From: an uncultured delta proteobacterium | Lineage (GTDB): Bacteria; Desulfobacterota; Binatia; UBA9968 | Direction of reading: 5' to 3' | Length of the DNA: 64,000 nt | NCBI GenBank assembly: GCA_963771465.1 | Contig: CAVYTU010000009.1 | Location: forward strand, 32,001 to 96,000 | Shown: positions 1-64,000 of the stretch, one piece after another | How positions within the stretch are numbered: position 1 is the first letter of the stretch | Layout: each line of letters begins with the position of its first letter | The notes under the pieces: model-generated | What the model was told of the DNA's origin: nothing | The model's database searches: none | Seen by the model: only the letters and a program-made list of their open reading frames with translations | Position numbers and translations under genes: made by a program

Positions 1-480
1 AGTCCCGAACGGGAACGATGACTCACAGCAATCAGAGACAAAAATGACGGCTTCACGAAGGTTGATGAGATCGAACCGTGACTTGATGAACAAGCGAATC
101 CCGGCGGCCGTCAAAATATTCTGCACGGCATCGAAAACCTCGCAGTGCAGTGCATAGAGAGGCGGCCAATGCGCCTGCTGCGTGGCGAAGTAGTGACTGC
201 ATGCGGCGGCCAGCGTGTAGGCCCACCAGTGCCGGGTGGGGACGAGCAGCAGAATGGAAATAAGGACCGCGTGCGGAGGAAAAAAAAGCGATACTTTGCT
301 GTCGGGAAAAGTCAGCACCCAGGCGGTTCGCGTCGACAAATAGTAGCAAGCGCCAGTGGCCAGAATCCCGAATACCGTGCCGAGAGAGTACCCAGGTTGC
401 TCATCAGGCCGGGTGTCAGCGCGGAATTCCAGGTCGGCACTCGCTTGTGCTTGCCGCATTGCCTCCATCATTCGAGCCAT
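1..480 (-). CDS. MASE1 domain membrane sensor protein, 5' part (runs off left edge)
   Basis: Not in the ORF track. ATG at 480 reads MARMMEAM...GACYYLSTRTAWVLTFPDSKVSLFFPPHAVLISILLLVPTRHWWAY..., with the MASE1 'SxFWPPxA...LLLxPRRxW' pattern; open to the window edge. Confidence 0.7.
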   Translation of the reverse strand, partial: MARMMEAMRQAQASADLEFRADTRPDEQPGYSLGTVFGILATGACYYLSTRTAWVLTFPDSKVSLFFPPHAVLISILLLVPTRHWWAYTLAAACSHYFATQQAHWPPLYALHCEVFDAVQNILTAAGIRLFIKSRFDLINLREAVIFVSDCCESSFPFGT

Positions 481-819
481 TCGATCGGTATTACGCTATT
501 TAGCCGCCCAACTATTAAGTGAACCGCCGACTCGTCCGGCGGGATATCCTGGACCTCATAAATATTTAGGAGTCATATCAGCTGCAATATCCATTAACTC
601 GCTTCACCTTGCAATCATTTCGGGGGCAAACGCTGCTCATGCGGCGGGTTATCCAGATATCAGCCCGCGGTATAGCTCGGCAAACTCGCCACGCATATCA
701 GAGGATTGAACAGTACGACGCTACGGTTCAAACCCATTGGCGGGTTGAGAGTAGCGGTACGCCAGAGTCAGCTTGACCCGCTTGCAGCGATAGTTCCTGC
801 CCGTTAACGTTAATTGGTT

Positions 820-1310
820 ATGCTCTCGAAAGAAGTTGCTACAGCGCTCCCACTGAAGCCGGTATTCATCGAACCAATGCTTGCCTCACCCGTGCGCGAG
901 CTGCCCGGCGGCGCCGCCTGGAGCTATGAGGCCAAACTTGACGGCTACCGATGCCTTGCGGCGCGGAGCAGCAGCGGCGTTGTGCTTTGGTCGAGGCGCG
1001 GCAATCTGTTCACGGCGCGCTTCCCGGAGATCGCCCGCGCTTGCCAGGCAATGCCCACTGAGACGATGATTGATGGCGAAGTCGACGCCATCGACGCTGA
1101 CGGGCGAATGTCGTTCAACGCGCTCCAACACAGCCGCTCGCGGACGCAGCTTCAGTTCTATGCGTTCGACGTACTGGTTCATCGTGGGCGCAGCACATTC
1201 CGGCTACCGCTAGAAGAGCGGCGGACGTTGCTCGTGAACGCGCTGGCAAAGGTTTAGTACCTGGTGATCCGCTCGACGCCATTTGACGCTAAGCCCGCGG
1301 AGACGAACCC
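820..1310 (+). pseudogene. ATP-dependent DNA ligase (LigD ligase-domain type), truncated
   Basis: FIEPMLA, WSYEAKLDGYR (adenylation KxDG), DGE and FYAFDVL motifs; TAG at 1255-1257 is followed by in-frame ligase-like YLVIRSTPF, then similarity is lost; motifs IV/V and OB domain missing. Confidence 0.8.
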
Positions 1311-1350
1311 GGCGAGACGCGCTTTAGGCCACGACGCTAAGGTGTAGGAC

Positions 1351-1584
1351 TCAGTCCTTTTTCGCTTCGCCCTTGCCCATCACCATGTTGACACACTGCC
1401 TTTGAGTGAACCATATTTCGACGGCGTCGAAGTCGCGCCTTTTGGAGTCTAGATAATGTGTGCAAACTTCTTCAGCGCGCATTTCAAGTCGGTATGCCCG
1501 CCACGTCTGCCACGTATACAACACAGACGCGACAGACACGGAGATAATTCCTATGGTGACTACGATTTGAAACCAGAGTTTCAT
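1351..1584 (-). CDS. small single-TM hypothetical protein
   Basis: N-terminal hydrophobic helix, two Cys, 77 aa. Confidence 0.55.
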   Translation of the reverse strand: MKLWFQIVVTIGIISVSVASVLYTWQTWRAYRLEMRAEEVCTHYLDSKRRDFDAVEIWFTQRQCVNMVMGKGEAKKD

Positions 1585-1960
1585 TGTCGCTCTATTCGAC
1601 CAGCACTAATTGGGTTTACTTCCACCTTTTGTCAGGAATTTCCACGCACTCCGAAACGTCCCGATGAAATTCATCCAACCGGCAACATTATTTCCAACTC
1701 TGGCAGATTCGCTTGGCGTTTGGCAAACCCGTCAATAGTTGGCTCAACTGTATTGCCTTATAGCGAAAACCGCCTTTACGATAAACATCGCTCGCCTGAC
1801 CTGCCAAAATCGAAGAATTTCATTCATGCACACTGGCAACACGACGCAACCCGCATACGGACCCCGACGCAACGTAGCCGATCTCTTAGGGTGAGGTCGG
1901 CGCGGCAAACTCAGGACCTCCATTAACCCTGCGGAAAATAAACGGATCTCACCGTAAGTG

Positions 1961-1987
1961 CAGGACAGAATAGGACAAGATAGGACA
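1961..1987. repeat. three YAGGACA direct repeats at exact 10-bp spacing
   Basis: CAGGACAgaa TAGGACAaga TAGGACA at 1961, 1971, 1981. Confidence 0.6.
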
Positions 1988-2135
1988 GCGCGGACTTGAC
2001 ATACGTTGCATGAACCTGAGAAAGGGTTGTGTAAGATTCACGCCGCGACGCCCTAGGAGTGCTTGCAGCTGTGGCACATCCCTCAAAGCCGACCCAGGAA
2101 ATCGAAGGCCGAAGCGACTAAATCTTGGAAGGATC

Positions 2136-2225
2136 ATGAAGCGTAAAGAACTACTCGGCAGAAAGCCTGAAGTTGTAGAACCCGATATTGGCGAACTGCT
2201 TTCGTTTTGGACGGGAGTGTTTTGA
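2136..2225 (+). CDS. 29-aa small ORF coupled to the downstream gene
   Basis: GGAAGGA SD, MKRKELLGRKPEVVEPDIGELLSFWTGVF; TGATG overlap with the next ORF. Confidence 0.35.
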   Translation: MKRKELLGRKPEVVEPDIGELLSFWTGVF

Positions 2226-2542
2226 TGGGCATCCATAAGCTGCTTCATTACACCTTGGACGAGAACAAGATGCCGGTTCCCTGTGACGACCCGATGGAGT
2301 GGTCCATTTGGTACCATTTTGCAGACAAGCATGTCGCTAAGGATTGGGTCGGGCCGGTGATGGTCTCGACTGTGTTCTTGGGGTTGGACTTTGGCTTCGG
2401 GTTATGGGAAACGAACGTACTGGGAGGCCGGATGGACCGCTACCAAGCCCGTAGCGATGGGCGACTCGCGGAGGCCTTGAAGATGCATGAGCGAATACTC
2501 GAGCTGGTAAAACTAGCAGAAGAGGTCATCAGAGAACTATAG
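2225..2542 (+). CDS. phage-type hypothetical protein
   Basis: VSTVFLGLDFGFG..WET.VLGG..D.YQ.R motif, recalled from a common phage hypothetical family. Confidence 0.6.
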   Translation: MGIHKLLHYTLDENKMPVPCDDPMEWSIWYHFADKHVAKDWVGPVMVSTVFLGLDFGFGLWETNVLGGRMDRYQARSDGRLAEALKMHERILELVKLAEEVIREL

Positions 2543-2737
2543 GGATGACGGCCTGCGGCGTCTTTTTGGAAAGGACGCATGCGAAAAACTCTGTAGGATT
2601 GTCGATCCCGACCGCGGAAGGGAGCAGCGAGCGCTGCACCGTCCATGATCTCCCGTGCGATCGCGGCGAACTCTCGGAGAGTGACGGGGTGAATTTTTGC
2701 CGTTGACTACGCGGACGTTGTTGGACTAGTCTCCCGA

Positions 2738-2803
2738 TTGCAAGTAGTTTTCTCCCTCCAGCTTCGCGCCGTCGACAGTGCCCGCTGCCGGCGGCGCGTT
2801 TTT
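2738..2803 (+). ncRNA. candidate small RNA with anti-SD segment and intrinsic terminator
   Basis: TTGACT-18-TAGTCT at 2703-2732; TCTCCCTCC; hairpin CGCGCCGTCGACAG/CTGCCGGCGGCGCG followed by TTTTT; no ORF. Confidence 0.4.
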
Positions 2804-3171
2804 ACTTCATGTCACCGGGTTTTCGTTTTGCGAGGATCTGCACCAAAGCCGAATAGGTGCGCGCCGACTTTGTCGCCACTGGCCGTTGCGACGCGGTGGT
2901 AAAATTCCACCGAAGGGCGCCGGTTCATCATTGTTCGATTCTCGCATGATTGTTGTGACGTACGGGTTAGCGTCTTGACGCTCTTTGACCGCCAATAAAA
3001 AGCGGCGCCACAAAGCGCAGCATGCGCGGCGACGGCACAATCGAGAGCTCGCAGGGAGTGGGTTGACTGGACGTGCTCTATGATAAAGAGCGCTGCAAAC
3101 GAGTAAAATCAATTCGAAACTTGGGTAGGTGAGACCGTTTCCATCGCTGATGTGCAACGCAACGTCTTATT

Positions 3172-3213
3172 AATCTTGCAAAAGTTGTAATGGAAAGTTT
3201 AGAGCGCCAGCTT
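3172..3213. repeat. ~40-bp element, copy 1 (copy 2 at 58889-58929)
   Basis: 32/38 identical ungapped positions with copy 2. Confidence 0.65.
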
Positions 3214-3385
3214 AGCTGAAACGACTACCTAAATGACGCCAGTGTCGAGTTTCCCTATCCTCGTATGGAGTAGTGGCCGAGGTCGCAATCTCTCAGGTTG
3301 CGTGTCGTTGAAAGCCGCTTCGAATCCAGCCGACTGACCAGCCAGCCACCGAAGCGCGTGCAGATTGCATAGTTAACTAGAAATT

Positions 3386-3832
3386 CTATGTACCCAGGAT
3401 TGCCTCGCGCAGTTCCCGAATTCTGCGCAACAGAAAGTACCAAAGCCAAGGCACAGCTGGGAGTCCAACAACTACTGCTGCGACCAGATAGAGCCAAGAG
3501 TTAGCTTGTGCCAGTTGATACTCACGATAAAGCGAAAACTAGTTGCTGCTGAACGTTCTTGGCTTTTGGATTTTTCAGGTCAAACGCAACTTGGTCAAAT
3601 CTATCCCCTCTCTGAAGCGAGGAAGTTCTCCTACTTCGACTGGGAGTCGTTCAAGATCTTCGGCATTACAGAGCAGTTTCCCCTCTGCAATCTCTCTTTT
3701 GCCTTCTGCAACGCACTCCTCTTGAATCTGTCTAACTTGATTTTCTAGCCGTCGATTGGAAATAGGTTGAGCGCTGGCGATAATGCCAGCACATAAAAGC
3801 CCTCCGAGAAGAATCTTAGTTGGTTTTTCCAT
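3386..3832 (-). pseudogene. frameshifted membrane protein
   Basis: MEKPTKILLGG... continues via two frameshifts into ...SWLYLVAAVVVGLPAVPWLWYFLLRRIRELREAILGT* (stop 3386-3388). Confidence 0.6.
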
Positions 3833-3868
3833 GCCTAATTGATATTAGCAATTCTTCGAGTCTCCCAA

Positions 3869-4001
3869 TTATTTTTTGAGTCCGTACTCTTCTTCAAGCT
3901 CTTTGCGGCGCTCTGGAAATATACCCCCCGCTGATCCACCGGCGCCTTGAACTTTCTCCCAGTTCGCCTTCTTGGCAGGATCGCCGCCTTTGAAGCGATA
4001 G
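3869..4001 (-). pseudogene. C-terminal fragment of a phage-like protein
   Basis: GYRFKGGDPAKKANWEKV motif, recalled from phage proteins; no credible start. Confidence 0.4.
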
Positions 4002-4011
4002 CCGTTGGGTT

Positions 4012-4063
4012 GCGAAATAGGCGAAATAAGCGAATTTACCCTCCCTAAATTCGCATAATTCGC
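4012..4063. repeat. inverted array of 9-bp iteron-like repeats
   Basis: GCGAAATAG GCGAAATAA GCGAATTTA ccctccc TAAATTCGC ATAATTCGC. Confidence 0.65.
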
Positions 4064-4267
4064 ACGGCAGGGATTCAAATGAGCTATCTAGCGTTGGCAA
4101 AAAAAGTTGAAGCGCGGATAATGAATTATCAAACTGCGGAACCCCCCATTCCTTCAGAAGATGACGTATTTTTCGTCACGCGATAGTCAATCCTATTCCT
4201 GGAAAAAACATCTGTGATACTTTGGTGTTAGAACGGCGAGTCAACAGCAAACAACAACTAAGGCGCT

Positions 4268-4477
4268 TCACGAAGTTGATCCTTTCCCGTTCGTCGTGCC
4301 GGTCCCCTGAAAGTTCACGCCGATAACTTTAACCAGCCAAGCCGGCTCGACTGCCTTCTCCAGGAAATCGAGCGCTTCATAAAGCTTCGGGCCGCGATCC
4401 AAGTCGTCAAACGTAATTGTGAAGGCTACAGAGCTTTCGTCGTCGTGGGATTGGAGAGAAATAATTTTTAGGGTCAT
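4268..4477 (-). CDS. small hypothetical protein
   Basis: ATG with GGGAGG SD; globular-looking 69 aa. Confidence 0.5.
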   Translation of the reverse strand: MTLKIISLQSHDDESSVAFTITFDDLDRGPKLYEALDFLEKAVEPAWLVKVIGVNFQGTGTTNGKGSTS

Positions 4478-4689
4478 ACAGCGCCTCCCGGGTGTGAGAA
4501 AAAATTTCCCATATATGCAGCGCGGTTTTCAAGCGATAACCCTAAATTACCTGGTCTTGACTTATTATCACATTTTCACATATAGCAGCGACCATGAAAC
4601 AACTTACATTTATTTGCAACTGGTGCCTTGGCTGTACTGTTGTTCGCTGTTAATGTCCAGCGATATTGATCGACCGGGGCTAGTTTGCT

Positions 4690-4905
4690 GTGATTACAAC
4701 CCTCGCGGTGCTATTAGGGTTTGTTTTAGGTGGCGCTTCAACGCTCATCGTGCTCTTGTTCGCCGCGGTCATAATCGAAGACGACGAAAAGCAAAAAAGA
4801 GCGACGCGTAGCGCTGTTGCAGTAACAGACCGACAGGGAATTAACGAATTGTCGAAAACCGGCATCATTGCATTTTCTTCTTCCGACGACGTGACATATC
4901 ACTGA
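4690..4905 (+). CDS. small membrane protein
   Basis: strong N-terminal TM segment followed by a charged tail. Confidence 0.5.
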   Translation: MITTLAVLLGFVLGGASTLIVLLFAAVIIEDDEKQKRATRSAVAVTDRQGINELSKTGIIAFSSSDDVTYH

Positions 4906-4913
4906 AACGGAAA

Positions 4914-5042
4914 CTCGCGCAAACCGTCGCGCTGGCAAAACTACTGATCGAAAAGGGCGCTATCACGAAGCAGGAGCTTCTAGAGACGATCGCCGAAGAG
5001 CGGGCGGCGTACCAGCGGCTTTTGAAGGCAATGGAACATTGA
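4914..5042 (+). pseudogene. start-less remnant of a small helical protein
   Basis: LAQTVALAKLLIEKGAITKQELLETIAEERAAYQRLL; no in-frame ATG after the upstream stop. Confidence 0.5.
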
Positions 5043-5095
5043 GGCTCATCTCGGTCGAGGAAAATATAATTCGCATGACCGTAGCGCTTCCAACG

Positions 5096-5620
5096 CTACC
5101 TGCGCAAGCGGCGCACGCCGAGCAAACCGATAAGGCCCGCGCCCAATAGCAAGATTCAAGCGGGCTCGGGCACCGCTGCCAACGAATCGCCTTGGGCGCA
5201 CGGCCCAACCGTAGAAGCCGAGGCCCTTGGGGAATACGTCTTGGAGGCCGAGGTCAGAAGAAGAAGAAGACGTCCTCGGCATCAAATCCGTACCCGACCA
5301 GTAGACGGACTGAATGTCCTCAAACGGAGAGATATTACCGGTCTTGTAAGGCCCACCTGGTAGTTGCCCGTACAGGTCTACCAGCTCACCGATACTCATC
5401 AATCTAAAATCATCGAATCGCGCCAGCGTAAGGGTGGCAGCGAAGGTGTTTTGACATCCCAATTATTTAGCCCTGATCTATCCGCGTCTTTGGTCCAGGA
5501 GATATTGTTCGTGCTGTCAAAAATCAGCCCATTGCCCCGTCGATCAATATCGCTTGAGCATTAACAGCGAACAACAGTACAGACAAGGCGCTAGCTACAA
5601 AAGTTGTGGATTTAATGGAC
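5096..5620 (-). pseudogene. DUF1566-like / PEP-CTERM protein, degraded
   Basis: signal peptide AVNAQA, LID-GNGLIFDSTNNISW, YWSGT, YGWAVRP-GD..AVPEPA*ILLLGAGLIGLLGVRRLRR; several frameshifts and an internal stop. Confidence 0.75.
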
Positions 5621-5854
5621 AGAGTTTTACAAAAAACTCGATCATGCGTCAAGACGAGTGTGATCAGGTGTCCTATGGCTCTAACTGAACCACTACCGAA
5701 TTGTGACAACCGTCACTCTATAATCGTTCCCCTTTTACTACACTTCGTGCATCGCTCGGGCGTGAGTCCTAGTTCGATTGATTTTTGTCGTTACCGCTAA
5801 TATTTTGTTATCTAAAGCTTGGTCAAATAGCCTGCAAGCATCCTGTCAATTAAC

Positions 5855-6115
5855 ATGCCAAAAATAACAACTGATGGGCTCGCTGCAATTCGTGGTAAGT
5901 TGTTTCTAAGCGCTATCGTTTCACTAGCGCTTACCTTCGCCGCTTGCAGTTCTGCGCAACCGCCGATGGCGATTAAAATGTATCACCCCGAAACCAAACA
6001 AACCCTCGACTGTTCGGCCCGCAGCACCTCGGGGGAATATTCTTCGATGCTCGCAAACGCAGCTGAAACCTGCGCGCGCCAGCTCGAAAACAAAGGCTTC
6101 GTGCGCCAAAAATAA
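5855..6115 (+). CDS. small lipoprotein
   Basis: lipobox FAAC; C...C..QLENKGF pattern. Confidence 0.7.
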   Translation: MPKITTDGLAAIRGKLFLSAIVSLALTFAACSSAQPPMAIKMYHPETKQTLDCSARSTSGEYSSMLANAAETCARQLENKGFVRQK

Positions 6116-6135
6116 CGCAGTCGGGAACTCTCACC

Positions 6136-6164
6136 TTGACATTCATGGGAGCGTTGCTTAGCTT
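6136..6164 (+). promoter_or_regulatory. sigma70-type promoter of moeB
   Basis: TTGACA-17-TAGCTT, upstream of the AGGAGGAG SD. Confidence 0.55.
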
Positions 6165-6195
6165 GGACCTCTAAGGTCTTCAATGAGGAGGAGTG

Positions 6196-7365
6196 ATGGC
6201 CAAAAGTTTTCAAGAGATTATGGCCGATGCGCGTAAGCAGATTCCCGAGGTAACCGCGCAGCAAGTCAACGAATTGTTAAAAAATAACGGTAAGTCGCCG
6301 GTGGTGCTTGATGTGCGTGAAAGCGATGAGTGGCGCCAGGGACATCTGGAAGGCGCCATCCCGTTGCCGCGCGGTTTTCTAGAAATTAAAGTCGAAAGCG
6401 CGTTGCCGGATAAGAACGCGCCGATCATCGCCTATTGCGCCGGCGGTGTGCGTTCATTGCTCGCGGCAAAAGCCATGAAAGAGATGGGCTATCAGGATGT
6501 TTCGTCCATGGCCGGCGGTTACGCCGCGTGGAAAAACGGTGGCTTCAAGTGGGTGCAAGATTTTCAGTACACGCCGGAACAGTTGATCCGTTACAGCCGC
6601 CATTTTCTTCTACCCGAAGTTGGCGAAGACGGTCAGGCGAAACTGTTGCAAGCCAAAGTGCTATTGGTCGGCGCCGGCGGACTCGGCTCGCCCGCCGCTT
6701 ATTATTTAGCGGCAGCTGGTGTTGGTACATTGGGAATTATCGATAACGACGTTGTCGATATTTCAAACCTACAGCGGCAGATTCTTCACGCCAACGATCG
6801 CGTCGGCATGCCGAAAGTCGAATCGGCGAAAAAAACCCTCGAGGGGCTTAATCCCGACGTCAAGGTGATTCCTTATCAAGCCAAACTTACGTCTGAAAAT
6901 ATCATGGAGATCATCAAGGACTACGATCTCATCATCGATGGTTGCGATAATTTTCCGACGCGCTATTTAGTTAACGACGCCTGCGTGCTCACCGGCAAAC
7001 CCAACGTCCACGGCAGCATCTTTCAGTTCGAGGGCCAGGCAACGGTTTTCTATCCAGGCAAAGGCCCCTGCTATCGTTGCCTCTATCCGGAACCGCCACC
7101 GGCTGAAATGGCGCCAAGCTGCGCCGAGGCGGGCGTCTTGGGCGTATTGCCGGGATTGATCGGCGTCATCGAGGCGCTTGAAGCGGTGAAGTTGATTCTC
7201 GGCAAAGGCGACAGCCTGGTTGGCAGATTGCTGCACTTCAACACGCTGACCATGGAGATCAATACGTTGAAACTACGGCGCGATCCGAACTGCCCAATGT
7301 GCGGCGACAACCCGACGATCCATGAATTGATCGACTACGAGGAGTTCTGCAGCTTGCGTCACTAA
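6196..7365 (+). CDS. moeB: sulfur-carrier adenylyltransferase MoeB/MoeZ with N-terminal rhodanese
   Basis: rhodanese DVRE...YCAGGVRS; RYSRH, GAGGLG, SNLQRQ, CYRC, CAEAGVLG, CPMC. Confidence 0.92.
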   Translation: MAKSFQEIMADARKQIPEVTAQQVNELLKNNGKSPVVLDVRESDEWRQGHLEGAIPLPRGFLEIKVESALPDKNAPIIAYCAGGVRSLLAAKAMKEMGYQDVSSMAGGYAAWKNGGFKWVQDFQYTPEQLIRYSRHFLLPEVGEDGQAKLLQAKVLLVGAGGLGSPAAYYLAAAGVGTLGIIDNDVVDISNLQRQILHANDRVGMPKVESAKKTLEGLNPDVKVIPYQAKLTSENIMEIIKDYDLIIDGCDNFPTRYLVNDACVLTGKPNVHGSIFQFEGQATVFYPGKGPCYRCLYPEPPPAEMAPSCAEAGVLGVLPGLIGVIEALEAVKLILGKGDSLVGRLLHFNTLTMEINTLKLRRDPNCPMCGDNPTIHELIDYEEFCSLRH

Positions 7366-7433
7366 ACGATTGCGAATGACAGCATTACGAGCGATGGGAA
7401 GAAGCTAGATTCTTACTCCGCTCGCAATAGCGA

Positions 7434-8258
7434 TCAGGTTCTAGAGAATCGCGATGAGGGACGGCTACGATGGCCGCCCCTTTTTTTTGGCGCCGCGAAA
7501 GCGCGTTGGCGTGCCGCGCCAGGACGTTCCTTGGCGAGTCCCACGGCGACTTGCAACGTTTTAATTTCGCTTTGGGTCAACGGCCGGAGCTCTCCCAGCG
7601 GCAGGTGGCCCAACTCGATGGTTCCCACCCTGATGCGAATCAGTTTCTCGACGAAGTAACCAAGTGCTTCGAACATGCGGCGCACTTCGCGTTTGCGCCC
7701 TTCGTGTATTTCGATCTCGACCCAAGCGTTCGTCTTAAGTTTTTCTACCACACGGGCGCGCGCTGGCGCGGTCATACCGTCTTCTAAACGAATACCTTCA
7801 CGCAAGCGGGCAAAATCGTCTGGCGTCGGACAACTGCTGAGCTTCACTCTATAAACTTTGCTCACCCCGAAGCGGGGATGAGATAGGCGGAGCGCCAAAT
7901 CACCGTCGTTGGTGAGGAGCAAAAGCCCAGTCGTATTGTAATCGAGCCGGCCGACGGGAAAGACCCGGCGTTTCTCGCCGAGCCTGGCGATATAAGGCGT
8001 AATATCTGGCCGATGTTGCGGGTCGTTCAACGTGGTGATCACGCCGGGCGGTTTATGAAAGGCGTAGTAAAGCGGCGCGACGGCGGTTTTTATCCGCTTG
8101 CCGTCGACTTTGATGCTGTCTTTGAATGGATCGGCCTGGGAGCCCAGTTTTGAGATAACCGTGCCGTTAACCGTGATCCGCCCTTCTTCGATCCACCGTT
8201 CTGCCTCGCGGCGCGAAGCCAAGCCGGCGCGGGCGATTATTTTTTGCAGCCGTTCCAT
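7434..8258 (-). CDS. rluB: rRNA pseudouridine synthase (RluB/RsuA family)
   Basis: S4 domain ERLQKIIARAG.ASRR; GRLD catalytic motif; EGRKREVRRM; follows scpB. Confidence 0.9.
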   Translation of the reverse strand: MERLQKIIARAGLASRREAERWIEEGRITVNGTVISKLGSQADPFKDSIKVDGKRIKTAVAPLYYAFHKPPGVITTLNDPQHRPDITPYIARLGEKRRVFPVGRLDYNTTGLLLLTNDGDLALRLSHPRFGVSKVYRVKLSSCPTPDDFARLREGIRLEDGMTAPARARVVEKLKTNAWVEIEIHEGRKREVRRMFEALGYFVEKLIRIRVGTIELGHLPLGELRPLTQSEIKTLQVAVGLAKERPGAARQRAFAAPKKRGGHRSRPSSRFSRT

Positions 8259-8266
8259 CTCGACCG

Positions 8267-8842
8267 CTACTTTTCCTCGAGCTGTTCGAGGGAAATGATG
8301 TCGCCGGGAATCTCCGGCAGGGAGATTTCATCCATCTCTTTGAGCGTCGGCAAATGAGTCAAGTCTTTAAGATTAAAGAGCTGCAAAAACTCCGGCGTCG
8401 TGCCGTAGAGAAACGGCCGTCCGGGTACGTCTTTGCGCGCCACGGCGCGGATCAGATTGCGCTCGAGCAGTGTCGCGATCACGCCGTCGACATCGACGCC
8501 ACGGATCGCTTCGATCTCGGCTTTGGTGATCGGTTGGCGATAAGCGATGATCGCCAGGGTTTCGAGGGTCGCCCTGCCCATGCGCGCCGGACGTCCGCCG
8601 AGAAATTTCTTTACCCAGTCGGCATTGGCCTTCGCCGTGCGCAGTTGATAACCGCCGCCCACTTCGACCAATCGAACACCGCGCCGCTGGGCTTCCCATT
8701 CGGCCTGGAGTTCGGACAAAACGGCTTGAATCGTATCCTTGTCGACGCCCTCCAAGACTTCCGCGAAGCGCTGTAACGTTTGCGGCCCGTCGGCGACGAA
8801 CAGAAGACTTTCGACGATCGACTTTACGTCCTCACGTTCCAT
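8267..8842 (-). CDS. scpB: SMC-Scp complex subunit ScpB
   Basis: GGYQLRT, LETLAIIAYRQPITKAEIEAIRGV, GRP.LYGTT. Confidence 0.95.
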   Translation of the reverse strand: MEREDVKSIVESLLFVADGPQTLQRFAEVLEGVDKDTIQAVLSELQAEWEAQRRGVRLVEVGGGYQLRTAKANADWVKKFLGGRPARMGRATLETLAIIAYRQPITKAEIEAIRGVDVDGVIATLLERNLIRAVARKDVPGRPFLYGTTPEFLQLFNLKDLTHLPTLKEMDEISLPEIPGDIISLEQLEEK

Positions 8843-9617
8843 GCGGTTCATCCTTACTATTCTCGACAATATCGTCGTCGATGACGACATGCTCGGCGGC
8901 CTCGTCCATCCCCGCCGCGGCTTCGATCATGATCGGGCCGGCCATTTCGTCTTGGAAGATGCGTATCGCTTGCACTTTGACCAGCTCCAGCATTGCCAAG
9001 AAGGTGACCACCACTTCGTTGCGGCTTTTGACCTCGGCGAACAGCGAGTCGAACAGGACGCTATTTTGTCGGCGTAGAAGGTCGAGCAAAAGCGTCATCT
9101 TCTCGCGCACGGTGATCTTGTCGAGGGTGATGTCGTGGAAGGTGTCTTTGGGCAGGCGGTCGATCACCCGCTTGAGCGCGCCCAGAAGCTCGAAAACCGA
9201 GAGCTCGCGAAAACCGCGCGGCCCAACTTCTTCGGTCGGCGGCGCCGCGCGGATGAAAACGTCGCGGGTCAAAATCTCGCGCTGGTCCAACTCTCCAGCG
9301 GCGTCCTTGTAGCGCTGATATTCCAGCAATCGCCGGATTAATTCCTCGCGCGGGTCGACGCCTTCTTCTTCATCCGGCTCATCCGCGCCGGCGGGTAAGA
9401 GCATGCGCGACTTGATGTGGACCAGAGTTGACGCCATGACGAGAAACTCGCCGGCGACGTCGAGGCTGAGAGTTTCCATCAGTTCCAATGTAGCCAAGTA
9501 CTGTTCGGTGATGGTCGCGATGGGAATGTCGGTGATGCTGACTTCATTCTTCTTGATCAGATGCAGCAAGAGGTCGAGCGGCCCCTCGAAGATAGGCAGT
9601 TGAACGTGTGTGCTCAC
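8832..9617 (-). CDS. scpA: segregation/condensation protein ScpA
   Basis: FEGPLDLLLHLI, FLVMASTL..IKSRMLLP, VVTFLAMLEL. Confidence 0.95.
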   Translation of the reverse strand: MSTHVQLPIFEGPLDLLLHLIKKNEVSITDIPIATITEQYLATLELMETLSLDVAGEFLVMASTLVHIKSRMLLPAGADEPDEEEGVDPREELIRRLLEYQRYKDAAGELDQREILTRDVFIRAAPPTEEVGPRGFRELSVFELLGALKRVIDRLPKDTFHDITLDKITVREKMTLLLDLLRRQNSVLFDSLFAEVKSRNEVVVTFLAMLELVKVQAIRIFQDEMAGPIMIEAAAGMDEAAEHVVIDDDIVENSKDEPHGT

Positions 9618-10591
9618 AGTCCCAGCGTTTCGCGTACTTCGGTCATCGTCTCAGTAGCCTGTTTTTGCGCTGCTTGATTGCCAGCGCGCAGAACTTCGTC
9701 GACTTCCCTCGGCTTGTTTTCATATTGCGCGCGCTTCTCGCGAAACGGCGCGAGATCGTCAATGACGTGCTTGATCATGATCTTCTTGCAGTCGAGACAA
9801 CCGATGCCGGCGCTGCGGCAGCCCGCCGACACCTCGGCGATCTCGCCCGGCGTGCAATAAATTTTGTGCAGCTGGAATGCCGGGCATTTCTCCGGCTCGC
9901 CCGGATCGGTGCGCCGGGCGCGCGCCGGATCGGTCATCATCCGGCTAATTTTCTGATCAATTTCTTTCGGCGTGTCGGAGAGAAACACCGCATTACCATA
10001 ACTCTTGCTCATCTTGCGGCCGTCGAGTCCCGGCAATTTCTGCGTCTCGGTCAGCAACACTTCCGGCTCGGGGAATATGGGTTTGTAAACTTGATTGAAC
10101 CGCCGCACAATCTCGCGAGTCAGTTCAACGTGCGGCGCCTGGTCGACGCCGACCGGGACTTTATTGGCCTTATAGATCGTGATGTCGGCCGCCTGCAAGA
10201 CCGGATAGCCGAGAAAACCGTAGGTCGATAAATCTTTGCCTGTAAGCTCTTTGATCTGCTCTTTGTAGGTTGGATTGCGCTCCAGCCAGGGCACCGGTGT
10301 GATCATCGAATAAATCAAATGAAGCTCGGCATGTTCTTTGATACGCGATTGGCGGAATAACACCGCTTTCGCCGGATCCAAACCGACGCTCAACCAATCC
10401 ATCACCATTTCCGTCGTGCTCTGATTGATGCCCTGCGGCGTGGCGTAGTCGGTCGTCAAGGCGTGCCAATCGGCGACAAAAAAATAGCAGCGATACTGCT
10501 CTTGCAGTCTCACCCAGTTTTTCAACGCGCCGTGCAGATGGCCGAGGTGCAGCCGACCGGTAGGCCGCGCGCCGCTAACGATAGTCTCCAT
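9614..10591 (-). CDS. trpS: tryptophanyl-tRNA synthetase
   Basis: PTGRLHLGH (HIGH), YPVLQAADI, VPVGVDQ, KMSKS. Confidence 0.97.
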   Translation of the reverse strand: METIVSGARPTGRLHLGHLHGALKNWVRLQEQYRCYFFVADWHALTTDYATPQGINQSTTEMVMDWLSVGLDPAKAVLFRQSRIKEHAELHLIYSMITPVPWLERNPTYKEQIKELTGKDLSTYGFLGYPVLQAADITIYKANKVPVGVDQAPHVELTREIVRRFNQVYKPIFPEPEVLLTETQKLPGLDGRKMSKSYGNAVFLSDTPKEIDQKISRMMTDPARARRTDPGEPEKCPAFQLHKIYCTPGEIAEVSAGCRSAGIGCLDCKKIMIKHVIDDLAPFREKRAQYENKPREVDEVLRAGNQAAQKQATETMTEVRETLGL

Positions 10592-10725
10592 ATCGCCTCA
10601 ATCTTAACGGGAATGTCCAAATGACGAGCGGCACTACGAATCCATTTCATGCCGTCTCGCCGGAATGTTGCACTAATAGAAATACGGCAAGGCACGGGAA
10701 AAGACAAGGCGTTACAGCCTCGGAA

Positions 10726-10805
10726 TTTTTCCCCGACGGTCACGAAGAAAACGGTGGCATCATTAAAATTTCGACCTTCGTGCTCTTCGTGTCCTTCGGG
10801 GTAAA
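10726..10805. repeat. REP-like imperfect palindrome (CACGAAG/CTTCGTG type)
   Basis: TTTTCCCCGACGGTCACGAAG ... CTTCGTGTCCTTCGGGGTAAA; related half-site CTTTGCGTTCTTTGCGG at ~11393. Confidence 0.6.
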
Positions 10806-10839
10806 GAGCGTCTTTTCATATTTATCGTGCTTAAGTCAC

Positions 10840-11373
10840 TTAAGGATCGTGATAATTGAGATCGTTGTGTTGGATCGTGTTCATGAAATAAAGCGCTAGC
10901 GAGCGATTGCTTCGCTCGGCGAGGGCAGCCAGTCGCGCCGCAGCCTCGCGGCGGCGATAGAACGACTGATAACCCTGCTGCTCGTAAGCCCGCTGTTGGG
11001 GCAAGCTGGATGCGAAGATGATACCCGCTTGAGTCGGGCGCAATTTTTCTGGCACCGCTTGGGCCAGCGGCAAGCCTTGACCGGCATTGTTGCCGATCAC
11101 GACGTAATCCACCGCGTCGTTTAGCTGCGCCAAAGTGCGCATGATACCCGCTAAGGATACCGCGTCCCAGTTTTTCATCTCGAATGTCCCCTGCTCCGGG
11201 GTCAGGAAGTTGGGATATCCCTTGGCGAACTGGAAAATTCCATCGTGTTGGACGATGCGCGTCCACGGCAGCGGCGGCTCGGTGACAAACTCGCCGACCG
11301 TCACTTCGTTATCTAGAATTAGCGCGACAAACTGCTCAGTCTTCGCCTGTTTAAGCTGTGTAGTTAGATCCAT
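10840..11373 (-). CDS. hypothetical protein
   Basis: GAAGGA SD, typical codon usage, 177 aa; no motif recognised. Confidence 0.75.
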   Translation of the reverse strand: MDLTTQLKQAKTEQFVALILDNEVTVGEFVTEPPLPWTRIVQHDGIFQFAKGYPNFLTPEQGTFEMKNWDAVSLAGIMRTLAQLNDAVDYVVIGNNAGQGLPLAQAVPEKLRPTQAGIIFASSLPQQRAYEQQGYQSFYRRREAAARLAALAERSNRSLALYFMNTIQHNDLNYHDP

Positions 11374-11424
11374 TTAGCATATTCCTTCCGAACTTTGCGT
11401 TCTTTGCGGCTCAATCCCATATTC

Positions 11425-12447
11425 CTAATCGTACAGACTCTTGATGAAGCCGCTGTCGTCGAGCGACTTCAAGATGCTCGGGTCACTGAATAACGTTGGA
11501 TCGGCTCCCTTGGCTTTAGGCGTTTCTCGGGCGATCGAATCGAGCACCGTCTTGATGCCGCTCGGCGAAGGATACGGAACGCGATCGAAATAGATATTGG
11601 CGTACTGCTCATAGGTGCGCTCGGCGTATTTTTCTTGGTCCGCCTCCATGCGCATCTTTTTGAGGATGATGCGAATGCTCTCCTTTTTATTGCGTTTAAA
11701 ATAGGCGATTGCTTCAACGTAGGCACGCATCACTCGCGTCGCCTGGTCGCGATTGGCGCGCAGATAGCTGCGCGTCGAAACCAACATGCTCTGGAGATAG
11801 TGAATATTCATCTTCGCCAAATCGGCCAACGCACGAAAGCCGTTATCTTCGGCGATAAAGTACGACGGATCGGTGAGCACGGCACCGTCGATCACTTTTT
11901 TTTGCAGGCTGATCAACATCGTCGGCGACGAGCCGATCTGCAGCACGTTCAAATCTTCCTGGCGCATGTTCCAATGGTTGAGCAGGATCGTCAGCACGGA
12001 ATGAGACGACGTGCCAAAAGCCGTGATACCGATGCGCTTGCCTTTAAGCGCTTCCGGCGTATCAATATCATGGCGAACTAACAGACGATGCACGCCCTTA
12101 TTGTTCAACGCCGCGATCATAACGACGTCCACACCCTTAAGGATTGAGCTGATCACCGGCCCGCCGCCTGCGGTGGCAAACTGAATATCGCCGGCGAGTA
12201 ACGCATTGACACTACGCGCCGCGCCGCCGCCGATAAAAATCGCTTCGACTTCTAGTCCATGCTTCTTGAAGAAGCCTCGCTCTTCAGCAACCCATATTGC
12301 GCTGTTGGTCGGACTGAACGCGCCCATGCCGATGCGAATCTTATCGAGGGCGAAAAGTGGATTGCTACAAATGATGAGATTGGCAATGATCGCTGCGAAA
12401 ATCGAAAGTCGTTGCATTTTAATCCGTGCGGCTAAATCGCGGGCCAT
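11425..12447 (-). CDS. ABC-type substrate-binding protein (NMT1/SsuA-like)
   Basis: signal peptide, WVAEERGFFKKHGLEV, LKGKRIGIT; start may be the ATG at ~12417. Confidence 0.88.
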   Translation of the reverse strand: MARDLAARIKMQRLSIFAAIIANLIICSNPLFALDKIRIGMGAFSPTNSAIWVAEERGFFKKHGLEVEAIFIGGGAARSVNALLAGDIQFATAGGGPVISSILKGVDVVMIAALNNKGVHRLLVRHDIDTPEALKGKRIGITAFGTSSHSVLTILLNHWNMRQEDLNVLQIGSSPTMLISLQKKVIDGAVLTDPSYFIAEDNGFRALADLAKMNIHYLQSMLVSTRSYLRANRDQATRVMRAYVEAIAYFKRNKKESIRIILKKMRMEADQEKYAERTYEQYANIYFDRVPYPSPSGIKTVLDSIARETPKAKGADPTLFSDPSILKSLDDSGFIKSLYD

Positions 12448-13145
12448 TCAGCAAGTAGTCGGCCATAACCCGAGATCGCCGCGCGCTGACCTAATTGAGA
12501 GAGAATATTCCAAAGCATCGCCGGGTTGCTGGCGACAGCAGTTGTCTTAAGATCGTTTTCAATCCTGTCCAGTACCGCGAGTGGGTCGAGCACCGCACCT
12601 TGAAAGTAGACGGCGTCGACACTGCCGGCTTCTTGCAGAGCTTCCTTCGTCAGATTGTAAACGGCTTCCGGTCCGAGTTGTCCGGCCTGGCCAATATCTG
12701 CGAAGGAACGCGGCGCGCTCACTTCGAAACCGGCAACGCCCAGATAATCTTCGATCATTCGATTCAAGCGGCTCTCAAACGGAGTCAACAGCAGCAGCCG
12801 CTTAGCCTGGTATGTTCTCAGTGCCGCTACCGATGCGCTGAGCGCCGTGGTCACGGGAATCGTGAGGGACGCTTTAAGATCGGCGAATAGGCCGGGATTC
12901 ATCACTTCTGTCGGTGCGCCGATGACGATGACTGCGTGCCATGGTTTGGCAAGTGCCAATTCGCCAATGCGAGAAACAATTTCCGCCTTCTTGCCGGTGA
13001 TCTCGTAAAGCGACTTGCCGTATAGATCCAATCCTTGAAAATCGAACTTCACGAACTCCGGAATCAACGCCCTGAAGCTATCGTAGTGCGGCCAGGTCGC
13101 CGGTCCGGGGCTGATGAAGCCAATGTTCAATTGCTGCGCTGCCAT
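12432..13145 (-). CDS. Asp/Glu racemase superfamily (maleate isomerase/arylmalonate decarboxylase-like) protein
   Basis: IPVTTALSASVAAL, LLTPF..RLN, AVASNPAMLW, GYGRLL; no Cys. Confidence 0.8.
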   Translation of the reverse strand: MAAQQLNIGFISPGPATWPHYDSFRALIPEFVKFDFQGLDLYGKSLYEITGKKAEIVSRIGELALAKPWHAVIVIGAPTEVMNPGLFADLKASLTIPVTTALSASVAALRTYQAKRLLLLTPFESRLNRMIEDYLGVAGFEVSAPRSFADIGQAGQLGPEAVYNLTKEALQEAGSVDAVYFQGAVLDPLAVLDRIENDLKTTAVASNPAMLWNILSQLGQRAAISGYGRLLAEWPAI

Positions 13146-13315
13146 TCGATCCTTCCGCAATCCGCTGCTGCCTGTTCTATAACCTACTACTGGCCAATTG
13201 GAAAATGATCGAGCACTTGTTGGTGCTGTTTCAGAAGCGAATGAACAAGGAACTTTTTTGATCTCAAAATCTTTAACGCTGTGCCGTGGGAAGCCAACGT
13301 TGATAAATAAATGGA

Positions 13316-14305
13316 TCACGCTCTTAGAGCCGGCAGCACTTCATTTCCCAAGAGATCGATCTGCTCGTACCAACGGCTGAAGCCCATCCTTAGGTCATAG
13401 ACGATGTGATCGGCGCCGCTCTTCTCGTAAACTCGCGACTGGCGGACAATATCGGCGGGTGTACCGGCGAGGATCACGCCGGCAATATCTTCCAGCGTCG
13501 AAAACTTGCCTGACGCCGGTTTCACCCAGGTCGAATAGTTGTGCGCTTCGTCGAGCAAACCTTTCACGTCGATGCCATCGAGCGCCGACTGCCGATCTTT
13601 TGCAACGCTCGTAAAGGGCATGACCGCTGTTTTCGCCATCGGTTTACCGGCTTGGCGGCAGCACTTTTGGAGATATTCGATGCGCGCGCTAAACGTCGCG
13701 AAGTTAATTCGCGCCGGCATCCAGCCGTCGCCCAACTCTACCGCCCGCCGGCAAGAAGCCGGCGTGCTGCCACCGATGTAAATGGGAATATGCGCTTTCG
13801 GCGTCGGCTTGAGTGCGACGTTGGCAAACTCAAAGTAGTCGCTACTGTGCGACAATTTTTCCCCAGACCAGAGCCGGCGGCAAATCTCGATATTCAAACG
13901 CAACAGTTTCGCGCGTTCTAGCAGTTCGCTGGGCCGTCCCGCCGCAGCGAACTCATGGGGAAATCCACCCAGCCCGAGGCCCATAATCACTCGCCCGTTT
14001 GAGATCGTGCTCAGTGCGGCAAACGATTGCGCCAGATGAATGGGATGGCGATGACAGATCGTCATCGCCGTGCCGAGAGTGAGTCGTTCGGTTACCGCTG
14101 CCACGGCCGACAACAACAGCAAACTTTCGATATGTGAGTTATCGCTGCCTTCACCAGGGTGCGGCCTGAAAACCAGATGATCCCGCGCCCACAAGCTATC
14201 GAAGCCGTAGGTTTCAGCGCGGCGCGCCCCTTCAAGACATTTTTCCAACGATGCCCACTCGCAGAAATGCGGCAGCAAGAGACCGAATGTCAGTTTGCTG
14301 CTCAT
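13316..14305 (-). CDS. LLM-class flavin-dependent oxidoreductase
   Basis: GFDSLWARDH, AAVTERLTLGT, SNGRVIMGLGLG, PIYIGG, GDGW. Confidence 0.92.
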   Translation of the reverse strand: MSSKLTFGLLLPHFCEWASLEKCLEGARRAETYGFDSLWARDHLVFRPHPGEGSDNSHIESLLLLSAVAAVTERLTLGTAMTICHRHPIHLAQSFAALSTISNGRVIMGLGLGGFPHEFAAAGRPSELLERAKLLRLNIEICRRLWSGEKLSHSSDYFEFANVALKPTPKAHIPIYIGGSTPASCRRAVELGDGWMPARINFATFSARIEYLQKCCRQAGKPMAKTAVMPFTSVAKDRQSALDGIDVKGLLDEAHNYSTWVKPASGKFSTLEDIAGVILAGTPADIVRQSRVYEKSGADHIVYDLRMGFSRWYEQIDLLGNEVLPALRA

Positions 14306-14354
14306 GGCTTGACGTTGCGCGGAAGGGACAAAGTGACCGAGGTAGGATAACGGG

Positions 14355-14879
14355 TCAGAAGTCGACGCGATATTCCGTGCCGGTTTGACTCTTACAGCGG
14401 CCAAAACCGTTGCCCGTGTAAGACGAACCGATGAGATAGCAGCCGAGAACGGAGCGCCGGTCGCCTTGCAACGAGGCGGTCCAATAAAAGAGCGGTCCGC
14501 TCACAGTCCGTGTCGGTTGTCCGGCGAAGCCGACGCTGGCGTCGGAATAGGCGGTCTCATGGAGGGCTGTCGAAGATGCCAGAAGTCCGCCGAACGAGTT
14601 GCCGTGACGCGACAGATCCGGACCTTCCAATTCGATGGTGCCGCGGCCAAAGGTTTTTTCATACCCTTCGGCAAACATCGTCCGATCCACGCGGATAAAT
14701 CGCCCCACCAGCACTTCATTTTCCGGACCCCGGATTTGCATCACGCCCGAGTCTTCTCTGCCGAAGCGATAGAGCCCGACAAACCTGTCGCCTTGCACCG
14801 ATGACATGGTCACTGGATAGCTGCACGAGGAAAGTCCCAGGGAGAAAATAAGACCTGATACTACACGGAGCGAACGCAT
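14355..14879 (-). CDS. hypothetical lipoprotein
   Basis: lipobox LSSC; C-terminal C...G.G.C motif. Confidence 0.7.
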   Translation of the reverse strand: MRSLRVVSGLIFSLGLSSCSYPVTMSSVQGDRFVGLYRFGREDSGVMQIRGPENEVLVGRFIRVDRTMFAEGYEKTFGRGTIELEGPDLSRHGNSFGGLLASSTALHETAYSDASVGFAGQPTRTVSGPLFYWTASLQGDRRSVLGCYLIGSSYTGNGFGRCKSQTGTEYRVDF

Positions 14880-15016
14880 GGCGAGAGTCTATCATGCTTT
14901 GGCGTCGAAGCTAAAGTAAAGTTGATAAATTCCCGCACGCCGATTGTTTACCAGATAATTTCTCATGTGATAGAAGTCGCTTCGGAGAAATAGTTCGGCA
15001 TACGGGAGTACTTTTA

Positions 15017-16144
15017 ATGTCAATCGGCCAGGGCATGGAAGCGTTAATGGCGGCGTTTCGTAAGACTACTTATTTCAAATGGATGGCCAAGGAGGCGATT
15101 CCGGTCATCGACGGCTTCGGCATCGAGGACGTGCGCGACGTCGCCGTTGCCCCTTGGTCACGCACAGGAGGCAAGGCAGCGTTTCTCAATCTCTACGGCA
15201 TGGAGGGTGTGACCGGTATGTACGTCGGCGAGATTGCCGCAGGCGGCGCACTGAAGCCGGAGAAACATTTCTACGAGGAAGTCATGGTCATTCTCGAAGG
15301 CCAAGGCGCCACGGAGATTTGGCAAGAGGGCGGCACCAAGCAGATGTTCGAATGGGGTCCGTGGAGTCTCTTCGCCCCGCCGCTCAATACCAACCATCGG
15401 CTGCTCAACGGCGGCCGCACGCCGGTAAAATATCTCGCCGTCACCAACGCGCCGCTGGTGATGGACATTGTTCACAACGAAGAATTTATTTTTGCTTGCC
15501 CGTACAATTTTTCCGACCGCTACGCTGCGGCGGACGGCTATTTCAATCAGGGACTCAAGCGCTATGAGTCCGGCATGCAGCATATCTGGGAGACCAATTT
15601 TATCAGCGACATCCAAACCGCCAACGTCGACAAGCGTGAAGTCAAAGGCGCCGGCGTAAGCATCACTCAATTTGAAATCGCCGGAAATAGTTTGATCGGC
15701 CATCTGGCCCAGTGGCCCGCGGCGCGCTATCACAAAGCGCACTACCACGGCGCTGGAGCAATTCTGCTCGGCCTGCAATCCTCCGGCTATGTTCTCCTTT
15801 GGTCAAAGGAGTCGGGCACCCATCCGTTTGAAGCCGGGCGCGCCGAAGATGTCGTCGAGATCAAATGGAAAGCCGGCAGCGTTTACTGCCCCGGCGGCGG
15901 CTGGTTTCATCAACACTTCAACACCGGCACCGAGCCGGCGCGCCATTTGGCGCTGCGCTATGGCAGCCGCATTCATCCCATCGGTTTCAAGATCGCCGAT
16001 AAGCGCAGCGAAGACGGCGTCTATATCGATGTCAAACAAGGCGGCACGCTGATCGAATACGCCGATGAAGACCCCTACATCCGCAAACATTACGAAGACG
16101 AGCTTAAGAAAGCCGGCGTGAAAAGCGCGATGCCGGCGGTGTGA
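15017..16144 (+). CDS. bicupin domain protein
   Basis: H.YEE...GQG.T and FAPPLN.NH in cupin 1; YHKAHYHG and WFHQHFN in cupin 2. Confidence 0.85.
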   Translation: MSIGQGMEALMAAFRKTTYFKWMAKEAIPVIDGFGIEDVRDVAVAPWSRTGGKAAFLNLYGMEGVTGMYVGEIAAGGALKPEKHFYEEVMVILEGQGATEIWQEGGTKQMFEWGPWSLFAPPLNTNHRLLNGGRTPVKYLAVTNAPLVMDIVHNEEFIFACPYNFSDRYAAADGYFNQGLKRYESGMQHIWETNFISDIQTANVDKREVKGAGVSITQFEIAGNSLIGHLAQWPAARYHKAHYHGAGAILLGLQSSGYVLLWSKESGTHPFEAGRAEDVVEIKWKAGSVYCPGGGWFHQHFNTGTEPARHLALRYGSRIHPIGFKIADKRSEDGVYIDVKQGGTLIEYADEDPYIRKHYEDELKKAGVKSAMPAV

Positions 16145-16284
16145 TCGATTCGTTAAAAGGTTAAAAGTTCAATTGACGTAGTGACGGTACGATTCGCTTG
16201 CACATGGAAAACCACAACCGCCGAAGCAGATTCGGCACAGCACCATCAGCCGTTGGGATAACGGTGGATGAAGGGAGGCTTATT

Positions 16285-17379
16285 ATGCTTAGAGCAATGT
16301 TTCTTGTCTTACTCCTGGCAACCGCTGCATCTGCTCAACAGAAGGGATGGGAAAAGGAATGGAACGAAACGCTTGCGGCGGCAAAAAAAGAAGGCAGAGT
16401 TGCGGTCGCTGGCTCGCCGGACCCGGTGATGCGCAATGATATTATTCCCAAGTTTACCTCCCGATTCGGGATTCAAGTTGAGTTCATTGCCGGCCGCGCG
16501 GTCCAGTACATCGCGAAAGTTCAAACCGAGCGCTCCGCCGGGATCTATTCCGTGGACATCTTTATGACGGGCGTGGATAGCACGGTCAACACACTCTACC
16601 CGGAAAAGCTGATCGATCCCTTGCGGCCGCTCATGATTCTTCCCGACGTGGTCGATCCCGGCAAGTGGAAAACCGGAAAGTTGTGGTTTACCGATCCGGA
16701 GGAAAAATTCGTCCTCCGGGTTTTTCGCTCCGTCAGTGGCCTTTTCTTCTATAATGCCGATCACGTGAAGGCCGAGGAACTTCGGTCATACAAAGACCTG
16801 CTCAATCCTAAATGGCGCGGCAAAATCTCGACCGATGATCCGATGGTAAACGGATCTGGGGCGGCCAACGCGGCAATGCTTTATATGGAACTCGGCGCAG
16901 ATTTCGCAAAGCGGCTCTACATCGATCAAAAGCTGGTCTTTTCTCGCGAACGGCGCCAGTACACCGATTGGCTGGCGCGGGGCACTTATCCGATTTGTTT
17001 AAACTGTCGCGATGACGACGTGAAACCGCTGCGCAAGGACGGCTTCAAACTCGTCGAGGTTTTTGAGATGTCAGACATAAGTCCCCGGGTGAACGGCTCG
17101 CCATGGCTCCTTACGGTCGCCAATAAGGCTCCGCACCCCAATGCGGCGCGCGTGTTTGCCAACTGGATTGCATCCAAAGAGGGGCTCGAAACCTACTCGC
17201 GAGGATACGGGGCTACCACTCTGCGCACGGATGCAGATGAATCGTTGCTAGAGCGTGGCACGGTGCCGCGTGCGGGGATCAAATATTTCGACGACACGGA
17301 ATGGCACTGGACTGTTAGTGGCCGAAGAGAAGCGCGCGAGAAGATGCAGCAATTGTTGAGAGAACACGGCAAGAAATAA
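16285..17379 (+). CDS. ABC-type extracellular solute-binding protein (Fe3+/thiamine-like fold)
   Basis: GGGAGG SD, signal peptide, AAAKKEG.V, DLLNPKWRGKI, APHPNAARVF.NW. Confidence 0.88.
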   Translation: MLRAMFLVLLLATAASAQQKGWEKEWNETLAAAKKEGRVAVAGSPDPVMRNDIIPKFTSRFGIQVEFIAGRAVQYIAKVQTERSAGIYSVDIFMTGVDSTVNTLYPEKLIDPLRPLMILPDVVDPGKWKTGKLWFTDPEEKFVLRVFRSVSGLFFYNADHVKAEELRSYKDLLNPKWRGKISTDDPMVNGSGAANAAMLYMELGADFAKRLYIDQKLVFSRERRQYTDWLARGTYPICLNCRDDDVKPLRKDGFKLVEVFEMSDISPRVNGSPWLLTVANKAPHPNAARVFANWIASKEGLETYSRGYGATTLRTDADESLLERGTVPRAGIKYFDDTEWHWTVSGRREAREKMQQLLREHGKK

Positions 17380-17464
17380 CCTCGCAAGTTGAAGTGACTT
17401 AGAAGCGTGATTTCAAGGCCGAAAGGAATTTACCAAAGCGGTTAGAGCTCATGTAAACAATCGA

Positions 17465-17740
17465 TCATTCGGCGATCCACCGGGAGATGATCGGCTTGGC
17501 GCGCCCGGTCGGGTGGGCCGGTTGGTGCGGCATGAAAAATGGCGTAGGCGCTTGACGCGCGACTGGATCGGTATCGGCCGTCGGATGATTCGGATGTTCA
17601 TTCACGGATATGGCGCGGCCGATCAACACTGCGCCGGCGTCGCCGTAACACCATCGGTCCAGCCACGAGCCTAAATTGTCCGCGGTTCGGAGTACCAATG
17701 ATTGCCGGAATAGTTGCCAGGGGATGAGAATTTTCTTCAT
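17465..17740 (-). CDS. possible hypothetical protein
   Basis: MKKILIPW... 91 aa; weak coding signal. Confidence 0.3.
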   Translation of the reverse strand: MKKILIPWQLFRQSLVLRTADNLGSWLDRWCYGDAGAVLIGRAISVNEHPNHPTADTDPVARQAPTPFFMPHQPAHPTGRAKPIISRWIAE

Positions 17741-17973
17741 GATATCGTTTCGGTTGTGGCTAAGAACTATCAAACCCCATGCCGGTGATTTCTCACATCG
17801 TGAGTCGACAATCGTTTCGTTAAACTCCCGGAAACGGTGAACAGGCGAAGGAATTACATGTCCAACTATTGAGACAAATCGCAGACTGGGCAAAAAGACC
17901 CGCTTGAGTCGTTGAACAAAGCGGACGACAGATGCAACCGATTCAAATCGCAGAGAGAATGCGATGGATGGAT

Positions 17974-18528
17974 TTAGGCGACTCGGCGGCTGCGGCGGAA
18001 ACGCATGCGCAGGGTCAGCTCGCGTAACTCTTCGATGGTAAGAGTTTCCGTGATCAGTTCCTTGGTCCCCGGTTCGTAACTCACGGTGACGTCGTTCTCG
18101 GTCCACGAAATTTGTAAGGAATGGGGCTCGACTCTATCCACGTGCCTTCCCAATGTGCGGAGCAACTGGGACAGGCGATGGGTCGCGTTGGCTTGAGAGG
18201 AGAAGCGTCGTCGCCGTTTTCGTCGTCCTTGAGCATCGAGCCACGATACGTAGCTCGGGACATAACGAAAGGAACCGTCCGGCTGCGCCAGCCCGTCACC
18301 CTTGCGCGCGCTGGTCGGCGACTCCCAGATTTTTTCCGAGAGACTCTTCTTGCGTGTGAATTGCTCCACGTCGGGAAGTTGATCGCTGCGCACGACGTAA
18401 TCTCGCCCATCTTTCACGATCTCGAAAGCACGCACCCCGAAAGCTTCCAGAGATTGTCCAATGGCTCTTAGTGGTTTTGCATGCGGCATCAGCGACCCCC
18501 TTTCGCTGTTGGCGAGATCGTCCGACAC
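17974..18528 (-). CDS. hypothetical protein with internal duplication (paralog of 22077-22544)
   Basis: LRAIGQSLE / LRTLGRHVD repeated units. Confidence 0.75.
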   Translation of the reverse strand: MSDDLANSERGSLMPHAKPLRAIGQSLEAFGVRAFEIVKDGRDYVVRSDQLPDVEQFTRKKSLSEKIWESPTSARKGDGLAQPDGSFRYVPSYVSWLDAQGRRKRRRRFSSQANATHRLSQLLRTLGRHVDRVEPHSLQISWTENDVTVSYEPGTKELITETLTIEELRELTLRMRFRRSRRVA

Positions 18529-18681
18529 CTACTGCACGCTCGTGGTGATAGATACCGTTTCACTGCTGCCTATTTTAGCCGCGTAGCAGCGGGCGAGCAA
18601 GACGCGCCGCCGCGAGTCTGGACAGAGATTCCCAATTGTTGTCAGCGCATGCCGGATCTTTCACCGGACGATGAACTATCG

Positions 18682-19500
18682 TTACTTCTTGTCGAGCTTC
18701 ATGGATTCGGAAACCGGGCGCAATTTCTTTTGCACGAACTGTTCCAAACCCGGCCGTCCGCCCTGCTCGCGGACGATTCGTTGGGAGATGAAATTAGAAA
18801 TCGCCAAGCTCGCCTCTGGCGCGGTGCAAGTGCTCAGATGCCATGCCTCTTTGACCGCTTTGAGCGCCAGCGGACTCTTTTCGGCGAGGCAGCTGGCAAA
18901 CTCGTTAACTTCACTGTCGAGTTGGGCGCGGGGAACCGCTTTGGATATCAAGCCGATGCGCTCCGCCTCCTGGGCCGACATCACCTTTCCAGACAACGCA
19001 TAATAAAGTCCGTGTTTGGCTTGCAGATAGTTGGCGAGGATCGGTGTCGTCTCGCCGGCGGGAAAATGGCCGAAGTTCACCTCCGGCAAGCCGAACTTGG
19101 CGTCATCGGAGGCAATCGCGACGTCGCAGCCGACGGTAACCGTCAGCGCGCCGCCCAGACACCAGCCGGTGATGCGGGCGATGATCGGCTGGGGCAAGGT
19201 GTGTAATAGTTCGGTGCGCCACTTGCGCACTTTTTCCCGGATGTCGTCCTTCACCCACTCAGGTTGCGACTCCATTTCCAAGCCGTACTGCTTCAAATCT
19301 TGACCGGCACAAAAGTTATCGCCCGCGCCTGTGAGAATGATAACCCGCGTCTCTTTGTCGTAACGAATTTCCGTCAGCAGTTGATACATCTCGCGATGCA
19401 GTTGCGGGCTCATGGCGTTGCGTTTTTCCGGACGGTTGAACATGACCGTCGTGATTCCCGCACTCTTCGATACCAATAAAGTTTGATAGTTCTCCGTCAT
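18682..19500 (-). CDS. enoyl-CoA hydratase/isomerase, hydroxycinnamoyl-CoA hydratase-lyase-like
   Basis: NRPEKRNAMSP, FCAGQDLK, GWCLGGA, FGLPEVNFG. Confidence 0.88.
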   Translation of the reverse strand: MTENYQTLLVSKSAGITTVMFNRPEKRNAMSPQLHREMYQLLTEIRYDKETRVIILTGAGDNFCAGQDLKQYGLEMESQPEWVKDDIREKVRKWRTELLHTLPQPIIARITGWCLGGALTVTVGCDVAIASDDAKFGLPEVNFGHFPAGETTPILANYLQAKHGLYYALSGKVMSAQEAERIGLISKAVPRAQLDSEVNEFASCLAEKSPLALKAVKEAWHLSTCTAPEASLAISNFISQRIVREQGGRPGLEQFVQKKLRPVSESMKLDKK

Positions 19501-19595
19501 GTTTCCTCCTCATGGCAGCTGTATTTTTAAAACTCATTGAAGCGACAATCACCGTCGGCTAGGCTCCGAGCGCTTGCACAAATCAGGAGGCTGCC

Positions 19596-20622
19596 GTGAA
19601 GATTTTTACCTTGGCTCATTTGCTCGCATTGCTCGCAGCGACGCAACTCAACGCACAAACGTCTTTCTTCGAAGGCAAAACCATCCGCATCATCGTCGAC
19701 TGCCGGCAGGCGACGCCTACGACATTTACGCACGTCTATTGGCAACTTACATGGGCAAGCATATTCCTGGCAATCCCAATATCATGGTTCAGAATATGCC
19801 CGGTGCGTCGAGCATGATCGCGGCGAACTACGTCTACAACGTCGCCAAGCCCGACGGGCTCACGCTCGGCTCCACCCTGCCCTCGCTGTATTTCGACCAG
19901 CTGCTTGGACGCAAGGAAGTGAAATTCGATTGGCGCAAATTTACCTGGCTGGAAAGCCTTGAGACCTCGAACAACTTGATCTACATGCGCAGCGATACGC
20001 CATTCAAAACCATTCACGATGTCACCAAAGCGACGGAGCCGCCCAAGTGCGGTTCCACCGGCACCGGATCACCGTCGTATTTCATGGTCAAGCTGCTCAA
20101 CGAAGCGATCGGCGCCAAATTCACCGTCGTCACCGGATATCAGGGCGGTCAGGAAATCGACCTCGCGGTGGAGAAAAACGAAGTCGTCTGCCGGGGCTTT
20201 ACGGTGACGACGTTTTTTGCACGCGAACCGTTTCACACCTGGCGCAAGAAGAACTTCGTTAGGGTGTTGGTGCAGACCGGTAAGAAGCGCGATGCGCGCC
20301 TTGCCGACGTGCCGACGATCATCGAATTGATGGACGAATATAAAACCCCCGAGACGACACGCAAGCTGGCAACTCTAGCCTTGGCTTCCGGTGAGTTCGG
20401 CCGGCCGATTGTCGCGACCCCGGGTATCCCGGCCGAGCGCGCAAGAATGCTGCGCGACGTTACACGAAAACGTTGAAAGATCCCGAGCTGCTCGCTGAGG
20501 CGAAAAAGAAACTCTTGGAGATCGATCCGACCGGCGGCCAAGAACTTGAGGCATTGGCGAAGGATGTGCTGTCAGCCAACAAGGAATTGGTCGACCGCCT
20601 ACAGCAACTGCTCAACAAATAA
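19596..20622 (+). pseudogene. Bug/TctC tripartite tricarboxylate transporter binding protein, two 1-nt deletions (possibly sequencing errors)
   Basis: FFEGKTIRIIV-(G)LPAGDAYD...HIPGNP...NMPGA...KPDGLT; shifts near 19699 and 20460; C-terminus ...KDPELLAEAKK...LLNK*. Confidence 0.8.
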
Positions 20623-20629
20623 TCATTCG

Positions 20630-21877
20630 CTAGTTATGAATACTACGCCCAACGGTTTCTCTGACACCAAAGGCGAGTAAACCGGCGGTTGCCAATGCAA
20701 ACAGGCCGGCCATCACGAATGCCAAACCATAACCACCTTGTTCGGCGACAAAGCCGAATAGCGCTGGGCTGATCAATCCCCCGACCTCGCCGATCATGCG
20801 CCAGAAGCCAAAGAAACGGCCGCGGGCGTTAGCCGGCGCCATATCGGTGCCGAGCACCTGCATGCTGCCGGAGGTAACCGAATGGCTGCCATGGATCCAC
20901 AGGAAGCCGGCGAAGAAAAGCGCCAGACCCCACTGCCACTGAGCGCTCGCGGCAAGAAAGAAAAACCCAAGAGCCATGAAAAGAAATCCCGGCACCATCG
21001 TGGTCTTACGGCCGTAACGGTCCATCAGATAGCCGCAGCAAAGCGTGATCGGGATGCCAACCACGCTGCTGGTGGTCGCCAATCCGCCCAATCCCTTGGC
21101 GCCGAGGTCGTACGCGAAGGTGGCGTAAAGCAGCAAAGTTCCGCCCCACAATATACCGCGCGTCATCGACGCGAATAACTGGGCTGCGAAAAATCCGCGG
21201 TAACGGATATTGAACATCAGCACCAGCAAATCGCGGGTGCTCAACACCTCCTCGGCTTTTTTATCGGCGCGGCGATCGAGGCCGGGAGCGGTTTCGCGCA
21301 ACAAAAATAAACTCGGCACGATTGCCAGCACCGACAAGGCAGCGTGAACGAAAAATGGCACTCGGATACTCGAGGTTGCGAGAATGCCGCCGAGAGCGGG
21401 ACCGATGAGTCGGCCGGAACTTTCAGTACCGACCATGCCGGTGATTTGCCGTCCACGCTGGCGCTCTTTGCCGACATCGGCGACCATCGCTAGACGAGCC
21501 TGACGCCACATCTCCATCGCTGCGCCGCCGATAAAGCGATACACCAATAGTTGCGCGAAGGAGCCGGCCACGCCGGTGAGAGCTGAGGCGAGCGCCATGA
21601 GCAGCGGAGCGGCGATAAGAATCGCTCGCCGGCCAAAATGATCGATGAAAAAGCCGCAGGGCACTGCCGCCACCAATCCCCCAAAGGCATGCATGACGAT
21701 CACGAGGGACGCAACGGCAAAACCGGTCTCGAAAGATTTCGCGAATACTGGGATCGCCGGCGTCGCAATGCTGGCGCCCAAGGCGAAGACGAATGCAGGG
21801 AAATAGAGGGTTAAAAATTGATCGCGGGAAAAAATCCCGCCGCTGTCGCGTTTGTTCGCAATTGCGCCTTTATCCAT
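20630..21877 (-). CDS. MFS transporter
   Basis: ~12 TM; G.FIDHFGRR and GYLMDRYGRK motif A. Confidence 0.92.
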   Translation of the reverse strand: MDKGAIANKRDSGGIFSRDQFLTLYFPAFVFALGASIATPAIPVFAKSFETGFAVASLVIVMHAFGGLVAAVPCGFFIDHFGRRAILIAAPLLMALASALTGVAGSFAQLLVYRFIGGAAMEMWRQARLAMVADVGKERQRGRQITGMVGTESSGRLIGPALGGILATSSIRVPFFVHAALSVLAIVPSLFLLRETAPGLDRRADKKAEEVLSTRDLLVLMFNIRYRGFFAAQLFASMTRGILWGGTLLLYATFAYDLGAKGLGGLATTSSVVGIPITLCCGYLMDRYGRKTTMVPGFLFMALGFFFLAASAQWQWGLALFFAGFLWIHGSHSVTSGSMQVLGTDMAPANARGRFFGFWRMIGEVGGLISPALFGFVAEQGGYGLAFVMAGLFALATAGLLAFGVRETVGRSIHN

Positions 21878-22076
21878 TCTGAAACGGCCTACTTCTTCCC
21901 GGTAGCCGTTCGATGAACCGAGTACGGGAAAGTTGCGCGACGCGCGAGTTTTACTTGCCTGCGCCGAGATGTTGCCTATGTCACGGTATAATCGGATCGA
22001 GACCGGGCGTCAATTGTGCAGCCGTGTTGCACCGATGAGTTGCATGGCGAATTAATTTCCGATACAGAACGCTGCC

Positions 22077-22544
22077 ATGGCATCACGTTACACTCATTCC
22101 AAAGTGCTTCGCACCATCGGCCAAGAGCTCGAAAAACGCGGCATCGATTTGTTCGAGCTTAGTTGCCGGCGGGCTCACTACACGATTGAATACAGCGATC
22201 CCAAACCGCCGCATACCCGATTGCTAGATATCTCTTTGTCCGCGGAAGAGATCCGATCGTTGGATCTCGACGCCGCGCGCCAGCGTAGTGGCTCGTTTAA
22301 GCTGGTGAACTTTGAACGCCTGCCGGAGATGCTTCGCGCTCTAGGCCGATACGTCGAAAGCAAAGACGGCGAAATCTTAAAAATTTCGACGTCGGCCTTC
22401 ACTCCGGCACGGGATGCCATGCGGCTGGAATATGAAGAGCGCGATGGCCGCATTCAGGCTGAAGAGTTAACCACTGCAGCTATCACCGATATCGCGATGC
22501 GCATGTATCGCATCCGCCTGAATAGTCAAACACAGCGTGACTAG
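22077..22544 (+). CDS. hypothetical protein with internal duplication (paralog of 17974-18528)
   Basis: LRTIGQELE / LRALGRYVE. Confidence 0.75.
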   Translation: MASRYTHSKVLRTIGQELEKRGIDLFELSCRRAHYTIEYSDPKPPHTRLLDISLSAEEIRSLDLDAARQRSGSFKLVNFERLPEMLRALGRYVESKDGEILKISTSAFTPARDAMRLEYEERDGRIQAEELTTAAITDIAMRMYRIRLNSQTQRD

Positions 22545-22581
22545 CGTATTTGCTCGAACTTCGTCGCGTACCAACTTCATT

Positions 22582-23103
22582 TCAACTCCGCTCCGCCATG
22601 CTTCCGTCGAGAAAGCGCCAATTACTAAATGTTGCCGCTTGACCGCAAGGCGCGCTATTTTCATCGAGAAGGTTCCAGACCGTGGCCTTTTCGATCATGA
22701 AGCGTCGCCCGCTCTTGGAAACGCGCACGCCGCGATAGTCGTCGATAAATCCCTGCCGGGCGACCGACGCGAGCAAACGCTCGCGTTCATCTCGCTCCGC
22801 CGCTGCCGCGGTGAGGCGCGACGGGGTCGCCGTCAATTCGCCCCAACTCAATTCGAAGAGTTGCATCCCCATAAGATTAGAATAATTCAGGAGCGGGTCC
22901 CGCGCGCCGTCGTGCGACAACAGAGCGAAAGGCGCATGAAATAATTGCCGGGCTTGCTCGGTCGCAGGCGAATCGGGGGCGATTAAGTCGCGCCCGGTCC
23001 AGTGGCGCAAACTCACGACCAGACGTGCGACATGGGGCGCAAGAAAATCATTCGCCTCGCATGGCATTGCTGGATTGCGCTGAATTGTTCCATCTGCCGA
23101 CAT
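22582..23103 (-). CDS. MEKHLA domain protein
   Basis: LFHAPFALLSH..DP..NYSN, PSRLTA, YRGVRVSKSGRRF.IEKATVWNL, GQAATF. Confidence 0.9.
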   Translation of the reverse strand: MSADGTIQRNPAMPCEANDFLAPHVARLVVSLRHWTGRDLIAPDSPATEQARQLFHAPFALLSHDGARDPLLNYSNLMGMQLFELSWGELTATPSRLTAAAAERDERERLLASVARQGFIDDYRGVRVSKSGRRFMIEKATVWNLLDENSAPCGQAATFSNWRFLDGSMAERS

Positions 23104-23844
23104 GACCGGCGGCGATTGTAGTGTTCACGCATGCGTGACGCAAGGGAGCGCCTGACGATCGCAGATCCGACATTGGGCTCAATGAGTGGGACGCGGGCCT
23201 GGGAATAGGATGGTGGAGATAAACGATCGCGAAGTATCGGATGGAAAGGGAAAATGATCTCGCAGTGCCGAGAACGCCGTCGGCGACATGGAGCGCGTTG
23301 AGCGCGCCAGGTGCCTCAGTCAACCTTGAGCAAATCCGGCTTAATCTCGATTGCCGGAGTTGCCGTGGCTGATTGGCGGGAGCTTACACCTAGTTTGCGA
23401 CGCTGGCCGTTCTCTTGGGCTTTGACGGCATTTAGGCGCTCACGGAACCAGGTCTTCTCCGGCCATTGCCAGTTCTGATCGGCCTCTGAGAAATTGTTAG
23501 GCAGCTTGGAACCCATCATGAGTAAATCTGAGAGCAAGGGTCGTACCAGCCGTAACTAGTCAACATATCGACGTTGTAACCCATAGAGCCATTCAACATG
23601 CGCACAAAATTCGCCAACCCTGGCCATAAACTGATGTACACCGGGAGTTTGGAACCCGAGCAAAGCATCGATAAAATAAGTTCACTTCACGAGCGGCGCG
23701 GCATCGACGTGCATGGAGATTCTACTTGCACCCAGTGCGGCAGACACTCTCCCCCCGGTCATCCTTTGATGCGGCGCGCGCGACAAAAACGCCAAGGATT
23801 ACCAGCCCGTACTTTCATGCAGATTGATAACTAGTGGCTAAACT

Positions 23845-25077
23845 CTATCTTGGGGGCGATCTTAATCTGCGCCGTGTGAGGAACTTTACCCGCTGGCCTT
23901 GGCGCAATTCGACCAATGAATAATGAGTGCCGCGCCAGTCGATGCCACCGTTCTTGACGCACTTGCGGCCGGCGTGTAGCAACATGGCGGCGATAATGAT
24001 TAGACCGGCCGGGAAGAACAGCGTGTTCAAGACATCCCTCGCCCCTTCCGATTTGCCATGGATTGAAAAAGCGATGAGCATGATGAGAGCACCGACGCCG
24101 CTAATTAGCAGAATAACGTTTTTTTGCACTAGGCCTAGGCTGATGGCGAGGAGCGGCGCCATGACGAAACTAGCGAGAGCGCCAACCTCGATCAGGAGCA
24201 GCCACCAACGATAGTTAGCGGTTGGGCCATAGAGATTTTTTTCGAGACCCTTGAACATCGCCGCGAGCGTAGCGTACCAGCGGACACTCAGCTCGTCACG
24301 AGCCAGCGCCAGGCGCGAGCAGCCGCCGACCTGGTAAATCATCAAGCCTAAACCGACGTCATCCACCGGTTCGAGTCTCAACCACGCGAAGCCACGAGTG
24401 CGGCGCCAGGTTTCTGCCTTGACTAAGTTGAAAGCGCCGATGCCAACAAAAGCCTTACTTCCCTGCCGGTTCAGATTGGCGCTACCCGTGCCGAGGATGA
24501 ACAAAAGGCTAAACGCGCGCACGGCCACGTCGAGCCAAAAGCCAGATTGAATCGTGCGCGGAATCAATGCCAAGTGATCGCAACGTTGATCCAGCGCGAA
24601 CGCCATGGCCCGACGCAGGATGGCCGGAGCGAAGTGCACGTCGGCGTCGGTGAACAATATCCACTCGCCGTGGGCGCGCGCGACGCCTTGATCAAGCGCA
24701 TGCACTTTGCCGAGCCAGCCGGGGGGCAGAGTCTTGATGTGACGCGCCTTAACTCTGCTGTCACCATCGGCAAGCCGATCGATGATCGCGGCGGTCGCAT
24801 CTGTCGAGCGATCGTCGAGCAAAATAATTTCTAGATCGGGATAATCTTGGGCGATGAGGGTTTTCGCCGCCGACTCAATATGTTCTGCTTCGTTGCATGC
24901 TGGAACGACGACAGTTAGTTTGGGCCAGCGCACCGGCAATACGACATTTTGCCGCGCCAACTCGGGAATCCGTTTCATGGCCCAAAAGAGATAGGCGAAG
25001 ATGACCACCCACAGGGCGCCCAACAACAGCAGCGAAACGAATGCAAACGTTTCCATCAGGCGTTGATCATGAATCAA
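23845..25077 (-). CDS. membrane GT2 glycosyltransferase (HpnB/CrtQ-like)
   Basis: PACNEA, DDRSTD, GWLGK.HAL, FTDAD, DD.GLG, WRG. Confidence 0.88.
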   Translation of the reverse strand: MIHDQRLMETFAFVSLLLLGALWVVIFAYLFWAMKRIPELARQNVVLPVRWPKLTVVVPACNEAEHIESAAKTLIAQDYPDLEIILLDDRSTDATAAIIDRLADGDSRVKARHIKTLPPGWLGKVHALDQGVARAHGEWILFTDADVHFAPAILRRAMAFALDQRCDHLALIPRTIQSGFWLDVAVRAFSLLFILGTGSANLNRQGSKAFVGIGAFNLVKAETWRRTRGFAWLRLEPVDDVGLGLMIYQVGGCSRLALARDELSVRWYATLAAMFKGLEKNLYGPTANYRWWLLLIEVGALASFVMAPLLAISLGLVQKNVILLISGVGALIMLIAFSIHGKSEGARDVLNTLFFPAGLIIIAAMLLHAGRKCVKNGGIDWRGTHYSLVELRQGQRVKFLTRRRLRSPPR

Positions 25078-25132
25078 ATTTCAGCCATGGAGAAATCGGC
25101 ATGAGGCAGAGATCGCTCGGTCAAACCCCGGC

Positions 25133-25762
25133 TTAGGAAAATCTTTGCCAATTGAGAAATAGCTTTTCGGCATAAAGCCGCTCGACATGCTCCCGAAGCG
25201 CAATTCCACGGCTGGTAAGATATTCGGCGATCGGTTTGAGCGGCATGCCCACAGCAGCCAAATAGTCGCCGGAAATCCTGGCAATCAGCTCGGCGCCTTG
25301 TCCCTGAATCGAATAACCGCCCGCCTTATCGAGGGATTCATTACAGTCAAGATAGTTGCCAATCTCGCGCTCCGTAGAGCGTCGCATATCGACGAGCACT
25401 CGTTCGACGATCCGTAATCCGGCACCGCCAGCGCCGTCGATCAGCGCCACAGCGGTAAAAATCTCGTGCCTCTTGCCGGAGAGAGCGACCAGCATGCGCT
25501 GGGCGTCGTTGCGATCGCGTGGCTTGCCGAGTTTTTCACTGCCAACAGCAATCATCGTGTCGCTGCCAATCACCAGCGCGTCCGGATGACTCCGCGCCAC
25601 CGACTCAGCCTTGCCGACGGCGAAATCGAGAACTTCGTCTGCGATCGAGAGATGCGGCGCGACCTGCTCCTCGAACGGCGGCACGATGATCTCGAAAGGC
25701 AAACCGAGCAACGCCAGTATCTCGCGGCGGCGCGGCGATGTTGAGGCGAGGATCAGACGCAT
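25133..25762 (-). CDS. maf: Maf family nucleoside triphosphate pyrophosphatase
   Basis: LILASTSPRR, GSDT, GKP, DKAGGYSIQG. Confidence 0.95.
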   Translation of the reverse strand: MRLILASTSPRRREILALLGLPFEIIVPPFEEQVAPHLSIADEVLDFAVGKAESVARSHPDALVIGSDTMIAVGSEKLGKPRDRNDAQRMLVALSGKRHEIFTAVALIDGAGGAGLRIVERVLVDMRRSTEREIGNYLDCNESLDKAGGYSIQGQGAELIARISGDYLAAVGMPLKPIAEYLTSRGIALREHVERLYAEKLFLNWQRFS

Positions 25763-25770
25763 GAAGTAGG

Positions 25771-26952
25771 TTAGGGCTGAAAACTGACGGAGGGCAATGG
25801 CGCCCCAGCAAGCCCGTCGCGCGCGTCGGCGGCGGTTAAATCAACGCGAGCGTCACGCCAAGCGAGATAATCGTCGAGACATTGAATCACGTCGGCGCAG
25901 TTGTTGACGCGCACCATTTTGGCGCGCAGCTCGGCCGCGCCGCGAAAATCGCGGCAATACCAGATCAAATGCTTGCGCATGCCGACGAAGTTGCGTTCTT
26001 GCACATAGGTTTCGAAATGACGCGCGTGCTCGACGATGACGCTGAAGCGCTCCGCCATGCTGATCGGCTCAATCGGCGCGGGCGGCGCGGACGCTAGCAA
26101 GGAACGCTTCAATTGATCTTTAACTTTGAATATCCATGGATTGCCTTCGGCCGCCCGGCCAAGCAAAACCCCATCGACGCCGCACTGACGCACTCGGCGA
26201 TAAACATCACCCATGTCACGGAGATCGCCATTGCCCAAGATGAGCGTTGGCTGTGCTTTGGCGATTTCGACCGCGCGCGCGATGGCATCCCAATCTGCGT
26301 CGCCTTTGTATCCTTGCTTGAGGGTGCGCCCATGAATGGAAATCGCCACCGGTTTTTCCTCGAGCAAGTTGGCAATCCAGTCTTCGATGACGATCTGATC
26401 GTAACCGATGCGGGTTTTCACTGACAACGGAATCGGGCGACGTACCGACGGCATCACCCAACCGCTGCGCTGTTGATTGGAAGCTTTAACTGTCTCACGA
26501 AGCTTCTGGCGCAAGCCCAACTGGTCGAGCGTCTGCCCCGCCACCCAATCGTCGATGCCCTGCCTTGTCTGCCGGATAATCTCGCGCGCCAATTCCGGCG
26601 TACGAATCAGTGCTGCCCCGCTACCCGAAGCGGCGACATTTTTTGCCGGGCAGCCCATGTTGATATCCAGACCATCGAACCCCAGCTCGCAGACCACGTG
26701 AGCGGCTTTGTAAAACAGTTCCGGCGTATGACCGTAGATCTGTGCGATGACTGGCCGTTCGATTTCTGAATAGGTGAAGTCGCGAATCAGCGTTTGCGGC
26801 GCATGAATGGCAGCGTCGACATTGGTAAATTCGGTGACCGTGATATCCGGTGCGCCATGTTTAGCCGCGATCCAGCGAAACGAAGCGTCGGTGACACCGT
26901 CCATCGGCGACAGGCCGATGATCGGTTTAGGTATGTCGTGCCAAAAACTCAT
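25771..26952 (-). CDS. dus: tRNA-dihydrouridine synthase
   Basis: LSPMDGVTD, DINMGCP, SVKTRIG, IHGRT, GNGD, GR.A.GNPW. Confidence 0.92.
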   Translation of the reverse strand: MSFWHDIPKPIIGLSPMDGVTDASFRWIAAKHGAPDITVTEFTNVDAAIHAPQTLIRDFTYSEIERPVIAQIYGHTPELFYKAAHVVCELGFDGLDINMGCPAKNVAASGSGAALIRTPELAREIIRQTRQGIDDWVAGQTLDQLGLRQKLRETVKASNQQRSGWVMPSVRRPIPLSVKTRIGYDQIVIEDWIANLLEEKPVAISIHGRTLKQGYKGDADWDAIARAVEIAKAQPTLILGNGDLRDMGDVYRRVRQCGVDGVLLGRAAEGNPWIFKVKDQLKRSLLASAPPAPIEPISMAERFSVIVEHARHFETYVQERNFVGMRKHLIWYCRDFRGAAELRAKMVRVNNCADVIQCLDDYLAWRDARVDLTAADARDGLAGAPLPSVSFQP

Positions 26953-27072
26953 GGGTAACTCGCCGGCTCAGTTTGACATTGCCGGGAGTGAAAATCCACA
27001 CTGATGCCGGTGACAGAGAGTCGATTCAATTGCTTAAGCGAGATCGTGGGGTCAATGCCGATGCCGACATTC

Positions 27073-27354
27073 TTAGCGCCGCTTTAAAATATCTTCGAGG
27101 CTCTTTCTATCCTCTTCCAAGATTTTTTCGCGCGGCCGATTGGCCGGCGCAGGGTCGGCCTTCTCGCTCTTATTCAGTTGACGCGATGTTTTGGTCACCG
27201 CCTTGGATCTATCAGCCCCACCGCTAAACAGTCGCGTCAGTTCGAACCAGTAGAACCAAACCAGGAACGCGATAAACCAAATGAATATCGGGAGAAAAAT
27301 GTACAACAGCAAACCTCGAAGCCAGCTGCGTTTCTTCCGCCTCTTCTGCGCCAT
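27073..27354 (-). CDS. small single-TM hypothetical protein
   Basis: basic N-terminus, TM helix, EKILEEDRKSLEDIL. Confidence 0.65.
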   Translation of the reverse strand: MAQKRRKKRSWLRGLLLYIFLPIFIWFIAFLVWFYWFELTRLFSGGADRSKAVTKTSRQLNKSEKADPAPANRPREKILEEDRKSLEDILKRR

Positions 27355-27464
27355 GTGAACTTGACCGACCTCGGCCCCCACCTTCCTGCGCCAAAAAACC
27401 AGCCGGCCAAATCGCCGCGGAATCCAGCACTGACGGGATGAAATTCGTTGCCGTGTAAGATGAA

Positions 27465-28415
27465 TCAGTACATCGGTTTGTGATCGAAATAGTGCGTCGC
27501 GTCGATCACCCGGATGGTTTTAGTCTTGGAGCGCATGACCACCGATTGGGTCGTCGCGCCGCCGGCGAAAAAATGAACGCCGCGTAGATAATCGCCGTCG
27601 GTCACGCCGGTGGCGGAAAACATAACATCACCTGCGGCTAGCTCGTCGAGCTGGAATTTTTTCTTGATGTCCGCCACGCCCATTTTCTTCGCGCGCTCGA
27701 TCTCTTCGTTATTGCGCGGCGCCAGCCGGCCCTGGAATTCGCCGCCGACGCAGCGCATTGCGGCGGCGGCCAGCACGCCTTCGGGCGCGCCGCCGATACC
27801 GAGCAATAAGTCGATGCCGGTATCCGGCTTGGTGGTCGCGATCGCCGCCGACACGTCGCCGTCGCCGATCAAGCGAATGCGCGCGCCCGCTTTACGCACC
27901 TCGGCGATGAGCGAGTCATGGCGCGGGCGGGCAAGAATAATCACCATAAGATCTTCTACCTTGCAGCGCTTGGCTTCGGCCAAAGCGCGCAGATTTTCGG
28001 TCGGCGATTTGTCCAGATCGACGACGCCTTTGCCGGCCGGGCCGCAAGCGATCTTCGCCATATAGGTGTCGGGGCAGTGCAAGAGATTGCCACCGTCGGC
28101 CATGGCAAGAACCGCTAGCGCGTTGGGGCCGCCTGTGGCGCAGATCGTCGTGCCTTCCAGCGGATCGAGAGCGATGTCGACTTTAGGACCGCCGGAGCCG
28201 ACTTTCTCACCGATGTATAGCATCGGCGCCTCGTCGCGCTCGCCCTCGCCGATCACTACCGTACCGTCGATGGACAAAGCATCGAAGGCTTTACGCATGG
28301 CGTCCACCGCGGCTTGATCCGCCGCCTTTTCATCGCCGCAGCCGGTCAAGCGCGCGCAATTGAGCGCCGCCGCTTCGGTAACTCGCACCGCTTCCAGGGC
28401 TAGATTTCTGTCCAT
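27465..28415 (-). CDS. glpX: class II fructose-1,6-bisphosphatase
   Basis: RVTEAAA, GEGERDEAPML, DPLEGT, DGDV, GGAPEG, ATGVT. Confidence 0.96.
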   Translation of the reverse strand: MDRNLALEAVRVTEAAALNCARLTGCGDEKAADQAAVDAMRKAFDALSIDGTVVIGEGERDEAPMLYIGEKVGSGGPKVDIALDPLEGTTICATGGPNALAVLAMADGGNLLHCPDTYMAKIACGPAGKGVVDLDKSPTENLRALAEAKRCKVEDLMVIILARPRHDSLIAEVRKAGARIRLIGDGDVSAAIATTKPDTGIDLLLGIGGAPEGVLAAAAMRCVGGEFQGRLAPRNNEEIERAKKMGVADIKKKFQLDELAAGDVMFSATGVTDGDYLRGVHFFAGGATTQSVVMRSKTKTIRVIDATHYFDHKPMY

Positions 28416-29629
28416 GTCGGTCTCCCTTCGATGAGCGATTCCATCAAACGATAAGCTTGCTTGGCCACTACGCCGGTTTTCGCCGCATCTTTTTCGTTAT
28501 ACCCAACGGCGCCGTTGTCGCGTGGCTCGGCTGGAGAATAGAGTACGAACGGCACCGGGTCCGAAACGTGGGTTTTGAGCGCGATGGCGGTTGGATGATC
28601 GGGCATCAAGAGAATGCGAAAATCCTTGCGGCCGGCCATCCCTTTCAACACCGTGCCGACAACTTTCTCGTCAAAATCCTCCAGCGCTTGTATCTTAGCT
28701 TTGACATCGCCCATGTGGCCGGCTTCGTCGGTGGCTTCGACGTGAATGAAGACCAAGTCGTTTTTCTCCAGCGAGCGCACACCGTACTCGCCCTTGCCAA
28801 TATAGTTGGTATCGAGAAACCCGGTAATGCCGGGAACATCGATGCGCTCCAGGCCGGCGTAAACACCCAGGCCGTGAATGATATCGACGGCGGAAATCAC
28901 TCCACCGGTGATACCGAAGCGTTTGGTCAACGGCGGCATTTGCGGCGCCCGACCTTGACCCCAGAGCCAGATCGTCGTTGCTTGGCGTTTACCGTCGGCC
29001 TGCCGCTGCTTATTTACGCGATGATTCGCCAGCAGCGGCTCAGACGCCGCCATCAAATGCAGCAAGCGATCGGCGCCTTCGCCTTTGGGGATATAGCCGG
29101 CGGTTTTTTGGTCGGTGATATCGTGCGGCGGCGTGGTTGCCATCTTTTCCTTGCCGTCACGCCAAACCATCAAATGGCGATAACTGACGCCCGGGAAAAA
29201 TTCGATACCGTCGCCGCCGAGTTGTTTTCCCAAGTCTTGAATAATCTCCGCCGCTTCCTCAGTCGTGATGTGACCCGACGTGAAGTCCTCCATGGTCGTC
29301 CCATCGCCGCTGCCACACAAGGTAACCAAATTGCAGCGAAAGGCGATGTCTTTGGGACCGAGCGCCACGCCCATGCTTGCGGCTTCGAGCGGTGAGCGGC
29401 CGGTGTGATAAAGCGCCGGATCGTAGCCCATGATGCTCATGTTGCCGACATCGCTGCCTGGCGGAAAACCCTCGGGGATGACATGGGCGATGCCGTACAC
29501 GCCGCGCTGCGCCAGCCAGTCCATGTTCGGTGTGCGCGCCGCTTCGAGCGGCGTCTTACCCCCGAGAATCTCGAGCGGATAATCAGCCATGCCATCGCCT
29601 TGAAGAATGATGTATTTCACTTGTGCCAA
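28400..29629 (-). CDS. apgM: cofactor-independent phosphoglycerate mutase family (ApgM; possibly homoserine kinase-type)
   Basis: DGMAD, GKTPL, PGSD, GRSPLEA, SYRH, PPHD, DEAGH, PDH.T, H..DPVP. Confidence 0.9.
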   Translation of the reverse strand: MAQVKYIILQGDGMADYPLEILGGKTPLEAARTPNMDWLAQRGVYGIAHVIPEGFPPGSDVGNMSIMGYDPALYHTGRSPLEAASMGVALGPKDIAFRCNLVTLCGSGDGTTMEDFTSGHITTEEAAEIIQDLGKQLGGDGIEFFPGVSYRHLMVWRDGKEKMATTPPHDITDQKTAGYIPKGEGADRLLHLMAASEPLLANHRVNKQRQADGKRQATTIWLWGQGRAPQMPPLTKRFGITGGVISAVDIIHGLGVYAGLERIDVPGITGFLDTNYIGKGEYGVRSLEKNDLVFIHVEATDEAGHMGDVKAKIQALEDFDEKVVGTVLKGMAGRKDFRILLMPDHPTAIALKTHVSDPVPFVLYSPAEPRDNGAVGYNEKDAAKTGVVAKQAYRLMESLIEGRPTWTEI

Positions 29630-29653
29630 CCGCCTTGAAAATTTGCTGTCCGG

Positions 29654-31048
29654 CTAATACGCGCCCCAGATCGGAAACCACACCGGATCGACTACGATAT
29701 AGTCTCGATTGCGTACGGAATCCAGAGCCTTGCGCATTTGCTTCAACGTCGCGCGCTCCAAAGTCATCACGAAGGGCAGGACTTGTTGCGCCTTCGGCTT
29801 GAACTTGTAGCTCTGCATCAAACTGCGCAGCTCGTCGTCGACGTGGCGCAACTGCCAAATCTCGGAAATATTCACACCGGAGCGGCCGAAGGCCTGGCCG
29901 ATATCGCCGACAATCCCGGCATGATCTTTCACCACGAAGCGGACGTAAAACGGCACGTCAATGTCATCTTCGGCTTGCAGCGTCAGCGTCCCCGGCGCAA
30001 TCAGACTCGGCGCGCCGCTAAACTTGCGCTCGCCGCGCGCCAGCTCGGAGACGTCGCCGAGCACCGCTACTGCCGTCGGCCCGCCGCCGGCGCCGGGACC
30101 GACCAAAACGTAGTCGCAGTCGCGCTCGCCGCGGCCGGCGCTGCTGCTTTTGCCGGCGAAACAGACAGCGTTCATCGCACCGTCGACACTGCCGAGGAAA
30201 CTTTCTGCGGCAACCAAAGCGGGCGAAACGAAAACTTGAACCGAGCGGCCTCTACGCCGCGCCACGGCCAGCTGTTTGATGGTGCTGTTACCGATGCGTT
30301 TAGCGTAGCGAAAGTCGACCGCCTGGATATCCTCGATGCCCTTGCGCCAAATCTTACCGGGTTGGATTTCGAGACCGAAGCCGACCAGACTGAGCAGCAG
30401 CAACTTGGCTTCGGCATCGCTGCCATTGACGTCGGCAGCCGGATTGGTTTCGGCGTAACCCTTCTGCTGCGCTTCTTTGAGCGCTTCGCCGTAGGGTTTA
30501 CCGCCCTTTTCCATTTGCGAAAGTATGTAATTGCAGGTGCCGTTGACGATGCCAAAAATCGCTTCCGGTTCTTCGACCGCGAAACTCTCGCTCAGCGATC
30601 GAATCACCGGGATGCCCCCGCCAACGCAGGCTTCGAAACGAAGCTGCTGCCCGGCTTTCTTGGCCGCCGCCCATATCTGTTTGCCATAACGAGCCAGTAC
30701 CGCTTTGTCGGAAGTGACCACCGATTTGCCATTGCGAAAAGCGCGTAAGATGTAATCGCGAAACTGTGGCAGCTGGGAGGCGGACTGAAAGCCCAACGCT
30801 TCAATGACGATGTCGACGCCGGGATGATCGAGCACGTCTTCGGCACGGTTGGTAAAAAGCGCCCGGTGTTTGCCGAACCATTTTTTACCGTCCGGGCTGC
30901 GCGTATAGATTTTGCGAATTTCTAGCTCGATCGCGTCACCGACTTGGCCCTTGAGATCGCGAAAAAGAATATCCTGGATCGCCTCGCCCACCACACCGGA
31001 GCCGAGCAGGCCGACGCCGACTTTACGCCGTTTGTTCGCTGTTGCCAT
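29654..31048 (-). CDS. hom: homoserine dehydrogenase with C-terminal ACT domain
   Basis: GLLGSGVVG, FEACVGGGIP, GIVNGTCNYIL, GYAE.NP..D..G.D...K, GPGAGG.PTA. Confidence 0.93.
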   Translation of the reverse strand: MATANKRRKVGVGLLGSGVVGEAIQDILFRDLKGQVGDAIELEIRKIYTRSPDGKKWFGKHRALFTNRAEDVLDHPGVDIVIEALGFQSASQLPQFRDYILRAFRNGKSVVTSDKAVLARYGKQIWAAAKKAGQQLRFEACVGGGIPVIRSLSESFAVEEPEAIFGIVNGTCNYILSQMEKGGKPYGEALKEAQQKGYAETNPAADVNGSDAEAKLLLLSLVGFGLEIQPGKIWRKGIEDIQAVDFRYAKRIGNSTIKQLAVARRRGRSVQVFVSPALVAAESFLGSVDGAMNAVCFAGKSSSAGRGERDCDYVLVGPGAGGGPTAVAVLGDVSELARGERKFSGAPSLIAPGTLTLQAEDDIDVPFYVRFVVKDHAGIVGDIGQAFGRSGVNISEIWQLRHVDDELRSLMQSYKFKPKAQQVLPFVMTLERATLKQMRKALDSVRNRDYIVVDPVWFPIWGAY

Positions 31049-31086
31049 TGGGAAAAATGCTAGCCGCCGGGAAAATAGAATGGGGA

Positions 31087-32265
31087 CTAGTCGAGGAGTT
31101 TGCCGAGCGCCCGTTTGATTTTACGCACCGCCTGCTTGGTGCGATGCTCGTTTTCAATCAGCGCGAAACGGACATGCTCGTCGCCATACTGGCCGAAACC
31201 GATGCCCGGCGAGACGGCGACCTGAGCTTCCTGGAGCAAGTATTTGGCAAACTCCACGGAACCCATCTTCTTCGCCGGCTCGGGAATTTCCGCCCAGACA
31301 AACATCGTCCCCTTGGGTCTGGGAATATGCCAGCCGGCGCGGTCGAGACCGTCGAGCAAGGAATCGCGCCGTTTGCGATACATCGAACAAATCTCTTCGA
31401 CGCAGTCCTGCGGCCCGTTGAGCGCCTGAATCGCGGCGATCTGAATCGGCTGAAAAATACCATAGTCGAGATAGCTCTTGATGCGCGCCAAGGCGTGGAC
31501 AATCTCCTTGTTGCCGACGCAAAAACCGACGCGCCAGCCCGGCATGTTGTAACTCTTGGACAGCGAGAAAAATTCGACGCCGACATCCTTGGCGCCGGCA
31601 GCCTGCAGGAAACTCGGCGCCTGATAACCGTCAAAGGTCAGATCGGCATAAGCGAGATCATGCACGACGATGAATTCATGTTCCTTGGCGACTTTGACGA
31701 CGCGCTCGAAAAAATCGAGCTCGACGACTTGGGTGGTTGGATTGTGTGGAAAGCTGATGATCAACATTTTCGGCTTGGGCCAAGTCTGTCGAATCGCTTC
31801 TTCGAGACGGCCGAAGAACTCTTCACTGGTCGTAAGCGGAATGCAGCGCAAATCGCCGCCGGCGAGGACCACCGCATATTGATGGATCGGATAAGTCGGG
31901 CTCGGGCAAAGAATCACATCGCCGGGATCGATGGTCGCCCAGGCGAGATGGGATAACCCCTCTTTGGCACCGATGGTGACGATCGCCTCGCTGTCCGGAT
32001 CGATGTCGATATCATAACGCCGCTTGTACCAACCGGCGATGGCGCAACGCAGCTTATAAATACCGCGGGAAACCGAGTAGCGGTGATTAGCGGGCTTGGA
32101 TGCGGCCTCGATCAACTTTGCCACCACATGTGGCGGCGTGGGCAAATCGGGATTGCCCATGCCGAAGTCAACGATGTCTTCGCCCCTATGCCGCGCTTCC
32201 ATCTTCATGCCATCGATGATGCTGAAGACATAGGGCGGCAGCCGCTTTATCCGCTGAAATTCCAC
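31087..32265 (-). CDS. alaC: class I/II aminotransferase AlaC
   Basis: [51 protein letters not shown]. Confidence 0.9.
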
Positions 32266-32391
32266 GCTCGCTACCTTATCCTTTCTGGAATTGGGAAAAT
32301 GTTTTTCTATTTATAAGGCATCACTTGAGTCCGTGCAAACAGACAATACTTGCTAGGTCCAAACCCGGAAAACCGTGCGGCATCGCTGTGG

Positions 32392-34596
32392 TTATCCCAC
32401 CGTTCCCAACTGCAAACGCTTACCCCATCGATGCCTAAGCAACTCGCGCATGCCGGCCGACTCTTTGCTTTTCAACTGCGGATCTTTATCCAGCCACGCC
32501 AGAGCTTCTTGGCGCGCTTCGATTAGCAAACGCGCGTCGCGGATGAGATTGGCCAAACGAAAGTCTACTAATCCTGATTGCCGGGTGCCGAGAAATTCGC
32601 CAGGGCCGCGCAGTTGGAGGTCGGCTTCGGCGATTTTGAAGCCATCGGATTCCTTTTCCATTACGCGCAAGCGTTCACCTGCGACCGTGCCGCCGGCGCC
32701 GTGATTGACGAGAAAGCACAATCCCGCTGCGCTGCCGCGCCCGACCCGCCCACGCAGCTGATGGAGTTGCGATAGGCCGAAACGCTCGGCGTGCTCGACG
32801 ACGATCACCGTTGCGTTCGAAATGTCGATGCCGACTTCGATGACGGTGGTGGCGACGAGAATGGCTAGCTTGCCGTCTCGGAACTCGCGCATGACGGCGT
32901 CGCGCTCATCCGTCTTCATCCGGCCATGGGCCAAACCGACGCCGAAATCCTTGAACATCGTCTGGCGCATCTTCTCGGCCATCTGCGTGGCGTCGCGCAC
33001 TTCTTGGAGCTGCTCGGACGCTTCAACTAGGGGCAAGACGACGAAAGCCTGATGGCCGCGCTTGAGCTCTTCGAGCACCAGCGAATAAAGCTGCTTGCGT
33101 TCCCGCTCGGCAAAAACTTTTGTCCGAATCGGCGTCCGCCCCGGCGGCATTTCATCGACGTAGGAGACTTCCATGTCGCCGTAGAGCACCATGGCGAGAC
33201 TGCGCGGGATCGGCGTCGCGCTCATGAGCAATATATGCGGCTCGCGCTTGCCGGCGGCGGCACCGACCAACTGCTGCAGCGACAAGCGCTGCATGACGCC
33301 GAAGCGATGCTGCTCGTCGATGACGCCCAAGCCCATGAGCGGCATGCGCACCTCGTCTTGAATCAAAGCATGGGTGCCGACGATGAATTGGATCTCGCCG
33401 TTGGCGATGCGCGGGAGCAAAACTTTGCGTTCGCGCGCCGGCGTCGACGCCGTGAGCAGCGCAGCTGAAACGCCAAGCGCGTGCGCGAACGTCAGCAAAT
33501 TGCGAAAATGCTGTTCGGCGAGCATTTCTGTCGGCGCCATCCAGACCGCCTGGTGACCCTGTTCGATCACTTGCAGGGAAGCCAGCCAGGCCACCATGGT
33601 TTTGCCGGAACCGACATCGCCTTGCACCAGGCGGTGCATGGGATGATCAGCCGCGAGGTCGTTTTGGATTTCCCCCAGCACCCGCGCTTGCGCGCCGGTG
33701 AGCTTGAACGGCAGTAGCTGGTGCATACGCATGGACAGCTTGTCGTTGCGTCCCGACATTCTGGGACCCGAGCTGCGCCGCCGCCAGTGTTTGCGCAAGC
33801 CCAGGCCCAATTGCAGAAAGAACAACTCTTCGAACACAATCGTGCGATGTGCCGGCGACGCCGCTTCGTTCAGGGCGTCCAAATCGACGTCGAGCGGCGG
33901 TTGGTGCAGCTGCGCCAAGGCGGTGGATACGGATAACAAACCTTGGCGTTTGGCAATCGCTGGCGGCAGCCGATTAGGTACGCAGCCGCCAAACTGTGCG
34001 AGCGCCTGCCCGGCCAATTTACGAATGAACGATAAGGGTAACCCGCCCGGCCGCAAATAAACCGGCAGCACCCGGCGCAGGCTCGCATCGTCGCCGGCGT
34101 CGATCACCTCAAAGTCGGGGTGAACGATGCGCATTCTCATCTGCTGGCCGTGCTCGACTTTGCCGTGGACGAGCAGCGTCTGGCCTTTTGCCAAGCCACT
34201 GACCAAAAAACTTGGCGCGCGATACCAAACTAGATCAAGCGCCGCGGTGTCGTCGCGCACGGTCGCGGTCATCAACTGCATGCGCCGGCGCGGAATGAAT
34301 CGGCTTTGCAACATCACCAACTCGCCGACAAAACTCTCCTCCTGACCCAACTCCGCGGCGGCAATTTTCTTGAGTAGGCGCCGATCCTCGTAACGAAACG
34401 GCAAGTGATAGAGAATATCTTCGACCGTGCTCAAGCCGCTCGCTTCGAGCAACTCGGCGCGCTTGGGTCCGACCCCTTTCAAATCCTGAACCGGTGTCGC
34501 CAAGGCGCGCAGACGTTCGCGCATGGTGACAGGAGGAATCGGCTCGGCGGGATTGTCAGGCGGATTGGCTGTGACGGTAGTCATGGAATCACTCAC
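32392..34596 (-). CDS. recG: ATP-dependent DNA helicase RecG
   Basis: wedge domain, QGDVGSGKT, DEQH, SATPIPR, QLRGRVGRG, DL.LRGPGE. Confidence 0.97.
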   Translation of the reverse strand: MSDSMTTVTANPPDNPAEPIPPVTMRERLRALATPVQDLKGVGPKRAELLEASGLSTVEDILYHLPFRYEDRRLLKKIAAAELGQEESFVGELVMLQSRFIPRRRMQLMTATVRDDTAALDLVWYRAPSFLVSGLAKGQTLLVHGKVEHGQQMRMRIVHPDFEVIDAGDDASLRRVLPVYLRPGGLPLSFIRKLAGQALAQFGGCVPNRLPPAIAKRQGLLSVSTALAQLHQPPLDVDLDALNEAASPAHRTIVFEELFFLQLGLGLRKHWRRRSSGPRMSGRNDKLSMRMHQLLPFKLTGAQARVLGEIQNDLAADHPMHRLVQGDVGSGKTMVAWLASLQVIEQGHQAVWMAPTEMLAEQHFRNLLTFAHALGVSAALLTASTPARERKVLLPRIANGEIQFIVGTHALIQDEVRMPLMGLGVIDEQHRFGVMQRLSLQQLVGAAAGKREPHILLMSATPIPRSLAMVLYGDMEVSYVDEMPPGRTPIRTKVFAERERKQLYSLVLEELKRGHQAFVVLPLVEASEQLQEVRDATQMAEKMRQTMFKDFGVGLAHGRMKTDERDAVMREFRDGKLAILVATTVIEVGIDISNATVIVVEHAERFGLSQLHQLRGRVGRGSAAGLCFLVNHGAGGTVAGERLRVMEKESDGFKIAEADLQLRGPGEFLGTRQSGLVDFRLANLIRDARLLIEARQEALAWLDKDPQLKSKESAGMRELLRHRWGKRLQLGTVG

Positions 34597-34656
34597 CGTC
34601 GAGGATCACGACTGTCTTAAAAGCGAATCTCTTATTCCTGCGAATACGAGCGACGA

Positions 34657-37887
<3,231 letters not shown>

Positions 37888-37896
37888 GAGTTACGA

Positions 37897-39057
37897 CTAG
37901 CCTCGATGTTTTGCCATCATGTCGGTGAAGCGTTTGAACAAATAATCGGCGTCATGGGGTCCGGGCGACGATTCCGGGTGATACTGGATGGAAAATAAGG
38001 GTAGTTCGCGATGCGCCAAACCCTCCACCGTGTTGTCGTTGAGATTCAAGTGGGTCACTTGCACCGCGCCGCCAAGGGAATCGGCGTCCACGGCGAAGCC
38101 ATGATTTTGCGCGGTGATTTCGACCTTGCGTGTGGTCAGGTCCATGACCGGCTGATTGCCGCCGTGATGGCCAAACTTGAGTTTGAAAGTTTTGCCGCCA
38201 AGCGCCAAACCCATGATTTGATGCCCGAGGCAAATGCCGAAGATCGGCTTTGTGCCGATGAGCTTTTGCACGTTATCTTTGGCGTAGGGCACCGCATCGG
38301 GATCGCCTGGCCCATTGGAGAGAAAAATTCCATCGGGATTGAGCGCCAGAACTTCTTCAGCCGGCATCGTCGCCGGAACGACTTTAACCTGGCAGCCGGA
38401 CTCGGCGAGATTGCGCAGGATGTTGTACTTGATGCCAAAATCGTAGGCGACGACAAAATAATTCGGCGCAGCGAAGCTCGCTTTGCCGCGCCGCTTAGCG
38501 ATTTTGCCGCCATCGCGCTGCTTGTAACCGCCGCTCAGTCCCCACATCCCTTGGTTCCAGTCGTAGGCCTCGTCGCAGGTCACGTTCTTGACCAGATCGA
38601 CTCCAATCAATCCCGGCGACGCCTTGGCTTTGGCGACAAGCTCCGCCGGATTCGAATTGACCGTTGAGATAATTCCATCCTGGGCGCCGTGATCGCGCAG
38701 ATGGCGCACCAGCGATCGTGTGTCGATGCCCTGAATGCCGACGATGCCGTTCGTTTGCATGTATTCATGCAGCGGCTCGCGCGCGCGCCAGTTGCTCGGC
38801 TGCGCCGTGTAGTCTTTGACGATGAAGCCGCGCACGAAGGGTTTGCGCGATTCGACATCTTCTAAATTAACCCCAACATTGCCGATCTGCGGATAAGTCA
38901 TCGCCACCAATTGCCCTTCGTAAGACGGATCGGTGAGGATTTCTTGGTAGCCGGTCATGCTAGTGTTGAAAACCACCTCGCCGATCGCTTCGCCCTCCGC
39001 GCCGAAAGCGAGACCTTCGAAATATTTGCCGTCCGCCAGTGCTAAAATCGCTTTCAT
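37897..39057 (-). CDS. carA: carbamoyl-phosphate synthase small subunit
   Basis: GEVVFNT.MTGYQE, SNGPGDP, GICLGHQ, QYHPE. Confidence 0.98.
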
Positions 39058-39059
39058 TA

Positions 39060-41024
39060 TTATGACCGCGCCGCCTTTTTTTCCCCACCGGCACTCGGCG
39101 ACTTCACGGCGTCCGCCGGGCCGATGACCGAGAAGATCACCACTTGATCTTTTTCTTCCTGTTCCAAGCCGCGCAGCTTCACCCGTACGCGATCTTTCTC
39201 GGAGCTGGGAATATTCTTGCCGACATAGTTCGGTTTCACGGGGACTTCGCGATGGCCGCGATCGATCAACACCGCCAACCGCACCGACTGCGGCCGGCCC
39301 GAACGAAAAATAATGCTCAGCGCACTCTTGACCGTGCGGCCGGTGTGGACGACGTCGTCGACTAGAATCACTTCGCGGTCTTTGAGGCTGAGCGGCGCGG
39401 CGTCTGGATCGGCTGGCGCCAGACGCTTGATCTCGTCGCCCGAGCCGTAAATTTCGATCTCGCCCAATTCGATTTTACGCTTGCGCTGGGTTTCGATTTC
39501 CGCGGCGATGCGCTGCGCCAACTGCGAGCCGACGCTGCGCACGCCGAGAATCAGCAAGCGATCCGGATCGCGGCAGTCGCGCAAAATTTGCCGGCTCATC
39601 TCCGCCAACGCCGAGGCGATTTCCACGTCATTCATGAGCGCCCGCTGCGGCCCGCTTTTTATCGGCTCGTAGCCAAGCTCTTCGGCTTCCTTGATCGAAT
39701 TGAAGATCGCCAGTTGTTTCTTCTCCAGCCAGCCGTCAATCTGGCCGGCGAGCGAATGATCATAGGAGCAATAGCGTTTGCTCTTCACGTCACCGACAAA
39801 CTGCACCTTGAAGCGATGATCGCAATAAGCGCAGCCAAGGATCAGCGTGCCGTTCTCGCCCACGGTGAACAATTCGAAACGCTTATCGGTCGACACCGGC
39901 TCTTTCAGAGTCACGCAGTTGGGATTGTGACACTGCGGTCCGAGCTTCTCCGGACTTTTGTAGGCGGGCGCTTTGTTAATTGGCGCGGCGGCTTTAGCCT
40001 CACGCCGGTCAAAGAGAAACTTTAGTAGCGCCATGCGCACCGGCACGCCGTAAGCCGCCTGTTTGAAATAAATTCCGCGCCAGTCTCTGTCCAGTTCCGG
40101 CGATAGCTCGTCGACTCGCGGCAGCGGATGCATGACCACGGTGTCTTGAAAACGCTGCTCGCGCAAAAACTCCGGACCGATGGTCGGGTAACTGGCGTCG
40201 GCCGCGCCGTCCTTCATGCGCTCTTTTTGCTTACGCGTCATGTAAAAGGCGTCGTAGCGCAGACCGGTCGCCAACGAATTCAATCGTGCTTGAATCACCT
40301 CATCGACTTGGGTGAAGAGCGCCAACTGATGCGGCTGCTTGGGGGTTAAATATAAGGCGTCAGTTTCCGTCATCACGGCACTCAAGTCATCGGACGCCAT
40401 CGGCGCCAGAGCGTAATCATATTCCCGCTCCAAGCGTTCAAGCACATATTGCGGCAGCTCCATGCCGTTGGCCGCCAAGGTGACCACGTTGGCGCCAAAG
40501 CGCGCCAGCGCGAATACCAGAGAATGAATCGTCCGGCCGTTTTTGAGATCGCCGCACACGACCACTGTCAAACCTTTGAGCGCGCCCTTTTCTTGGCGTA
40601 GCGTGTAGAGATCGCACAGCGTCTGGGTCGGATGCTCATGACCGCCATCGCCGGCATTGATGACCGGCACGTCGGCGTGCTCGGCCATCGCTTGCACCGC
40701 GCCGTCCCAATTGTGGCGCACCACGAGAACGTCGGCGTAGGCCGAAACCACCTTGGCGGTATCCGCCAGGGTTTCTCCTTTCGCCACGGAAGACGACTTC
40801 ATGTCCGAGCAGCTGATCACCGAGCCACCCAAACGCTGCATGGCCGACTCGAACGACAACCGGGTACGCGTGCTCGGCTCGTAGAAGAGCGTCGCCATGA
40901 TCTGGCCGTTTGCCGGACACTCAGACCGTAATCGCTGGGCCGTATCGGCCAAAGAAAAAATCTCTTCGATCTCGTCGTTGGTCAGGTCGGCTATGGAAAT
41001 TAAGCTGCGCATTTCAGTTCGCAT
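39060..41024 (-). CDS. pyrB: aspartate carbamoyltransferase fusion: PyrB + PyrI Zn domain + Ada-N-like module + PyrR-like PRT domain
   Basis: [35 protein letters not shown] (aa 1-340); CHNPNC...CAYC (365-401); [20 protein letters not shown] (460-634); start may be the ATG at 41012. Confidence 0.92.
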
Positions 41025-41571
41025 TTCGGCCTTGCCAATCGGCGACGATCACTTGGTCGACGCCATCCGACTCTGCCAACAATACGTTGACCCGTTGGCC
41101 ATCCTGGGCATCGATATTTTTACCGACAACGTCGGCACGGATCGGCAGCTCCCGGGCGCCGCGATCGATCAAGACCGCGACAAGAATTCGTTTGGGCCGG
41201 CCAAGCCGCTCCACCGCCTCCATCGCCGCGCGAATGGTCCGGCCGCGAAAGATCACGTCGTCGATCAGGACTACGACTTTGTCGTCGACCGCGACTTGGA
41301 CTTCGAAAGCGCCGACAGCCGGCAATTCCGATCGCTGGCTTCGGTCATCACGATAGGGCGTGACATCGATAACGCCGACCGGCGGCGCCAGGTGATTCAT
41401 TTCCTCAAGCTTGCGCGCCAGCCGGCGCGCCAAATGCACCCCGCGTGAGCGAATCCCGATGAGCACCAATTCACGAGGTGTTGACGCCTTCTCGACAATC
41501 TCATGCGCCATCCGCGTGATGACCCGGACGAGATCGTCGCCCTGCAAGACAATTTTTCGCTCTTGGGCCAT
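41014..41571 (-). CDS. pyrR: pyrimidine operon attenuation protein PyrR
   Basis: ITRMAHEI, GIRSRG, DVTPYRDD, LIDDVIFRGRT, DRG.RELPIRAD.VGK. Confidence 0.93.
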   Translation of the reverse strand: MAQERKIVLQGDDLVRVITRMAHEIVEKASTPRELVLIGIRSRGVHLARRLARKLEEMNHLAPPVGVIDVTPYRDDRSQRSELPAVGAFEVQVAVDDKVVVLIDDVIFRGRTIRAAMEAVERLGRPKRILVAVLIDRGARELPIRADVVGKNIDAQDGQRVNVLLAESDGVDQVIVADWQGRNAN

Positions 41572-41608
41572 AAAAAAAGACTCCGTCGGCGTTACCGAGA
41601 GAGTCTTT
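41572..41608 (-). terminator. attenuator terminator of the pyr leader, overlapping the pyrR SD
   Basis: minus strand AAAGACUC-UCUCGGUAACGCCGACG-GAGUCUUUUUUU, directly before the pyrR ATG. Confidence 0.8.
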
Positions 41609-41642
41609 GCGCGCGCGAATTATGTAAGTAAATTTTGCTCAT
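41592..41642 (-). CDS. putative 16-aa leader peptide MSKIYLHNSRAQRLSR
   Basis: ATG 4 nt after GGAAAAGG; stop TAA in the terminator loop. Confidence 0.45.
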   Translation of the reverse strand: MSKIYLHNSRAQRLSR

Positions 41643-41646
41643 GTCG

Positions 41647-41679
41647 CCTTTTCCGATCTCGCAGGATCGAATTAAAAGG
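41647..41679 (-). promoter_or_regulatory. PyrR-binding stem-loop
   Basis: CCUUUUAAUUCGAUCCUGCGAGAUCGGAAAAGG matches the CUUUAA / UCCnGnGAG PyrR-site pattern. Confidence 0.82.
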
Positions 41680-41687
41680 TATGAGTT

Positions 41688-41716
41688 TTTGTAACTTGGG
41701 TGCGGCCGATTGTCAA
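41688..41716 (-). promoter_or_regulatory. sigma70-type promoter of the pyr operon
   Basis: TTGACA-17-TACAAA; predicted +1 near 41681, just before the PyrR hairpin. Confidence 0.65.
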
Positions 41717-41889
41717 CGAATAGCGCGTAAAATTTTCGAAGGGCCAAAGTGTGTTGGCTGACCGGGTCGTCTCTGCCGCACGGATCTTACGAATGTTTTG
41801 ATAAAATGGTCTCGATCCGCAAAGAATCTGGCGTCTATAGCAAACGAATTCTAGCTCTCTCTCGCTAGCGTTGTTGCCGCGGCCAATTG

Positions 41890-42096
41890 TCAAGGCATTC
41901 GAACGTGTAGGCGAGCAGGATCAAGACGAGTGCGGAACGTGCGGTTACCCCGGATCACAATCCATGCGAGCCGGTAATTACAACGCAGGCATTGGCCGTT
42001 GACGGCTTGCGAGCGGGTGTTGCGTGCAGGTTCTCGCAGGATGATTCCTACGTGGCCGTTACACCGTGGGCAGGTGCGCGTTAAATAACGAACCAT
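41890..42096 (-). CDS. small zinc-ribbon protein (CPxC-x23-CxxC)
   Basis: MVRYLTRTCPRC...CLRCNYRL. Confidence 0.7.
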   Translation of the reverse strand: MVRYLTRTCPRCNGHVGIILREPARNTRSQAVNGQCLRCNYRLAWIVIRGNRTFRTRLDPARLHVRMP

Positions 42097-42140
42097 CAGC
42101 TTAACGCCTTGCGCATCCTGGCGATTTGAGTTTCTGATGG

Positions 42141-42302
42141 TCACTTGCCGCCCAAGATCAACCGCCATCCTCTCAGTTGGAAACCGCAGACGGCACAATA
42201 GGCCAATAGGGCAAGCTGTCGGCTTTGGGGTGAAGGTTGGCTTATGACGACGCCGAAGTAATCACGGCACTTAGGGCATTTGCGTGAAATGTACTTGGCC
42301 AT
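42141..42302 (-). CDS. small zinc-ribbon protein, tandem paralog (53 aa, below the ORF-track cutoff)
   Basis: MAKYISRKCPKCRDYFGVVISQPSPQSRQLALLAYCAVCGFQLRGWRLILGGK; Cys at 9/12/36/39 as in its neighbour. Confidence 0.72.
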   Translation of the reverse strand: MAKYISRKCPKCRDYFGVVISQPSPQSRQLALLAYCAVCGFQLRGWRLILGGK

Positions 42303-42596
42303 GGTGGGCGATATATCGCAGTGACCACCGGAGCGTCAACTTATGCTATTGGACTCTGGCGTCCCAGTCCAATCGCCAATGGGTTGAGGAGTTTGACTCT
42401 GGTCTAGCGGACGAAATAGGCTGCGGCCAGTCGCGAGATAGGCCGCCATGCCGCGCAGTGGACTTGCCCTCGCCACAGTTGGTACCGAGTTGGCAATAGA
42501 AATGTTCATGATGGGAAAGGGCTTTTGGAATAATGCTGTTACTTATAAAGGGTCGGTCAAATCACTAACAGCTTGTTTCGTCATAGGAGGTCAACC

Positions 42597-42884
42597 ATGT
42601 ACGCAGTGATACGTCGATATCAGTTCGATCCGAAATCGAGTGAAGAGATAAGTCGCCGCATTAGAGAGGGCTTCATCCCGCTCCTCCGTAAAACGCCCGG
42701 CTTTGTGACATATCATTGGCTGGATACGGGGAATGGTGTGGGGGCCTCAATGGGTGTCTTTGAAGATAAAGCTGGGACGGAGGAGTCGGTCCGCCTCGCA
42801 GCGGCCTTTGTCCAGCAACATTTGGCCGGGTTGCTGGGTAAGCCTGAGGTCATCACCCAGGGCGAAGTGAAGGCCCACGCATGA
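42597..42884 (+). CDS. ABM-like (dimeric alpha-beta barrel) small protein
   Basis: AGGAGG SD; MYAVIRRY...F.P.L...PGF..Y...FED....ES. Confidence 0.8.
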   Translation: MYAVIRRYQFDPKSSEEISRRIREGFIPLLRKTPGFVTYHWLDTGNGVGASMGVFEDKAGTEESVRLAAAFVQQHLAGLLGKPEVITQGEVKAHA

Positions 42885-42954
42885 CGTGAGACGATAGAGC
42901 AACCAAATAGCGAGCCGTGTCTTCTCGTAGATCGCAACTCAATTTGAGAAGAAC

Positions 42955-43016
42955 AAATGGGGACAGGTTGCTTTAGATTCCCGAGGTCCAAAAATCCAGC
43001 CTGATGTCCCTTTTTT
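42955..43016. repeat. REP-like inverted repeat (GGGGACAGG...CCTGATGTCCC)
   Basis: AAATGGGGACAGG ... CCTGATGTCCCTTTTTT. Confidence 0.45.
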
Positions 43017-43127
43017 AGCCCGCAACGGAGCTGCCGCTCGTCGTTTTCGCCCTCCGGCTAGGCGCAGATCCGGGGACGTGCGAGAGGCGAGACTCTTTTG
43101 GTCGGAGCGGCGTGCGAGACTGGGTCT

Positions 43128-43179
43128 GTCTAACAAGCCGTTGAAGCAGACGGGCGCGCTTAACGGCGGTACGTTAGGC
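43128..43179 (+). mobile_element. integron attC-like recombination site (solo)
   Basis: R'' GTCTAAC; inner arms GCCGTTGAAGC / GCTTAACGGC with extrahelical base; R' GTTAGGC. Confidence 0.7.
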
Positions 43180-43265
43180 GTCGGGACACTACACTCCGAC
43201 ATCGGCTGGACAGGATTAGCCGGTAGTCCATGTTAACCCAATGACTTCTTACGCAAGGACAAACG

Positions 43266-43560
43266 ATGAATGCTAGAGTTTTGTTGGCGACCGCCGCAGG
43301 AGCCGTAACGATATTATTCTTGGATATCTAATTTATGGGGTGTTGCTCGTGTCGTACTTGAACGAACACCTGGTTTAGTACGCGGGCTTGAATAAGGAAC
43401 CGACGCCAGATTTTGTTCCGCTCATTTTTTCAAATCTGGTTGTGGCTTTTCTGTTGGCCTACATCTTCGATACTTGGGCGAAAATCCGAACGGTTATTGG
43501 CGGGTTTAAAGGTGGAGCAATCATCATGTTTCTCATGGCAGCATTCGAACCTCCGTCACG
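43266..43560 (+). pseudogene. multi-TM membrane protein (DUF1761-like), broken
   Basis: MNARVLLATAAGAVT..GYLIYGVLL...V*YAGLNKEP...LLAYIF..WA.I.T..GG.KGGAI; frameshift, stop and 3' truncation; AT-richer than the core genes. Confidence 0.6.
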
Positions 43561-44550
43561 GTTCCTCGTGAACTTGATTTCGAGTCTCGTGAAGATTAGC
43601 GAGACCGACAACCAACAGCAAAAGCCAACAGAAAATCCGCGGCTCTCTCCCCTCTTCTCTGTGCATGAATGCTCGTGTTTTTCGATACAACTAGCACAAA
43701 ACAGGCACAGTAAATAATAATGGCAACGACCGGCGGACGCCCGTCCAAAAACTCTTTCGCTCAAAATCACGCCTACCGCTTGAATCGCTGGAATTTACTA
43801 CCCTACAATTTTTCAAAATATTTTGCCGTGGCCCAGGTTGTCGACTCGCATGTCACGCCGAATTGCAGAACTCTTGGAACACAGTCGAATGCTACGACAA
43901 GAGTCGTGCGCACTCGCCAACGCCTGGAAACCAATTCGGAACGGGCGAAAGAAGTAGTTGCGGCCGCAAAAGAGAAAATTGAGTTCATCCGAATGATTCT
44001 CCGCGAGCTAGCTTCAAAACGTCACCGTCAATCAAACTCTTGAACGATTTTCTAATGCGCCGAACGCCCAAAACACGGTCAAAAACGATTTCGTCGCCAC
44101 CGGCCAATCGCTGGCGCTGGCGAAGGGACGAGGCGGACGTGGCGTTAGTTGAGGGCCTCGATCTAGCGCGGCAAGTATATTCTGAAGGGCGGACAGGATC
44201 GCCAATCTCAATTTTTTTTGAATTTCCTTGAAACCGAGCTTCTCACGTACAGGCTTTGATAACTTTACCAAACAGCGCGCAAAACCCGACAATCGACCGA
44301 GATTCTTCTGTCGCCTCTTTACGGTCGAATTTCTCTTTCAACTCTTGGCATTGCCGATTCGCCGAGAATAAGGGAAATCGTATAAAGAAATCAGTAAAAC
44401 CCTGATAGTCGGCAAAGGTGAGTCTGTTAGAGATAGATAGGAGAAAAAGGTTGTTTAAATTAACGGATACTTCCACCGCTGTGCAACTCGCATCAAGCGG
44501 TAGGCGCAACGATCTCCGGCGAATGGGGATCAGAAAAGGACAGGAGAACG

Positions 44551-44958
44551 ATGAAGGTAAGATACCTAGGGAGGGGCGTTGGCCTCGCATCGGCCGCCTT
44601 GCTGGTCGCCCTTGGCACCGCCAGCGCTGACCAGTGGTTCGTGATGGGCGAGAAGCCGGTCAAGTCCACGGATCCAAACGCGGAGATCAAGGCTGAAGCG
44701 GGGAAGTTTTGGAAGGAAGACATCAAGAAGACGAAGGTCACGGTCGAGGGCGCTGACGTGGAGCTCACGAAGGTCGTCCTCCGCTGGAAGGGTCGTAAGG
44801 ACGACACCATCACGAATGTCGGAGTCGTGAAGTCGGGAGGATCAACGGCTGAGAAGGACGCTCCAGGACGCGAGGCGACCCTCACGTCGGTCGCGGTCCA
44901 GTACAAGATCCTCGATAATAAACCGACGGCCACCCTCAAAGTTTGGGGATACGACTGA
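44551..44958 (+). CDS. secreted beta-rich hypothetical protein
   Basis: AGGAG SD, signal peptide ending ASA, strong coding bias. Confidence 0.8.
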   Translation: MKVRYLGRGVGLASAALLVALGTASADQWFVMGEKPVKSTDPNAEIKAEAGKFWKEDIKKTKVTVEGADVELTKVVLRWKGRKDDTITNVGVVKSGGSTAEKDAPGREATLTSVAVQYKILDNKPTATLKVWGYD

Positions 44959-45246
44959 GCAGGGTGTAAACCACCGACCAGCGGACATGTAGCCGCGATC
45001 AACGCGCCGAAGGCGAGGCGATCAAGGCTCATGTTTGCTGGAGTCGAACACGGCCGCCGCGTTCACGTCCGACGGACATGGCTGGCGAGGCTTCGGGAGA
45101 ACGCAGACCGCGCGTGCGCGTTTGACTTATTGGGGCGCCCGCATGCTCAGCAAGCGGCATCCTTTTTTTTGACTGCAAATAGAGTTATGGTCCTATGACT
45201 GTGTTTTAGCTATCGCGATAAAGATCAGCATGACAGCGGTGACATT

Positions 45247-46869
45247 ATGCGGATTTTTCTTATCCATATACGCGACCCCCAGTTCTATGCTCTACCGGCG
45301 GCGACCCGCGCAAAGAACGGCAATATACGCGTGATGGGTTTCCCGCCGATCGGGATTATGTCGCTTTCCGCGGTGGTCAAACGCGCCGGGCACGAGTGCG
45401 TGATGTTTGATCAGGCCAATCCGGAGACACCGAATGAGGTCATTGTTGACGAGATTCGCAGACAACAACCCGACCTGGTCGGGTTGAGTTTTTTGAGCAC
45501 GACGAGTTACCCGTACGCCAAGATCCTCGCCCGTCAAATTCGCGCCGCCGATTCCCGTATCCGCTTGGCCTTTGGCGGCGTGTTTGCCACGTTGAACGCC
45601 GAACTCGTCAAGCAGCAGTGTCCAGAGGTGAATTTCGTCTGCCGCGGCGACGGCGAACAGCTGATCCTCGATTTGCTCGAAAGATTGGATGATCCTGACG
45701 ACGTCGCGGGTCTCACTTGGGAAAAAGATGGCCGCGCCGTTCACAACCCGAATCGTGCGCTGGATCGCGACCTTGATCAATGGCCGTTTCCGGACCGAGA
45801 GAGCCTACCTTTGGATTTTGTCGAGTCGATGCCCCTCGATGTGCCTGCGGTGCTGTCGATGGAGCGCTTCACCACGATGCAGACTTCGCGTGGATGTCCG
45901 TGGCCGTGCGTTTTTTGCGATATCCCGATCTTCAATGAAGGCAAGTGGCGCTCACGCAGCCCCCAGCACGTTGTCGACGAGTTCAAGCACTTGCAGTCGC
46001 TGGATTATGGCGCGGTCTATTTTGTCGACGATCATTTTCTCCTCCAACCGAAGCGTATCGAGGCGATCTGCAAGGGCATCAACGACAACGGAATCAACAT
46101 CCAATGGGGCTGCGAGGGTCGCGTGGATTCCACCGCGCAGCACCTTTTTCCAGCCATGGCGAAAGCCCATTGTCGCACGCTGATGTTCGGGATCGAGAGC
46201 GGCAGCCAGAAAGTACTCGATCGATTAAGGAAAGATCAAACGCTGGAGCAGGTCGAGGTAGCGGTCAACAGGGCCAAGCAAGCCGGAATCGAGATCGTTC
46301 ATGGTTTTTTTGTCGTCGGCAATCCAGACGAAACCGTCGAAGATATACGCGCGACGTTCGACTTTGCGGCCAAACTCCGGTTGGACACGTTCGGATTTAA
46401 CCGGCTGTGCGTTTACCGCGGTACGCCGCTGTGGAAGGAGTACGTGGGACGCGGCTTGGTCGACGATGCGAAGGACTGGTTCAAGTACTTTAAATGCTCG
46501 GAGATCGATCCGACCTGCCTGCCGGGTCCGGTAATCAACGCCGAACGTAGCGCCGGATTCCGCAAAATATTCCGCCACAAATTAACCCACTATCCGATGC
46601 AGACGCTTCGATTGCTGCGGCGCTTCATGCGTCACATGCCGCTTCGCGATGTCGTCTACCTCATTATTAAACCCTTCCTCGGACAAAAGCAGGGGCCGAC
46701 CAAGAACGAGATGCTTTCGCGTGCCGTCGAGCATCGCGCGCTCAAAGATGCGGCGGCGAAGTTCACGACGCTCCCCGATGAATTGCTAGCCGACGAGAAT
46801 CGGAGACCATTATCCAGAGATGTAGTCCATGCAGCGGAGCGAAGAATTCTAGGTGAGAGATCGATTTGA
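45247..46869 (+). CDS. cobalamin-binding radical SAM protein
   Basis: PPIG.MSLS..VK, FGGVFAT, RGDGE (B12 domain); TSRGCPWPCVFC; FGIESGS. Confidence 0.92.
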   Translation: MRIFLIHIRDPQFYALPAATRAKNGNIRVMGFPPIGIMSLSAVVKRAGHECVMFDQANPETPNEVIVDEIRRQQPDLVGLSFLSTTSYPYAKILARQIRAADSRIRLAFGGVFATLNAELVKQQCPEVNFVCRGDGEQLILDLLERLDDPDDVAGLTWEKDGRAVHNPNRALDRDLDQWPFPDRESLPLDFVESMPLDVPAVLSMERFTTMQTSRGCPWPCVFCDIPIFNEGKWRSRSPQHVVDEFKHLQSLDYGAVYFVDDHFLLQPKRIEAICKGINDNGINIQWGCEGRVDSTAQHLFPAMAKAHCRTLMFGIESGSQKVLDRLRKDQTLEQVEVAVNRAKQAGIEIVHGFFVVGNPDETVEDIRATFDFAAKLRLDTFGFNRLCVYRGTPLWKEYVGRGLVDDAKDWFKYFKCSEIDPTCLPGPVINAERSAGFRKIFRHKLTHYPMQTLRLLRRFMRHMPLRDVVYLIIKPFLGQKQGPTKNEMLSRAVEHRALKDAAAKFTTLPDELLADENRRPLSRDVVHAAERRILGERSI

Positions 46870-47134
46870 TCGGCCATCTGAAGGACAATCATTTGCCTCA
46901 CCCCTTTTGCTTGCTCAACGCACATCCAGCAGCCAGCGCAATCCAATCCCGCCAGCCACGAGGATTGCTGATTCTCGTAGCACACATAACCACTGAAAAA
47001 AACATTTTCCGACTTTGCCATTATTTTGCCAGAAGAAAAATCGGCAATAATTCGAATGCGGTCACGTCTGACAGAACGAATCGGGGCAAACTATAAAATC
47101 TCCGGCTATATCGACAATGCGATGAAAGCGCTTC

Positions 47135-47830
47135 TCACTGTGCGCGAAAGACGATCGGCCCAATAAAGGATTCGGCCGTCGAGTGGGTGTCATTCGAGTC
47201 GATCGAAATCGTAATGGCACCGGGATTATCGGGGAATTCGCCATAGATCTTCGCATAATCTTCGACGACGTTGCGACGTTCCGTAAGCCACTTACCGAGA
47301 TCTCGCGAGCCGGAACGCATCACCACAAACCTGACCGTCCCGGTCTTCTGGCTCTGCACAATCGTTGTGACCGGAGTCGTCGCGTCCCAGACATATCCAA
47401 TAATCCGCGAGCGAAGGAGTGCGGGAACCCGCGGCCATACGACGTAGAGTTGGGCTGCCATATCCGTGGTTTCTTTCCGCCGCAGGTCGCCGCCCGTCGG
47501 GAGAATGGTCGCCTTCCAGGTCCATTCCAGAATGGGGGTTTCTTTCAAGTTTACTTTGCCTGTGATGTCTCTTGCGATGGTCGAATGCTCGTCTCGACTC
47601 TCGAGGTGGATAACCCGCCTGCCGTCGCCTTGCTCGATCGTGAAATCGTACTCGGCACGCTGTCCAAAGGCTTCGCCCTTCCAGCCCGAAGGAATTCCTT
47701 TTCGGCTCACCGCCTGGGTCAACCAGTCCTCAATCACGACGACGCGATCGGCCCCCGCTGCCGTTAGAAGGAAAACCGCGGACAGCAAACCAACCCATTT
47801 ACTGGCGATCAGTAGGTCACCCTTATTCAT
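47135..47830 (-). CDS. DUF3047 domain secreted protein
   Basis: TPILEWTWK, D.AAQLYV.W, I.YVW, W.TERRNV.EDY..IYGE, DSNDT. Confidence 0.85.
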   Translation of the reverse strand: MNKGDLLIASKWVGLLSAVFLLTAAGADRVVVIEDWLTQAVSRKGIPSGWKGEAFGQRAEYDFTIEQGDGRRVIHLESRDEHSTIARDITGKVNLKETPILEWTWKATILPTGGDLRRKETTDMAAQLYVVWPRVPALLRSRIIGYVWDATTPVTTIVQSQKTGTVRFVVMRSGSRDLGKWLTERRNVVEDYAKIYGEFPDNPGAITISIDSNDTHSTAESFIGPIVFRAQ

Positions 47831-48100
47831 ATCGAACTGTCGAATTATCCACCACGGAGTGGCTTGCCGCACCTACTAGAAAGCATTTCGGCCCTATGAG
47901 CCGAATGGTCATTGGACCAAAGTCCAATAGATAGACTTGGAGAGTTCTTGATAGAAGCTCAATCATTGTTCAACGAACTTTAATTCCATGACAACGGGCA
48001 AGTGTCGCCGGAAGAAATCAATTGGAAAATTGGAATGGTGAAATAATGAATAGCGCGTATCAGCGAGTTTGTCATCACTAGCTGCCATAAAAGAGAATTA

Positions 48101-48605
48101 ATGATGTCGCCTGAGCACAGATACTTAAATTTCGCGTTGATTGTATCGGTGCTCTTTCTGATGTTTGCCCCAAACGCTGGGCCGAGACCGCGAAGGAACA
48201 ACTTCAAGGTAGCATGGATCGCGTCATCGAAGTTCTCCGGACCATCCGAAGCCCGGAAGATATTGAGGAGAAACAGGAATTCTCTGCGGAGATCCTTTTG
48301 GTCCGCTTTGATTTTGCGGCAATGGCAAGGATCGCTCGGGACTCGGTGGAATGATCTGAAGGGCAAGGAAGAAGAATTTGTATCGGTGTTCACTGACTTT
48401 GTCGAACACTCGTATATGAGCACACTCGGTTCTTACCGAGGTGAAAAAATAGTTTATGACCACGACCGGTCGGATGGAGAATCGGCGGAAGTCGACACGC
48501 GGGTTGTTGGCGGCGAGGGGAATCCGATCAAAATCGAATACAAGCCTCCATCTCACGGATGGACAGCGGATGGTCTACGATGCGGTTATCGATGACGTCA
48601 GCTGA
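48101..48605 (+). pseudogene. mlaC: MlaC/Ttg2D phospholipid-binding protein, frameshifted and truncated
   Basis: fragments FDFAAMAR..LG.RW, EF...F...VE.SY, IEYKL, VYD.VIDDVS* spread over three frames. Confidence 0.75.
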
Positions 48606-48768
48606 AAAAAGATGGGAAGTATGGCGAGGACAGAATCGAACTGCCGAGCGAGAATTCAGTCCTTTGCCGCACCGGGCGTCACCTGCGATTTTTTTTGTTG
48701 ATTATCGTCAAGGAATTTTGATAAATCGCGTGTGCATTATCCTGCTTTCGGCGCATAGAAAGGGCAAC

Positions 48769-49980
48769 ATGGGAATGAAATCGTCTCTCGTTCGTATTGG
48801 AAGCAGCCTGTTGATGCTTACAATTTTTTCTGGAACGGCGTCTTCGAGCGACACTAACAATCCAGAGTCGGTCAGTCTTGCAGTCACGAGTGCGTGCGAT
48901 TCTACGGATTGTGCTCAGGAACTTCAGCCATGCCAAGCCTTTTGTGCTTTGCTATTCAACCGAACTGCCGTCCAAAGGATGAGCCTTGCTCCGCGGCAGC
49001 TTGACTATTCAGTCACTGCCATTCCAAGAGTGAATCCAAGTAACACCCAGCTTGCGCCCAAGGAAGCACCGTGGTCGAAAGGGCCGACAAAAGACGGGTG
49101 GCCAATCCGTTACATGACAGCAGCCGCGGAAACAGCCGAGCCGAGCGGCTCCCAAAGCGCCACGCCGACGAGCGCCGAAAGACCACAACCGCACTGGTCG
49201 CATTTACCGATTTGGGGCGCCGAGGCCGAGGCCAAAGGCTATGGGATTCCGCTCCCGTTCGGAATAGGAGCCACTTTCTACGACGCGAAACAACCGGTCA
49301 ATGTCAGGGACCTTAAGTTGGGCATCGGTAGGGGCCCGACGGAGTCGGCCACGTTCGTAAAAGTCGGTCAGCCGATTGTCTCGTGGCAGCAGAACGTCTC
49401 GAGCAGATTCGATGTCTGGCTTTTGCCGTTTTTTAACTTATACGGCGTCTTCGGCTACACCAGGGGAAACACAAGAGGACGGGTGAGCGTTACCGGTCCG
49501 GTTTTCGGACTTTTAAACGAGGAGCTCCGGCTCTTTGCCGAATTCAACGGTCCCACTGTCGGTGGAGGCATGACCCTCGGGTTCGGCCATAAAATCACGG
49601 AGTGGCACGATCTGACCGCTTTCATCGTAGGCGACGTCAACCATACGGTGACATTCCTGTCCTTCAAAAATGAAAGTTTGATCGCTCACACAAAGCCTCA
49701 GGCGACGGTGGCCGCCCCAAGAGTCGGTTTGCGCGGTCAAGTGACGGAATCCATTAACGTCGGCATGTGGGTGGGCGGCATGTATCAACTGATCCAGGAA
49801 GAGGTCGTGGGTTCAGTTGCCGGTCGACAGCTTGAATTTATTATCAACCAGCGTGCAGCGTCTCCATGGAACACTCTGGTCGGTGGTCAGATCGAATTCG
49901 GTAAGCACTTCCACATCGTTATCGAAGGAGGTTTTGGAGATCGCTCATCGATTCTCACGGGAGCCACATTTCGGTTCTGA
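48769..49980 (+). CDS. putative outer-membrane beta-barrel protein
   Basis: LPIWG.EA...GY.IPLPFG, D.WLLPF.NLYG..G, alternating strands, C-terminal Phe; true start uncertain. Confidence 0.7.
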   Translation: MGMKSSLVRIGSSLLMLTIFSGTASSSDTNNPESVSLAVTSACDSTDCAQELQPCQAFCALLFNRTAVQRMSLAPRQLDYSVTAIPRVNPSNTQLAPKEAPWSKGPTKDGWPIRYMTAAAETAEPSGSQSATPTSAERPQPHWSHLPIWGAEAEAKGYGIPLPFGIGATFYDAKQPVNVRDLKLGIGRGPTESATFVKVGQPIVSWQQNVSSRFDVWLLPFFNLYGVFGYTRGNTRGRVSVTGPVFGLLNEELRLFAEFNGPTVGGGMTLGFGHKITEWHDLTAFIVGDVNHTVTFLSFKNESLIAHTKPQATVAAPRVGLRGQVTESINVGMWVGGMYQLIQEEVVGSVAGRQLEFIINQRAASPWNTLVGGQIEFGKHFHIVIEGGFGDRSSILTGATFRF

Positions 49981-50388
49981 CCGACTCATACGGCGAGACT
50001 CTAAATCGTAAAATACCTGCAGCTTGCTCTCGGGATTGAACTCAAAGAAGCTTCATTGATTTCGAATAAGAACCCGCCGTGGATGATGAAGGGCCCGGCC
50101 GCCAAGGACTCTTCCCGTGCCGGGCGATTTCCCGAAGCAACAGCAAGGCTGATACCGTTCTCAACAGTCATGCAGCGCGCCATTTATTCGACGTCTAAGG
50201 AAAGGTCGACACCTCTCAGCATGCATATCTCTTAGAGATGTCCTAAGTAAATTCTTAATAAATATCAGGGCGACCCTGATTAACAATCTCACAGCGGAAT
50301 TTCATAATAAAATTCTAAGGGACTGACTGACAATAGACGATCGCGGTGCCAATCTCTTGCGCCGTCCCTTAACCAGGAGAGGTGAAAC

Positions 50389-51002
50389 ATGAGGACAAGA
50401 TATCAGTGGGACAACAGCATGTTACCGATCCTCGGAATGGCGTTCCTTCTGACCGCGTGCAGCGCCACAGTCAACTGGGATTACCCTCGCAATCCGTCAA
50501 ATACTTTCGCAAATCCGGAAACCACCACCGTCGGTGCGCTGTTTCAGGAAGCGGCCGACAAACATCCGGGAGTATCCGGCTTCTCTCTTATTCGGCAAGG
50601 CGGTCAGGCGTTTATGGCTCGGCTGGCGATGGCCGACTTAGCCGAAAAGACCTTGGACGGGCAGTACTACATCTGGGATGGCGACACCACCGGCCTGATT
50701 TTGGCCGACCATCTGCTGCGCGCCGCGGACCGCGGCGTCCGTGTCGATCGCAGGCCCTCAACACCGAGATCGGCGTGATGATCGACAGTCCAGAGATTGC
50801 CAGCCAGGTGGCAGAGTTGATGGATGAAGGGGTCGCCCCCGGCAGCGCCTTTCACGTCACCCTCGACAAGAACGATAATCTGCTGTGGACCAATGAGTAT
50901 AAAGACTCAAAAGTCGTGTACGACACAGACCCCGACACAAACTTCTTTTATCGGTTTATCGTTAGCGTCATCGGCATGCTGCCGATTGAGGACCAGCTAT
51001 AG
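50389..51002 (+). pseudogene. phospholipase D / cardiolipin synthase ClsC-like lipoprotein with large internal deletion
   Basis: LTAC lipobox, AEKTLD.QYYIW..D.TG, AADRGVRV joined out of frame to RS..LNTE.G...LPIEDQL; both HKD motifs absent. Confidence 0.85.
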
Positions 51003-51373
51003 AGGAGGCTGAGGCGGTGGCTGGAATCTTTACCAAAGAGACGATGAACAATCTTGCCGCGACGCTTCTGCTTTAGAACGCATCGGCATGAGGACTGCGT
51101 ATTGAGGTTGTTTCAAGTCGTTGTGGCATTTGACACGTTATAAAAATGGCCGTTTATACGACTTCGGGCTCGTACATCTTCAGCCCTTATGGCTGGACTC
51201 AGGTATTTAGAAGCCCAAATTGGGTAAATCCCGATGTTCATACAAAGCGAAAGCGATAAGATTGCCAGCGTCGCGCGACAATCAGATGCCAAAGCGCGAG
51301 TTTCGGAATTGCGCTAAAACGCAATGAAATTGATCGTGGGACAACAAATCCAAATACAATTAAGGAGAAATAT

Positions 51374-51955
51374 ATGAAAACCTTCGGGATGATACTGACC
51401 GCGGTCATGCTGCTTGTGGGGCTAACATCCGTGACGATTGCGCAACAGAAAGACAGCGATGACAAGAGCGCAAAGCCTAGTCGAGTTACTGTAGGCGTGG
51501 TCAAATTGACCGGCACGGTTAAAGCCGTTGATCTTGAAAAGAAAACCGCCACCGTCGAAGGATCGGGTGGTCGAGTGGTCACAGTGGATGCGAAGAATGC
51601 GAGAAATCTGGACCAGGTCAAAATAGGGGACAAAGTGAATCTTACGTATACGCAGGAGCGCGCCGTGTTCGTAAGAAAAACCGACGAGCCACCCAGCGCA
51701 GCAGAGGCACGATCGGTGCAGCTAGCACCCAAGGGTGAAAAACCGGGCGGAGTCATTGTCCAGACGATCGAGCTGAGTGGCAGCGTAGAATCGGTCGATC
51801 CCCAGAAGCACCTGATTGTATTGAAGGGTCCTGCCGGCAACGTGAGAACCTTTACGGTCGACCCTGGCGTGAAGAATCTCAGTCAAATCAAGAAAGGCGA
51901 TCAGGTCGTTTTGAGATTCACTGAAAGCGTAGCCCTCAGCGTTGTGAAGCCCTGA
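51374..51955 (+). CDS. secreted protein with two tandem OB-fold-like repeats
   Basis: AAGGAG SD; G.V.AVD...NL.Q.K.GD.V repeated twice. Confidence 0.85.
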   Translation: MKTFGMILTAVMLLVGLTSVTIAQQKDSDDKSAKPSRVTVGVVKLTGTVKAVDLEKKTATVEGSGGRVVTVDAKNARNLDQVKIGDKVNLTYTQERAVFVRKTDEPPSAAEARSVQLAPKGEKPGGVIVQTIELSGSVESVDPQKHLIVLKGPAGNVRTFTVDPGVKNLSQIKKGDQVVLRFTESVALSVVKP

Positions 51956-52181
51956 GCGGTTTTACTAGAGGTAGTTACCCATTAGATCTGGCTAGCTTTG
52001 CAACGCACGGCGCGAATGGGTATCCATGGTGAGCACATATAATACTTGGCGAACCTGCGCGTCGCGTCCTCAGGAGCCTTCTATTCAAAACGGCTGCAGC
52101 ACTTTGTCACAACTATTTGTCTTTATGTGTTCGAATCGGCAAAACGAGACTCAGAACACCGCAGTTAAACGGCGGCTTTAC

Positions 52182-52502
52182 TCATGTTGAATTATTAAGC
52201 CGGGCGCTACCCTTTTGAGTCATGCGGTGAGGCAGACCAAGTTCTTGAGCCGTGTCGTTATCAATCTTTCCAGTTACATTCAGTTGCCTTGATTCTTGGA
52301 ACGACCGCAACGCCTCACGTGTGCGCTCATTCATTGTCCCGTCCACTGGTCCTGAATAAAAACCATTCTGCCTCAAAAGCTGCTGCGCTTCGGCATATTT
52401 GAAGCTTCGACATCTGATCAACGCTGATGCCGGAGATCGACCGACGGATCGAGTCGACGAAACTCGGCGCCCCAGCGGAACAACACATCGATCTGCACTC
52501 AT
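52182..52502 (-). pseudogene. peptidoglycan-binding domain protein remnant
   Basis: EAQQLL...GFY.GPVDG.M...TR.ALR.FQ...L.VTG.ID..T...LG; 5' part scrambled. Confidence 0.65.
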
Positions 52503-52695
52503 GCGATTTCATCGCTGAAGGCGCTGATGCGGGGTCCGTAATCCGACGACGTGTGCGAATCTATAGGATTCCTACAATCGCTGGTATCGGGTGTTCCCTG
52601 ATTTTGCGTCCGTTTTTTTCCTTAGCCTGAAGGATTCGGAACCGTTTCCGCCGCTGATCGTTGAGGTGCGCCGAAACGCGCGGCACGAGACTCAG

Positions 52696-53520
52696 TCACC
52701 CGAGCAGAAACACAAGAAAAAACATCTGGAGGACGTTGGCGCCAATTTTCCACGATAAATTGAGCGTTGTAGCGCGATTGATATAATCAACGCGGACTTC
52801 GTTGGCCAGTCGATCCAGCCTAGCTTTGATCCCGCCCTCCGCCTTTGCAGCCCGCTCCTGCAGCGAAACAATCTTCGCCTCGGCTTCAAGCTTGATTGAC
52901 GCGGCGCGATATCTGGCCCGGTCTTGTGTCGCCTGTAACCTGTCCTTTTTTACCTTCAGCATTACTTGCAGTTGGTCCTTCGATTGATCGCGCGTGTGTA
53001 ATAGTTGTCCCTCGATGGTGTGGATTTCGCGGTGCAAAGCGTCCAACTCGTTGGCTATCTGCGCATCCACGACTTCGCGTCGCACACAACGAAATACAAT
53101 TCCGCCCTGAGATTCTAGCAAAGTATCAATGGGGGTCAGCCGTTCCTCGTCGATCTCGGACACAATAGCTGCTGTTCCGGGCAATAGATGGCGCGATACT
53201 TCGTCGAGAAAGCCGCCGTCGACACCAACGTTCGCCAATTCTAGCATCAAGTCAGTGGTGCATTCTGCTGTGGCCTCCTCCGCGGATTGCCACGAGTGAT
53301 CGAGTAAGCCGATTAAACTACGAGTGGCTGTTGCGAGAGCCGGATCTGGAGAATTTTGATCGCGCGCGAAAGTCACGATGGCAATCCTTTTAAAGCCTTT
53401 TAGGATCACCGCCGAAGCGTACACCAGTACCACGCCCTCAGTGCTCAGTTCTTTCATCGCGCGCGCAGCGGCCGACGCCTGTCTTTCAGTTTCAAATACC
53501 GCGACAAGCATGTTATCCAT
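52696..53520 (-). CDS. DUF1269-like protein with C-terminal coiled coil
   Basis: MLVAVF..E..A......L, GV...FLDEV...L.PG..A.V.E.DE....P.D......GG.V.R. Confidence 0.7.
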   Translation of the reverse strand: MDNMLVAVFETERQASAAARAMKELSTEGVVLVYASAVILKGFKRIAIVTFARDQNSPDPALATATRSLIGLLDHSWQSAEEATAECTTDLMLELANVGVDGGFLDEVSRHLLPGTAAIVSEIDEERLTPIDTLLESQGGIVFRCVRREVVDAQIANELDALHREIHTIEGQLLHTRDQSKDQLQVMLKVKKDRLQATQDRARYRAASIKLEAEAKIVSLQERAAKAEGGIKARLDRLANEVRVDYINRATTLNLSWKIGANVLQMFFLVFLLG

Positions 53521-53550
53521 GGCAAACTCCGTTTCGCCCGTATTCTGTAT

Positions 53551-54504
53551 TTATCTTTCACTTTCACAGTCGCGGAGATGCGGTCTCCGGACCGTCGTGG
53601 CGCCGTCGAGCGAGCGGAATTTTTTACGCTTGGCATCGATCATTCCCAGGTAATGGTAGATGCGACCCTTGCTGCGATAGCGCTTCCGCTCTTTGCCTAT
53701 CAACGTGTAATAGACATACTGCGCATTCGCGCGTACAAGATTAAACCCTATTCGAACATAACTGCGATCGCTCATCAGTAATCGACTCTTGCCTTGTTGC
53801 CAGTGTCTCTTTATAAAGTATTCGTCGGTGAATCGGTTCCGGTCCACGTGATGGTACACTACGGCGTTGGGCGCTAGTCCAATGGCGATACCCCATTGCG
53901 CCAACCGGGAAGCGAATTCCACGTCTTCAGATGTTCCCGAAGCACCCGGACCCAGGCGTTCGTCGAATCCCCCGATGCGATCGAAGGTGCCGCGCCGCAC
54001 AAAAAAATTAGACCCATTCAAGGATCGGACTTCCTTCAGACTCGAGTCGTGATCGATAATCGGAATCGTTCGATACCGTTGGTTTAGTCTCTGAACCTTG
54101 GGATCATCTCCGGCCGGAGATTGAAGTCGAACCGTGCCTTGTCCGACGCCGTACCCACTCGTGTTAAAAAACGTTTCAACAGACGTTAGCCACGTCTTAT
54201 CCACGATGACGTCATCGTCTAAAAATGCCAGGACGTTACCCGTCGATAGGTTTACGGCATCGTTAATCGCTGCCGATTTTCCGCCCCGTAGCGCCCGCAG
54301 AAAACGGATTGTCGTTGGGAAGGACCCCGCGATCCCCGTGAGGTACTCATACGTATCGTCCCGTGAGTTATTATTAGCAACAATGATTTCCGGCACGATC
54401 CGGTCAATTGCAGTTAGTTGTCTAATGCTGTCCAGGAGGTGAGAAAGTATTTCGCGTCGATCTTTGGTGGGAATAATGATCGTCGGTTGAAATGGCATAG
54501 CCAT
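53551..54504 (-). CDS. GT2 family glycosyltransferase
   Basis: IIIPTKDR, NNNS.D, GKS.A.N, FLDDD, GGFDERLG, SEDVEF. Confidence 0.88.
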   Translation of the reverse strand: MAMPFQPTIIIPTKDRREILSHLLDSIRQLTAIDRIVPEIIVANNNSRDDTYEYLTGIAGSFPTTIRFLRALRGGKSAAINDAVNLSTGNVLAFLDDDVIVDKTWLTSVETFFNTSGYGVGQGTVRLQSPAGDDPKVQRLNQRYRTIPIIDHDSSLKEVRSLNGSNFFVRRGTFDRIGGFDERLGPGASGTSEDVEFASRLAQWGIAIGLAPNAVVYHHVDRNRFTDEYFIKRHWQQGKSRLLMSDRSYVRIGFNLVRANAQYVYYTLIGKERKRYRSKGRIYHYLGMIDAKRKKFRSLDGATTVRRPHLRDCESER

Positions 54505-54830
54505 CCTCGTCTGCGCGTGGCAAGAGACCTTCCGTTTATCGCTATCAACCGCCAATTGAAGTGTGCTGGCTTTAAATATACCGAGCCTATGATTGATGCT
54601 GTACTCTCGTGAGGCTAACCTGGATGGCGCTCGGTGACTATCAGGCACTCGCTGATTTGCGACCTCCAAAAACCTGAGAAGGAGTAGTGCGATTCGCGCG
54701 GAAGCAGAAAGCTCAATCGGGCAGCGTCAATTTCACTGGAATACTGATTTATCGGATGGCGGTTCTCGGGCGTTACCAATGAGGCATCCGATCTGATATA
54801 AAGAACCGGCGGGTGCTTTGCGGGATCTGG

Positions 54831-57800
54831 TCAGGACAATAGTGTCGCCGCTGTCGCCATAGAAGATAGCAAGGTAACTAAGTGTCTTTTAATGCGTGAA
54901 ACCATTTTTACTACTGCTCCGCTGCGAATGATTATTCTTTCACGGGCAGGTCTCTGAAGGGCCAGCTTCCTCATGCGGGAACGTAACGTGTTGGGATGCA
55001 GCCCTAAAATCACCGCCGCCCCCTTCGGCCCCTCAATCCGCCAACTCGTTTGATGCAAGACCTCTAGAATATGGGCTTTCTCTAGTTCGGCCAACGTTGC
55101 CTCTCGTTCGGCAGTGATCGTCTCTGGGATTGAAGTTGGTTTGCCGTTCGAACTCAGCCCCGTGGCACGGTCAATCACATGCTTACCTTCCATCCTTCGG
55201 GCAGTTGGAGGGTTGAGCCGGTGGAAGTGACGGCCGCTCGGCCGATCACATTCTCCAACTCGCGCACGTTGCCGGGCCAACTGTAACCCCGCAACGCTCC
55301 GATCACTGGAGTCGGTATCTGTGCCAAAACTCTTCCCCAACCGCCGCCCAGATTCCTGTATAAAATACCTCTGCCAATAACCCAATATCCTCTGTGCGTT
55401 CCCTGAGCGGCGGTATCTCGAATCGGATAAACATTCAACCGATAGTATAAGTCGGTGCGAAATCTGCCGCGCTGCGCCGCTTCGCTCAGATTGCGGTTGG
55501 TCGCCGCTATTACCCGCACGTCCACCTTGATCGTCTTACCGCTCCCCAACCGCTCAAACTCTCCCTCCTGCAATACCCTCAACAACTTCGACTGCAGCCG
55601 CAACGGCAATTCGCCGACCTCGTCCAAAAATATCGTCCCATGATCGGCCAACTCAAACCGTCCCACCTGCTTGGATACCGCCCCCGTAAATGCTCCCCGC
55701 TCGTGCCCAAACAATTCACTCTCGATCAGCTCCGCCGGCAACGCCGAACAGTTCACCTTCACCAACGGCCGCTCCCGCCGCCTGCTCTTCTCGTGTACCG
55801 CGCGCGCGACCAACTCCTTGCCCGTCCCCGTCTCGCCCAATACGAACACCGTCATGTCGGTCCCGGCTACCTGCTCCACTTGTTGCAATACCTGACCGAT
55901 CCCTTGGCTCTCCCCGATGATCTCCCCATACCGGTGTGATCCCATCACTTCGGATCGCAAATACACGTTCTCGGCTTCCAACCGCTCCTTGAGCCGCTGC
56001 ACCTCCGCCAACGCATCCTTCAATTCCTCCTCCGCTCGCTTGCGATCGGTAATGTCGCGACCGACTCCCTGGATTTCAACGACACGTCCATCTGAATCAA
56101 CCAGCAAGTGATTAGTCCAACAATGCCAACCTACACTACCGTCCGGTCTGGTAACCTCGTGCTCGTGCTCGCTTGTCGTCGTCTCGGTATTTCTGCAGAG
56201 CATTTCAATATGTTCGAGGACGGCCTTCCGCGCGCTGAGCGGAATGAGCTCCAAAAATTTTTTACCGATAAGCTGCTCGCGGGTTCTACCGAAATAACGG
56301 CAGTAAGCATCATTGACGAAGGTCAGCGTGGTGTCCGGCAAATTACGGCAAATCAGCTCGGTTTGCGTTTCCACGACATTGCGATATCTGTCTTCGCTCT
56401 TACTCAAAGCTTCCTGTACCAGCTTAAGCTCGGTGATGTCGATTACCGAGCCGATGTAACCTAAAAATTCACCTTCATTATTGAATCGCGGCGATCCTGT
56501 GTCGAGCACCGTCCGGTATTGCCCGTCATAGCGTCGAAGCCGGTAATCAACGCAAAACGTCTCGCGCTTTTGGACCGCGGCCCCAACGAATTTTTTAGTC
56601 GCCTCTCGATCGTCCGGGTGGATGCTGGCGAGCCAACCGAAACCGAGTTGTTCTTCGAAAACCGTCCCCGTAAATTCAGTCCATTGTCTGTTTACGTAGG
56701 TGCACCGACCCGAAGTATCGTTGAGCCAAATGATTGTGGGAACGTAATCGGCTATGTAACGGAAGCGGGCTTCGCTTTCCCGCAGCGCCTCCTCGATGCG
56801 TTTGCGTGCGGTGATATCTGTGACAATACCGCCGGTCGCACAAGCATTCCCGGCGACATCGAACATCGCAAACTTGTAAACAACACTGGTGTGGGGTCCG
56901 TCAGCGTGAACTGCAGTTTCCTCAAATTGCGACGCCGTCCCGGATTGGAGCACCGTAAGATCGTTGGCGCGAAACGCAAGGGCTTGTTCATGGGGAAATA
57001 AGTCGAAATCGGTCCTTCCGACGATGTCTTCACGCGACAAACGCAAAAGGGTCTTGAAACGCGAGTTGGTATATAGGTAGCGTCCTTCCCGGTCCTTAAG
57101 AAAGATGATGGCAGGGCAATTGTCCATGATCGTCTTGAGCAATGTCTGATTTTCACGCAGTGATTGCTCGGCGTTTTTGCTCTCTGTAATGTCGCGCACC
57201 ATGGTGAGAATTCGGTCGTCGTCGTAGTGAATCATGCGAGCTTCAAAATGGCGCGTTTGTTCTTTCACCGGCAGAGAAAATTCGTGAATCACCGGCTCAC
57301 CGGACTCAGCCGCACGTTTGAAGCATTTCAAAAAGGCGTCAACAAGCTGAGCAGGAAGCACTTCGCTCATGTTCTTGCCGAGAAAGTCGTCCGGCCATAG
57401 CAAGAGGTCTCGCTCGGCTTTGAAATGACAATCGACGTAGACGCCTGCGATCGTCTGGATAAACATGACGTCGGGCAAGGCGTCCAGAATTGCGTGGTTC
57501 TTGGCAGCACTCATACTTGCCAAGCTATAAGCGTGTAAGAGCTCTATGCATTGCCGTTCGTTAGTCGACTCCGCTCGCTTTCTACGTCGATGTTGTACCA
57601 GAAGCGCGACAACGAGCAACGTCTCCAGTACAAATAGAGCAGCAACGCCGAGAATTTGCCGGTGATATTCCTCCCAAAGGGTAGGTCGGCGAAATTGGAC
57701 GATAGTGTCCGGCGGTAAGAACTTTTCGTTCAGACCCCAGCGCTTGATCTGCCGCCAATCGACTGTTGGTATGGTCGGCACCGGAGGTTCCACGCGTATC

Positions 57801-58807
57801 TTGTCGGGATCTTCACCTGCAAGAATCCGCGCGACCAGCTTCCCTACCCGTTGCGCATTATCATCGAAATTTGTCATCGCGCCACCGACAATGCCCAATC
57901 CCATGAAGCTCTCGAAGAAGCTATAAACGGGTGCGGCGGATACGCTCGTCAGTTGGGTCAACACGTCGCGCGGTATCGTTGTTCGTCCGGCCGCATCTTG
58001 GAACATTGAAGTGTACAAAACGACCGTGTTGCCGGGCAGGTTGCTTACCGTCTTAAGAATTTCCGGCAACGAATGATTGGTGAGATAGGTGATTTTTGCC
58101 TGCCCTTTGAGCGAACGCAGAGCGTTTTGCACCAGCGGAATCCATGATTGATCGGTCTCGGTCACCCCGCTGACTACCACAACGCGGCTGGCGTTTGGCT
58201 GCAAACTAAACGCCATTCTCAAAGTGCCGGCAAAATCGATTTTCCCGGTTACTCCAGTCATGCGACGACCGAGTGAGCGTTTGCGCATCGAATCCTCGGA
58301 GACACCGAAGAATACGACCGCCGCTTCGGGCCACAACTGCGCTCGGTGCTTAGTAACGAAATCTAGTGCCGGCGGCTGTACTGTCATGACGATATCGAAT
58401 TTCCGATCGCGGTATTTTTGCTGAAGCAGGGCGGCAAAAACGGATTCATAACTCGGATTGGAGAGATGGGAGGCGTCGAAGGCTTCCGAGTCAAAATCGA
58501 TAGGATGTGGCGCCGCGGCGGAAACCGTCTCACGAACCATGCGCTCGACAATCACATTGGCCGGAAGGAGCGTGTTTGTGCCATGTAAAATCAGCACGCG
58601 GTGAGGTGTCTTCTCTGCCTGCGCGTTCGCGCCAATGACGAGCCAGAGTATGCCGATCATGAGGGCAATAGGCAGGCGGGTAAGTTTCGCTTTGGCGACA
58701 AACTCCATCATGAATTGCGAGACCTCGGAATCGAACGTCAATGGAAATATCACATCTCGCGCTTTCATCTCTACCATTGGTGATGATGCAGTTTCAAATC
58801 TAATCAA
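54831..58807 (-). CDS. membrane-anchored sigma54-dependent activator: extracytoplasmic SBP-like sensor, TM, 4 PAS, AAA+, Fis HTH (3' end frameshifted)
   Basis: GETGTGKE, ESELFGHERGAFTGA, FLDEVGE, WPGNVREL, GAAVILGLHPNTLRSRM; +1 shifts at ~55420, ~55365, ~55325 and a further shift at ~55185. Confidence 0.85.
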
Positions 58808-58888
58808 TCAAATTTACGATGTCGACAATTTCCCAAACCTGCCGGTGACGCCCGCCTCCATCGCGGGAGCGCAGCGAAGAGTTTTGCG

Positions 58889-58929
58889 AATCTTACAGAA
58901 GTTATAATGGAAAGTGTATAACGCCACTT
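58889..58929. repeat. ~40-bp element, copy 2 (copy 1 at 3172-3213)
   Basis: AATCTTACAGAAGTTATAATGGAAAGTGTATAACGCCACTT. Confidence 0.65.
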
Positions 58930-59077
58930 GAATAATAATCATATTCAAGGCGAACAGAATGCCGCCGAAGCTCATTTTCACGTAGGCCGTGAAGTGAGAA
59001 ATACAATGGCTAGAGCCGGTGGAAAGATGCCAGAAAATTTGCCAAGAGAACCGTCAATAAAAAACTCGCGAGACTAA
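58928..59077 (+). pseudogene. dinD: C-terminal remnant of DNA damage-inducible protein D-like protein
   Basis: IQGEQNAAEAHFHVGREVRNTMARAGGKMPENLPREPSIK resembles the DinD C-terminal H..VG..VR.TI...GG.MPE.LP. Confidence 0.65.
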
Positions 59078-59151
59078 TCTCGCGATAGAAAATTTCTCAG
59101 GTAAGAAGCTGACCGCACCTCAGTAAAGCTCGGCGACGCATAATCGCCTTG

Positions 59152-59283
59152 TCATTTGGGGCTCGCCCCAAGCTTGCTCAGCGCGACCGCATGCGGGTTT
59201 CTAGTATCCGGTTTCTCCTGGAGGCGCGTTTCCCGTTACCTTGTCGATGACCGCTTTCGCAATTTGCGTAAAATTCTGGTCAT
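59152..59283 (-). pseudogene. remnant of small basic protein of the 'D..Q.AK..VD.ATG..KNP.AVALG' family
   Basis: MTR(D)FTQIAKAVIDKVTG...RNPHAVALSKLGAS across two frameshifts, truncated before the KGG tail. Confidence 0.55.
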
Positions 59284-60093
59284 ACCACTTTCAGGAATGC
59301 ATGCGTCACTCGTAAGTGCGTCGGTGCGTCATAGTGAGCAAATCATTGGCCGGACTAGCGTTCCTCAGAGCGGGAGGCTGTGGAGGATGGATCACGTCTC
59401 GGCCGAATGCCGGATGGTTGAGGCTCATAACGAAAGGCACAGTATGCATCGAGCGTTCGCTGTAATCCCGCAGCTTCTTCATCCGGTATTGGTCATCTTG
59501 CGTGCAGCGTCCGCGTCAGAACGCTTTTCACATCCGCAAACAAGGCTCAAAACGATAACCCCGCAACACTCGAGAGTTCTGTTTCACGTTTGTCATTTCG
59601 CCTTTCACACGCGAACAACCAGGAATTGATGCGCACCGCGTCACGCGAAGCCGCAATGAATCAGACAGTCGGTAGATTTTTCTTGTGCTCGTTTCGGTCG
59701 CCGCACTCTGGCTGTCAACAGCAATACTTCGCTGCCATCCAAACTAGGTTTATTCGATGCGCGAACGCTTTGATATCAGGAATTCCTTATCGGCAGATTC
59801 GAAATTCCTTAGTCCTCTTCCAGATGACGGCATAGAACAAGCAAGACATACTGGGAGCCGGACTTACTAGCCTAAAGTGTGTGAGCAGAGTCGGAGGAGA
59901 GGAATCCCATAGCAATTAGTATTTTCCTTGAACGGGCCGATTGGTCGACAGCCCGAGAATCTATCACGGTAGGTGCTGCCCGCGTGTGGGGCGCAAAAAA
60001 CCGCCCCCACACGACCACTCGATTAATTCAAAGGTTGATTAATCTACTTTGACGCCCGTTTTGAGAGGAGCTTCCGCGCCCCTCCCATTCACT

Positions 60094-60809
60094 TCACTGG
60101 ACTTTGATTTCGACACGCCGGTTTTTGGAGCGGCCTTCAGCGGTTTTATTATCCGCGATCGGCTTGCTCTCGCCAAAGCCCTGTCCCGAGACACGGCCGC
60201 CGTCCACACCCTTCTTCACGACGTAATCTTTCACCGAAGCTGTGCGCCGTTCCGACAGAGCCTGGTTGTACGCATCTGAACCGACGCTGTCGGTATGGCC
60301 GGCCAAGCTCGCCTTTTTGTCTTTATTCTCGTTCATGAAAGCGACCAGCCGATCCAGGATCGCGCCAGCTTCCGACTTGATGTTACTCTTGTCGAAATCA
60401 AAGAGCACGTCATCCAGAATAATCGTCCGCTCAACCACTGGCGCGGGCTTGGGTGCGGCGGCGGCGGCGGTGGTGGTGGTGCCGGCTTTGGCGCAGGCGG
60501 TGGTGGCGGCGGAGGTGGTGGCGGAGGTGGTGGTGGCGGTGGCGGCGGCGCTGGCTTTGGATCTTCAGTCAATAAGTAAGCCAAACCACCGCAGACCAAT
60601 GCGCCGGTAACCGCGCCAATCGCAGCTCCTAAAGCCTCGTTACGATGTTTGCCGTTGACACCTTGGTGCGCGACAGCTGCGCCGCCCGCGCCGCCCATGA
60701 CACCGCAAACGCTAGCGCCCACAAGCGCAGCCTGGTTCCTGGTTAACCCAGTACAACCCGCCATGAAAAAACCTAGCAAAGCTAACGCCAATTGTTTGTT
60801 TTTCTTCAT
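60094..60809 (-). CDS. OmpA-family lipoprotein with glycine zipper and polyproline linker (1-nt deletion near 60455)
   Basis: lipobox MAGC; P18 and P8 tracts; VLFDFDKS, GHTDSVG, YNQALSERR, GFGESKP.ADN, NRRVEI. Confidence 0.88.
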
Positions 60810-61030
60810 CACTCCCCCAGTTGGTTTAGTTTCGGCTCCGCTCCGATCATTTGACGATTCTTTAGATTTATATTGCTCAACCCTAAAATAGTTCCGTATT
60901 CCGCGCAATTGGGAAATCCCTTATTTGAAGCGTCGATTTTCCTGAGCTTTCCAGAAAAGAGGTTAGTGCACCAAAACCACATGTCCATACGAAGTACCTG
61001 CCCATGTGATTGAAACTTCATCGTAAGCGT

Positions 61031-61708
61031 TTAAAGCGAAGTCAATCCTTCGCGGATGCAATATTTTGTCAGGCCGGCGGTGGATCGAATACCGAGCTTG
61101 TCCATGACCTGCTTGCGGTGTGTCTCTATCGTTTTAACACTTACTTCGAGAGTCGCCGCGATCTCCTTTGTCGAGTTACCGTCCGCGATCAGTTGCAAGA
61201 CCTGCAGTTCTCTTCTGGTCAGCCGTTGCGCATTGACAAGGTTTTTTAGTGAAAGATCGGCTGCTTCGTTCTTCAACGTAACTGCGGTCGATATTGAAGG
61301 ACTCAAATACATTCCACCTTGGGATACCGCTTCCAACGCCGCGGCGAGGTCCTCCAAAGCGGAATCTTTGAGGAGATATGCGGACGCGCCGGCTTGCAGC
61401 AGTTGGAGCACGTAGCTGCGAGTCGCATGCATGGAAAGTACAACGACCTCGATTTCCGGCTGCGCGGATTTAATCTGCCGCGTAGCATCGATACCGTTGA
61501 GATTCGGTAACATGATATCCATGATGACGATGTCCGGATGCAATTCTTTGGCTTGTCTCACCGCCTCGTATCCGTCATTTGCTTCTGCGACACATTCATA
61601 TCCGAGTTTTTCTTCAAGCAATGCCCGGAGCCCCTCGCGCATCATCTTATGGTCTTCCGCAATGAGAATGCGCCTTCCGGCGGAATTTTTTTTGGGCGGT
61701 TTATCCAT
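61031..61708 (-). CDS. NarL/LuxR family response regulator
   Basis: AEDH, MDIMLP, LSMH, YLLK, LTRRELQVL, STKEIA..L.VSVKTIETHR. Confidence 0.93.
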   Translation of the reverse strand: MDKPPKKNSAGRRILIAEDHKMMREGLRALLEEKLGYECVAEANDGYEAVRQAKELHPDIVIMDIMLPNLNGIDATRQIKSAQPEIEVVVLSMHATRSYVLQLLQAGASAYLLKDSALEDLAAALEAVSQGGMYLSPSISTAVTLKNEAADLSLKNLVNAQRLTRRELQVLQLIADGNSTKEIAATLEVSVKTIETHRKQVMDKLGIRSTAGLTKYCIREGLTSL

Positions 61709-61869
61709 GTCAGGGCAAACCAAGCTAAATATTTTCCGACCTATGGGCCTGGGATACGCATAGATTGCTGCCTCAGATCGTGATTCACACGAACGAAAGG
61801 AAAACGCTACCGGGAATTCTCTGATTTTTCGCGTCGAATTTTCTTAGATCGAAGAGAAGGGCCCCCACT

Positions 61870-62517
61870 CTACTGGATCGATGTGATTCCTTCGCGGATT
61901 GCAAATTTTGTCAGTTGGGGGATATTGGGCAGTTTCAATCGATCCATAATTTGTCGGCGGTGGGTTTCGACAGTTTTAATGCTGACGTAAAGATTGGCTG
62001 CGATTTCTTTAGTGGACTTCCCCTCTGCGACGAGTTGTAATACTTCGCGTTCTCGATTGGATATTTTGGGGAGTTGACATTGCGACTCTGACAGCCACTG
62101 CGCAACTGCTCTTCCGACCACGACCTCGGCAACGTCGGGCCCAACGTATTTTCGCCCTGCCAAAACTACCTTTAGCGCGTTGCTGATCTCCTCAACACCC
62201 GAGTCTTTGAGCAAATATCCGGAGGCGCCGGCTGCAAACGAGTCCAGGATGCAACGGCTCTCAGTGTGCATAGAGACGACTAAAACTTTAACATGAGAAA
62301 ATTCCCGATGTATTTGCCCAGTAAGCTCGATCCCGTTGCGCCCTGCCATGCTAACGTCCGTTATGACAGCTTCGGGTTTTAGTTTTGCAATCAGCCTTAA
62401 CGCCTCGCGACCATCGTCTGCCTCACCCACAATTTGGAAATCCTCTTTCTCGAGCATGGGCTTTAGGCAGGCTCGGAACAGACGGTGATCATCTGCTAGA
62501 ATGATTCTCGGTCGCAT
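61870..62517 (-). CDS. NarL/LuxR family response regulator
   Basis: ADDH, TDVSM, VSMH, GYLLK, SNREREVL, SIKTVETHR. Confidence 0.93.
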   Translation of the reverse strand: MRPRIILADDHRLFRACLKPMLEKEDFQIVGEADDGREALRLIAKLKPEAVITDVSMAGRNGIELTGQIHREFSHVKVLVVSMHTESRCILDSFAAGASGYLLKDSGVEEISNALKVVLAGRKYVGPDVAEVVVGRAVAQWLSESQCQLPKISNREREVLQLVAEGKSTKEIAANLYVSIKTVETHRRQIMDRLKLPNIPQLTKFAIREGITSIQ

Positions 62518-62521
62518 AACA

Positions 62522-63370
62522 CTAAGTAACATTGATGATTGGCAAAGTAATGCACCCTTTGGTGCCATTACCGATATGAGAAAAAATACGCAGATCTCCG
62601 CCGAGGGACGCAAGGTCTGCGCGTACACTAAACAGTCCAAACCTACCGGTGCTCAGGTCGGAAAGAACAGTCTTGTGATGATCAAAGCCCCGGCCATCGT
62701 CGCATACTTCGATTGAAAGCGACCCCACTTTACGCGTCACGACGATTTCGATCCGGGAGGCCTGAGCATGCTTGATCACATTGAAAAGGAGCTCTCGCAC
62801 GGCGCGAAAAAGAATTTGCTGGACTTCGTCTTTCAACTGTTTGGGGACTAAATCGAGTCTGGCCGTGCAAGTCAGCCCGTGTTTCTTTTGAAGCTCTTCT
62901 ATTAACGACTGCAAAGCGGTTCTGAGCCCAGTTTCGCAAAGATATTGGGGGCACAAATCAGCGATGACCGTTCGCGTACGGCGAATCAGGCCGGTGATAA
63001 TTTCCCCAATTCCTTCGACAGAAGCGCGGTCCTGCGGAGGCAGCCTGATCATGAGCTCCGCTAGCCGCATTTTTGCAACCACAAGATCCTGGCCGAACTC
63101 GTCATGTAGCTGCTCGGCAACCTTTTGTCTTTCCTTCTCTTTCACGCGAGAAAGTTCGCGTGCCAGGGTTTTGAGCGCCTCCTCGTAGTTCGCGACATAG
63201 GTTACTGCCTCGCCTGGCTTGGTTGATGAAGTTTTACTGAACCGGCCGAATGCCCCGAACCGATCATTGGGATCCTTGTCAATAAGAGCCGTTCCGAGAG
63301 AACAGGCCGGGTCTGAATTTGACCAATTCAATGGTCTAACTTTTATATTCATGCCAATAGACAAGCGCAA
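62522..63370 (-). CDS. HisKA_3 (NarX-type) histidine kinase without TM or recognisable sensor domain
   Basis: ER.KVA..LHDEFGQ; ELLFNVIKHA; DDGRGF; FGL; GNGT. Confidence 0.85.
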   Translation of the reverse strand: MRLSIGMNIKVRPLNWSNSDPACSLGTALIDKDPNDRFGAFGRFSKTSSTKPGEAVTYVANYEEALKTLARELSRVKEKERQKVAEQLHDEFGQDLVVAKMRLAELMIRLPPQDRASVEGIGEIITGLIRRTRTVIADLCPQYLCETGLRTALQSLIEELQKKHGLTCTARLDLVPKQLKDEVQQILFRAVRELLFNVIKHAQASRIEIVVTRKVGSLSIEVCDDGRGFDHHKTVLSDLSTGRFGLFSVRADLASLGGDLRIFSHIGNGTKGCITLPIINVT

Positions 63371-63655
63371 TTTTAATACCAGACTTGCAATGCCAAGCTA
63401 TGAAGAAGTCAAACGAAGTGAAACGAAGCGAAACGAGATTGAGGCTGTCGGCTCGGTGTCAGGAATACAGGGGTATGCTACAGAAAGCCGCCTAGAGTGC
63501 CATCAATGCGGAAATAATGACAAATTTGCTCAAATGCTAAGTCGTTTTAAACGCAGTAAAAATATTTTTTAAAAAGAACGTTAATAATCGGTGACGTTTT
63601 TAAAAGGAGGCTTGCAGTATTTAGACTACTCTGTTAACTCACTTCCCGATCCATG

Positions 63656-64000
63656 TTATTTCGTGGTTTCGACTGAATTTCGTAGTTTCGGCGCTTTTGT
63701 GATACCAAGTTTCCGAAGACGTGAGCGCAGTGTATTAGGATGCAGGCCCAAAATCATTGCCGCCCCCTTCGGCCCTTCAATCCGCCAGTTTGTCTGATCG
63801 AGAACCTCCAGGATTCGCGTCCGCTCGAATTGCTCCAGCGTGGGCATCGATTGTGGGCTTTCGCTTCGCAAGCTCAATGGCTCCGGTATTGTCTTCAAAG
63901 GTGTAGATGACAGTCCTGTAACCGGAGCTTTGTTCCATCCCTCGGGCAGTTGGAGGGCTGCAGCAGTGGAAAGGACCGCCGCTCTGCTGATCACGTTCTC
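63656..64000 (-). CDS. C-terminus of a second sigma54/Fis activator (partial, paralog of 54831-58807)
   Basis: ENVISRAAVLS...LQLPEGW...WRIEGPKGAAMILGLHPNTLRSRLRKLG. Confidence 0.88.
   Translation of the reverse strand, partial: ENVISRAAVLSTAAALQLPEGWNKAPVTGLSSTPLKTIPEPLSLRSESPQSMPTLEQFERTRILEVLDQTNWRIEGPKGAAMILGLHPNTLRSRLRKLGITKAPKLRNSVETTK

Follow-up and report, generated by a model that had tools for sequence, protein, structure and literature searches.

Aspartate transcarbamoylase (ATCase) is a classic model of allostery. The Escherichia coli-type (class B) holoenzyme is assembled from two PyrB trimers and three PyrI dimers, the Thermotoga maritima fusion carries a whole PyrI including its nucleotide domain, and plant ATCase, which has no added domain, is inhibited by UMP directly at the catalytic trimer. 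The available text of a 2015 transcarbamylase review recognizes three prokaryotic ATCase types together with the fused PyrB-PyrI enzyme of T. maritima (Chen et al. 1998, cited therein), and lists bacterial forms that associate with PyrI, associate with a dihydroorotase-like chain, or exist as an unregulated trimer; the term "phosphoribosyl" does not occur in that text. PyrR of Bacillus subtilis and B. caldolyticus is an mRNA-binding attenuation protein and a uracil phosphoribosyltransferase, and the accessible part of a PyrR review describes a dimer that binds RNA via a basic concave surface and has UMP/UTP and GTP/GMP as ligands.

Within the window (the whole 64,000-nt stretch of Binatia DNA analysed here), a 654-aa frame without internal stop encodes, in this order, a PyrB catalytic chain, a linker, a PyrI-type zinc domain, a small module X and a PyrR-derived domain (Table 1). 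Translation may instead begin at the second ATG (41012), which would yield a 650-aa protein, because relatives begin with MR(N/S)LISIADL. An earlier note on this DNA had described the uninterrupted frame, a complete ATCase active site at aa 1-340, a zinc domain spaced C365-x4-C370...C398-x2-C401 and lacking PyrI's allosteric domain, a subsequent module of ~50 aa, and a PyrR/PRT domain at aa ~460-634, and each of these features is borne out by the analyses described here.

Table 1. Positions in the window of the fused gene, the parts of its product and the neighbouring features
Feature	Position	Strand	Basis or remark
Whole fused gene	39060..41024	(-)	654 aa; stop TAA at 39060-39062
ATCase catalytic chain (PyrB), aa 1-340	40005..41024	(-)	Pfam, TIGR00670, Foldseek, motifs
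Family-specific insertion of ~30 aa in the aspartate domain, aa 228-258	40251..40343	(-)	Split HMM match, motif conservation
Poorly conserved linker, aa 341-363	39936..40004	(-)	Family alignment; block pLDDT 57 at residues 341-350
PyrI-type zinc domain, aa 364-406 (C365, C370, C398, C401)	39807..39935	(-)	PyrI_C, PDB profile, Foldseek
Conserved small module X, aa 407-462	39639..39806	(-)	Family alignment, predicted structure
PyrR-family phosphoribosyltransferase domain, aa 463-634	39123..39638	(-)	NF003549, PDB matches
C-terminal tail, aa 635-654, unconserved, low confidence	39063..39122	(-)	Alignment, model pLDDT
Free-standing pyrR, 185 aa	41014..41571	(-)	NF003549, 199.2 bits
Putative PyrR-binding leader with terminator hairpin and U-run	41570..41683	(-)	Rfam RF00515
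carA-like gene	37897..39057	(-)	Name from similarity of translation
carB-like gene, 1076 aa	34657..37887	(-)	

Catalytic chain, zinc domain and module X

The catalytic part is matched by Pfam OTCace_N (aa 6-144, E 4.3e-51) and OTCace (E 1.2e-18, in two stretches, the best at aa 265-336), and it passes the cut-offs of the NCBIfam ATCase model TIGR00670 (292.6 bits against 236.95) and of NF002032 (279.2 bits against 263). Its top Foldseek matches are ATCase catalytic chains, with TM-scores by target of 0.76-0.86. In a family alignment (A3) of 53 sequences that are 44-83% identical to the window protein, STRTR (51-55), R103-H104, HPTQ (131-134), R164, R264, Q266 and HPLPR (299-303) are all invariant; we take STRTR, HPTQ, the R of GRT, the R and Q of TRxQ, and HPLP to be the motifs of the carbamoyl-phosphate/aspartate site. 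The best PDB sequence matches are the chains of M. jannaschii and P. abyssi, followed by that of E. coli, so that the catalytic chain belongs with those that associate with PyrI. It differs from the E. coli-type chain by the insertion located before the R264/Q266 strand, where the ATCase HMM match is split into two stretches. This insertion is preceded by a near-repeat of the strand (two 12-residue stretches) and has pLDDT values below 50 at 229-245 and 250-253; its motif residues D222, Y225, P228, H232 and Q233 are kept in the 53-sequence alignment and in a sister family described below.

The zinc domain is matched by PyrI_C (PF02748) at aa 364-406 with 31.4-33.8 bits against a cut-off of 23.4; the same model matches 50 of 50 family members, and the four cysteines, whose spacing is exactly as the earlier note gave it, are invariant among the 53 aligned sequences. 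In a profile search of PDB sequences, PyrI chains were the only relevant matches (E 1.8e-4), the other rows being unrelated chains at chance level (E 0.44-0.85). Foldseek aligned the domain with the E. coli regulatory chain over 43 columns at an rmsd of 1.4-2.2 Å (prob 0.99, E ~0.1). The Cys4 domain therefore resembles its E. coli counterpart in both sequence and predicted fold, and in both systems a dimerising nucleotide-binding domain is attached to the zinc domain, the dimer being a prediction in the case of the window enzyme. In contrast to the E. coli type, the window enzyme is a single polypeptide, and the PyrI nucleotide-binding domain (PF01948) has no match in the protein or anywhere in its own genome, in which the fused gene is the sole match to PyrI_C; the control search for PF01948 found the domain in seven of 14 named control genomes. 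The window's nucleotide-binding domain has instead a PyrR/PRT fold and lies C-terminal of the zinc domain, behind module X. Because this domain order is reversed relative to PyrI, an E. coli-like relay geometry is not to be assumed. The T. maritima PyrB-PyrI fusion likewise unites catalytic and regulatory parts in one chain; however, against NF009916, the model of the Thermotoga-type fusion, the window protein scores 89.9 bits, below the cut-off of 800.

Module X comprises ~55 aa with a predicted strand-strand-strand-helix-strand-helix order, and W432, L438, F441, A447, P454 and R461 are invariant in the 53 sequences. Searches of Pfam, PDB profiles, Foldseek and the ESM Atlas returned no significant fold or sequence match for it. 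The label "Ada-like", which the earlier note had attached to this module, is not sustained: Ada_Zn_binding (PF02805) scored 13.2 bits against a cut-off of 23 (E 0.092) and matched six of 50 family members below threshold (best E 0.029), while the PDB profile search and Foldseek on the Zn-X model retrieved PyrI zinc domains and no Ada chain. The module has at most one conserved cysteine, C419, which is replaced by tyrosine in the Binataceae clade.

A sister family of ~450-475 aa (P0339, P0364, P0387, P0341, P0384 and P0378, some named Chloroflexota, Planctomycetota or Planctomycetes) has the arrangement PyrB(insertion)-Zn-X and ends after module X, without PyrR. These proteins share with the window protein 48-50% identity over its first 470 aa, the insertion motif DAxYxTPxxPHQ...DALYxTRxQKER, the four cysteines and a tail ending in LxxFxSxxxAxxxGF/Y. 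Since the sister family has everything except PyrR, the PyrR domain looks appended to an existing PyrB-Zn-module fusion; it would have been added to this older fusion rather than exchanged for the N-terminal domain of PyrI. The replacement of PyrI's allosteric domain by PyrR, as the earlier note had put it, is thus an unlikely history. In addition, because the sister Zn-X exists without any nucleotide-binding domain, the zinc domain need not relay signals here.

Operon and genome context

The junctions around the fused gene measure 0-2 nt: the stop of the free pyrR overlaps or abuts its start, and the carA-like gene begins 2 nt past its stop. The putative leader lies directly before the pyrR ATG and scores 48.1 bits with RF00515, below the gathering score of 54 (E 2.4e-4 over 9.5 kb, 1.3e-5 over 0.5 kb). 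The order recurs in related loci: wherever the preceding sequence is long enough, pyrR is found there (68 of 68), and carA follows in every locus with more than 2.6 kb beyond the fused gene (60 of 60). By its sequence context, the fused gene sits in a predicted pyrR-pyrB*-carA-carB operon behind a PyrR-type attenuator.

In its own genome (99.4% complete), the TIGR00670 cut-off is exceeded at the fused gene only, and this sole above-cut-off ATCase argues that the fused protein is probably an active enzyme. The same genome encodes two further PyrR paralogues besides the fused domain.

The PyrR-derived domain and its proposed role

The C-terminal part matches Pfam Pribosyltran (aa 468-606, E 3.9e-18) and, at aa 461-630, passes the PyrR equivalog NF003549 (150.3 bits against 138); the three best-scoring of the other PyrR models remain under their cut-offs (138.6 against 230, 136.8 against 218, and 112.4 against 268). 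PDB PyrR chains match the domain at E 1e-27 to 1e-32, with ~40% identical positions in the aligned blocks. As in the Bacillus proteins, the 13-residue PRPP loop (aa 552-564) and the DRGHRE stretch are kept, and D556, D557, V558, G562, T564, R592 and K603 are invariant among the 53 sequences, whose identity to the window protein falls as low as 44%. The pocket does vary: SGWT takes the place of TGRT in the loop of the Binataceae clade, which accounts for 21-22 of the 72 fused domains, and the DRGHRE stretch is altered in P0153.

The domain differs from PyrR in being part of an enzyme rather than a free protein of ~180 aa, and in having replaced first-helix and YRDD-loop positions, while the neighbouring gene encodes a genuine free PyrR. 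When 38 operon PyrRs were compared with 72 fused domains (numbering of the window's free PyrR), R16, R20, E24, E27, Y73-R74-D75-D76 and D147 were found to be invariant or nearly so in the free proteins and replaced in the fused domains, with R20 becoming S, Q or E and K/R28 becoming D or E. The mean net charge of the first helix is +1.8 in free PyrR versus -1.8 in the fused domain. R16, R20, K/R28 and the YRDD loop presumably belong to the RNA-binding surface of PyrR, which the PyrR review characterises as basic and concave. Overall charge was rejected as a sign of lost RNA binding (median pI 7.25 for fused and 6.66 for free domains, median net charge 0 in both); because whole-domain pI and charge do not separate the two groups, a loss of RNA binding rests on the local substitutions.

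Pairing of the PyrR domains, proposed in the earlier note, is also what structure prediction returns. Two copies of aa 355-640 gave an ipSAE of 0.55 versus 0.05 for the best control, in a prediction that used a self-made alignment and may reflect the model's memory of solved PyrR dimers; the ipSAE mark is one reached by 20 of 30 solved same-chain pairs and one of 23 solved single chains. Contact agreement between runs was at least 91% and partner pLDDT at least 77, and the monomer model had a pTM of 0.68. The predicted interface lies solely in the PyrR domain (554, 565-573, 578-583 and 592-599), takes in the invariant R592, P595 and P598, and, as in PyrR, uses the REVPVKPN loop.

The explanation that we consider best, and slightly more likely than not, is that the fused gene encodes the organism's working ATCase as a single chain with paired PyrR-derived domains and an activity set by ligands. 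The chains would form catalytic trimers, as in every ATCase, with the zinc domain docked on a catalytic chain in the manner of E. coli PyrB-PyrI. The PyrR-derived domains would pair two by two, tying two trimers into a hexamer and doing the job of PyrI's dimerising nucleotide-binding domain. They would have given up RNA binding, a role kept by the free PyrR encoded upstream, and would have retained the 5-phosphoribosyl/nucleotide pocket, in which a bound pyrimidine or purine nucleotide or PRPP would set ATCase activity. Nucleotide-sensing allostery of this kind is plausible, and if such control holds, the enzyme would share pyrimidine feedback without PyrI with plant ATCase, which is among the PDB matches (6ypo). 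A tentative proposal, which may well fail, is that the protein adds a fourth holoenzyme type to the bacterial ATCases. It would be a homohexamer whose PyrR-derived domain, linked via the PyrI zinc domain and the new module X, would serve the function of the PyrI nucleotide domain and tune ATCase by UMP/UTP versus GTP/GMP or by PRPP, with the free PyrR reading the same metabolites for transcription of the operon. The fused domain might also pair with free PyrR, which would allow cross-talk between the two.

Two other roles for the domain appear unlikely. The protein could be a bifunctional enzyme, in which a phosphoribosyltransferase active on uracil or another substrate is fused to ATCase so that the two are co-expressed, and exerts no control over it. 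This would fit the invariant PRPP loop and a genome with no clear upp, in which the best PF14681 match reaches 26.8 bits (28.8 with in-frame neighbours) against a cut-off of 27. However, the fused domains have lost the Y-R-D-D loop that 36-38 of the 38 operon PyrRs share without change, the two other PyrR paralogues could supply the activity, and the zinc domain and module X would be superfluous in a plain fusion of two enzymes. Alternatively, the PyrR-derived domain, perhaps with module X, might do nothing but clamp two trimers together, ligand binding having no regulatory meaning. The predicted dimer does use the PyrR domain alone, the sister family manages with Zn-X alone, and the loop varies between TGRT and SGWT; scaffolding, however, would leave the invariance of the ligand-loop residues D556, D557, G562 and T564 unexplained in 53 sequences that diverge to 44% identity.

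It is still more doubtful that the fused domain acts as a tethered RNA regulator, binding the pyr leader RNA or pairing with free PyrR so as to couple the abundance or state of the enzyme to attenuation. A PyrR-type leader is predicted in the same operon, the domain passes the PyrR equivalog cut-off, and H134, R135 and K146 (DRGHRE...GK, free-PyrR numbering) are kept, yet the basic first-helix positions are now acidic or neutral, and a separate PyrR gene for that task is always present upstream.

Distribution and origin of the fusion

The C-terminal 325 aa have at least 500 matches among database proteins at E ≤ 0.001; among the 120 matches listed, 106 have 635-665 aa and all 120 carry both OTCace and Pribosyltran Pfam domains. 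These fused proteins are at present named only "aspartate carbamoyltransferase catalytic subunit" or PyrR in databases, which hides their architecture. The Zn-X stretch occurs in 115 species-representative genomes, the best 80 of which were analysed further, and uninterrupted frames of 634-662 aa are present in 71 of 87 loci examined in other genomes, mostly of Candidatus Binatia. The architecture has been inherited through several Binatia families, and homologs sharing it, for which the earlier note had asked, are conserved across the clade. As for spread beyond Binatia, a phylum sample had the stretch in six of 301 genomes (four of the 259 of good quality), and the P0153 clade comprises six proteins only. 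PyrI_C is missing from five genomes of three families without the fusion (f3, f4 and f6), in which the catalytic part finds best matches of 35-46% identity.

Independent soil contigs span every junction with no insertion or deletion, a check that the earlier note had also named. A soil-metagenome contig of 1648 nt from another study spans 39249-40896 without indel, and a contig from an RNA library spans 39602-40087, covering the end of ATCase, the zinc domain, X and the start of PyrR; the latter is no proof of transcription, because such libraries can contain DNA, and coverage gaps between single contigs carry no meaning. P0121, of 327 aa, and P0128, of 313 aa, look like stand-alone Zn-X-PyrR proteins and were considered as a split regulatory subunit, an idea that was rejected; they are read as cut gene calls because their N termini (MALLKF.. 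and MALIAW..) coincide with a Met within the final helix of ATCase. An artefact in which misassembly, a missed stop or a frameshift joined separate genes is extremely improbable, given the 71 uninterrupted frames from other assemblies, the independent contigs, a GC content steady at 0.55-0.61 throughout the gene and the reading of P0121 and P0128 as cut calls; the search for support turned up none, apart from a few relatives from long-read bins with broken frames (L073, L075 and L077).

A quick PyrR tree, for which 25 fused domains were taken from the 72 in the loci and P0123, P0136 and P0153 were added, grouped 27 of 28 fused domains (SH-aLRT 90) and, separately, 38 of 38 operon PyrRs (94); P0153 fell outside the fused group, on a long branch. 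A recent duplication of the neighbouring pyrR gained no support from this tree, whose backbone lacks resolution and which does not make the fused and operon domains sisters. The tree argues that the fused PyrR domains are probably an old lineage separate from the operon PyrRs.

A literature search found no description of this architecture in the accessible text of the sources, and the earlier note knew of none; a domain-architecture census in the supplement of a paper could contain the fusion. A widespread soil lineage that kept the zinc adaptor domain and coupled it to a different nucleotide-binding fold represents a natural experiment, posing the questions of how one catalytic machine can take on a rewired regulatory signal and whether the zinc domain serves as an adaptor more generally. 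A PyrR duplicate would have been recruited from RNA regulation to an enzyme, and the same ligands might be sensed at both levels of control in one pathway, that of the genes and that of the enzyme. If true, this would be a natural regulatory-domain swap in a textbook allosteric enzyme and, should nucleotide control hold, what looks like an undescribed way of controlling ATCase.

Domain architecture and conservation of the fused gene

The fused gene joins a PyrB-type catalytic chain, a linker, a PyrI zinc domain, a small module (module X) and a PyrR-derived domain, an architecture that is conserved among relatives, unique in its genome and placed in an operon with pyrR, carA and carB. The single uninterrupted 654-aa ORF claimed in the earlier note lies at 39060..41024 (−), with an even GC content (0.55-0.61) across the gene, and the zinc-domain spacing read there, C365-x4-C370...C398-x2-C401, is matched exactly, while the claimed PyrR domain is recognized above cut-off by its equivalog model (see the table). 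The NCBIfam model for fused PyrB-PyrI proteins (NF009916) scores this protein far below its cut-off (89.9 vs. 800 bits). Two in-frame ATGs are present, one at 41024 (−) overlapping the last codons of the upstream pyrR, and one at 41012 (−) just beyond the pyrR stop; the second agrees with where related proteins begin (MR[NS]LISIADL), and the true product may be 654 or, from this second ATG, 650 aa long.

Features of the fused gene, its surroundings and related loci (aa, positions in the fused protein; nucleotide positions refer to the window unless a locus or genome is named)
Feature	Location	Strand	Evidence or remark
OTCace_N	aa 6-144		Pfam
OTCace	two stretches, best aa 265-336		Pfam
PyrI_C	aa 364-406		Pfam, 31.4 bits vs. 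cut-off 23.4
Pribosyltran	aa 468-606		Pfam
ATCase equivalog TIGR00670	N-terminal part		NCBIfam, 292.6 bits vs. cut-off 236.95
PyrR equivalog NF003549	aa 461-630		NCBIfam, 150.3 bits vs. cut-off 138
Family-specific insertion in aspartate domain	about aa 228-258, 40251-40343	−	conserved; low model confidence
pyrR, 185 aa	directly upstream of fused gene		NF003549, 199.2 bits
PyrR-binding site RF00515	41570-41683	−	48.1 bits, short of the gathering score (54); E 2.4e-4 in 9.5 kb
RecG-like helicase, class I/II aminotransferase, homoserine dehydrogenase	within 25771-34596	−	
Phosphoglycerate mutase-like, GlpX-type fructose-1,6-bisphosphatase, dihydrouridine synthase	within 25771-34596	−	
Dihydroorotase-like amidohydrolase	L081 (locus of a relative):4582-6189		separates the fused gene from carA
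Third PyrR-like paralogue, 180-184 aa	G000 (own genome):C17:316673-317191 (L098:4165-4707)	−	Pribosyltran and weak UPRTase match

In an alignment of 53 sequences with 44-83% identity to the window, the ATCase active site proposed earlier is borne out by invariant motifs (STRTR 51-55, R103-H104, HPTQ 131-134, R164, R264, Q266 and HPLPR 299-303), all four zinc-domain Cys are invariant, and the proposed module of about 50 aa is upheld by six invariant residues (W432, L438, F441, A447, P454 and R461). Invariant positions of the PyrR-like domain are D556, D557, V558, G562, T564, R577, P578, R592, P595, P598 and K603, and no conservation is seen in the linker (341-363) or the tail (635-654). The ATCase HMM matches in two stretches because of the insertion in the aspartate domain, which the ATCase family model does not contain and which the fused family shares with a sister family. 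This insertion is preceded by a near-duplicate of the strand before the aspartate-binding R264/Q266 (YLTPxxPHQ vs. YMTRKQKER; strand pair [12 protein letters not shown] ... [12 protein letters not shown]).

An AlphaFold2 monomer model built with the same alignment (mean pLDDT 79.3, pTM 0.68; low confidence in the insertion) matched ATCase catalytic chains in Foldseek, with TM-scores by target of 0.76-0.86. When aa 352-468 were modelled separately (pLDDT 76.6), Foldseek matched them solely to the E. coli regulatory chain, over its zinc domain (43 columns, rmsd 1.4-2.2 Å, probability 0.99; the shortness of the match accounts for an E of about 0.1), and a profile of this stretch retrieved PyrI chains only from the PDB sequences (E 1.8e-4). 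Module X, modelled as three strands, helix, strand and helix, had no significant match in Foldseek, the PDB profile search or the Atlas. Its earlier description as "Ada-like" is a hint, not a finding: Ada_Zn_binding reached E 0.092 on the window protein and matched 6 of 50 family members, no Ada chain appeared in the Foldseek or PDB profile results for aa 352-468, and the module lacks the Cys4 set.

Occurrence, operon and distribution

With the C-terminal 325 aa as query, at least 500 proteins were recovered at E ≤ 0.001 (8000 candidates scored); among the 120 matches listed, 106 are 635-665 aa long and all 120 carry OTCace and Pribosyltran domains, confirming homologs of the same architecture. 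A scan for two module X peptide patterns in species-representative genomes yielded 115 confirmed relatives, the best 80 of which were used; their records are mostly labelled Candidatus Binatia, Binataceae, Binatus or, under an older label, Deltaproteobacteria, and a few Syntrophobacteraceae, Verrucomicrobiia, Udaeobacter or Acidiferrales. Full-length uninterrupted frames of 634-662 aa occur in 71 of the 87 loci examined, four loci lack the N-terminal motif (contig cut or other reason), and the other 12 are cut, or frameshifted in three long-read bins. Metagenomes from soil and rhizosphere contain near-identical DNA (at least half of the sampled words in 13 runs): a 1648-nt contig from run X5 covers 39249-40896, and a 486-nt contig from run X12, an RNA library, covers 39602-40087 (ATCase end, zinc domain, module X and PyrR start), which is no proof of transcription. 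No insertions or deletions relative to the window are listed in these independent contigs, which, together with the 71 frames elsewhere, excludes a misassembly or missed stop. Two stand-alone C-terminal proteins (P0121 and P0128) were rejected as cut gene calls, since both begin at a Met inside the last ATCase helix.

In the organism's own genome (99.4% complete, 6.3% contamination), the fused gene is the only ATCase above the family cut-off and the single PyrI_C match, and no PyrI N-terminal domain was found; a second ATCase-model match (137.9 bits, 336-aa frame, under the cut-off) is probably an ornithine carbamoyltransferase. Judged from its sequence, the fused protein is the cell's ATCase. 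The pyrR gene lies upstream in every one of the 68 loci whose 5' end is complete and preceded by at least 600 nt; when all 78 counted loci are taken, 72 have it (L069 and L077 fell outside the thresholds of the gene-order count). Downstream follow carA and then carB, with carA present in 60/60 loci having more than 2.6 kb of downstream DNA; in the window's lineage no gene intervenes and carA starts 2 nt after the fused-gene stop, and in the Binataceae clade (23 loci) a gene of about 1.4 kb is inserted. Downstream of carB, the window carries ordinary housekeeping genes. The RF00515 match combines a binding loop with a GC-rich terminator hairpin and with a U-run finishing at the pyrR start codon, features by which the operon seems to keep classical PyrR attenuation, or translation-start control, beside the fused domain. 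The third PyrR paralogue lies outside any pyr operon, adjoining M20/M28 peptidase-like and NMT1-like genes, and 184-aa frames resembling it occur in several genomes of the genus. No clear upp (uracil phosphoribosyltransferase) was found in the own genome, the best PF14681 match scoring 26.8 bits against a cut-off of 27 (28.8 with neighbouring matches of the same frame); one of the three PyrR-type proteins may carry out uracil salvage.

Of 41 genomes compared, including the own genome and one unpublished (G005), 25 belong to the genus; 24 of these contain the full C-terminal part (truncated at contig ends in two), and G004 shows PyrR-level matches only. A second family has this part in four of five genomes and a fragment of it in the remaining one, and it was found in none of 11 genomes from a third family of the same order. 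The stretch of zinc domain and module X (Zn-X) was found in 6 of 301 genomes of a phylum sample. Five fusion-less relatives of the same order or class (G026, G028, G037, G078 and G150) lack PyrI_C, and the catalytic part of the fused protein finds best matches of only 35-46% identity in them, so the fused gene does not simply extend the ATCase of all its kin; this suggests acquisition by gene displacement or transfer rather than simple descent. Distant fused forms share 53% (P0123), 36% (P0136) and 35% (P0153, from a clade of six members) identity in the C-terminal part.

Origin and properties of the PyrR-derived domain

A search with the catalytic part alone recovered the sister family, proteins of about 447-474 aa with OTCace and PyrI_C and no Pribosyltran, some of which their sources label Chloroflexota or Planctomycetota. 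Six of them (P0339, P0364, P0387, P0341, P0384 and P0378) are 48-50% identical to the window's first 470 aa; sister proteins carry the insertion motif, the four Cys and the module X tail (...LxxFxSxxxAxxxGF/Y), then end, and contain no PyrI nucleotide domain. Their ending after module X marks Zn-X as a unit of its own, to which the PyrR domain was most likely added; the earlier view that PyrR replaced the PyrI allosteric domain thus gives way to addition rather than a swap.

When 72 fused domains were compared with 38 operon PyrRs of the same loci, both groups shared the PRPP loop (DDV..[TS]G.T), the DRG.RE stretch and K146/K151. Beside this retained loop, a bifunctional ATCase/PRTase comes into view, which we regard as unlikely. 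The pocket loop is not uniform, reading SGWT in the Binataceae clade. A homodimer of aa 355-640 is predicted (ipSAE 0.55, best control 0.05; at least 91% contact agreement between runs, partner pLDDT at least 77). It passes a mark that was attained by 20 of 30 proteins with structures solved as same-chain pairs and by 1 of 23 with single-chain structures; because PyrR dimers are already solved, likeness to them may explain this pass. The predicted interface (554, 565-573, 578-583 and 592-599) lies in the PyrR domain only and includes the invariant R592, P595 and P598. Such pairing would also suit a domain serving purely as a structural clamp, a reading just as improbable next to the shared PRPP loop.

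Several positions (near-)invariant in free PyrR are lost in the fused domains (R16, E24, E27 and the loop Y73-R74-D75-D76), R20 is replaced by S, Q or E, K/R28 by D or E, and D147 by N; the basic positions among these probably belong to the RNA-binding surface of PyrR. The mean net charge of the first helix is +1.8 in free PyrR vs. −1.8 in the fused domains, and overall pI does not differ between them. According to a review, the UMP-bound PyrR dimer binds leader RNA through a basic concave surface, and GMP/GTP antagonises this binding. A tethered binder of RNA or PyrR, for which the score above the PyrR equivalog cut-off would speak, is the least probable alternative given this charge reversal. 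A quick tree gathers 27 of the 28 fused domains into a single group (SH-aLRT 90) and all 38 operon PyrRs into a second (SH-aLRT 94), with P0153 on a long branch; the tree does not settle the relative placement of the two groups.

Novelty and proposed regulation

No description of a PyrR-ATCase fusion was found among the listings and abstracts covered of the openly searchable literature, in keeping with the earlier note's claim. In a 2015 transcarbamylase review, the prokaryotic enzymes are listed under three quaternary types beside the Thermotoga fusion; "phosphoribosyl" has no occurrence in the portion of its text covered. The domain combination is already visible in precomputed Pfam annotations, and source names of such proteins read merely "aspartate carbamoyltransferase catalytic subunit" or PyrR.

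For assembly, ligand and effect, we infer that catalytic trimers would form, that the zinc domain would dock on the catalytic chain, and that paired PyrR-derived domains would tie two trimers together, mirroring the E. coli dodecamer but within one chain type. Counting against this regulatory reading are the domain order, reversed in PyrI relative to the fused protein, the pocket loop variation, and the sister family, which lives without PyrR. Under the proposed regulation, the PyrR-derived domain would have specialised away from RNA binding, a role kept by free PyrR and the leader, and its conserved phosphoribosyl pocket would sense a nucleotide or PRPP and thereby set ATCase activity.

Follow-up and report, generated by a model that had tools for sequence, protein, structure and literature searches.

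The pyrR operon described here is probably controlled by a transcription attenuator that depends on both PyrR and a translating ribosome. The attenuator lies in the window (the whole 64,000-nucleotide stretch of DNA that was analyzed, from an uncultured delta proteobacterium) and is found on the minus strand ahead of pyrR, a fused pyrB, carA, and carB. An earlier note, made from the letters of the window alone, had proposed that PyrR blocks initiation on a small upstream frame and that the ribosome itself serves as the antiterminator. Comparison with related leaders supports this reading through a conserved start codon, a frame that is kept open, and the lack of a covarying antiterminator.

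Organization of the Locus

Read 5’ to 3’ on the minus strand, nucleotides 41716 to 41572 contain a promoter, a PyrR binding hairpin, an AUG, a 16-codon frame, and a terminator, in that order, followed by the pyrR AUG. The promoter has a −35 box (TTGACA, 41711–41716) and a predicted −10 box (TACAAA, 41688–41693), both read directly from the sequence and separated by a 17-nucleotide spacer. It is the TTGACA-17-TACAAA promoter of the earlier note, and every other element named there was likewise located on the minus strand. Between the −10 box and the pyrR AUG, the predicted leader measures approximately 110 nucleotides. Its minimum free energy (MFE) fold consists of the binding hairpin and the terminator, with a ∆G of −33.5 kcal/mol.

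A simple consensus scan of the locus flagged neither the promoter nor the terminator. The promoter was missed because the scan demands a T at the last position of the −10 box, which TACAAA does not have. The terminator was probably missed because of a mismatch within its stem.

The first gene, pyrR (41014–41571, minus strand), encodes 185 amino acids and matches NCBIfam NF003549 (PyrR) at 199.2 bits (cut-off 138) and the Pfam Pribosyltran domain. Its AUG begins at 41571, immediately 3’ of the terminator U tract. The next gene (39060–41024, minus strand) encodes a 654-amino-acid fusion of PyrB, a PyrI zinc domain, and a PyrR-like domain, as identified by Pfam and NCBIfam matches. It is followed on the same strand by carA (37897–39057) and carB (34657–37887), both identified by Pfam matches. 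The genome thus encodes PyrR, and the putative PyrR site precedes pyrR, the pyrB fusion, carA, and carB. The 16S rRNA of this genome ends with the canonical CCUCC anti-Shine–Dalgarno (anti-SD) sequence.

Related Leaders

The locus was compared with 49 distinct compact leaders taken from the PyrR orthologues of relatives, which are Binatia-type metagenome-assembled genomes (MAGs). The records of these relatives are titled Candidatus Binatia, “uncultured delta proteobacterium”, or Syntrophobacter sp. SbD2, and all are soil-type MAGs. NCBI places Binatia in Candidatus Binatota.

Several leaders were left out of the 49. L017 and L049, from a genome flagged as unpublished, are identical in sequence and equal in layout, with a binding core that deviates from the search pattern. 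L012 has lost the hairpin by deletion, and L022 and L053 are cut by contig ends. The unit is located approximately 190 nucleotides further upstream in L024, L069, and L071, while L029 and L030 belong to a leaderless paralogue. Thirteen duplicates were also set aside.

Of the 49 leaders, 47 have a −35 box of the form TTGAC(A/T) ahead of the hairpin, and 37 have a 17-nucleotide spacer. The −10 boxes found at equal spacing include TATAAA, TAGAAA, and TAAAAA. The PyrR-binding core lies 84 to 102 nucleotides before pyrR in the Binatia-type leaders (L032–L072), as compared to 190 to 240 nucleotides in Paenibacillus.

PyrR Binding Hairpin

The predicted PyrR binding hairpin is located at 41647–41679 on the minus strand and was identified by an Rfam match and by covariation in the 49 leaders. 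The Rfam family RF00515 matches 41683–41570 of the minus strand across the full model, with a score of 48.1 bits and an E value of 1.4e-5. This score is below the gathering cut-off of 54, and the badly matching part of the alignment is the middle hairpin of the Firmicute model. It is the only RF00515 match in the 6.9-Mb genome.

The hairpin has 12 pairs, which are 96–99% paired in the 49 leaders and show compensatory changes in five. The columns of the PyrR-binding core are invariant in the alignment, and both the core and the purine-rich internal loop are present. Taken together, the binding hairpin and the terminator covary, being 92.4% paired with compensatory changes at 15 pairs, a result reached by 0 of 500 shuffles. 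The RNAalifold consensus of the 49 leaders shows no hairpin other than the binding loop and the terminator, which are separated by an unstructured spacer. This spacer is poor in G (16% G and 27% U).

The 3’ strand of the hairpin ends with AAAAGG, a sequence that is SD-like for the leader frame and stands 4 nucleotides before its AUG, as the earlier note had described. The fold energy of the hairpin is −10.4 to −14 kcal/mol. Initiation on the leader frame may be inefficient because a hairpin of this stability (−10 to −14 kcal/mol without PyrR) buries the SD-like sequence. As an SD sequence, AAAGG is itself weak.

Leader Frame

The leader frame (MSKIYLHNSRAQRLSR) occupies 41592–41642 on the minus strand and is 16 codons in length, with its AUG at 41642–41640 and its UAA at 41594–41592. 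A start codon is kept 2 to 7 nucleotides past the hairpin in 48 of the 49 leaders (45 AUG and 3 GUG). The U and G of this codon are invariant columns of the alignment and the A is nearly so, which is on par with the PyrR-binding core. An extension helix that pairs the leader AUG in the window (CUCAU/AUGAG) was considered and rejected, being only 36.9% paired among the leaders and no better than slid controls. Since this helix is unconserved, base pairing does not account for the conservation of the AUG.

The frame is also kept open. An in-frame stop occurs before the terminator arm in only one of the 48 leaders, compared to 17 of 48 in each of the other two frames. Shuffled spacers gave 22.4 ± 3.4 leaders with an in-frame stop, and 0 of 2000 shuffles were as low as the observed count. 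These statistics overstate the case because the relatives are not independent, although the spacers are strongly diverged and form 28 clusters at 60% identity. When a single leader per spacer cluster is used, an in-frame stop is present in one of 28, with 10 and 10 in the other frames, and shuffles give 13.0, with 0 of 2000 reaching the observed value. The position of the start codon and the openness of the frame, both of which the earlier note had suggested comparing among relatives, are therefore conserved.

The frame overlies the 5’ arm of the terminator in 47 of the 49 leaders. Three leaders in which the length of the frame differs, by −3, −3, and +6 nucleotides (L021, L062, and L052, respectively), all stay in phase. 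There are two exceptions to the general pattern, and both keep the hairpin and the terminator. L063 has a one-codon frame, AUG-UAA, while L020 has no AUG or GUG at the start site and offers only UUG or AUU. An RNA antiterminator was considered as a replacement for the frame in L020 and was rejected; the alternative stem disrupts the binding hairpin yet spares the terminator core. In L012, one of the leaders outside the 49, the binding hairpin and the start are deleted, and the terminator and an intact pyrR are retained.

Judging from the alignment, there is selection for a start codon near the PyrR hairpin and for a frame that stays open over the terminator arm. The layout as a whole also exceeds chance on comparative grounds, given its recurrence in 49 distinct leaders, the −35 box in nearly all of them, and the invariant nucleotides of the start codon.

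Position of the Stop Codon

The earlier note had placed the UAA of the leader frame in the terminator loop. This holds for the AA, which lies within the 3-nucleotide loop, but the U makes the closing U-G pair of the stem. Among the 49 leaders, the stop is in the terminator loop and in phase in 34. It is found at the 5’ edge of the arm in three, in the 3’ arm in one, at the pyrR start or a few bases from it in six, and 16 to 26 nucleotides inside pyrR in three. The remaining two leaders are L063, in which the stop precedes the arm, and L020, which has no frame. Stops near the pyrR start include a UGA overlapping AUGGCUGA (L002 and L007) and AUGA (L016). Conservation of the stop in the loop, which had also been suggested as a check, is thus common but not universal, since 15 of the 49 leaders have either no loop stop or one in another phase.

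The first triplet of the loop is a stop codon in 39 of the 49 leaders (20 TAA, 15 TGA, and 4 TAG), while TGG was not seen. In five leaders, this stop triplet is out of phase with the start, and inheritance or structure may therefore account for part of the conservation at the loop. On this comparison, the stop in the loop is frequent and not required; the general feature is a frame that covers the 5’ arm of the terminator.

Terminator and pyrR Ribosome-Binding Site

The predicted intrinsic terminator is located at 41572–41608 on the minus strand. Its 5’ arm extends from 41608 to 41594, its loop from 41593 to 41591, and its 3’ arm from 41590 to 41576, and the U tract continues to 41572. Counted from the A of the leader AUG, these positions correspond to +34 to +48 for the 5’ arm, +66 for the end of the 3’ arm, and +70 for the end of the U tract, with the stop at +48. 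Codons 12 to 16 overlie the 5’ arm in the window, in agreement with the earlier description of a frame that ends over it. The terminator of the window folds at about −18 kcal/mol, and those of the 49 leaders have 14 pairs, 10 of which show compensatory changes.

The sequence GGAG (41581–41584, minus strand), read directly from the sequence, is the likely SD of pyrR and lies within the 3’ arm, where it had been noted previously. Of 48 leaders, 37 have an SD-like purine 4-mer no more than 20 nucleotides from the pyrR start, where it lies within the 3’ arm or beside it.

Three soil metatranscriptome runs contain contigs that match portions of the pyrR coding sequence (41242–41560) exactly or almost exactly, with the leader outside their coverage. 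A fourth run matched only 33 nucleotides of the binding hairpin. This match contains differences, so its source is probably a relative.

The overlap between the terminator and the pyrR ribosome-binding site raises the alternative that control is mainly translational. Under this alternative, the hairpin and U tract would chiefly hide the ribosome-binding site, and termination would be constitutive or leaky. PyrR would block the leader frame, the translation of which would open the hairpin for coupling or reinitiation at pyrR, leaving ribosome-dependent antitermination minor or absent. The SD-like 4-mers described above are consistent with this arrangement, as is the position of the pyrR AUG: in 46 of the 48 tabulated leaders, it begins 0 to 6 nucleotides past the U tract. 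Also, where an in-phase loop stop is lacking, the frame mostly ends at or just past the pyrR start, as in L002, L007, and L016, which is the classic arrangement for coupling. The hairpins themselves argue the other way. With ∆G values of −17 to −29 kcal/mol and 7 to 9 U’s, they are canonical strong intrinsic terminators, and a U tract would be superfluous in a structure that only masks a ribosome-binding site. Mainly translational control is considered unlikely. Translational control and ribosome-dependent antitermination are compatible and may act jointly.

Search for an RNA Antiterminator

A second alternative is a classical Bacillus-type switch, in which a weak antiterminator, formed by the upper stem and loop of the binding hairpin with the 5’ arm of the terminator, competes with the terminator, PyrR stabilizes the hairpin, and the frame is incidental. 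Pairing of the terminator 5’ arm with any upstream sequence was scored as the energy gained in a transcript ending at that arm. In the window, this gain is 0.0 kcal/mol, and stepwise folding of the window transcript as it grows gave no structure that engages the 5’ arm. The family of 49 leaders has a median gain of −2.0 kcal/mol. A gain of at least 3 kcal/mol is present in 18 of the 49, which would suit such a switch, and a gain of at least 5 kcal/mol in five.

Thirteen long leaders served as controls (11 Paenibacillus records, one Paenibacillaceae MAG, and one Bacillota MAG, L107). Twelve of these gain −3.6 to −6.8 kcal/mol. The energy measure separates the two leader types uncleanly, because the control L107 gains only −0.6 kcal/mol. 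The 12 Paenibacillaceae controls contain a clear antiterminator, and the 3’ strand of their hairpin duplicates the 3’ arm of their terminator. No such repeat is present in the window.

The best candidate helix in the family, typified by L008, would form between the terminator arm and the upper stem and loop of the binding hairpin. There is some evidence in its favor. The pairing is formed in 75% of alignment cells in register, compared to 34–55% when slid, and it is the MFE fold in the partial transcripts of some relatives (in L008, −16.1 versus −13.9 kcal/mol). However, the helix alone has a ∆G of +5.8 kcal/mol in the window, where it is not predicted to form. Its median is +3.7 kcal/mol, it is below 0 in 13 of the 49 leaders, and in none of them does its stability surpass that of the binding hairpin. 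Its covariation score of 0.186 is close to that of shuffled alignments (0.179), and 102 of 500 shuffles score as high. Of its 11 pairs, two are disrupted in most leaders (43 and 31 of the 49, respectively), and no antiterminator appears in the RNAalifold consensus. The L008-type helix was rejected as a general antiterminator on the grounds that it lacks covariation and is unstable in the window.

A stable antiterminator sharing strands with both the hairpin and the terminator, as a Bacillus-type switch has, was thus not found in the window, in line with what the earlier note had taken its reading to depend on. A switch of this kind would also leave the conserved start codon and the stop-free frame unexplained, and it is regarded as quite improbable here. 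In a clade of six leaders (L004, L005, L008, L009, L011, and L028), the alternative hairpin-arm pairing comes close to the binding hairpin in stability, at approximately −10 kcal/mol compared to −12.5 kcal/mol. A weak auxiliary RNA antiterminator may exist in some relatives, the clade of L008 being an example.

Leader Peptide

The leader frame was found to be 16 codons long in the 29 canonical leaders analyzed, and a C-terminal RP(S/T/P)R recurs in the family. No peptide conservation was found in codons 2 to 11 of these leaders, and the frame shows no three-base periodicity, with similar entropies of 1.44, 1.40, and 1.50 at the three codon positions. It is only translation as such that appears to be selected. 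The recurrent C-terminus results from translation of the conserved terminator 5’ arm. It is very improbable that the frame encodes a functional micropeptide or a metabolite-responsive sensor of the arrest-peptide kind, for although its length and its C-terminus are kept, the peptide is not conserved in codons 2 to 11 and the C-terminus is the terminator arm in translation.

Proposed Mechanism

In the proposed ribosome-dependent attenuator, PyrR would be found on the hairpin at 41679–41647 when pyrimidine nucleotides are plentiful. By analogy with Bacillus PyrR, the form that binds would be PyrR with UMP or UTP. The PyrR-bound hairpin would hold the SD-like AAAAGG near the AUG, so that no ribosome could load onto the 16-codon frame. 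A 30S subunit requires approximately 20 nucleotides upstream of an AUG. Bound PyrR would be expected to exclude the 30S subunit from the leader AUG because these 20 nucleotides are supplied by the 3’ half of the hairpin, AAAAGG among them; the SD occlusion known in mycobacteria is the analogous case. With the leader frame untranslated, the terminator at 41608–41572 would form and transcription would end just before pyrR.

With PyrR off the RNA, a ribosome would initiate at the AUG and trail RNA polymerase. A ribosome covers about 15 nucleotides downstream of its P site, and an intrinsic terminator needs a free 5’ arm while polymerase sits on the U tract. At approximately codons 12 to 16, the ribosome would lie over the 5’ arm and loop and would touch a polymerase positioned on the U tract. 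The terminator would then be blocked and the operon transcribed. Coverage of the arm and loop by a ribosome at these codons would account for the tolerance of stops within or beyond the arm but not ahead of it.

A second level of control would follow at pyrR. The terminator hairpin also contains the pyrR SD, and its stem ends 7 nucleotides ahead of the pyrR AUG, so leader translation probably unmasks pyrR and would open it for translation. The variants in which the frame ends on the pyrR start codon fit such unmasking. Both antitermination by the leader ribosome and its coupling to pyrR translation are what we infer from this arrangement.

Occurrence in Other Genomes

The wider distribution was surveyed in 151 genomes sampled from the same GTDB phylum as the window. 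A match to RF00515 at E ≤ 0.01 was found in 32, and it is above the Rfam cut-off in 14. Of 28 hits fetched, 25 were analyzable. Genome G005, flagged as unpublished, contributes to neither these 25 leaders nor the 49 described above. A start codon −2 to +12 nucleotides past the hairpin, with a frame reaching the terminator 5’ arm, is present in 21 of the 25, with 14 AUG and 7 GUG or UUG starts. The frames of the remaining four end 1 to 4 nucleotides short of the arm. Shuffles gave 6.8 ± 2.2 such leaders, and 0 of 1000 reached 21.

An equal layout was found in MAGs labeled Verrucomicrobiota (L081 and L106), Planctomycetia (L087), and Omnitrophica (L086). The layout of PyrR hairpin, frame, and terminator is absent from a Thermodesulfovibrio leader (L104). 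RF00515 registers a match in the control genome of Thermus thermophilus.

A wider reading is put forward tentatively, with the balance somewhat against it. Ribosome-gated PyrR attenuators may form a distinct and widespread class, the usual means by which PyrR acts in Binatia and the phylum around them, with further members in Verrucomicrobiota, Planctomycetia, and Omnitrophica. Such an attenuator would use one PyrR site and one hairpin to act at two levels, with the leader ribosome both preventing termination and unmasking the pyrR ribosome-binding site. The loop stop would mark the furthest point at which the ribosome is needed behind a polymerase on the U tract, with release 23 nucleotides before the pyrR AUG. 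If this is true, large uncultured lineages would use this mode as a rule, and it would not be the oddity of one thermophile. Sites of this kind are missed by annotation pipelines because the Rfam model expects a middle hairpin of the Firmicute kind, and the leaders do not reach its cut-off.

Comparison with Known Systems

A full-text literature search returned no description of a PyrR attenuator with a leader peptide or upstream frame, and only the standard Bacillus model was found. This model of anti-antiterminator, antiterminator, and terminator is outlined in excerpts of PMC1913097 and PMC6524683. The window resembles the Bacillus subtilis pyr attenuators in the PyrR family, in a binding-loop core that includes UCC.G.GAG, and in the intrinsic terminator before the pyr genes. 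An antiterminator is present in B. subtilis, whereas none was found in the window. The window also differs from the Bacillus type in having a leader of the compact type, with binding cores 93 to 102 nucleotides ahead of pyrR, a conserved and presumably translated frame that fills the spacer, an Rfam score below the cut-off, and a single site in the genome.

The idea of a hybrid attenuator in which a ribosome takes the place of the antiterminator is not new, having reportedly been raised for Thermus strain ZO5 in 1997. Van de Casteele et al. (J Bacteriol, 1997) reportedly described the pyrR-pyrB-bbc-pyrC genes of this strain, with a transcript start approximately 115 nucleotides upstream of pyrR. 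The study is said to have involved a Bacillus-like PyrR and to have proposed that a translating ribosome, and not an antiterminator, prevents the terminator. A 2008 review of pyrimidine regulation in MMBR is said to mention the proposal. The likeness to the window includes a similar leader length (about 115 and 110 nucleotides, respectively). The window has the parts of a Thermus-type attenuator so described, namely a PyrR site, a frame overlapping the terminator, and no antiterminator. It differs in that the support here is comparative (49 and 25 leaders) and comes from other phyla. The new elements are how broad and strong this comparative support is, which phyla it comes from, and the stop that recurs atop the terminator.

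The attenuator would be a compact unit of approximately 110 nucleotides regulated by a protein and a ribosome. If the reading is correct, tight coupling of transcription and translation would be implied in these bacteria.

In the Escherichia coli pyrBI attenuator, the pyrL frame runs over an intrinsic terminator, and a ribosome close behind the polymerase prevents termination. The signal is UTP-sensitive pausing of the polymerase, without an RNA-binding regulator. The window is like pyrBI in having a frame that would be translated through the terminator, the 5’ arm of which it covers in 47 of the 49 leaders, and in the control of aspartate carbamoyltransferase genes. In contrast to pyrBI, which has no protein regulator, the frame in the window would be gated by a predicted PyrR site, so the window does not belong to the regulator-free type.

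PyrR of Mycobacterium smegmatis reportedly represses translation (Fields and Switzer, J Bacteriol, 2007), and the blocked site is said to lie in a pyr structural gene with no terminator. As is proposed for the window, the PyrR loop reportedly overlaps a ribosome-binding site, so that PyrR blocks initiation. The difference is that the blocked site in the window would be that of a leader frame, and translation of this frame would control a terminator. If this is true, PyrR would have a third mode of action, as the gatekeeper of a leader frame, beside the anti-antiterminator mode of Bacillus and the SD occlusion of mycobacteria.

Leader variants upstream of pyrR

Directly 3' of the start codon of the leader frame, 43 of 48 aligned leaders have an A (AUGA; window 41640-41639). 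The resulting AUGA contains a UGA that would be read in the +1 frame.

Two leaders from related genomes have an altered start. Locus L063 has a UAA immediately after the AUG, which makes a start-stop frame. In locus L020, the leader AUG is replaced by UUG or AUU, and the frame read from the AUU is open across the terminator and shares the reading frame of pyrR. In neither leader is the first triplet of the terminator loop a stop.

A third variant, locus L012 of genome G021, has lost approximately 60 nucleotides between two copies of AGCAA. Both the PyrR hairpin and the start codon of the leader fall within the deletion, which leaves the terminator and an intact pyrR in place. If a translating ribosome is what otherwise prevents termination, then this leader should terminate constitutively. 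The deletion is possibly an assembly artefact, because G021 is a 67%-complete MAG.

Two further leaders, L069 (identical to L024) and L071, retain the hairpin, the frame, and the terminator, all intact as one unit. The unit lies approximately 190-200 nucleotides farther from pyrR, with inserted sequence between.

ORFs upstream of the leader

Two mechanically called ORFs, both on the minus strand and both with a TTG start, lie upstream of the leader. The first is 73 amino acids in length (window 41672-41893), spans the promoter, and extends into the PyrR hairpin. The second is 102 amino acids in length (window 41890-42198). Neither has a match in Pfam, and the first is probably not a real gene.

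PyrR-like proteins

A third PyrR-like paralogue of approximately 184 amino acids (38% identical) is located outside the window (G000:C17:316667-317182) and is found in the source genome and every relative. In sister family f3 it is the sole PyrR-like match (L029 and L030), and it has neither a PyrR hairpin nor a leader upstream there.

The next gene after pyrR (window 39060-41024, minus strand) encodes a 654-amino-acid fusion. Domain matches place the aspartate carbamoyltransferase catalytic chain at residues 6-337, the zinc domain known from PyrI, the regulatory chain, at residues 364-406, and a PyrR-like phosphoribosyltransferase domain at residues 458-631 (NF003549, 150 bits against a cut-off of 138). 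In families f1 and f2, most relatives have a PyrR-like match inside an open frame of approximately 620-730 amino acids, on the same contig as pyrR. The N-terminal nucleotide-binding domain of PyrI was not found among the domain matches of the fusion, and therefore the PyrR-like domain may, on this domain composition, be the nucleotide sensor of the fused aspartate carbamoyltransferase.
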